Positions 1-32,000 of a stretch of 32,000 nt of DNA are shown here, piece by piece. The notes under the pieces are model-generated. The model saw nothing but the letters and a program-made list of their open reading frames with translations, was not told the DNA's origin and ran no database searches. The stretch spans positions 420,001-452,000 of the forward strand of contig NZ_CP011041.1 in the NCBI RefSeq assembly GCF_002310835.1, given 5' to 3'. Position numbers and translations under genes: made by a program. Source of the stretch: Pseudoalteromonas tetraodonis (GTDB lineage Bacteria; Pseudomonadota; Gammaproteobacteria; Enterobacterales; Alteromonadaceae). Each line of letters opens with the position of its first letter. Position 1 is the first letter of the stretch.

Positions 1-653
1 TGTAAACTACGCGCGGCTATTCCCACTGGATCAAATAGTTGAATACGCTTTAGTACCGCTTCTATTTCGTCAAGTTCAACTTCATCTTCGCCGTCGTTTT
101 CTTGGTTAAAGCTTTCTAATATTTCTTCACAGCTAAGGGTTAGAATCCCTGAATCGTCCACAGCTTCTACAATTGCAATAGCTATCGCTTCATCGGTAGG
201 ACTAAACGGCGTCAGTTGAAGTTGCCACATTAAATACTCATGCAGCGTTTCAGTCGAAGAGCCTTGATAAATAGATTCATCTTCTGGCATTGGGCCCGAT
301 GAAGAGGCAGGCGCAGCGCTCATATATTCATCCCAAGTAACATCCATAGCCATATCATCGCTAATGGTGTCTTTGGTCATTGCTTCGCCGCTATCTTGCT
401 CATACTCGCTAGGTTTATCGTCAGCTGAGGCACTTAGCGTTAAGTCATCGTTATCGGCTTTTTGTTCGTTTTTACCTGCAGTGTCTTCGCTGTAATCGTG
501 TTCTTCAACTTCAAGCAAGGGGTTGCTATCGAGCGCTTCTTGAATTTCTTGCTGGAGATCCAATGTACTGAGTTGCAATAAGCGAATTGCTTGTTGCAAC
601 TGTGGAGTCATTGTAAGTTGCTGGCCCATGCGCAGCTGTAATGATTGCCTCAT
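1..653 (-). CDS. rpoN: RNA polymerase sigma-54 factor RpoN, N-terminal part (3' end runs off the window)
   Basis: The reverse complement from 653 translates MRQSLQLRMGQQLTMTPQLQQAIRLLQLSTLDLQQEIQEALDSNP, which is the conserved sigma-54 region I. An acidic region II follows. The frame stays open to position 1. The gene lies downstream of lptB, as in E. coli. Confidence 0.9.
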   Translation of the reverse strand, partial: MRQSLQLRMGQQLTMTPQLQQAIRLLQLSTLDLQQEIQEALDSNPLLEVEEHDYSEDTAGKNEQKADNDDLTLSASADDKPSEYEQDSGEAMTKDTISDDMAMDVTWDEYMSAAPASSSGPMPEDESIYQGSSTETLHEYLMWQLQLTPFSPTDEAIAIAIVEAVDDSGILTLSCEEILESFNQENDGEDEVELDEIEAVLKRIQLFDPVGIAARSL

Positions 654-680
654 GTATCTCTAACAATCCTTTTAAATTAC

Positions 681-941
681 GGTCTGTTGACCTTTACGGA
701 TTAAAATTTGTTCAAACTAGGGGCGGTTTAATTGCGGCGCGAGGTTTGTAACCTAGTGGGCTAAGTCAAAACCGAGCAACAAAGAGTAAATCGTCCCTAG
801 GCAGAACCCGAAGGGCAGCGCCTGTTTGGCATTGATGCTGCGTTATCGCCTATTTATGGGGAATACCACACCACATAGGCTCTGCCTTGCCTAAATACCA
901 AACAGACTGCTGCAAATTCAACCTTGAAAGGTCAACAGACC
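681..941. repeat. 261-bp MITE-like intergenic element with 15-bp perfect terminal inverted repeats
   Basis: GGTCTGTTGACCTTT at 681-695 is the exact reverse complement of AAAGGTCAACAGACC at 927-941. There is no ORF inside. The element enlarges the lptB-rpoN spacer to 334 bp. Its left end recurs at 18423-18449. Confidence 0.6.
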
Positions 942-987
942 TAAGTATAATTAATCTTAGCAGATGCTTAGTGTAATAACACACATA

Positions 988-1713
988 TTAGAGCTTGAAC
1001 TGCTCGCCTAAATAAACATCGCGTACTGTTTTATCGTTTAATACATATTCTGGAGTGCCTGATGCAATTAACTCCCCATGAGAAACTATGTAGGCTTTTT
1101 CACAAACATCAAGAGTTTCGCGTACGTTGTGATCTGTGATAAGTACGCCAATTCCTCGGTTTTTAAGATGCTCTATAATCTTTTTAATATCTAATACTGA
1201 GATAGGATCAACCCCCGCAAAGGGTTCGTCTAAAAGGATAAATTTAGGGTTTGCTGCTAACGCGCGAGCAATTTCAACGCGGCGACGTTCACCACCTGAT
1301 AAAGCCATACCTTGACTATCGCGGATATGCTGAATGCTAAATTCATCAAGTAAATTATTTAAGGTATCTTCGCGTTGTTGTTTATTTAATTCTTTACGTG
1401 TTTCTAAGATAGCCATTAAGTTTTGATAAACAGTCAGCTTTCTAAAAATAGACGACTCTTGCGGTAAATAACCAATCCCTAAACGCGCTCGGCTGTGCAT
1501 CGGTAATAAAGTAATATCTTTATCATCAATTGATATTTTGCCTTTATCGCTAGGGACAAGGCCTACAATCATATAAAAAGTGGTGGTTTTACCTGCACCA
1601 TTAGGGCCAAGTAACCCCACAATACTGCCAGCTTCAACCTCTAGGCCAACGTTTTTTACAACTTCACGACCTTTGTAGCTTTTAGCTAATAGCTCTGCTT
1701 TTAATGTGCTCAT
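988..1713 (-). CDS. lptB: LPS export ABC transporter ATP-binding protein LptB
   Basis: The 241-aa product has Walker [10 protein letters not shown], signature LSGGERRR and Walker B ILLDEP. It follows lptC and lptA in the conserved order. Confidence 0.95.
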
Positions 1714-2249
1714 GGTTGGCCTTTATCATCTTCTTTTTTATTTTCAACAGGGACTAAAATAGTGTGTACACGGTCTGTTGAGTTTTCGTCTTTTTCTGCG
1801 CTAATTAACTGCTGCTCGATATCGTAAGTGATACTTTTAGCTGTTATTTTTTGACCTGCTTGAGCAATGCTTGCATCGCCGATTAAGGTTAAAAAACGCA
1901 GCGACACATCGTAACGCACTTCATTAGCACTGGCGCTCATTATGGTGCCATCAGCTTGTGTTTCTTCAAAATATGCAGGGCTGCCTGTGGCAATTAATAA
2001 CTGTTTGTTATCGCCTAGGTCATCGCGTTTATGCACTTCTAAACGGTCAGCTGTGATACGGCGATTACCATGAATAATTTCAACATTTTTCTCAAAAATG
2101 CCTACGTTTTCTTTTAATTGACCTTCTTGCTTATCTGCACTAATTGAAATTTGATTTGCAGCGGGGGCTTCAGCAGGTTCAGCGCCATTACTGTTAAAAG
2201 CAATTAATAGTGAGGGAACAATTAAAATTTTAAATAGGTTATTGGTCAT
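1710..2249 (-). CDS. lptA: LPS transport periplasmic protein LptA
   Basis: The 179-aa product has a signal peptide and an OstA-like fold pattern. It overlaps lptB by 4 bp and sits between lptC and lptB. Confidence 0.9.
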
Positions 2250-2793
2250 AATATAGGGTTCGCGTATGGTTAATAAGTTTAATCACCTCGGTTTTTAAAT
2301 CGGCCTCAAGGCCTTTACCTGTGATTTTTAAATTAGGTCCTGTAATAACGACAGGCTGCTGTGATTGCATGGTTAATAGTTTTATATCAACATTGATGGT
2401 CTGGGCGGTGATCGTATCGATCATGGCGTTATCTACTAAATTTTGAGCGGTTACATTACCCTCTAACACCAGTTGACGGTCGTCGTAGAGTGTGGCTTCA
2501 TCGGCGTTAATACGCCATGTTTGCTGCTCGTTGTATAAAGTGAATATAGGCTTTTCAAAAAAGGTAAAACCGAGTTGTTGATACAACTCCATTTTTACCG
2601 CAGTTACCTTATGGCTCACTTTACCTTGTTCATTATAAGCCGTTTGTTTTAGCTCAATAGCGGTATAATCAGGCTTAGCAATAACTTGTGTTTCTTCGCT
2701 TGCAGTTATATCAACCTTAGTAAAATAAGGATACCAGAGCCAAACCATACAGCTTATGAATAAAACGCTCAGTATAATGCGCGCTACATTCAT
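2239..2793 (-). CDS. lptC: LPS export system protein LptC
   Basis: The 184-aa product has a single N-terminal TM anchor. It sits between kdsC and lptA. Confidence 0.85.
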   Translation of the reverse strand: MNVARIILSVLFISCMVWLWYPYFTKVDITASEETQVIAKPDYTAIELKQTAYNEQGKVSHKVTAVKMELYQQLGFTFFEKPIFTLYNEQQTWRINADEATLYDDRQLVLEGNVTAQNLVDNAMIDTITAQTINVDIKLLTMQSQQPVVITGPNLKITGKGLEADLKTEVIKLINHTRTLYYDQ

Positions 2794-3341
2794 GAACTCG
2801 TTCCTTGGCTAGTTAGTGGCTTGTTATTTTCGAGCATAAGTAAGTCTGTCAGCTCTCTTACCGCACCAAAACCGCCGGGCAGTTGGGTTACATAATGTGA
2901 TAAACGTTTAATAAGTGGATGAGCATCGTTTACGGCTACCGCAAAACCGACTTGCTCCATTACTGGCATGTCTGGGCCATCATCACCTATATAAGCAATT
3001 TGCTCATCGCTAAGCGCTAATTTTTGTTTTAATTCTTGATAGGCTATGAGTTTGTCTTCTTGGCCTTGATATATATGTTGTACGGTTAAACTGCTCATAC
3101 GTTGCTGCACTATATGAGAATGGCGCCCGGTGATCACGGCGACTTCAAAACCGCTGTTAATCAGGGCTTTGATACCAAATCCGTCTTTGGTGTTAAATGC
3201 TTTGAGTTCTTCACCTTGGTTTCCAAGGTAAATACGGCCATCAGAAAATACACCATCAATATCACAAATTAATAGCTTTACTTTTTTTGCGCGCGCCTTT
3301 GCATCATCACTTAGCGGTTGATAGAGATCTTCAAATTGCAT
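2790..3341 (-). CDS. kdsC: 3-deoxy-D-manno-octulosonate 8-phosphate phosphatase KdsC
   Basis: The 183-aa HAD-family product carries the DIDGVFSDG motif. It lies directly downstream of kdsD. Confidence 0.92.
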   Translation of the reverse strand: MQFEDLYQPLSDDAKARAKKVKLLICDIDGVFSDGRIYLGNQGEELKAFNTKDGFGIKALINSGFEVAVITGRHSHIVQQRMSSLTVQHIYQGQEDKLIAYQELKQKLALSDEQIAYIGDDGPDMPVMEQVGFAVAVNDAHPLIKRLSHYVTQLPGGFGAVRELTDLLMLENNKPLTSQGTSS

Positions 3342-4313
3342 TTATAGCACTCCCGCTTTAAGTAAGTCTTGCATATTTAGTGCGCCAATCGGTTGATTAT
3401 GCTCATTAATTACAATTAAGCCATTAATACGTTTTTGTTCCATAATATTTAACGCTTCAGCCGCGAGCATCTCTTGGGTGGCTGTAGTACACGACTTGGT
3501 CATCACAACATTAATTTCAGTGCTATGAATGTCAATACGTTGCTCTAAAATACGGCGTAAATCGCCATCGGTAAACAGGCCTGATAATTGCTGGTCACTA
3601 TCAACAATAGCGGTCATGCCGAGTCCTTTGGCCGACATTTCAATCAAGGCATCTTTAATCGTTTGCGTCTCGTTTATGATAGGCGTATCAGCACCACTGT
3701 GCATAACATCTTTAAGAGTTAAGAGTAATCGCTTGCCTAAGCTACCACCAGGGTGCGATAGTGCAAAATCATCAGCAGTAAAGCCGCGTGCTTCTAATAA
3801 TGCCACCGCCATGGCATCACCCATAGCGAGTGTGGCAGTGGTACTTGCAGTAGGTGCTAAGCCCAATGAGCAGGCTTCTTGTTCAACTTTAATACACACA
3901 TGCACATTTGCCAATGTTGCCATGGTTGAGCCTTGGTTGCCTGTCATGGCAATCATTTTGGCACCAATGCGCTTTAATACTGGAATAATATTAAGTACTT
4001 CGCTGGTTTCACCAGAGTTTGAAATGAGGATAACCACGTCATTTGCTGTGATCATTCCTAAATCACCATGGCTTGCTTCACCCGGGTGAACAAAAAATGC
4101 GGGGCTGCCGGTACTGGCAAGAGTGGCGGCTATTTTGTTACCAATATGGCCTGATTTACCCATGCCAATAACAATAATACGACCTGAGCAGTCATACATT
4201 AATTGACAGGCTTGGTTAAATCTTTCATTAACGTATTGTGTAATATCGCTGAGTGCTTGGCGTTCAATCTCTAGAACACGTAACCCTTGTTGAATAAAGT
4301 TTAGCGTTGCCAT
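3342..4313 (-). CDS. kdsD: Arabinose-5-phosphate isomerase KdsD (SIS domain plus tandem CBS)
   Basis: The 323-aa product has the SIS motif GMGKSGHIG and C-terminal CBS repeats. It shows yrbG-kdsD-kdsC synteny. Confidence 0.93.
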   Translation of the reverse strand: MATLNFIQQGLRVLEIERQALSDITQYVNERFNQACQLMYDCSGRIIVIGMGKSGHIGNKIAATLASTGSPAFFVHPGEASHGDLGMITANDVVILISNSGETSEVLNIIPVLKRIGAKMIAMTGNQGSTMATLANVHVCIKVEQEACSLGLAPTASTTATLAMGDAMAVALLEARGFTADDFALSHPGGSLGKRLLLTLKDVMHSGADTPIINETQTIKDALIEMSAKGLGMTAIVDSDQQLSGLFTDGDLRRILEQRIDIHSTEINVVMTKSCTTATQEMLAAEALNIMEQKRINGLIVINEHNQPIGALNMQDLLKAGVL

Positions 4314-4316
4314 GGG

Positions 4317-5285
4317 CTATCCTACTTGACTAAAAATATAACCTTGGTAAATCATAAATGCGACGATGAGCAAGCCACCTTCTATTCTATTGATACGTCT
4401 TTGACCTCTAAAGTTCAATGACATAGCAATTAGCGCCAAGGTTGCGCCAATCATAATAATAACATCACGGTTAGCAACCGAAGTATCGATAACCGATGGA
4501 TTAATTAATCCTGCCAGCGGTAATACCGCTAAAATATTAAAAATATTCGAACCAACTATGTTACCCAGCGCTAAGTCATCTTCATTTTTAAGTACACCTG
4601 CAATTGAAGCTGCAAGTTCAGGTAAGCTGGTGCCTATAGCAATAATGGTCAAACCAATCACTAAGTCACTTAAGCCAAAATATTTTGCGATATCAACGGC
4701 TGAGCCAACTAAAAAGTGTGAACTAACCGGCAGTAAAATCATACCCACTACCAGCCAAAAAACAGCTTTTTTGGTTGGTACGTTGTCAGGTACTTCGTCA
4801 CAGGCTTCGCTCACAAACGGATCGTCTTGGTTTTTAGCTCGCAGTGAGACAAAAATAAGTCCGCCAATAAAAACAACAAAGCCAGATAATAAGGCTGCAC
4901 CTTCAAAAAATGAAAAATAGTTATCTGAAAAAATATACCAAGTTGCAATGGAGACCAGCAGTACCAGTGGAATTTCACGTTTTAACGTACTTGAAGATAC
5001 TGATAAGGGTCTTAAAAGGGCGGTAATACCTAAAACTAATAAGATGTTAGTGATGTTTGAACCAACTGCATTACCCACGGCAGTATCGGTTTTATTTGCC
5101 AAAGCTGCTGAAGCCGATACCATCATTTCAGGCGCTGAAGAGCCCATAGCTACCACGGTTAAACCTACAATTAGCGTTGGCACGCCAAAGTTTTTAGCCA
5201 GTGCTGCTGCACCATAAACAAACCTGTCTGCACTCCATACGAGAGCCGCAAAACCAAGAATTAAAATGACAAACGAGGTAACCAT
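4317..5285 (-). CDS. yrbG: CaCA-family cation/Ca2+ exchanger-like inner membrane protein YrbG
   Basis: The 322-aa polytopic membrane protein has two alpha-repeat motifs (GSSAPE, GTSLPE). It sits upstream of kdsD, as in E. coli. Confidence 0.88.
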   Translation of the reverse strand: MVTSFVILILGFAALVWSADRFVYGAAALAKNFGVPTLIVGLTVVAMGSSAPEMMVSASAALANKTDTAVGNAVGSNITNILLVLGITALLRPLSVSSSTLKREIPLVLLVSIATWYIFSDNYFSFFEGAALLSGFVVFIGGLIFVSLRAKNQDDPFVSEACDEVPDNVPTKKAVFWLVVGMILLPVSSHFLVGSAVDIAKYFGLSDLVIGLTIIAIGTSLPELAASIAGVLKNEDDLALGNIVGSNIFNILAVLPLAGLINPSVIDTSVANRDVIIMIGATLALIAMSLNFRGQRRINRIEGGLLIVAFMIYQGYIFSQVG

Positions 5286-5551
5286 TGTGATAAGCCAATT
5301 AATGTAAATTCAGATAGCGCGAATAGTAACAAAAGCCACCATAAAAGTATAAATAAAAGAATAAGGTGTAATACATTAGGCGGTTATTTTAAGTATTCTT
5401 TGGCGCTTTTTATATGAAATTTTAAGCCAAAGTTAAGGCTGCTTGAATCAATCTTATAACTGTTTTTGCGACACTATTACAAAATCTTACGAATTGTTTT
5501 TTCCATATTGGTTAAAAAACCCTTAAAATAGAAATATGAGAGAGTATTGTT

Positions 5552-6367
5552 ATGGAGAGCGACTTGTCGCAATCAATAGTTGAAGTCAAGGATGTTACCT
5601 TTTCTAGAGGCGATAGGGTCATATATAAAAATATGAGCTTTGACGTACCTGAGGGTAAAATTACTGCCATTATGGGGCCAAGCGGAATTGGCAAAACCAC
5701 GATGCTACGCCTAATAGGTGGCCAGCTTAAACCAGACTCCGGTGATATTTTATTTAAAAACGACAGCATTGTCGCTATGTCGCGCAAAGAACTCTACGCG
5801 GCACGTAAACGCATGAGTATGTTATTTCAAAGCGGTGCCTTATTTACTGATATGTCGGTGTTCGATAACATTGCATTCCCCATTCGAGAGCACACGCAAC
5901 TCAGTGAAGATTTAATCCGTTTAGTGGTATTAATGAAACTACAAGCTGTTGGCTTACGTGGTGCTAAAGATTTAATGCCTTCAGAGTTATCTGGCGGTAT
6001 GGCACGTCGTGCAGCTTTGGCTCGCTCTATAGCGCTTGATCCTGAACTTATTATGTATGATGAGCCTTTTGCAGGACAAGACCCTATTTCAATGGGGGTT
6101 TTAGTTAAGCTGATCAAATCTTTAAACGAAGTACTTGGCTTATCTTCTTTAATTGTCACGCACGATGTGACAGAAGTAATGAGTATTGCCGACCACGTTA
6201 TTATTATTGCTGATCAAGGCGTTATTGGCAGTGGTACACCAGAGCAGATGCGAGAGCACGAATCACCACTTGTTCAACAGTTTTTAAAAGGGTTATCAGA
6301 TGGTCCAGTGCCATTTCATTATCCAGCACAAACCTATGCAGATGAACTGTTAGGAGAGCAGCAGTAA
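5552..6367 (+). CDS. mlaF: Phospholipid ABC transporter ATP-binding protein MlaF
   Basis: The 271-aa product has Walker [10 protein letters not shown], signature LSGGMARR and Walker B IMYDEP. It is the first gene of the mlaFEDCB cluster. Confidence 0.93.
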
Positions 6368-7146
6368 TGTTGGATTTACTACAAAAAATAGGCCACAAAA
6401 CGCTGGGCCGATTTGCTGCACTGGGGCGTTCAACCCAAATGCTGGCAAGTGCGTTATGGCATGTACCCAATTTTAAAAAAGGCACACCTTTACTCGTGCG
6501 CCAATTATATATGGTTGGCTCACAGTCATTATTGATCATTGTTGTATCAGGATTGTTTATCGGCATGGTATTAGCCCTGCAAGGCTATACTGTTTTAGTT
6601 GATTATGGTGCTGAAGACAGCCTAGGCCCTTTAGTGGCACTCAGTTTATTACGTGAACTTGGGCCAGTAGTAACCGCATTATTATTTGCCGGTAGGGCAG
6701 GCAGTGCGTTAACCGCTGAAATTGGCTTAATGAAAGCCACCGAACAGTTATCATCGCTTGAGATGATGGCCATTGACCCGCTTAGACGAATTATAGCGCC
6801 GCGGTTTTGGGCTGGTTTGATTAGTATGCCAATGTTGGCACTTATTTTTTCTGCTGTAGCTATTATTGGTGCTCATTTAGTGGGGGTTGATTGGCTAGGC
6901 GTTGATACGGGAAGTTTCTGGTCAATTATGCAATCTCAGGTGTCGTTTGAAAAAGACATACTAAACGGTTTAATTAAAAGTATCGTATTTGCGATTGTTG
7001 TTACCTGGATTGCGCTTTACAAAGGGTATGACTGTGTTCCCACATCAGAGGGGATCAGCAAGGCAACAACAGAGACAGTGGTGCACTCATCACTAGCGGT
7101 ATTAGGTTTTGACTTTATTTTGACAGCGGTAATGTTTACCAGCTAA
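6367..7146 (+). CDS. mlaE: Phospholipid ABC transporter permease MlaE
   Basis: The 259-aa membrane protein starts in a 1-nt overlap with the mlaF stop codon. Confidence 0.92.
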
Positions 7147-7160
7147 TAGGGTATTAAATA

Positions 7161-7709
7161 ATGAATTCACGGAAATTAGAAATTTTAGTTGGTTTTTTTG
7201 TAGCATTGGGCATTTTGGCATTTTCAATGCTGGCCCTCAAAGTGGCTAATTCGGGTATTAGCGGCTCAGGTGAAACCTACACATTGAACGCCAAGTTTGA
7301 AAATATAGGATCATTAAAAACACGTGCACCCATTAAGGTGGGCGGCGTTGTTATTGGTCGTGTAGAGTCAATTTATGTACACCCACAAGAGTTTTTACCA
7401 GTAGTAAATATGAGTATTGATGCGCAGTATTTATGTCGTTTTTCAGATACCAGTTCTATCTCAATTTTAACCTCGGGTATTTTAGGTGAGCAATACTTAG
7501 GTATTAACCCCGTTATCGCATCAGATTCAGCTAAACAGCGATGTTTAGGCGAAGATGTAGCGAACAGCGAACAAGATCAAGCCATTGACGATTTATTTGG
7601 TGTTCAAAGTAAAGCATTAGCCAACGGCGATTCTATTACAGATACCAAGTCAGCATTGGTACTAGAAGAATTAATAGGCCAGTTTTTATTCAACCAAGGT
7701 AGTGAGTAA
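7161..7709 (+). CDS. mlaD: MCE-domain outer membrane lipid asymmetry protein MlaD
   Basis: The 182-aa product has an N-terminal TM anchor and an MCE domain. Its position in the cluster fits mlaD. Confidence 0.9.
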   Translation: MNSRKLEILVGFFVALGILAFSMLALKVANSGISGSGETYTLNAKFENIGSLKTRAPIKVGGVVIGRVESIYVHPQEFLPVVNMSIDAQYLCRFSDTSSISILTSGILGEQYLGINPVIASDSAKQRCLGEDVANSEQDQAIDDLFGVQSKALANGDSITDTKSALVLEELIGQFLFNQGSE

Positions 7710-7714
7710 TTATT

Positions 7715-8395
7715 ATGTTGAAAACATTTTTAGCAAGTATCGCATTAGTAACTGTCACGCTAGTACAAAGTGTTCATGCCGGTGAAGTGAAATTGACTGA
7801 TCCTAATAAAATGGTACGTCAGGTTGCTGATAATACCTTTGAGCGTATTACCAAAGACCAGCCGTTAATAACCACTAACAAAGAGCATTTACGGGTCATC
7901 GTTGAAGAAGAACTGATGCCCTACATTGACTACAAATATGCTGCACTGAGAGTGTTAGGTAGCGAAGTGTCTAAGGTACGCGCCATTACCAACAAAGCAG
8001 AAAAAGCAAAAGCAATTGAAGATATTCAGCGTTTTATTGGCGCGTTTAGAGAGTACCTTGTTGCCACTTATGCTGGCGTTTTTACCCAGTATACTAATCA
8101 ACAAGTTGAATTTGCTGCCGAGCAGCCTTTTAAAGGCAAAGATGTGGTGGTGGTAAAAACCAAAATTGTAGAAGCCGGTAAGCCTGATATTAAAATTGAT
8201 TTTAAAGTACGTGAAGATAGAAGTGGCGAATGGCGCGCTTACGATATGATTGCTGAAGGCATTAGCTTACTTGATGCAAAACAAAGTGAGCTTCAGGGCA
8301 TTTTACGCCAACAAGGTATTGACCACGTTAGCGACCTGTTAGAGCAAAAAAGTAAGTTACCGGTTCAGTTTAGAGGCAGTGACACAAATGACTAA
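7715..8395 (+). CDS. mlaC: Periplasmic phospholipid-binding protein MlaC
   Basis: The 226-aa product has a signal peptide and Tgt2/MlaC family character. Its position in the cluster fits mlaC. Confidence 0.88.
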   Translation: MLKTFLASIALVTVTLVQSVHAGEVKLTDPNKMVRQVADNTFERITKDQPLITTNKEHLRVIVEEELMPYIDYKYAALRVLGSEVSKVRAITNKAEKAKAIEDIQRFIGAFREYLVATYAGVFTQYTNQQVEFAAEQPFKGKDVVVVKTKIVEAGKPDIKIDFKVREDRSGEWRAYDMIAEGISLLDAKQSELQGILRQQGIDHVSDLLEQKSKLPVQFRGSDTND

Positions 8396-8681
8396 ATTGG
8401 CAATCAGCCAAGTCGATGAACAGCATCTACGAGTCAGTGGTGAATTGACTCATAATTCAATTGGCAATGAACGGCTTCTGAATACCAAGCGACAAACTGA
8501 GCATAAAACCCTTTATTTTGACCTAAGTGAGGTGACAAGGGTTGACACAGCCGGCTTAGCTTGGTTAATTCACTCTTTTACAGAATTTAAGCAACAAGGC
8601 ATTCGCCTTGAATTGCAAAACCCACCTGAACAACTGCAAAACCTTATGCAGTTAGGCCAGGTTACAACCCTATTTGAGTGA
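8388..8681 (+). CDS. mlaB: STAS-domain protein MlaB
   Basis: This is a small STAS protein after mlaC. I prefer the ATG at 8388, which lies 11 nt after AGAGG, over the GTG at 8379 given in the ORF track. Confidence 0.8.
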
Positions 8682-8686
8682 GAGTT

Positions 8687-8944
8687 ATGGAAACGAGTCA
8701 AGTCGAAACATTATTACGCGACGAACTTCAGTTAGCTGAAGTACATGTAAAAGCCAATGGCAGTCATTATGAAGTAATCGCTGTCGGTGAATGCTTTGAC
8801 GGATTAAGTCGTGTTAAAAAGCAACAGCTAGTATATGGGCCATTAATGAACACTATTTCAGACGGTACCATTCATGCTGTTTCTATCCGCGCTTTTACTC
8901 CGACAGAGTGGAAACGTGAGCAAAAATTCATTTTACCGCAATAA
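8687..8944 (+). CDS. ibaG: BolA-family protein IbaG
   Basis: The roughly 85-aa BolA-like product lies between mlaB and murA, as in E. coli. I prefer the ATG at 8687 over the GTG at 8678. Confidence 0.85.
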
Positions 8945-8958
8945 ATAAGGCCCCTTAG

Positions 8959-10218
<1,260 letters not shown>

Positions 10219-10247
10219 TTATACTAATACAATTATTATTCTAATCC

Positions 10248-10280
10248 ATAAAAAACGCGATGATCTATCGCGTTTTTTTA
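10248..10280. terminator. Bidirectional intrinsic terminator between convergent murA and degS
   Basis: The stem pairs AACGCGAT (10254-10261) with ATCGCGTT (10267-10274). An A-run precedes it and a T-run follows it. Confidence 0.75.
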
Positions 10281-10309
10281 TGTCTAATGCCAAAGTATAA
10301 ATAAGCGCT

Positions 10310-11416
10310 TTATAGCTTGGTTTCGAGCTCTGCTACTTTCACCATTATTTTTTGTATTTCACCGTTACGGTAAAGCTCAAATTCAATTTCTTTCCCCGGT
10401 TCGGTACTGCCTATTTTTTTCAATACATTTTGTGGATTAGCCACTGAAAGCCCAGCAATTTTAATCACAATATCTTGCTCTTCTATACCCGCCTGCCATG
10501 CAGGACCTAAAGGGTCTAGGTTGGTAATACGCATGCCTGCAACAGGCGTTAAGCTATCATTGACCTCTTTGCCTGTACTGTCTACCGCTGTGCCTTCAAA
10601 GCCCAAATAGCCGCGTACAACACGACCATGGCGTATAAGCTTACCCATTACCTCTTTTGCCAAGGTGTAAGGCACCGCAAAAAAGATCCCTTGTATATTT
10701 AAGTTTTCACGGGTTTTAAACTGGGCAGAGGTGATCCCTACTAAATCGCCATTAGAATTTACCAGTGCACCACCAGAGTTACCTACGTTAATAGCAGCGT
10801 CCATTTGCAGTAAGTTATTGTAAGGACTGTCGGTAATTTTTTGCTTACCGGTGGCGCTAATGATCCCCTGAGTAATGGTTTGCCCTAAGTTAAGTGGGTT
10901 TCCGATGGCTAATACTAAATCGCCTACACTCGAACTGTAGTTATCGTTAACGGGTATAACAGGCAGGTGATTGGCATTTATTTTTAACAATGCTAAGTCG
11001 GTAATAGTATCAAAGCCAATGAGTTGCACATCAAAAAAACGTCTGCCGTCAGTAAGAATAACTAGTATTTGATCGGCATTATTGATCACATGGTAATTAG
11101 TCAAAATATAACCGTCAGGTGACATGATCACTCCAGAACCAAGCTCTTGCACCGTATTTTGGCGTTTATAGCGTGGCTCTTTAGAAATGCTTTCTGAAAA
11201 AATGGTGACAACCGATGGCGCTGCGCGCTTAACTGCGTCAGAAAAGCTCAAATGACTTGCAGTCATTGCACTGGGTAGCGGCACGTTAGGTAGCAATGCA
11301 GTGCGCATGTTAGGGCTAAAAAAAACCACTAAAAAAGCAATGCCTAAACCGGCAAATAGAGGAGGAAGTACAAATTTTAGAAGTTTTAGCACGGTATTCT
11401 TATTGTTAGTGAGCAA
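10310..11416 (-). CDS. degS: Periplasmic serine endoprotease DegS (trypsin-like domain plus one PDZ)
   Basis: The product has an N-terminal TM anchor, the catalytic motif GNSGGAL and a single PDZ. It follows degQ. The start is uncertain: TTG at 11416 or GTG at 11392. The latter gives MLKLLKFV, similar to the E. coli DegS N-terminus. Confidence 0.88.
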   Translation of the reverse strand: MLTNNKNTVLKLLKFVLPPLFAGLGIAFLVVFFSPNMRTALLPNVPLPSAMTASHLSFSDAVKRAAPSVVTIFSESISKEPRYKRQNTVQELGSGVIMSPDGYILTNYHVINNADQILVILTDGRRFFDVQLIGFDTITDLALLKINANHLPVIPVNDNYSSSVGDLVLAIGNPLNLGQTITQGIISATGKQKITDSPYNNLLQMDAAINVGNSGGALVNSNGDLVGITSAQFKTRENLNIQGIFFAVPYTLAKEVMGKLIRHGRVVRGYLGFEGTAVDSTGKEVNDSLTPVAGMRITNLDPLGPAWQAGIEEQDIVIKIAGLSVANPQNVLKKIGSTEPGKEIEFELYRNGEIQKIMVKVAELETKL

Positions 11417-11432
11417 TCCCTTTATGATGGCA

Positions 11433-11466
11433 CAAAAAAAATAACAGCGGCAAGTGCCGCTGTTAC
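11433..11466 (-). terminator. Intrinsic terminator after degQ
   Basis: The stem pairs AACAGCGGCA with TGCCGCTGTT (11443-11464). On the minus strand it is followed by a T-run of eight. Confidence 0.7.
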
Positions 11467-11479
11467 TTTTATTGTATTA

Positions 11480-12832
11480 TTACTGAATTAATACAAAAAT
11501 AGATTCACGTCCGCGTTTCACACCTAACACAATATTACCTTGAATATCTTCGATAATTTTGTTCATGTCGCGAATGCTTTCTACTCGTTGACGGTTTACT
11601 TGCACAATAACATCGCCTTCTTCAAGGCCAACCCGTGCTGATGGCGAACGAGGGTCTACAGAGGTCACCTCAATCCCTTTCATTTTGTTCTTCTTCACGT
11701 TTTCAAGCGTTGCACCTTGGAATGCTGGGTGTAACTCTTCGCCCGCAGCGGTAATGCCTGATGCACCATCTAGGGTTACTTCCACATTTTTAACTTTACC
11801 GTCACGGTAAATCCCCAACTGTACTTCACGACCCTCACCTAAGGTGGCAATTTTACTGCGTAGTTCATGGAAGCCACTAATTTCACTACCATTAATACTA
11901 ATAATCACATCGCCTGCTTTAATACCGGCTTTGCTGGCTGCGGTGTCATCCATTACCTGCATAACATAAGCCCCTTGTTTAACATCAAGCTGCTGTGCTT
12001 TAGCAAGGCCTGCATCAAGAGGGCGGCCTGAAATACCTAACGAACCACGGCGTACTTCACCATGCTCTACAATTTGATCAACTAGGTTTTTCATCATATT
12101 TGACGGAATAGCAAAGCCAATCCCCACATTTCCGCCTGATGCACCTAAAATAGCGGTATTAATACCAATCAGCTCACCGTTTAAATTAACTAAAGCCCCA
12201 CCTGAGTTACCTTGGTTTATCGCGGCATCGGTTTGAATGAAATCTTCGTAACCCTCAATATTTAAGCCACTGCGGCCTAATGCGCTAACAATACCTGAGG
12301 TAACCGTGTGGCTTAAACCAAAAGGGTTACCAATTGCGACGGCAAAATCACCGACACGTAAGTCATCTGAGTTAGCTAGCTTTACTGCGGTTAATTCATC
12401 TGCGTCTATTTGTAGTAGCGCAATATCAGACTCTTTATCGCTACCAATTTTTGTTGCTTCATATTCGCGGCCATCCTCAAGAGTGACCACCATTTTTTCA
12501 GCGTCTTGCACTACATGGTTGTTAGTAACGACATAACCTTTGTCAGCATCAATAATAACTCCTGAGCCTAAACCACTAAACTGGCGCTTTTGGCTACGTG
12601 GCTGCGGGTTGCCAAAAAAGAAATCGAGCGGGTCACCGCGTCGGCGAACCTCTTTAGAGCCTGAAACCTGAATACTCACTACACCTGGGGTAATTTGCTC
12701 AAGCATAGGGGCAAGTGTTGGTAATTGTTGACCATTAACGGCAACCGGCAATTTAGCAAACGAAGCGGCTGGACTTAGTAATAAGCTAGTAGATAAAATA
12801 GCAGCACTGATAAGTGATAATTTCATTTTCAT
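11480..12832 (-). CDS. degQ: Periplasmic serine endoprotease DegQ/DegP family (protease domain plus two PDZ)
   Basis: The 450-aa product has a signal peptide, the GNSGGAL motif and two PDZ domains. The zapE-zapG-degQ-degS order matches E. coli. Confidence 0.88.
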   Translation of the reverse strand: MKMKLSLISAAILSTSLLLSPAASFAKLPVAVNGQQLPTLAPMLEQITPGVVSIQVSGSKEVRRRGDPLDFFFGNPQPRSQKRQFSGLGSGVIIDADKGYVVTNNHVVQDAEKMVVTLEDGREYEATKIGSDKESDIALLQIDADELTAVKLANSDDLRVGDFAVAIGNPFGLSHTVTSGIVSALGRSGLNIEGYEDFIQTDAAINQGNSGGALVNLNGELIGINTAILGASGGNVGIGFAIPSNMMKNLVDQIVEHGEVRRGSLGISGRPLDAGLAKAQQLDVKQGAYVMQVMDDTAASKAGIKAGDVIISINGSEISGFHELRSKIATLGEGREVQLGIYRDGKVKNVEVTLDGASGITAAGEELHPAFQGATLENVKKNKMKGIEVTSVDPRSPSARVGLEEGDVIVQVNRQRVESIRDMNKIIEDIQGNIVLGVKRGRESIFVLIQ

Positions 12833-12851
12833 AGTCAGGGTTTACTCCACT

Positions 12852-12889
12852 TAAAAAGCAAAAGGCTGCAATAAGCAGCCTCAAAAAAG
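12852..12889 (-). terminator. Intrinsic terminator after zapG
   Basis: The stem pairs AGGCTGC (12863-12869) with GCAGCCT (12875-12881). A T-rich tract follows on the minus strand. Confidence 0.6.
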
Positions 12890-12954
12890 TATATCAATAA
12901 GATAAAACAACAAAGCTGTTATATCTAAAGACTATGGGGTCAAAAAAAAGTTCA

Positions 12955-13389
12955 TCAAGATGCTTTAGAAGTATTCACATCACCAGCAAATAATCCTGAT
13001 TTACCCGACACATAATCAGCTGGTTGAGCATCGGCGTTTGAGCGATCTGAACTACGCTCTTTTAATGACGCTTGTAATTGCTCTGTGGTTTCTTTAGAGA
13101 AAAACGGTTCAGCAGGGGCTTTATTTCTGTCTTCAAGTAATAGTTGATTGGTTTCTTCAACATGGCTTAATAACTGGTCGTAGTTTTCTTTCATTTTGTT
13201 TACTAACTTACCAGTGTTCGCTAAATGGTCGGCAACATCTTGACGATACTGCTCAAGCGAATGCTTAGCTTGCTCTGCTTGTTGCTCTAACTCATCTTGC
13301 TTAAATTGTTTTTTAGTGACAAAGGCACCAACGAAAAATGCAGCAATAGCAACCACTATCACTAAACCTACCCATGTAAATGTACCCAT
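12955..13389 (-). CDS. zapG: Z-ring associated protein ZapG (YhcB, DUF1043)
   Basis: The 144-aa product has an N-terminal TM helix followed by a coiled coil. It is divergent from zapE. Confidence 0.85.
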   Translation of the reverse strand: MGTFTWVGLVIVVAIAAFFVGAFVTKKQFKQDELEQQAEQAKHSLEQYRQDVADHLANTGKLVNKMKENYDQLLSHVEETNQLLLEDRNKAPAEPFFSKETTEQLQASLKERSSDRSNADAQPADYVSGKSGLFAGDVNTSKAS

Positions 13390-13522
13390 AAATTCACCTC
13401 TATGCGAAAATAACTAAAAAAATTTAGTTCAATAATAATTCATACTAAGTCTAATATACCCTGAGTATTGATGCGTGTTAATATGCTTTACAAATTAAAC
13501 TGTGTTTTAACTGTAAATAGAT

Positions 13523-14611
13523 ATGACTCCTTGGCAAACATACCAGCAAGACCTTCAACGCGATGACTTTGTACATGACGCAGCGCAAGAAAATGCAGTT
13601 CGTCATTTACAGCGTTTATACGACGATTTAACACAAGCAAAACCACAATCTAAAGGCTTTTTTGCAAAGCTTTTTAATAAAGCAGAGCCAGCTCCCATTA
13701 AAGGTTTATACTTTTGGGGTGGCGTAGGCCGTGGTAAAACTTACCTTGTTGATACTTTTTACGAAGCTTTACCGAGCGATAGAAAAATGCGAGTGCATTT
13801 TCACCGCTTTATGCACCGAGTACACGACGAGCTTAAAAAGTTAAACAACACAGCAAACCCATTAGAAACAGTTGCCGATATTTTTAAAGCAGAAACAGAC
13901 ATAATTTGTTTTGATGAGTTTTTTGTACAAGACATTACCGATGCCATGCTGCTCGGTGGTTTAATGGAAGCGCTATTTGCTCGTGGTATTGTGTTGGTTG
14001 CAACCTCTAATATTATACCTGATGATTTATACCGCAATGGCTTACAACGCGCTCGTTTTTTACCGGCTATTGCCTTAGTGAATAAGCATACTGAAATAGT
14101 TAATGTAGATTCCGGTGTTGATTACCGGTTACGTACACTGGAACAAGCAGAAATTTTTCACAGCCCGCTTGATGAGCAAGCTGATAAAAACCTATTTGAA
14201 TACTTTGATAAGCTCTCCCCTGAGGCCGGTAAAGTAGACACCCCAATTGAAATAGAAGGGCGGATGATCAAAACCCGCAAGGTGTCTGATTGCATCGTTA
14301 TGTTTGAATTTAGCGAACTGTGTGAAACCGCGCGTAGCCAAGTGGATTACATGGAAATAAGCCGATTATATAACACGGTGATTTTATCAAACGTAAAACA
14401 GCTTGGACAAAATAATGATGATGCAGCAAGGCGTTTTATTGCGCTAGTTGATGAGTTTTATGAGCGCAATGTAACGTTAATTATCTCTGCAGAAAAACCC
14501 ATTACTGAGCTGTACACACAAGGCAATTTAAACTTTGAATTTAAACGCTGTATTAGTCGCCTGCAAGAAATGCAATCGTTAGAATATTTAGCCCGAGAGC
14601 ATTTAGCTTAA
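13523..14611 (+). CDS. zapE: Cell division protein ZapE (AFG1-like ATPase, YhcM)
   Basis: The 362-aa product has Walker A GGVGRGKT and Walker B ICFDEF. Confidence 0.9.
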   Translation: MTPWQTYQQDLQRDDFVHDAAQENAVRHLQRLYDDLTQAKPQSKGFFAKLFNKAEPAPIKGLYFWGGVGRGKTYLVDTFYEALPSDRKMRVHFHRFMHRVHDELKKLNNTANPLETVADIFKAETDIICFDEFFVQDITDAMLLGGLMEALFARGIVLVATSNIIPDDLYRNGLQRARFLPAIALVNKHTEIVNVDSGVDYRLRTLEQAEIFHSPLDEQADKNLFEYFDKLSPEAGKVDTPIEIEGRMIKTRKVSDCIVMFEFSELCETARSQVDYMEISRLYNTVILSNVKQLGQNNDDAARRFIALVDEFYERNVTLIISAEKPITELYTQGNLNFEFKRCISRLQEMQSLEYLAREHLA

Positions 14612-14699
14612 AATACGAAGGTTAGCGGGCGACGGGCTACGAGCTACGAGTTGAAATTACCTAGCAGCGGGTTTACCCCGCGTAAAGTTGGTCATTTAA

Positions 14700-14740
14700 A
14701 ATAAAAAACCTTGCGATGTTAACCGCAAGGTTTTTTTATT
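14700..14740. terminator. Bidirectional intrinsic terminator between convergent zapE and gor
   Basis: The stem pairs ACCTTGCG (14708-14715) with CGCAAGGT (14724-14731). It is flanked by an A-run and a T-run. Confidence 0.75.
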
Positions 14741-14756
14741 TTCTCGAACCTCGAGC

Positions 14757-16118
14757 TTATCTCATGGTAACAAACTCTTCCGAACCCGTCGGGTGTAGTG
14801 CGACGACCGCATCAAAATCGGCTTTAGTTGCGCCCATTTTCATGGCGACTGCAAAACCCTGAATCATTTCATCAACGGTAAAACCAATACCGTGTAAGCC
14901 CACAACTTTTTCATCATCGCCTGCACACACAAGCATCATGTTACATGCTTGGCGATGCTGAGTAACTGCGGTGTACATAGCCGCAAAGCTTGATTTATAT
15001 ACTTTTACATTTTCTTCGCCGTACTGAGAAATCGCCTCTTGTTCAGTTAAGCCAATGGTGCCGATAGGTGGATGGCTAAATACCACGGTTGGTACTAGGC
15101 TGTAGTCCATTTTCAAATCATCCGGCAGCGCTTTATTAAATAAACGCTCCGATAGAGTACGACCCGCTTTTACAGCAACTGGTGTAAGCTCAATACCATT
15201 TTCGATAATATCACCCACAGCGTATACATTTTTAGCCGTGGTGTTTTGGTATTCATCTACTTTTACATAGCCGCTTTCGTTTACTTCTACGCCTGCTGCA
15301 GCAAGGTTAATTTTATCGGTTGTAGGTGTACGACCAATCGCCCAAATAACCTGATCAACATTTTCGCTGTAACCGTTTTCAAAATGAATAGTTAAGCTGC
15401 CATCAGCCTCTTTTACCACCTCTTTTGGCGAACACTCAGTGTGCAGAGTAGGGCCTTCTTTTGCCATAATATCAACCAGTGTGTCGATAATGTATGGGTC
15501 AAAGGTGCGCAGCGGCTTGCTCTTACGAACAAATAAATGGGTTTGTGTCCCTAGGCTGTGTAGCACACCTGCAATTTCTACGGCAATGTAACCTGCACCA
15601 ACAACAGCAACACGCTTAGGTTGTTCGTTCAGCTCAAAAAAGCCGTTTGAATCAATACCGTGTTCAGCACCTGGAATATTAGGAATAGTAGGGCGTCCGC
15701 CTACGGCGACTAAAATGTGATCAGCAGTGTAATGCTCACCATTTACTTCAACGGTTTTACTATCCACAAATTTTGCAAAGCCTTTGATCACAGTTACGCC
15801 ATTTTTAGCTAAACCATTATCATAGCCTTTGTGAATGCGGCCAATATAGGCTTCACGGCTTTCTACTAGCTTTGACCAGTCAAAGCCTTTAACTTCAACA
15901 TCAAAACCGTAATCAGGAGCATAAAGATTAATTGCTTCAGCAACTTGAGCGCCATGCCACATTACTTTTTTAGGAACACACCCTACGTTTACGCAGGTGC
16001 CACCCATGTGTTTAGCTTCAATTAATGCTACTTTTGCGCCACGCATTGCTGCACGGTTAGCTGATGCAATACCACCACTACCGCCACCAATTGCAATGTA
16101 ATCAAAATGCTGAGCCAT
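14757..16118 (-). CDS. gor: Glutathione-disulfide reductase
   Basis: The 453-aa product has the FAD motif GGGSGG and the redox-active site [13 protein letters not shown]. The C-terminal [12 protein letters not shown] is typical of Gor. Confidence 0.93.
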
Positions 16119-16306
16119 GTTTAATCCTCTAAATATTAATTTAACTTTTCTGTGCCGATGATAGCATATGCGATGAGCAAGTCACTTGTTCGGGGCTGCT
16201 AAAATCTATCAAACATCCTTCATCAAACGAAAGATATGCTATTTCAGATCAAGCTGCTAAGTGATCATTTACAGATACACACTCGTTAACTAGTAAAGCA
16301 GGTTTG

Positions 16307-16336
16307 CCCTTGTATTTACGTATTTTGCCCCAACTT
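16307..16336 (+). promoter_or_regulatory. Candidate sigma-32 (heat shock) promoter of prlC
   Basis: The sequence is CCCTTGTA, 13 nt of spacer, then CCCCAACTT. The consensus is CCCTTGAA, N13-17, CCCCATNT. It lies about 35 nt upstream of the ATG at 16371. Confidence 0.45.
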
Positions 16337-16370
16337 AAATTTTTATATTTTGCATAAACCGAGAATCACT

Positions 16371-18422
16371 ATGACCAATGCACATACTAATCCCCTAATC
16401 GGGCTTGAAGGTTTACCGCCTTTTTCAAAAATAAAGCCAGAGCATGTTGTCCCGGCACTAAAAAAAGGTATTGAGCACTGTCGCAGTGCAATTAATGATG
16501 TATTAGCAAAGCAATCATACACATGGGAAGATTTAGTATTACCCCTTGAAGAAGCTGACGATAAACTATCGCGATTGTTTTCACCGGTATCGCATTTGAA
16601 CTCAGTAATGAACAATGATGAACTTCGCGAAGCCTACGAGCAATGTTTACCGCTTATTTCTGAATACTCTACTTTTGTTGGTCAGCACCAAGGTTTATAT
16701 GAGGCTTACAACGCACTTTATAACAGTGACGAATTTAAAACACTCACTACTGCCCAGCAAAAAACCATTACTAACGCATTACGTGACTTTAAGCTTTCAG
16801 GTATTGCGTTAAATCCTGAGCAACAAAAACGCTACGGTGAAATTAGTGCGCGTTTATCAGAGCTTGCCTCAAAATTTGGTAATAATGTGATGGATGCCAC
16901 GCTTGCATGGCATAAGCATATTACTGATGAAAGCCAATTGGCTGGTTTACCAGAATCAGCGCTTGCATTAGCGGCCGATACGGCAAAAAGTAAAGAGCTA
17001 GATGGCTGGGTATTTACCCTAGATTTCCCTTCATATTTGCCGATCATGACCTATGCAGATAATCGTGAACTTCGTGAAGAAACATACACCGCGTTTTCAA
17101 CCCGTGCATCCGATCAAGGCCCTAATGCGGGAGAGTTTGATAACTCAGCCATAATGAGCGAAGAACTTGCACTGCGTCATGAGTTAGCACAATTACTTGG
17201 CTTTAATAACTACGCTGAAAAATCGTTGGCTACAAAAATGGCAGAATCACCCGCGCAGGTATTCTCATTTTTAGAAGACTTAGCTGCTAAGTCTAAACCA
17301 CAAGCAGAGCAAGAACTTAAAGAGCTGCAATTATATGCAGAGCAAAAGCATGGTATTAGTGAAATGCAGGCGTGGGATTTTGGTTATTACAGTGAAAAAC
17401 TAAAGCAAGAAAAGTACGCGATTTCAGATGAAGTTCTTCGCCCGTACTTCCCAGCAAATAAAGTACTAAGTGGCTTATTTGAAACGGTTAATCGCCTATT
17501 TGGTATTACTGTAAAAGAAGTCGCTGATTTTGATAGCTACCATAAAGATGTACGCTTTTTTGAAATTTATGACAGCAATAACACTTTACGTGGTCGTTTT
17601 TACTTAGATTTGTATGCGCGCGATCACAAGCGTGGTGGTGCGTGGATGGATGACTGTATGGGTCGAAAAGTGCGCGCAAATGGCGAGCTACAAACACCGG
17701 TTGCTTACCTGGTGTGTAATTTCAATAAAGCGATTGGCGATAAGCCTGCTTTGTTTACCCATAATGAAGTAACCACACTGTTTCATGAGTTTGGTCACGG
17801 TATTCATCATATGCTTACCCAAGTGGATACAGCCCCCGTTGCCGGTATTAATGGGGTAGCGTGGGATGCCGTTGAGTTGCCAAGTCAGTTTTTAGAAAAC
17901 TGGTGTTACGAGGAAGAAGCGCTTAGCTTTATCTCAGGTCACTTCGAAACCGGTGAGCCACTACCAAAAGAGTTGCTTGATAAACTACTTGCGGCTAAAA
18001 ATTATAACTCAGGTATGCAAATGTTAAGACAACTTGAGTTCTCGTTATTTGATTTTAAAATCCACCACGATTACGTGGCAGACAAACCATGTAACATTCA
18101 AGCTGTGCTTGATGATGTACGCAGTCGTACCTCAGTCATTAAGCCGCCAGCGTTTAATCGTTTTCAGCATGGCTTTAGTCATATTTTTGCGGGCGGTTAT
18201 AGCGCAGGTTATTACTCGTACAAATGGGCTGAAGTACTTTCGGCAGACGCCTATTCTAAATTTGAAGAAGAGGGGATTTTTAATCCACAAACAGGCCAAG
18301 CGTTTATGCAGCAGATTCTTGAAAAAGGCGGCAGTGAAGAGCCAATGGCACTGTTTAAAAACTTCCGTGGTCGTGAGCCAAGTGTAGACGCACTACTACG
18401 CCACAGTGGCATTGCCGCTTAG
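16371..18422 (+). CDS. prlC: Oligopeptidase A (M3 family zinc metallopeptidase)
   Basis: The product has the HEFGH zinc motif (FHEFGHGIHH) and the length and family pattern of PrlC/OpdA. I prefer the ATG at 16371 (MTNAHTNPL) over the TTG at 16350 in the track. Confidence 0.94.
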   Translation: MTNAHTNPLIGLEGLPPFSKIKPEHVVPALKKGIEHCRSAINDVLAKQSYTWEDLVLPLEEADDKLSRLFSPVSHLNSVMNNDELREAYEQCLPLISEYSTFVGQHQGLYEAYNALYNSDEFKTLTTAQQKTITNALRDFKLSGIALNPEQQKRYGEISARLSELASKFGNNVMDATLAWHKHITDESQLAGLPESALALAADTAKSKELDGWVFTLDFPSYLPIMTYADNRELREETYTAFSTRASDQGPNAGEFDNSAIMSEELALRHELAQLLGFNNYAEKSLATKMAESPAQVFSFLEDLAAKSKPQAEQELKELQLYAEQKHGISEMQAWDFGYYSEKLKQEKYAISDEVLRPYFPANKVLSGLFETVNRLFGITVKEVADFDSYHKDVRFFEIYDSNNTLRGRFYLDLYARDHKRGGAWMDDCMGRKVRANGELQTPVAYLVCNFNKAIGDKPALFTHNEVTTLFHEFGHGIHHMLTQVDTAPVAGINGVAWDAVELPSQFLENWCYEEEALSFISGHFETGEPLPKELLDKLLAAKNYNSGMQMLRQLEFSLFDFKIHHDYVADKPCNIQAVLDDVRSRTSVIKPPAFNRFQHGFSHIFAGGYSAGYYSYKWAEVLSADAYSKFEEEGIFNPQTGQAFMQQILEKGGSEEPMALFKNFRGREPSVDALLRHSGIAA

Positions 18423-18449
18423 GGTCTATTGACCTTTGCGGATTAAAAT
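18423..18449. repeat. Solo copy of the left terminus of the 681-941 element
   Basis: GGTCTATTGACCTTTGCGGATTAAAAT matches 681-707 (GGTCTGTTGACCTTTACGGATTAAAAT) at 25 of 27 positions. It begins immediately after the prlC stop codon. Confidence 0.6.
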
Positions 18450-18455
18450 ATAATT

Positions 18456-18483
18456 AAAAAAGCGCCCCAGTGGCGCTTTTTTA
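18456..18483 (+). terminator. Intrinsic terminator after prlC
   Basis: The stem pairs AGCGCC (18461-18466) with GGCGCT (18472-18477). A T-run follows. Confidence 0.75.
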
Positions 18484-18584
18484 TTGCCTAAAACACAGTA
18501 TTGTTAAAGAATATTTTGAATAAATTTTAGTAGTTTCAACATAGCGTACTATGCTTTGAACAAAGTACTAAAAGGGACTAACGC

Positions 18585-19763
18585 ATGGCAAAGTTAATAC
18601 TGGCAATTGATGACGATAAATTAATGCACCATATTATTGAAGAGTCTTTAGCTGGGTTTTGTAAAGTGCTCCATGCCAAAAATGGTGAAGATGGCATAAG
18701 ACAAGCAAATAAGTATAACCCTGATATTATTTTGCTTGATGTTGAAATGCCGGGTATGTCTGGTTATGAGGTCTGCCAAAGTATTAAACAAAATAAAGCC
18801 ACAACAGACATTCCGGTAATGTTTTTATCATCCAAAGTGGGGCAGGCCGAACGTATTAAAGGGTTTAGTGTTGGCGGGGCTGACTATATTTTAAAGCCTT
18901 TTAACGCACAGGAGCTGATGGCACGCATTAAAATTCTTTACCAGTACCGCAAGCAATGCGCAGCACTGCAGTATGATATAGCAAAGGCCAATAAAACAGC
19001 TGAAATGGCGATGATTGAAACCGGTGACATGGGACGCATTATGCGCTTTGTTTGTCAAAGCTACCATGCTGATAATTTAGAACTATTAAGTGAATACTTT
19101 TTAGGCTTTTTTACGCCATTACACCTCAATGTTGTGGTCGTTTTTTGGCAAAATAACCAGGGAGTGTTTTATAGCCAAGAGACGGGCGTATGCCCATTAG
19201 AGCAAGAGCTACTCATGCAGCATAAAAATGCAGAGCGCTTTGTTGATATTGGTCATAGTACTATTATTAATTACCCTAATATTTCACTGTTAATTAAAAA
19301 TATGCCAATAGATACGCCATCACTGTATGGTCGCTATAAAGATTTATTTCCGCATATTTTAGAAGTAACTAACGAAAAAGTAGTTACTATACAGCAGCAC
19401 CAATATCGACTAATGCGCGACAATGAGCTAACCCTTGCTTTTAAAGATATTGTTGCCCAGCTTAAAAATCAAAATGCCATGCAAACGAATGCGATTAGCC
19501 AGCTTACAGAGCAGCTCGAGCAACTCCAATCGTTAATGCAAACACAAAATGACTTACCAGCTTCGCAGCTCAATGAGCAAATAACTCAGCTTAGCCATAC
19601 ATCACAGCAGCTGGTTGCAACCACGAATGATTTAGCGTTTATCAAGCACCAACTAAAAACAACTACTCAACAGCGTGATGACTTAATTACTCAAACACAA
19701 CTAAGTAAACAACAAGCGCAGCCAGAATCTGAGAGTGAAAATAACGATATTGAGTTGTTTTAA
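18585..19763 (+). CDS. Orphan response regulator: CheY-like receiver, an uncharacterised C-terminal domain of about 270 aa, and a Gln-rich coiled-coil tail
   Basis: The receiver residues are all present: DDD at 9-11, the phospho-acceptor in LLDVEMPGMSG, FLSS and ILKPF. I recognise no DNA-binding or enzymatic motif in residues 125-392. Confidence 0.8.
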   Translation: MAKLILAIDDDKLMHHIIEESLAGFCKVLHAKNGEDGIRQANKYNPDIILLDVEMPGMSGYEVCQSIKQNKATTDIPVMFLSSKVGQAERIKGFSVGGADYILKPFNAQELMARIKILYQYRKQCAALQYDIAKANKTAEMAMIETGDMGRIMRFVCQSYHADNLELLSEYFLGFFTPLHLNVVVVFWQNNQGVFYSQETGVCPLEQELLMQHKNAERFVDIGHSTIINYPNISLLIKNMPIDTPSLYGRYKDLFPHILEVTNEKVVTIQQHQYRLMRDNELTLAFKDIVAQLKNQNAMQTNAISQLTEQLEQLQSLMQTQNDLPASQLNEQITQLSHTSQQLVATTNDLAFIKHQLKTTTQQRDDLITQTQLSKQQAQPESESENNDIELF

Positions 19764-19804
19764 ACTATACACCTTGCGAACTTCGTATATTGCTGCTGTT
19801 TGGG

Positions 19805-19810
19805 TATAAT
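19805..19810 (+). promoter_or_regulatory. Candidate -10 box (perfect TATAAT) upstream of rsmJ
   Basis: TATAAT lies 30 nt upstream of the GTG start. There is no good -35 element at standard spacing. Confidence 0.25.
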
Positions 19811-19839
19811 AGCGGTGAAATTTATCATCGGAGTGTGAA

Positions 19840-20595
19840 GTGATTATACAGTGTGCGTTTAAAGAGTGTCGGCCATATTTGAATGAGTTAGAAACACGCT
19901 TTGGGCTTGCTCAATGGGCGGAGCAAAGCCGTGGCTTTAGTTTGCATTACGATGATAAAGGGCTAAGCCTATATAAAACTGATGAGCCTAAACTAGGTGC
20001 AATTAACGTAGACTTTGTAACTGGTGCCGTTGCACATAGGCGTAAATTTGGTGGTGGTAAAGGGCAATCAATTGCTAAAGCGGTTGGCCTTAATAAGGGC
20101 GCAACGCCAGTGGTACTCGATGCAACCGCAGGGCTTGGACGTGATGGTTTTGTTTTAGCTTCGCTAGGCTGTAAAGTGATTTTGCATGAGCGCCACCCCG
20201 TGGTTGCCGCGCTGTTATATGACGGTTTACAACGTGCTTATAACGATAGTGAAATTGGCCCATGGATGCAGCAAAATATGAGCTTAATATTTGGCTCAAG
20301 CCATACCTTACTTGCTCAATGTGACAGCATGCCCGATGTAGTGTACTTAGATCCTATGTTTCCGCACCGTGAAAAATCAGCATTGGTTAAAAAAGAAATG
20401 CGCGTATTCCAAGAATTAGTAGGTGGCGATACCGACGCCGATGATTTACTCGAGTTTGCCTACCCCCTTGCCAGCAAACGTGTGGTGGTTAAACGCCCCG
20501 ATTACGCACCATTTTTAAATGATAAAACTCCAAGCATGCAAATCAAAACTAAAAAGAACCGCTTTGATGTATATGTAAAAGCCGCGATGGTTTAG
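19840..20595 (+). CDS. rsmJ: 16S rRNA (guanine1516-N2)-methyltransferase RsmJ (YhiQ)
   Basis: The 251-aa product starts at GTG and has the SAM-binding motif [16 protein letters not shown]. It lies near prlC, as in enterics. Confidence 0.9.
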
Positions 20596-20609
20596 GTTAA
20601 AGGTTAAAG

Positions 20610-20659
20610 TGTCGCTGCAACCATAGTTTGACATAATACAACCATAGTTTGACATAATT
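20610..20659 (+). mobile_element. Putative right end of a Tn7-like (TnsB/TniA-type) transposon: 8-bp terminus plus two abutting 21-bp repeats
   Basis: TGTCGCTG occupies 20610-20617. CAACCATAGTTTGACATAATA occupies 20618-20638 and is repeated at 20639-20659 (20 of 21). This mirrors the Tn7R layout of an 8-bp TGT terminus followed by contiguous TnsB sites. It lies 14 nt past the rsmJ stop. Confidence 0.6.
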
Positions 20660-21271
20660 AAAGCTCAAGTAGAGCTACTCATCATTAATGAGTTTCAGGA
20701 GTTAATAGAGTTTAAAAGCGTACAAGAACGACAACAAATTGCAAATGGGTTAAAGTTTATTAGTGAAGAAGCCAAAGTGCCAATAGTACTGGTTGGTATG
20801 CCTTGGGCTGCAAAAATAGCTGAAGAACCTCAATGGGCTTCTCGCTTAGTTAGAAAAAGAAAACTTGAATACTTTAGCCTAAAAAATGACAGCAAGTACT
20901 TTCGCCAATATTTGATGGGGTTAGCTAAGAAAATGCCATTTGATGTACCTCCTAAGCTTGAAAGTAAAAATACCACAATAGCGTTGTTTGCTGCATGTCG
21001 AGGTGAGAATCGAGCTCTTAAACATCTACTGTTGGAGGCTTTAAAATTAGCACTAAGTTGTAATGAGTATCTTGAAAATAAACATTTTATTACTGCTTAT
21101 GACAAGTTTGATTTTTTTAATGATAAGGAAAAACTAAAATCAAAAAATCCTTTTAAACAAGACATTAAAGATATTGAAATTTATGAGGTAATCAAAAGCT
21201 CATCATACAACCCAAATGCATTAGATCCTGAACATATGCTCACAGGTCGAAAGTTCGAAATAGTAAAATAA
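20660..21271 (+). pseudogene. 5'-truncated TniB/TnsC-like AAA+ transposition ATPase gene (Walker A region missing)
   Basis: The frame is open from 20648 and reads KAQVELLIINEFQELIEF...AKVPIVLVGMPWAAKIAEEPQWASRL...LKNDSKYFRQYL. This matches the TniB-family pattern from Walker B onward (LIIDE.., IPIVLVG, D.Q.ASRF). There is no N-terminal P-loop segment. The only in-frame start is the GTG at 20777. Confidence 0.7.
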
Positions 21272-21508
21272 ACTGTATAACCTAAGTTCTGGTTAGGTGG
21301 AATAAAAGAGCAAGTCTTAATTTACACTATCTACGGTAAATAGGGATCCTACAAAATATATTAGTCCGTCGTCTGATCATCTCTACTTTCCTATGGACCC
21401 TATTTAATTAATGCAAGTAAGGACTCAACTAGCGCCAATTAAGTCTTAGACACCAAATTGGGGAGCTGTATGATCGCCCTACTTCTTAGTAATAAATTAG
21501 GTTTAAGT

Positions 21509-22513
21509 ATGAAAAGTAAATTGTTAGAAAATCAAAAGTTAGGTTTTGGAACTGCTCCTTTAGGCAATATGTTTAGAAATATACCGGAGGAAGAGGCATT
21601 AGCCACTATAACAGAAGCTTGGAATCAGGGTATCCGCTATTTCGATACAGCACCATTTTATGGCGCTGGTTTAGCAGAAATAAGATTGGGACAAGTGCTT
21701 AAAAACTATAATCGTGATGAATATACATTAAGTTCAAAGGTTGGTCGTATTATCCTCGATGAGGAGGTTGAGTCTCAAGAGTTCGGTGAAAAAGGCGCTT
21801 TATTTGAGCATGGAAGGAAGAATAGAGTTGTTAATGATTATACTGCTAGTGCAACTTTAAGATCTATTGAAGATAGCTTAAAACGATTAGACACAGACAG
21901 CTTAGATATTGTCTATGTACATGATATTGCACAAGACTTTTATGGCGACAATTGGTTAGCTAAATTTGAAGAGGCCAGAAATGGGGCATTTAAAGTATTA
22001 GCTGATTTAAAAAAAGAAGGTGTTATTAAATCTTGGGGTTTAGGTGTAAATAAAGTTGAACCAATTGAACTTGCTTTAAATCTTGAAGAAGATAAACCTG
22101 ATGCATTTTTACTAGCAGGAAGATATACACTGTTAGATCATGAATTGGCACTACAACGTCTGATGCCTAAAGCCGCAGCACAAAAAGTTGATATTATTGT
22201 CGGAGGTCCATATAGCTCCGGCATTTTAGCAGGGGGGTCTAATTTCGAATATCAAAAAGCTCCTACTCATATTGTTAACAAAGTAGCTAAAATAAAAGCA
22301 GTTTGCGAGAAATTTTCGGTCAGTATTAAAGCTGTAGCACTCCAGTTTGTATTAGCCAATGATGCGGTTAGCTCAGTTATTCCTGGTGCAAGTAAACCTT
22401 CTAGAATTGCTGAAGATATCTCAGCCTTAGAAGAAAAATTGCCTCATGAACTATGGCTTGAATTAAAGCGTGAGGGTGTTATTTCTGAACTCGCTCCAAC
22501 ACCAACTAAGTAG
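21509..22513 (+). CDS. Aldo/keto reductase family oxidoreductase (D-threo-aldose/L-fucose dehydrogenase-like subgroup)
   Basis: The product carries the AKR motifs LGFGTAPLGN, YFDTAPFYG and VYVHD. The start is ambiguous: ATG at 21509, ATG at 21470 or TTG at 21458. Confidence 0.8.
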   Translation: MKSKLLENQKLGFGTAPLGNMFRNIPEEEALATITEAWNQGIRYFDTAPFYGAGLAEIRLGQVLKNYNRDEYTLSSKVGRIILDEEVESQEFGEKGALFEHGRKNRVVNDYTASATLRSIEDSLKRLDTDSLDIVYVHDIAQDFYGDNWLAKFEEARNGAFKVLADLKKEGVIKSWGLGVNKVEPIELALNLEEDKPDAFLLAGRYTLLDHELALQRLMPKAAAQKVDIIVGGPYSSGILAGGSNFEYQKAPTHIVNKVAKIKAVCEKFSVSIKAVALQFVLANDAVSSVIPGASKPSRIAEDISALEEKLPHELWLELKREGVISELAPTPTK

Positions 22514-22523
22514 GGAAAACGAC

Positions 22524-22937
22524 ATGCTAAAAGCTCAAGCTCAAACTGTAATAATAGCTCCCTCTAACGATGTATGGGAGCTAATTGGTGGATTTAATAG
22601 CCTGCCAGATTGGTTACCGTTCATTCGGGAAAGTAAGCTTTCTGAAGGTGGTAGAGTTCGAACATTGCAAAGCCATAAAGGTGATAAAATCATTGAAAGG
22701 TTAGAAGGCTTTAGCGAAGATAAAACGTTTTACAGCTATTCAATTATTAACGCGCCATTTCCAGTGAGTAGCTACCTTTCAACTATAAGTGTAAAAGCTA
22801 TAGATGATAAAAGCTGCCAAGTAACGTGGTTTGGTTCATTCATGGCTGACGACAGCGTAAAAGATTCTGATGTGATTGAACTGTTTACTACTATATATTC
22901 AGACGGTCTAAAGGAGTTAAGCAATAATTTCGTCTAA
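22524..22937 (+). CDS. SRPBCC (START/Bet v1-like, polyketide cyclase/dehydrase-type) ligand-binding protein
   Basis: The 137-aa product has a family-typical N-terminus (I.AP...VW.L.GGF..L..W.P). I use the ATG at 22524, which follows GGGAAA, rather than the 22470 start in the track that overlaps the AKR gene. Confidence 0.7.
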   Translation: MLKAQAQTVIIAPSNDVWELIGGFNSLPDWLPFIRESKLSEGGRVRTLQSHKGDKIIERLEGFSEDKTFYSYSIINAPFPVSSYLSTISVKAIDDKSCQVTWFGSFMADDSVKDSDVIELFTTIYSDGLKELSNNFV

Positions 22938-22946
22938 GAAATCACT

Positions 22947-22981
22947 AACCCCAGTACATTCATCTTGTATTGGGGTTTTTA
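22947..22981 (+). terminator. Intrinsic terminator after the AKR-SRPBCC pair
   Basis: The stem pairs AACCCCAGTACA with TGTATTGGGGTT and includes one G-U pair. TTTTT follows. Confidence 0.7.
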
Positions 22982-23014
22982 ATGTTTCAATAGTTGAAGG
23001 CTAATACGGTATAG

Positions 23015-23884
23015 CTAACTCATTAGTTGCTCTCTAAATTCTCTTACTATCGGTCTCAGTATTTCAGCATGCCAAGCGACCCATAGAGTAATAGAGAAAT
23101 TTAGTGCATTGAGTTTAATAGTTACTACATTCTTTGGTAGTTGTTGTTTCAAGCTCTCCTGAATCATTGTAATCCCATTGCCAGCAGCAACCAAGCCAAG
23201 GGCACTGACAGGATCATCTACTTCGATCAAGATATTAGGAGAAAACCCTTTCTTAGCGCACTCATTGATAAAGCCTTTTTTGTACGGACCTTTTACTGTC
23301 AGCCAAAGCTCCTCGCTTAGATCTACCTCGGTAATAGTTTCTTTTTTGGTAAAATGATGGTCGTCAGCAACAACAAGTACCATTGGATCTTCATAAATTT
23401 TTGAAAATTTAATAGTGGTATGTTTTTCTAACAGCTCATCTACAATTGCAATATCAAGACTTCTTTGAATCAACCCTTCGAATTGCTTGTCACTTTTCAA
23501 GTGGTATAAAGCTGTATGAATTTTCGGTTTCGTTTTTCTTAACTCTCGAAGCTTAGACGGCAATATATTTGAGAACATTGCGCTATTAACGTACCCGATA
23601 CATAGTCCACCCTCTTCACCTTTTCCCAACCGTTTTCCTAGTGACTCTAAACGAGTAGCATGTGTTAAAAGAGCTTTTGCCTCTTTAAGGAAAGTATGTC
23701 CGTCTGTTGTCAGAATTATTCGCTTTGCTTTTCTTTCGAATAATATTAAGCCAAGTCTATCTTCTAATTGAGATATTTGTCTGCTTAATGGGGACTGAGA
23801 TATGAACAGCACTTCTGCGGCTTTGCCGACATGTTCTAATTCTGCCACAGTTATAAAATAATGAAGTTGCTTTAGATCTAGCAT
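23015..23884 (-). CDS. LysR-family transcriptional regulator
   Basis: The 289-aa product has an N-terminal wHTH (LKQLHYFITVAELEHVGKAAEVLFISQSPLSRQISQLE) and a LysR substrate-binding domain. Confidence 0.9.
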   Translation of the reverse strand: MLDLKQLHYFITVAELEHVGKAAEVLFISQSPLSRQISQLEDRLGLILFERKAKRIILTTDGHTFLKEAKALLTHATRLESLGKRLGKGEEGGLCIGYVNSAMFSNILPSKLRELRKTKPKIHTALYHLKSDKQFEGLIQRSLDIAIVDELLEKHTTIKFSKIYEDPMVLVVADDHHFTKKETITEVDLSEELWLTVKGPYKKGFINECAKKGFSPNILIEVDDPVSALGLVAAGNGITMIQESLKQQLPKNVVTIKLNALNFSITLWVAWHAEILRPIVREFREQLMS

Positions 23885-24119
23885 TGTAATGGCACCGTTT
23901 AATATAGAATTTAGCTTTTATAGCTACTGGTACGCTAGCACGTATACTTTTAACTACATATCTCAAATTTAAGATAGAGATTCCTTAAAGAAAATAATTG
24001 TCATTGTTTTTAATCTAGCCATAGTTAGCAATTGATGACATACATTTTAGGGTTAAAAGTTTAATGAATGGAAGCTATAGCTAGCCATCTAGGTTAAAGT
24101 AAATATAAAAAATATTAAT

Positions 24120-24149
24120 AAACAGCCACATCAATAGATGTGGCTGTTT
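24120..24149 (-). terminator. Hairpin terminator downstream of the dkgB-cyclase-moaF-like operon
   Basis: A 13-bp perfect stem pairs AAACAGCCACATC with GATGTGGCTGTTT around a 4-nt loop. Both flanks are AT/T-rich. Confidence 0.55.
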
Positions 24150-24203
24150 ATTTAGCTTCGGTAAAATCATAGTATCTAAATAGAATATGTGTCCTTATCG
24201 AGC

Positions 24204-24530
24204 TTAGCTCGATAAGCCATTATCTTTCACTACGAGTGTACCTTTAAGCCTATAAAACTCATTATTAGCCGTTGAGAAAAAAGTCATTGATGTACCCTTT
24301 TTAAAGTCATCTAAATGAACCACTGTGGCTCCCGAATCTTCTTGCCACGAGATTAAATATACGCCTTCAGATACCTCGTTCCACTCACATGAAGATTTTC
24401 CCTTTGAGCCCTTACCTGGTCCTTCAATAATCTCATATTCAACTTGAGAGGCATCAGTATTATATTTATTTGTAGCAACTAAACCGTCATATGAGACAGT
24501 AACGAACTTTTCTGCAAAGAATTTTGACAT
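24204..24530 (-). CDS. Small MoaF-like / calycin beta-barrel protein
   Basis: The 108-aa product shows the pattern F..K...V.Y.dGl...Y.i..GPG.G..G...W.EV..GVYLISWQE..G.TVVH..DF..G, which resembles MoaF N-terminal domain proteins. I prefer the ATG at 24530, which follows AAGGTGA, over the GTG at 24539. Confidence 0.55.
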   Translation of the reverse strand: MSKFFAEKFVTVSYDGLVATNKYNTDASQVEYEIIEGPGKGSKGKSSCEWNEVSEGVYLISWQEDSGATVVHLDDFKKGTSMTFFSTANNEFYRLKGTLVVKDNGLSS

Positions 24531-24535
24531 ATATT

Positions 24536-25462
24536 TCACCTTATAGCGATTGGGTTTATATTAACTTGGGTCGATCCTTTATATAGAGGATGACCAAGTA
24601 CGAATAAAAATTCGAAAATACCGTCTTTTAGTAGCTCTCTTGTATCTATCAATTCAAGGTTATAAATCCCTTTCTTAGCTAACATGAACTGATTGACAGG
24701 AAATTCTAGCCCCTTAGGGTTAGGGTAAACCTCAGAAGCCCAAGTATCACCACCAAACGCTACAATCTTCTTATTAGCTAGCCAAGCAGCTGCTTCCATA
24801 TCGATACCAGGCTCAGTCTCTAAAAATTTTTTATTATCTTTGCCAATAAGGTTTAACCATCCGGTATTAAATAAAACAACATCGCCTTCATTGATAGTTA
24901 TCTTCTGCTTGGCTAGTACCGCTTTAATATCTTTAACTGTAATGACAGTACCTCCATCAACCACCGGGGTATTAAAGTGAGATGTCATATCTAAAACGAC
25001 TCCTCGCGTTACTATAGGTGGTACTTTTTCTATACCTAATTTAGTTACACCTTCAACAGTGACAAAATCTTCAGCTTTATTACCATTATAGTAAACATTA
25101 TCAATACCTATATGGCCAATACCGTTTAGCTGAGTCCCAATTCCAGTCCATCCATTTACAAGCTCATCATTAAATGTAAATTTATTTACACCCAATGTTT
25201 TACCTGCTTGACCTTCAGGTTGTACATTGTAAAGATTGAAAGATCTATGTCTAAAAGCGGGTAAATCTTTACTAACGGGAACAGCTAAAGAGTAAACTTT
25301 ACCAGTGCTAACGAGATCTACCGCTTGCTTTACTAAACTTGAAGTTAATAAATTAGCAGCTCCAATTTCATCGTTCTGGCCAAATTCTGAGGAAGTCCAA
25401 TCATTAGCCAAAGCATTAAAACTGACTAAAATTGATAATGAAAGAGTTTTAATTTTTTGCAT
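24536..25462 (-). CDS. Secreted putative cyclase-family (kynurenine formamidase-like fold) protein with a non-canonical motif
   Basis: The 308-aa product has a signal peptide (MQKIKTLSLSILVSFNALA). Its overall pattern matches PF04199-type proteins (VVLDM, FNTGW, FGGDTW). GIGTQLNGIGH stands where HxGTHxDxPxH is expected. Confidence 0.6.
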   Translation of the reverse strand: MQKIKTLSLSILVSFNALANDWTSSEFGQNDEIGAANLLTSSLVKQAVDLVSTGKVYSLAVPVSKDLPAFRHRSFNLYNVQPEGQAGKTLGVNKFTFNDELVNGWTGIGTQLNGIGHIGIDNVYYNGNKAEDFVTVEGVTKLGIEKVPPIVTRGVVLDMTSHFNTPVVDGGTVITVKDIKAVLAKQKITINEGDVVLFNTGWLNLIGKDNKKFLETEPGIDMEAAAWLANKKIVAFGGDTWASEVYPNPKGLEFPVNQFMLAKKGIYNLELIDTRELLKDGIFEFLFVLGHPLYKGSTQVNINPIAIR

Positions 25463-25463
25463 C

Positions 25464-26270
25464 TTATATATCCCACTCTGGTGCTAGCCCTTCTGGGTTA
25501 ACTAGTCGGCCATCTCTTTCCAAGTTATCAATGAGCTGAACCGTTTTCTCATCCAAAACAATTTTCAGCGCCTGCAAGTTACTCGCTAAATTCTCTCGTT
25601 TTGTGGAAGATGGAATAACGGCATAACCCTTATGTAATGCCCAAGCTAATGTAAGCTGAGCGGGGGGGATTTGTAACTCTGATGCTAAGTCATTAATAGT
25701 AGAGTCATTTAATACACTGCCATATGCCAGTGTCATGTATGAAGTAACCTTTATACCTAAAGTTTTCATATGATCTACGAGCTTATTATTCTGTAAGTAA
25801 GGGCTTAGTTCTATTTGGTTTGTAGCAATATTTTCTGCGCCCAAAATATCAACAGCTTTATCGATAAGTTCAATAGTAAAATTTGATACGCCAATTTCTT
25901 TTGTTAATCCTAAACGTTTAGCTTCAGCTAAGGCTAAGAGGTACTCTTCAATTGCAACGTTGCTTGTAGGTGCTGGCCAATGAATAAGAACAAGATCCAG
26001 ATATTCAACCCCGAGTTTTGTAATGCTCTCTTTGACACTTTGAATCAGCTTATCTCTTTCGTAATTGTCTACCCACACTTTAGTAGTTATATATAAGTCA
26101 CTCCTATTTATATCTGCACGTTTTAGTGCTTTACCAATATCACTTTCATTCTGATATATTTGGGCTGTGTCAATAGCCCTGTAGCCAAGCTCTATCGCAT
26201 TGCTTACTGATTCAATAACAACATCACCTGTTAACCTAAATGTACCCACTCCGAAAGATGGTACTGCCAT
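25464..26270 (-). CDS. dkgB: 2,5-diketo-D-gluconate reductase B-like aldo/keto reductase
   Basis: The product is collinear with E. coli DkgB as I recall it: MAVPSFGVGTFRL, ELGYRAIDTAQIY, LIHWP, ATNQIELSPYLQN, IPSSTKRENL and a C-terminal PEGLAPEWD. I prefer the ATG at 26270, which lies 7 nt after GAGGT, over 26276. Confidence 0.8.
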   Translation of the reverse strand: MAVPSFGVGTFRLTGDVVIESVSNAIELGYRAIDTAQIYQNESDIGKALKRADINRSDLYITTKVWVDNYERDKLIQSVKESITKLGVEYLDLVLIHWPAPTSNVAIEEYLLALAEAKRLGLTKEIGVSNFTIELIDKAVDILGAENIATNQIELSPYLQNNKLVDHMKTLGIKVTSYMTLAYGSVLNDSTINDLASELQIPPAQLTLAWALHKGYAVIPSSTKRENLASNLQALKIVLDEKTVQLIDNLERDGRLVNPEGLAPEWDI

Positions 26271-26380
26271 AATCATTACCTCGTATAGTTATTTAGTATA
26301 AATAAGACATACATATTAGCTGGTAATTTTATTTACATTAAGGCACAGTAAGTAAAATTATATTTGAATTATTATCAACA

Positions 26381-27280
26381 ATGAAAGCTACTTTAGACGA
26401 ATTAAATACCTTTGTTGCGGTAATTGATTGTGGAACCATTAGTCACGCCGCTGATAAGTTAGACTTAACAGTTTCTGCAGTAAGCCGGAGTTTATCTAGG
26501 CTTGAAGAAAAGTTAGGTACAACATTGATAAGTAGAACAACACGCAAAATGGAGCTAACGATTGAAGGACAAGCCTATCTAGAAAAAGTTAGAAAAATCC
26601 TCGATGATATCAATGAGGCTGAAGAAATGTTGGCTTTAAAAAAAGGGATGCCTTCAGGTAGGTTACGTGTAGATGCAGCAACACCATTTATGCTAAATGT
26701 TATCGCACCTCTAATTAAAGAGTTCGTTCACAAATATCCCCACATACAATTAGAGCTCAACAATAATGATCAAGTAATAGATCTTTTAGAAAAGCGCACT
26801 GATGTCGCAATTCGTATTGGTGAGTTACAAGATTCGACACTGCACGCTGCGCTTATAGCCAAAAGTCAAATACGCATTTTAGCAAGCCCAAATTACCTTA
26901 GCCGGCATGGTGTACCAACCTCAATCCAGGATTTAAAAAACCATTCTCTAATTGGTTTCAGCAATCTAGAAAAATTAAACTACTGGCCTATATTAGATTC
27001 CGAAAAAAAGCTATTTCATGTGAACACTAGTATAAAAGCCTCAAGCGGAGAAACAGTAAAAAAACTTGCACTAGAAGGAGTTGGTATTGCTTGTTTGTCA
27101 GATTTTATGACAGCAACAGAAAGACAAAACTCAGAATTAGTTCAACTTTTTGCTGATGTGACAATTGAGTCTATGCAATCAATTAACGCTGTGTATTACA
27201 AGAATTCCGTAGTGTCTAGTCGTGTTAGCTCTTTCATTAACTTTCTTAAAGAGAGGCTTAATACTCAGTTGTTTTTGTAA
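26381..27280 (+). CDS. LysR-family transcriptional regulator divergent from dkgB-like gene (YafC-like arrangement)
   Basis: The 299-aa product has a wHTH (LNTFVAVIDCGTISHAADKLDLTVSAVSRSLSRLE). It shares a 110-bp divergent intergenic region (26271-26380) with the AKR gene. Confidence 0.88.
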   Translation: MKATLDELNTFVAVIDCGTISHAADKLDLTVSAVSRSLSRLEEKLGTTLISRTTRKMELTIEGQAYLEKVRKILDDINEAEEMLALKKGMPSGRLRVDAATPFMLNVIAPLIKEFVHKYPHIQLELNNNDQVIDLLEKRTDVAIRIGELQDSTLHAALIAKSQIRILASPNYLSRHGVPTSIQDLKNHSLIGFSNLEKLNYWPILDSEKKLFHVNTSIKASSGETVKKLALEGVGIACLSDFMTATERQNSELVQLFADVTIESMQSINAVYYKNSVVSSRVSSFINFLKERLNTQLFL

Positions 27281-27281
27281 A

Positions 27282-27653
27282 GCAGCTTTAAACTTAATAG
27301 AAAGCATGGTTGATATGATTTACAGCGTACGCGACGAAATGAACGCCGGCGATGAGCTAGGTATTGATATTGAAGAAAAAGGCTTTTACGACGCCCTAAA
27401 AATGTTAGCGGTTAAGTACGACTTTGACTACCCCGAAGATAAGCTCATTGAGCTTGCCCAAGCGGTAAAAGTAATTGTAGACGACAAGGTAAAATTTGTA
27501 GATTGGAACCACCGCGACGATATTAAATCAGCTTTAAAAGTAGAGCTGATTTTAATACTCGCTAAATTTAAATTCCCACCAATTAGCCGCGATGAAGTAT
27601 ATAAAGAAATATTTGAACAAGCGCAAAATGTGAAAGCGAATAAAAAAGTTTAA
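27282..27653 (+). pseudogene. hsdR: 3' remnant of a type I restriction enzyme R subunit gene (HsdR C-terminal DUF3387-like domain only)
   Basis: The translation ...EEKGFYDALKMLA...VKFVDWNHRDDIKSALKVELILILAKFKFPP...IFEQAQ matches the conserved HsdR C-terminus (E.aFYDAL, vDW..r..vrA.L....K..L.kygYPP, .eQA). There is no helicase or nuclease region. The upstream part of the ORF-track entry overlaps the LysR gene out of frame. Confidence 0.75.
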
Positions 27654-27720
27654 ATTACTAGGCTTAGTTTGGATGTGATTTATGGAGTTCGCGATTAAAA
27701 GCGATCTCCATAAACAAGCG

Positions 27721-28674
27721 TTATAACGCACTTTGGCTAACTACGGTTTTAGCGTTTGATTGTTCACTAAAAGTAAGTGCCTCATTAAGTTTTTCAAATG
27801 GAAATACTTTAGGTGTATCAGTGATTAGAGTTTGGTTATCTAACAGGCTTATTAATGCCTCACCCTCTTTTATGAGTTCAGTCCAGTCTTGCTCATCGCC
27901 ATAACTGTGCAAAGAGCCAAGAGCAACTTCATGATAAGAGATTGAGTTGGTAAATGCAGGAAACAGCGGTTCCTCAATTCTATCCTGAATACAGACTAAG
28001 TGGCCATTAGCTTTAAGGTAGCTTGCAAGTTTAGTAGCACTTTGTTGGCCTTTAGCATCGAATACGGCGTGGTATTGTTGCTGACATCGGCTTTGCTCCC
28101 TCAGCACTTTATTTACACCAAGTGATAAGGCCTCTGTTTTATTCGCACTTGGGCTGAGTAAATCGATTTTAACACCATTTTTATGAAGCAGCTGTATAAG
28201 GATTTTGGTGACTGCACCAAAACCAGAGACCAACACCTTTTTATTTTGCATGCTTGGCAATTTATTAAATGCCTGTATTGCAGTGAGCATGGGGCACGGT
28301 AAGCTTGCAGCTTTAGATAAAGAAAAGCTTTGCGGGAGTCTCATTACTCGTTGAAATTTTAACACTGTGTATGTTGCAAAACTGCCAGGTAAAAGCAGCG
28401 ATTGATGATAACAAACCGAGCTGCCTATAAACTCTTTAGGTACGCTTGCGCCTGTTTCAATAACAATTCCAGCGCCATCCACACCGGGTGTAAAACCGGG
28501 CGGCCAAGCTAGTGGATTGGCTTTTATAAATTTCCAATCAACAGGGTTTATACCCATTGCTTTATTTAAAACAACAATTTCATTTTCGTTTATGTTTAAA
28601 GGTGGCGCAATTGAAGATAGAAGCAGGGGTGAGCCTGCCTCTTCAAACTGCCACGCTAAATCGCAGCTGTTCAT
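27721..28674 (-). CDS. Medium-chain dehydrogenase/reductase (quinone oxidoreductase-like, zinc-independent type)
   Basis: The 317-aa product has an MDR N-terminal GroES-like pattern (INPVDWK, PGVDGAGIV) and a Rossmann motif (VLVSGFGAV). It starts 1 nt after the upstream AKR stop. Confidence 0.8.
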   Translation of the reverse strand: MNSCDLAWQFEEAGSPLLLSSIAPPLNINENEIVVLNKAMGINPVDWKFIKANPLAWPPGFTPGVDGAGIVIETGASVPKEFIGSSVCYHQSLLLPGSFATYTVLKFQRVMRLPQSFSLSKAASLPCPMLTAIQAFNKLPSMQNKKVLVSGFGAVTKILIQLLHKNGVKIDLLSPSANKTEALSLGVNKVLREQSRCQQQYHAVFDAKGQQSATKLASYLKANGHLVCIQDRIEEPLFPAFTNSISYHEVALGSLHSYGDEQDWTELIKEGEALISLLDNQTLITDTPKVFPFEKLNEALTFSEQSNAKTVVSQSAL

Positions 28675-28675
28675 T

Positions 28676-29494
28676 TTAGTTATCCCACTGTGGAGAAAAG
28701 TCAGGTGATGCTTGGCGATCGTTTTTATTTAATTGATCAATTGCGGTTATTTCTTTAGCACTAAGTGTTAAATCAGGGCTAGTTAAATTTGTAATCAGAT
28801 TACTTCTTTTAGTTGATGAAGGAATCGTTGTTAATCCATTCGCAAGTGCCCACGCAATAACAACCTCAGAAGGCGCCTTATTATGACTATTGGCAATCTC
28901 AATAATGGTTTTATCTTTGAGAACTTTACCAACAGCAAATGGCATATAACCTGTCACATGAATGTTATTTTCACTGCAAAATTCGCGTAATGACTCGTTT
29001 GTTAAGTAAGGGTGTACTTCTACTTGGTTAGTAAAAATTTCACCGTTAGGCAAAATAGCCATAGCCTGTTTAAGCAAATCAATAGTGAAATTTGATACGC
29101 CAATATTTTTAGCAAGGCCTAGCTCTTTAGCTTTAACTAGCTCACCTAAATATTCTTCCATCGGTTCATCGTTCTCTGGAGATGGCCAGTGTATCAATAA
29201 CAAATCTACATAATCAGTTTGCAGTTTACTTAGGCTTTCTTTAACACTATCAATGAATGATGCTTTGTTTAAGTTAGCATTCCATACTTTTGTAGTAATA
29301 AAAATATCGGCTCTAGGTATGCCGCTGTCGCTAATAGCTTGGCCTACTTGCGCTTCGTTGCCATAAATTTGTGCAGTATCTATATGCTTATACCCAACTT
29401 CTAACGCCATTTTTACAGAGTTGTAAGCCACTTCGTCTTCTAAGCGAAAAGTACCCATACCTAATTTTGGCATAGTGTTTAAATTTATGTTCAT
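28676..29494 (-). CDS. Aldo/keto reductase, DkgA/DkgB-like paralog
   Basis: The 272-aa product carries LGMGTFRL, VGYKHIDTAQIYGNE, LIHWPSP and IPSSTKRSNL. By eye it is roughly half identical to the 25464-26270 product. Confidence 0.85.
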   Translation of the reverse strand: MNINLNTMPKLGMGTFRLEDEVAYNSVKMALEVGYKHIDTAQIYGNEAQVGQAISDSGIPRADIFITTKVWNANLNKASFIDSVKESLSKLQTDYVDLLLIHWPSPENDEPMEEYLGELVKAKELGLAKNIGVSNFTIDLLKQAMAILPNGEIFTNQVEVHPYLTNESLREFCSENNIHVTGYMPFAVGKVLKDKTIIEIANSHNKAPSEVVIAWALANGLTTIPSSTKRSNLITNLTSPDLTLSAKEITAIDQLNKNDRQASPDFSPQWDN

Positions 29495-29504
29495 TAGTTA
29501 TCCT

Positions 29505-30419
29505 TTATTTATGAAAAACGGGTAAGACATTTTTTGCTATGTCTTCCATGCTTTGTTCGATATTTATTTCATTGCGTCTAAAATGAAGGCCAATATGATC
29601 TACGCCAGCAGCCTTCATGCTGTTTAGCTCTTTTATTAAGCCATTCACTCCGGTTCTAACCCCAAAGTGGTGTCTCTCAATGGGTGCGTCTGGGTTGTCT
29701 ACAAAATCTAAATGAATAAAGCTTACATAAGGTTTGTCACCTGCAACGCTTCGCCATAGAGCTACACGTTTTACATGATCGTCAGGTGTACCTGGATACG
29801 CTAACCATCCATCGAGGTTTTCACCTATAAATTGCGGCGATTGTTGTGCAAGGCCTGCGGCGTAAATAGGGTATTGCGCTACTTGAGGGTATATTTTTTG
29901 CCCTGGTTGTAATTTAGAGTCAGACTCATCCTTTAACACCTCAATAGCTTCTCTAAAAAGCTGGCCACGAGCGGCGTAATCAACATTAAATAAAGGATAT
30001 TCTGAGGGTCTATCACCACTTGCTACACCTAAAATTAATCGGTTGTTGCTTAGCTCAGCCATTGTGTTCGCTGATTTTTTCACAAGCCAAGGCTGTCTTA
30101 ATGGCAGAACAATAGCCGCAGTACCTAGTAAAATATTGTTTGTAATACCCACTAGGTAGCCTAAGTATGTAAACGCTTCAAATACTTGTGCAGCATCGCC
30201 AAAGTTAGGGTCGTACAGTGGCACGTCTCTTACCCATGCAGTACTAAAGCCAAGCTCATCGGCTAATATAATGCGCTCTTTATGCTGTGACATATCAGGC
30301 ACACCAAAAGGCTTGCCTTCTTTAATTCGTTTTTGTTGGCCATCTCTTGACCAGTCATTGTCTAGTGGCAGTTCAACACCAATTGAAAAGCCCAAGTTTT
30401 TTAATTTATCAATAGTCAT
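29505..30419 (-). CDS. Luciferase-like (LLM class) flavin/F420-type oxidoreductase, BA3436-like subgroup
   Basis: The 304-aa product shows a TIM-barrel LLM pattern (GFS.AWVRD, ILGVASGDRP). An AAGAGG RBS lies 6 nt before the ATG. Confidence 0.7.
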   Translation of the reverse strand: MTIDKLKNLGFSIGVELPLDNDWSRDGQQKRIKEGKPFGVPDMSQHKERIILADELGFSTAWVRDVPLYDPNFGDAAQVFEAFTYLGYLVGITNNILLGTAAIVLPLRQPWLVKKSANTMAELSNNRLILGVASGDRPSEYPLFNVDYAARGQLFREAIEVLKDESDSKLQPGQKIYPQVAQYPIYAAGLAQQSPQFIGENLDGWLAYPGTPDDHVKRVALWRSVAGDKPYVSFIHLDFVDNPDAPIERHHFGVRTGVNGLIKELNSMKAAGVDHIGLHFRRNEINIEQSMEDIAKNVLPVFHK

Positions 30420-30456
30420 AATCAGCCTCTTTCGAAGAAAAAATTCGGGATTAAAT

Positions 30457-31632
30457 TTAAATAGCTTTCACTTGTTCGCGTGAATCTAGAAAACCCGATA
30501 GTCGTGTTAATACAATGGCAAATATAACGATTGATGCGCCCACCCAAGGGGTGTCCATTAACTCCATGTCTTCTACAACAACACCGCCAATGATTGAGCC
30601 AATTGCAATACCGACATTAAAGGTCGCTATATTTAAACCTGATGCAACATCTACAGCATTAGGCGTATGTTTTTGTGCTAGCTGCACAACATAGACTTGC
30701 AGACCTGGTACGTTACCAAAAGCGAAGGCGCCCCAGATAAGTAGTGTTAAAACAGCGCCAATTTGATTACCAGCTGTAAATGTAAATACAAAAAGAATGA
30801 TAGCGAGTGCGCTAAAAATACCTGTTAACGCTTTTACTGGCCCCATGCGGTCAGCTAGTTTTCCACCCCAAATATTGCCTATTGCTACTGAAACTCCATA
30901 AACAAGCATAATTAAGCCAATTGAACTGGATTCGAAACCAGAAACCTGCTCTAAAATTGGGGCTAAATAGGTAAAGGCTACGAAAGTGCCGCCGTAGCCA
31001 ACAGCTGTAATAGCGTAAACTAAAAGTAATCTAGGCTGTGTTAGCACTTTTAGTTGCTCTGAGATTTTTGCCGGTACCGCTTTTTTTAAGTTTGATGGTA
31101 CAAGAATCGCGCTACCAATAAGTGCGATTAAGCCCAATATAGAAACGATTAAAAATGTTGCTCTCCAGCCCAGCTCTTGCCCAATCCACGTACCTAAAGG
31201 CACACCGGTCACTAAGGCTACGGTTAAGCCCGTAAACATGATTGCGATTGCGCTGGCTTCTTTTTCTTTAGCAACTAAGCTCGTTGCAATGGTTGAACCA
31301 ATAGAGAAAAACACACCATGAGCCAATCCTGTTAGGATTCGGGCTACTATTAGGGTTTCATAACTTGGGGCTTGCCAAGCAAGTAGGTTACCTGCGACAA
31401 ATAAAGCCATTAAAACTAATAAAACAGATTTACGATTCCAACGACCGGTTAATGCTGTTAGCACTGGCGCTCCAATAGCGACACCGAGTGCGTATAAGCT
31501 GACTAATAAGCCTGCTGATGGTAGTGAAACACCTAAGTCTGCTGCAATAGTTGGTACTAAGCCAACAATTACAAACTCAGTTGTTCCTATAGCGAATGCG
31601 CTGAGTGTAAGCGCCAATAATGCTAAAGGCAT
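30457..31632 (-). CDS. MFS transporter (DHA1, AraJ/YdhP/NepI-like efflux type)
   Basis: The product has about 12 predicted TM segments and the typical N-terminus LAL.LSAFAIGTTEFVIVGLLP.IA.DLGVS...AG. I prefer the ATG at 31632, which follows GAGGA, over 31692. Confidence 0.85.
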   Translation of the reverse strand: MPLALLALTLSAFAIGTTEFVIVGLVPTIAADLGVSLPSAGLLVSLYALGVAIGAPVLTALTGRWNRKSVLLVLMALFVAGNLLAWQAPSYETLIVARILTGLAHGVFFSIGSTIATSLVAKEKEASAIAIMFTGLTVALVTGVPLGTWIGQELGWRATFLIVSILGLIALIGSAILVPSNLKKAVPAKISEQLKVLTQPRLLLVYAITAVGYGGTFVAFTYLAPILEQVSGFESSSIGLIMLVYGVSVAIGNIWGGKLADRMGPVKALTGIFSALAIILFVFTFTAGNQIGAVLTLLIWGAFAFGNVPGLQVYVVQLAQKHTPNAVDVASGLNIATFNVGIAIGSIIGGVVVEDMELMDTPWVGASIVIFAIVLTRLSGFLDSREQVKAI

Positions 31633-31867
31633 TTGTAGTTCCTCAATAATTAATGTGGGGTAATTTTCATTTAATTTAAGGGGAAGAAACACAGCGTATT
31701 TCTCAAAACAATTTTGTTAAAAATGCAAAAGTAAAAATGTTGGCTTGTTATTTTCAATAAAATAAGGGGCCCAGTAGTAGGTTTAATAAAGCTGTTAAAA
31801 CGGCAGGTTTTATGCGGGTTCAGAGTATGGGGTATTGGCTAGTATAAATGGGGGAGGGAAGCCACAA

Positions 31868-31910
31868 AAAAACGGCAAACAGGGTGCGGTTGCATCTCGT
31901 TTGCCGTTAA
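31868..31910 (-). terminator. Intrinsic terminator after the partial cyclase paralog
   Basis: The stem pairs AACGGCAAAC (31871-31880) with GTTTGCCGTT (31899-31908). On the minus strand a run of eight T follows. Confidence 0.65.
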
Positions 31911-31931
31911 ATAACTATGTCTAAATGGGTG

Positions 31932-32000
31932 TTACAAAATAGCGACAGGGTTAATTTGCACCTGAGTAGAGCCTTCGTATAGAGGGTGGCCAAGTACGAA
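31932..32000 (-). CDS. C-terminal end of a second cyclase-family protein (5' part lies outside the window)
   Basis: The reverse complement translates FVLGHPLYEGSTQVQINPVAIL*. This is a near-copy of the C-terminus FVLGHPLYKGSTQVNINPIAIR* of the 24536-25462 product. Confidence 0.7.
   Translation of the reverse strand, partial: FVLGHPLYEGSTQVQINPVAIL

Follow-up and report, generated by a model that had tools for sequence, protein, structure and literature searches.

The 32,000-nt stretch of Pseudoalteromonas tetraodonis DNA analyzed here (the window) carries two abutting 21-bp repeats shortly after the gene rsmJ, followed by an open frame that resembles the C-terminal part of a TniB/TnsC-type protein. 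The initial annotation took this arrangement for the right end of a Tn7-like transposon fused to a 5′-truncated tnsC gene. Which element was inserted at this locus, and how did it come to lose the rest of its machinery? Our reading, to which we assign a probability of about 0.88, is that the locus holds a decayed CRISPR-associated transposon of the PseCAST/Tn7016 family, in which a deletion of ~3.0 kb fused a right-end stub to a tnsC remnant, the whole being left as a fixed island. The features of the locus are listed in Table 1.

Table 1. Features of the rsmJ locus. Coordinates refer to the window, or to its extension where marked.
Feature	Coordinates	Strand	Basis
rsmJ, attachment-site gene	19840..20595	+	PF04445 E 3.6e-106; intact relatives lie downstream of the same gene
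Native flank, two GTTAAAG heptamers	20596..20609	.	L010 homology to 20609; Tandem Repeats Finder, period 7
Terminal repeat of the transposon right end, 8 bp, TGTCGCTG	20610..20617	+	Identical in intact L001-L004, L092 and L136
TnsB-binding site 1 (predicted from sequence)	20618..20638	+	Identical to site 1 of intact L001
TnsB-binding site 2 (predicted from sequence)	20639..20659	+	Equals site 2 of intact relatives; 2 differences from L001
Deletion junction, 8-bp microhomology TAATTAAA	20655..20662	+	Two BLAST alignments overlap on the octamer
3′ tnsC remnant, codons 130-333 of 333 and stop	20660..21271	+	Walker B to C-terminus, without Walker A
Last 19 nt of the transposon backbone common to intact relatives	21272..21290	+	BLAST homology to L001-L004 stops at 21290
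Low-GC block, putative cargo: aldo/keto reductases, SRPBCC protein, two LysR regulators, MoaF-like protein, cyclase	21291..27284	.	Pfam matches
hsdR C-terminal remnant (type I restriction R subunit)	27285..27653	+	PF11867 positions 215-328 of 329 only
Rest of the island in the window: alcohol dehydrogenase, aldo/keto reductase, luciferase-like monooxygenase, MFS transporter	27654..32000	.	Pfam matches
Oxidoreductase blocks of the island	21458-26276 and 27721-31692		Cyclase at extended 31932-32873

A transposon right end downstream of rsmJ

The product of the gene upstream of the repeats also matched the NCBIfam RsmJ model (E 1.2e-97), with a score of 326 bits that lies below the strict 422-bit cutoff of that model. 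The 8-bp terminus TGTCGCTG is separated by 14 nt from the rsmJ stop codon (20593-20595) and is followed by CAACCATAGTTTGACATAATA and by a second copy of this 21-mer, in which the last base alone differs. The positions of the stop codon, terminus and repeats, and the identity of the repeats at 20 of 21 bases, were as initially annotated. The repeats are real and non-random. When the 21-mer was searched with up to three mismatches, this pair was the only one in the 32 kb and no copy arose in 100 shuffles; the 21-bp array was also called by Tandem Repeats Finder.

In intact Pseudoalteromonas relatives, rsmJ is followed by the same terminus, by four TnsB sites, and then by tnsA, tnsB and tnsC. The intact right end of L001 reads TGTCGCTG, site 1 CAACCATAGTTTGACATAATA, site 2 CAACCATACTGTGACATAATT, site 3 AAACCATACATTGACATAAAA, a spacer and a fourth site. 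The window stub therefore corresponds to the terminus and sites 1 and 2; the right end thus retains its 8-bp TGT repeat and two of the relatives' four sites. The core of site 2, AGTTTG, falls inside the variation of the family, as in L092, and we rejected the possibility that site 2 is a recent duplicate of site 1. The right end is proximal to rsmJ and the interior of the element points away from the gene, a polarity that had been proposed from the window and that is the same in the intact relatives.

The rsmJ loci of 80 species representatives were compared. The closest of them, L010 (RsmJ 95%), has an unoccupied site without the 21-mers. The alignment of L010 with the window breaks off precisely at 20609 and picks up again 13.9 kb further on, at ~34539, just before trmJ. 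Coordinates beyond the window are those of an extension with L090, a stretch of contig BJXY01000027.1 (GCA_007991235.1) that has no mismatch to the window over 11.5 kb. The ORF of the tnsC remnant carries a P. tetraodonis GFC locus tag. The unoccupied site argues that the repeat and the frame are not native intergenic sequence. The same junction is found in four independent assemblies, one of them CP011030.1 (3.4 Mb), which argues against an assembly artefact, and the DNA of the frame is 94.5% identical to intact tnsC. A native or artefactual origin, for which nothing speaks except that the neighboring GTTAAAG heptamers are native, is refuted by the unoccupied site and the intact relatives and is given next to no weight. 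Neither of the two conditions that the initial annotation had named as refuting its reading applies: the fragment has a significant TniB match, and the 21-mers are absent from the closest unoccupied locus.

Both L010 and L013, whose sites are unoccupied, carry longer GTTAAAG arrays after rsmJ, and because of these arrays the two copies in the window are assigned to the native flank. The heptamer pair was accordingly rejected as a target duplication. The TAAAG at 20605-20609, which the initial annotation had expected to recur as a 5-bp duplication, is part of this native repeat. More generally, the native spacer between rsmJ and trmJ consists of highly variable heptamer arrays, of the GTTAAAG type by rsmJ and of GGGGTTC by trmJ; there are ~4 GGGGTTC copies here vs ~24 in L010 (window 20596-20609; L090 7010-7045; L010 10757-11135). 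In the species reached by a TrmJ look-up, trmJ does not adjoin rsmJ.

The window end lies unusually close to the gene. From the conserved rsmJ anchor AACCGNTTYGAYGT to the TGT, the window clade has 39 nt, against 59-64 nt for intact elements and most of the orphan ends. The end is ~21-25 nt closer to rsmJ than in PseCAST/Tn7016 and in all intact relatives, and it departs from the fixed insertion distance of ~48 bp from the rsmJ protospacer. In L010, the anchor and five heptamers together span 60 nt. The short distance would be explained if three heptamers (21 nt) had been lost once the element was in place; alternatively, the element may have inserted off distance.

The junction between the right end and tnsC

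The frame at 20648-21271 is open over 207 codons and matches the Pfam TniB model PF05621 (E 1.6e-9; 38 bits, cutoff 22.4). As this match covers positions 118-181 of the 189 profile positions only, the P-loop half is absent, and the profile search suggested in the initial annotation bears out its description of a TniB/TnsC fragment without a P-loop. In a protein search, the fragment was 94-97% identical over its length to 333-aa Pseudoalteromonas TniB/TnsC proteins, and its DNA is 92-95% identical to intact tnsC genes (94.5% for L001). The Walker A motif GDTGVGKS, residues 52-59 of intact TnsC, is missing, and the window copy holds residues 130-333 instead of a complete tnsC with both Walker A and Walker B. 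In the Walker B segment LLIINEFQ, an Asn stands where an Asp had been expected. The residue had been read correctly; it is not damage, however, since the intact 333-aa homologues have the same Asn. It is a trait of the family, and we rejected it as a mark of decay.

When intact TnsA, TnsB and TnsC were searched by tblastn against the window and its 9.6-kb extension, TnsC residues 129/130-333 gave the only match, and neither tnsA nor tnsB was found. Window positions 20610-20662 align to the right end of the intact relatives, while positions 20655-21290 align to the last 617 nt of tnsC and ~19 nt past its stop, at 92-94.5% identity. In L001, L002 and L003, the octamer TAATTAAA occurs both at the boundary of TnsB sites 2 and 3 and at tnsC codons 129-131 (L-I-K). 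The copies of L001 are separated by 3012 bp. Because both alignments overlap on this octamer, the junction is attributed to a single short-repeat deletion of TnsB sites 3 and 4, tnsA, tnsB and tnsC codons 1-129. The internal deletion that had been postulated from the window is thereby mapped to the base. The microhomology points to slippage or illegitimate recombination as the probable route.

Family and guidance of the ancestral element

In the contigs of the relatives, the gene order is gor, prlC, (response regulator), rsmJ, tnsA (209 aa), tnsB (613 aa), tnsC (333 aa) and cargo. Intact tnsABC was present in 2 of the 80 species-representative rsmJ loci, both from Shewanella. After tnsC, the intact relatives have two small genes, a ResIII helicase, a VspR-like gene, xre and defence cargo. 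The cargo after xre is hsdM-hsdS(-hsdR), and L002 also shows the start of hsdR. The ResIII helicase, the VspR-like gene and the divergent xre follow tnsC in elements of Pseudoalteromonas and Shewanella alike (L002 12200-14577; L107 12269-14646; L060 14475-16947; L062 5896-8357), and this conserved block may be backbone rather than cargo.

The PseCAST element Tn7016 of Pseudoalteromonas sp. S983 lies downstream of rsmJ, as do 44 of 72 Shewanella I-F3 elements, and I-F3b elements have been placed at this gene in the literature. We compared the relatives with PseCAST by its published junction probes and by individual residues quoted, with their numbers, in two preprints. All 25 quoted TnsB residues match in L001, L003 and L004, against 5 of 25 in a control shifted by four residues. 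The same holds for the seven TnsA residues in L001 and L092, and for Glu105, Asp120, Asn316 and Leu318 of PseTnsC in P0004 and P0007. Asn316 and Leu318 are kept in the window remnant. At their ends, the junction probes read TGTCGCTGCAACC. These 13 nt open the right end and are identical to window 20610-20622; a Vibrio element reads TGTTGATACAACC here. The genus and the attachment gene are also the same, and the 209-aa TnsA, 613-aa TnsB and 333-aa TnsC of the relatives thus match PseCAST/Tn7016 at every quoted residue. Compared with PseCAST/Tn7016, the window copy lacks tnsA, tnsB, tnsC codons 1-129 and TnsB sites 3 and 4, as well as the left end, tniQ-cas and the CRISPR array. Judged from these sequence matches, the family is the PseCAST/Tn7016 type of I-F3.

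Because of this family match, the ancestor was most likely CRISPR-guided, a conclusion that draws on the likeness to PseCAST and on the literature. The initial annotation had considered the choice between TnsD and CRISPR guidance undecidable from the window; with the family recognized, the question becomes largely answerable.

The closest plasmid relative is Tn6900, a tested I-F3b element of the Aeromonas salmonicida S44 plasmid pS44-1, with the annotated order tnsABC-xre-tniQ-cas8/5-cas7-cas6. Tn6900 and the Pseudoalteromonas relatives alike have tnsA-tnsB-tnsC and then xre. The Tn6900 TnsC is 45.5% identical to the full-length relative P0004, and the identities are 39-41% for TnsA, 44-48% for TnsB and 48-60% for Xre. 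The two differ in what follows: in Tn6900, tniQ-cas comes directly after xre, while the Pseudoalteromonas relatives first have the helicase/VspR pair, then xre and restriction cargo. According to the literature, the branch to which Tn6900 belongs uses ffs, not rsmJ, as its chromosomal attachment site.

No TniQ family match was found within 10 kb after tnsC in L002, L003 and L107-L112. The relatives with P0023 have the same backbone, and their sequence ends before any tniQ-cas; the contigs that carry the TnsC P0036 all end ~250 nt after tnsC. The initial annotation had pointed to the lack of tniQ, tnsD and cas genes after the window tnsC. None was found in the island, but the absence of tniQ directly after tnsC is normal among the relatives. 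Since the intact relatives have none there either, it is not a sign of loss at that place.

A TnsD-guided ancestor, that is, a Tn6230-type Tn7-like element at rsmJ/yhiQ with the same decay history, would have had several of the features described above. In Tn7 and Tn6230-type elements, too, the right end has a TGT terminus and then abutting TnsB sites of ~21 bp; this end adjoins the attachment gene, from which the tns genes point away. Such an ancestor would also fit with the fact that the island has kept no cas gene, tniQ or CRISPR repeat and that no tniQ-cas occurs within 10 kb past tnsC in the intact Pseudoalteromonas relatives. The same relatives, however, have no tnsD/tniQ in the 10 kb scanned, whereas Tn6230-type elements carry this gene directly after tnsC in a contiguous tnsABCD operon. 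According to the PseCAST literature, the family also differs from the Tn7/Tn6230 type in having no SH3-like TnsB subdomain. The missing tnsD/tniQ, the complete agreement at the quoted PseCAST residues, the identical start of the end, the likeness of the relatives' Xre to that of an I-F3b element and the published placement of I-F3b elements at rsmJ make TnsD guidance quite improbable.

Age and decay of the remnant

Three sister copies of the remnant were compared with the window copy over 612 nt. Each departs from it at a single place, and every one of the three changes is disabling: L006 has TAA in place of CAA, L008 has lost 1 nt and L009 has gained 1 nt. As these are one nonsense change and two frameshifts, the remnant protein is not under selection. 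The dN/dS ratio was 0.06-0.09 between the remnant and intact genes, and 0.09-0.13 between intact genes. Since the two are similar, most of the divergence predates inactivation, and inactivation is recent relative to the divergence among the elements. The tnsC remnant is drifting neutrally, and so, probably, is the stub; as a transposon the copy is non-functional and immobile.

The island and its far edge

The island extends from 20610 to ~34538 (extended coordinates; 13.9 kb) and is followed by trmJ and the isc-hsc-fdx genes. Its GC content is 0.34-0.37 from 20600 to ~27300, compared with ~0.42 upstream and in the core genome. The low-GC block was not found beside rsmJ in any other species locus among the 80 representatives. 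The hsdR remnant starts right after the stop of a LysR gene and coincides with the rise in GC; its position is a second deletion scar, or junction, inside the island. A protein search with this remnant returned short fragments only, and the one context examined was an unrelated defence island.

Three aldo/keto reductases and two PF04199 cyclases are distributed over two blocks of different GC, each with oxidoreductase genes, which hints at a composite origin of the two blocks. The oxidoreductase genes could be either cargo of the original element or later arrivals.

At its far edge, the island is closed by an IS3-family element of 1231 bp (inverted repeats of 39 nt; extended 33298-34528; L090 7105-8335), whose orfB ends early (218 aa). 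On its inner side, a gene is cut after ~28 codons of signal peptide. On its outer side, native DNA before trmJ begins within ~10 nt. A deletion adjacent to the IS element probably took the left end. The inverted 21-mer copies that the initial annotation had expected downstream did not turn up: there is no inverted TnsB site anywhere between rsmJ and trmJ, and the IS3 element forms the boundary in place of a left end with a 5-bp target duplication. The island likewise has no TniQ or Cas homologue (tblastn with Tn6900 proteins), and it contains neither the core of a type I-F repeat nor a further copy of the 3′ end of rsmJ; it thus has no tniQ-cas8/5-cas7-cas6 operon and no CRISPR array with an rsmJ-matching spacer.

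We propose the following course of events. An I-F3 element of the PseCAST/Tn7016 family would have entered the genome of an ancestor of the Pseudoalteromonas tetraodonis group at a site downstream of rsmJ, with its right end next to the gene. A ~3.0-kb deletion between the TAATTAAA copies would then have removed TnsB sites 3 and 4, tnsA, tnsB and the first 129 codons of tnsC. Other events presumably took the rest of the machinery, and hsdR was cut at 27285. The IS3 element, with an adjacent deletion, would have become the far edge of the island, with no left end, tniQ, cas gene or CRISPR repeat left. The locus now consists of a 50-bp stub of the right end, a dead remnant of tnsC and a 13.9-kb cargo island fixed between rsmJ and trmJ.

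The remnant is otherwise an expected relic, dead and from a known family; what makes it valuable is that its decay can be reconstructed at the level of single bases and that it is linked to PseCAST. The locus is a cleanly resolved case of the death of a CRISPR-associated transposon whose cargo was left fixed in the chromosome. Along the proposed route of decay, a short-repeat deletion took the transposase, an insertion sequence took the far end, and point changes erode the rest. The PseCAST family is being developed into a tool for inserting genes in human cells, which lends some reference value to natural variants of its ends and of TnsC. A survey that tallies such elements by their tnsC or TniB matches would miscount this rsmJ locus.

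Orphan ends at rsmJ and elsewhere

Decayed stubs at rsmJ are common across two genera, Pseudoalteromonas and Shewanella. Orphan right ends, consisting of TGTCRCTG and one to three TnsB-like sites, lie ~45-65 nt after rsmJ in L015, L018 and L019 (Pseudoalteromonas) and in L056, L064, L069, L078 and L080 (Shewanella), with no tnsABC detectable in flanks of up to 10 kb. L063 has a TnsB-like site at the same place after rsmJ.

Could such a stub still act in trans? The window stub might bind the TnsB of incoming relatives, and so confer target immunity at rsmJ or serve as one end in aberrant events, with the remnant as a possible modulator. It keeps the terminal repeat and binding sites BS1 and BS2, the parts drawn in the right-end DNA of the PseCAST paired-end complex; the frame of the window remnant is still open; and right ends without tnsABC follow rsmJ in ~9 other species loci. 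Against this activity, the changes in the sister remnants are a nonsense change and two frameshifts, and the remnant has no Walker A. We regard an active stub in the window as very improbable. That orphan stubs persist at rsmJ in many Pseudoalteromonas and Shewanella lineages through an activity in trans, be it immunity to PseCAST-type elements or aberrant mobilisation, is a broader suggestion that we consider quite unlikely. Decay of a PseCAST/Tn7016-family element remains our preferred reading of the window locus.

Further ends were seen in other contexts. In Shewanella aquimarina, an orphan left-end-like array of three spaced inverted TnsB sites ending in TGTCGCTA (L081 12660-12762) lies 1.9 kb past rsmJ, where both a right end and tns genes are lacking. 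In a metagenome scan for the end motif, among the at least 120 matching stretches listed, 118 were without the rest of the TnsB site and two were real ends. On one metagenome contig (L218 5536-5671), a left-end-like array and a right end stand back to back; after them come tnsA, tnsB and no more than the first 74 codons of tnsC, which looks like a tandem arrangement with another truncated tnsC.
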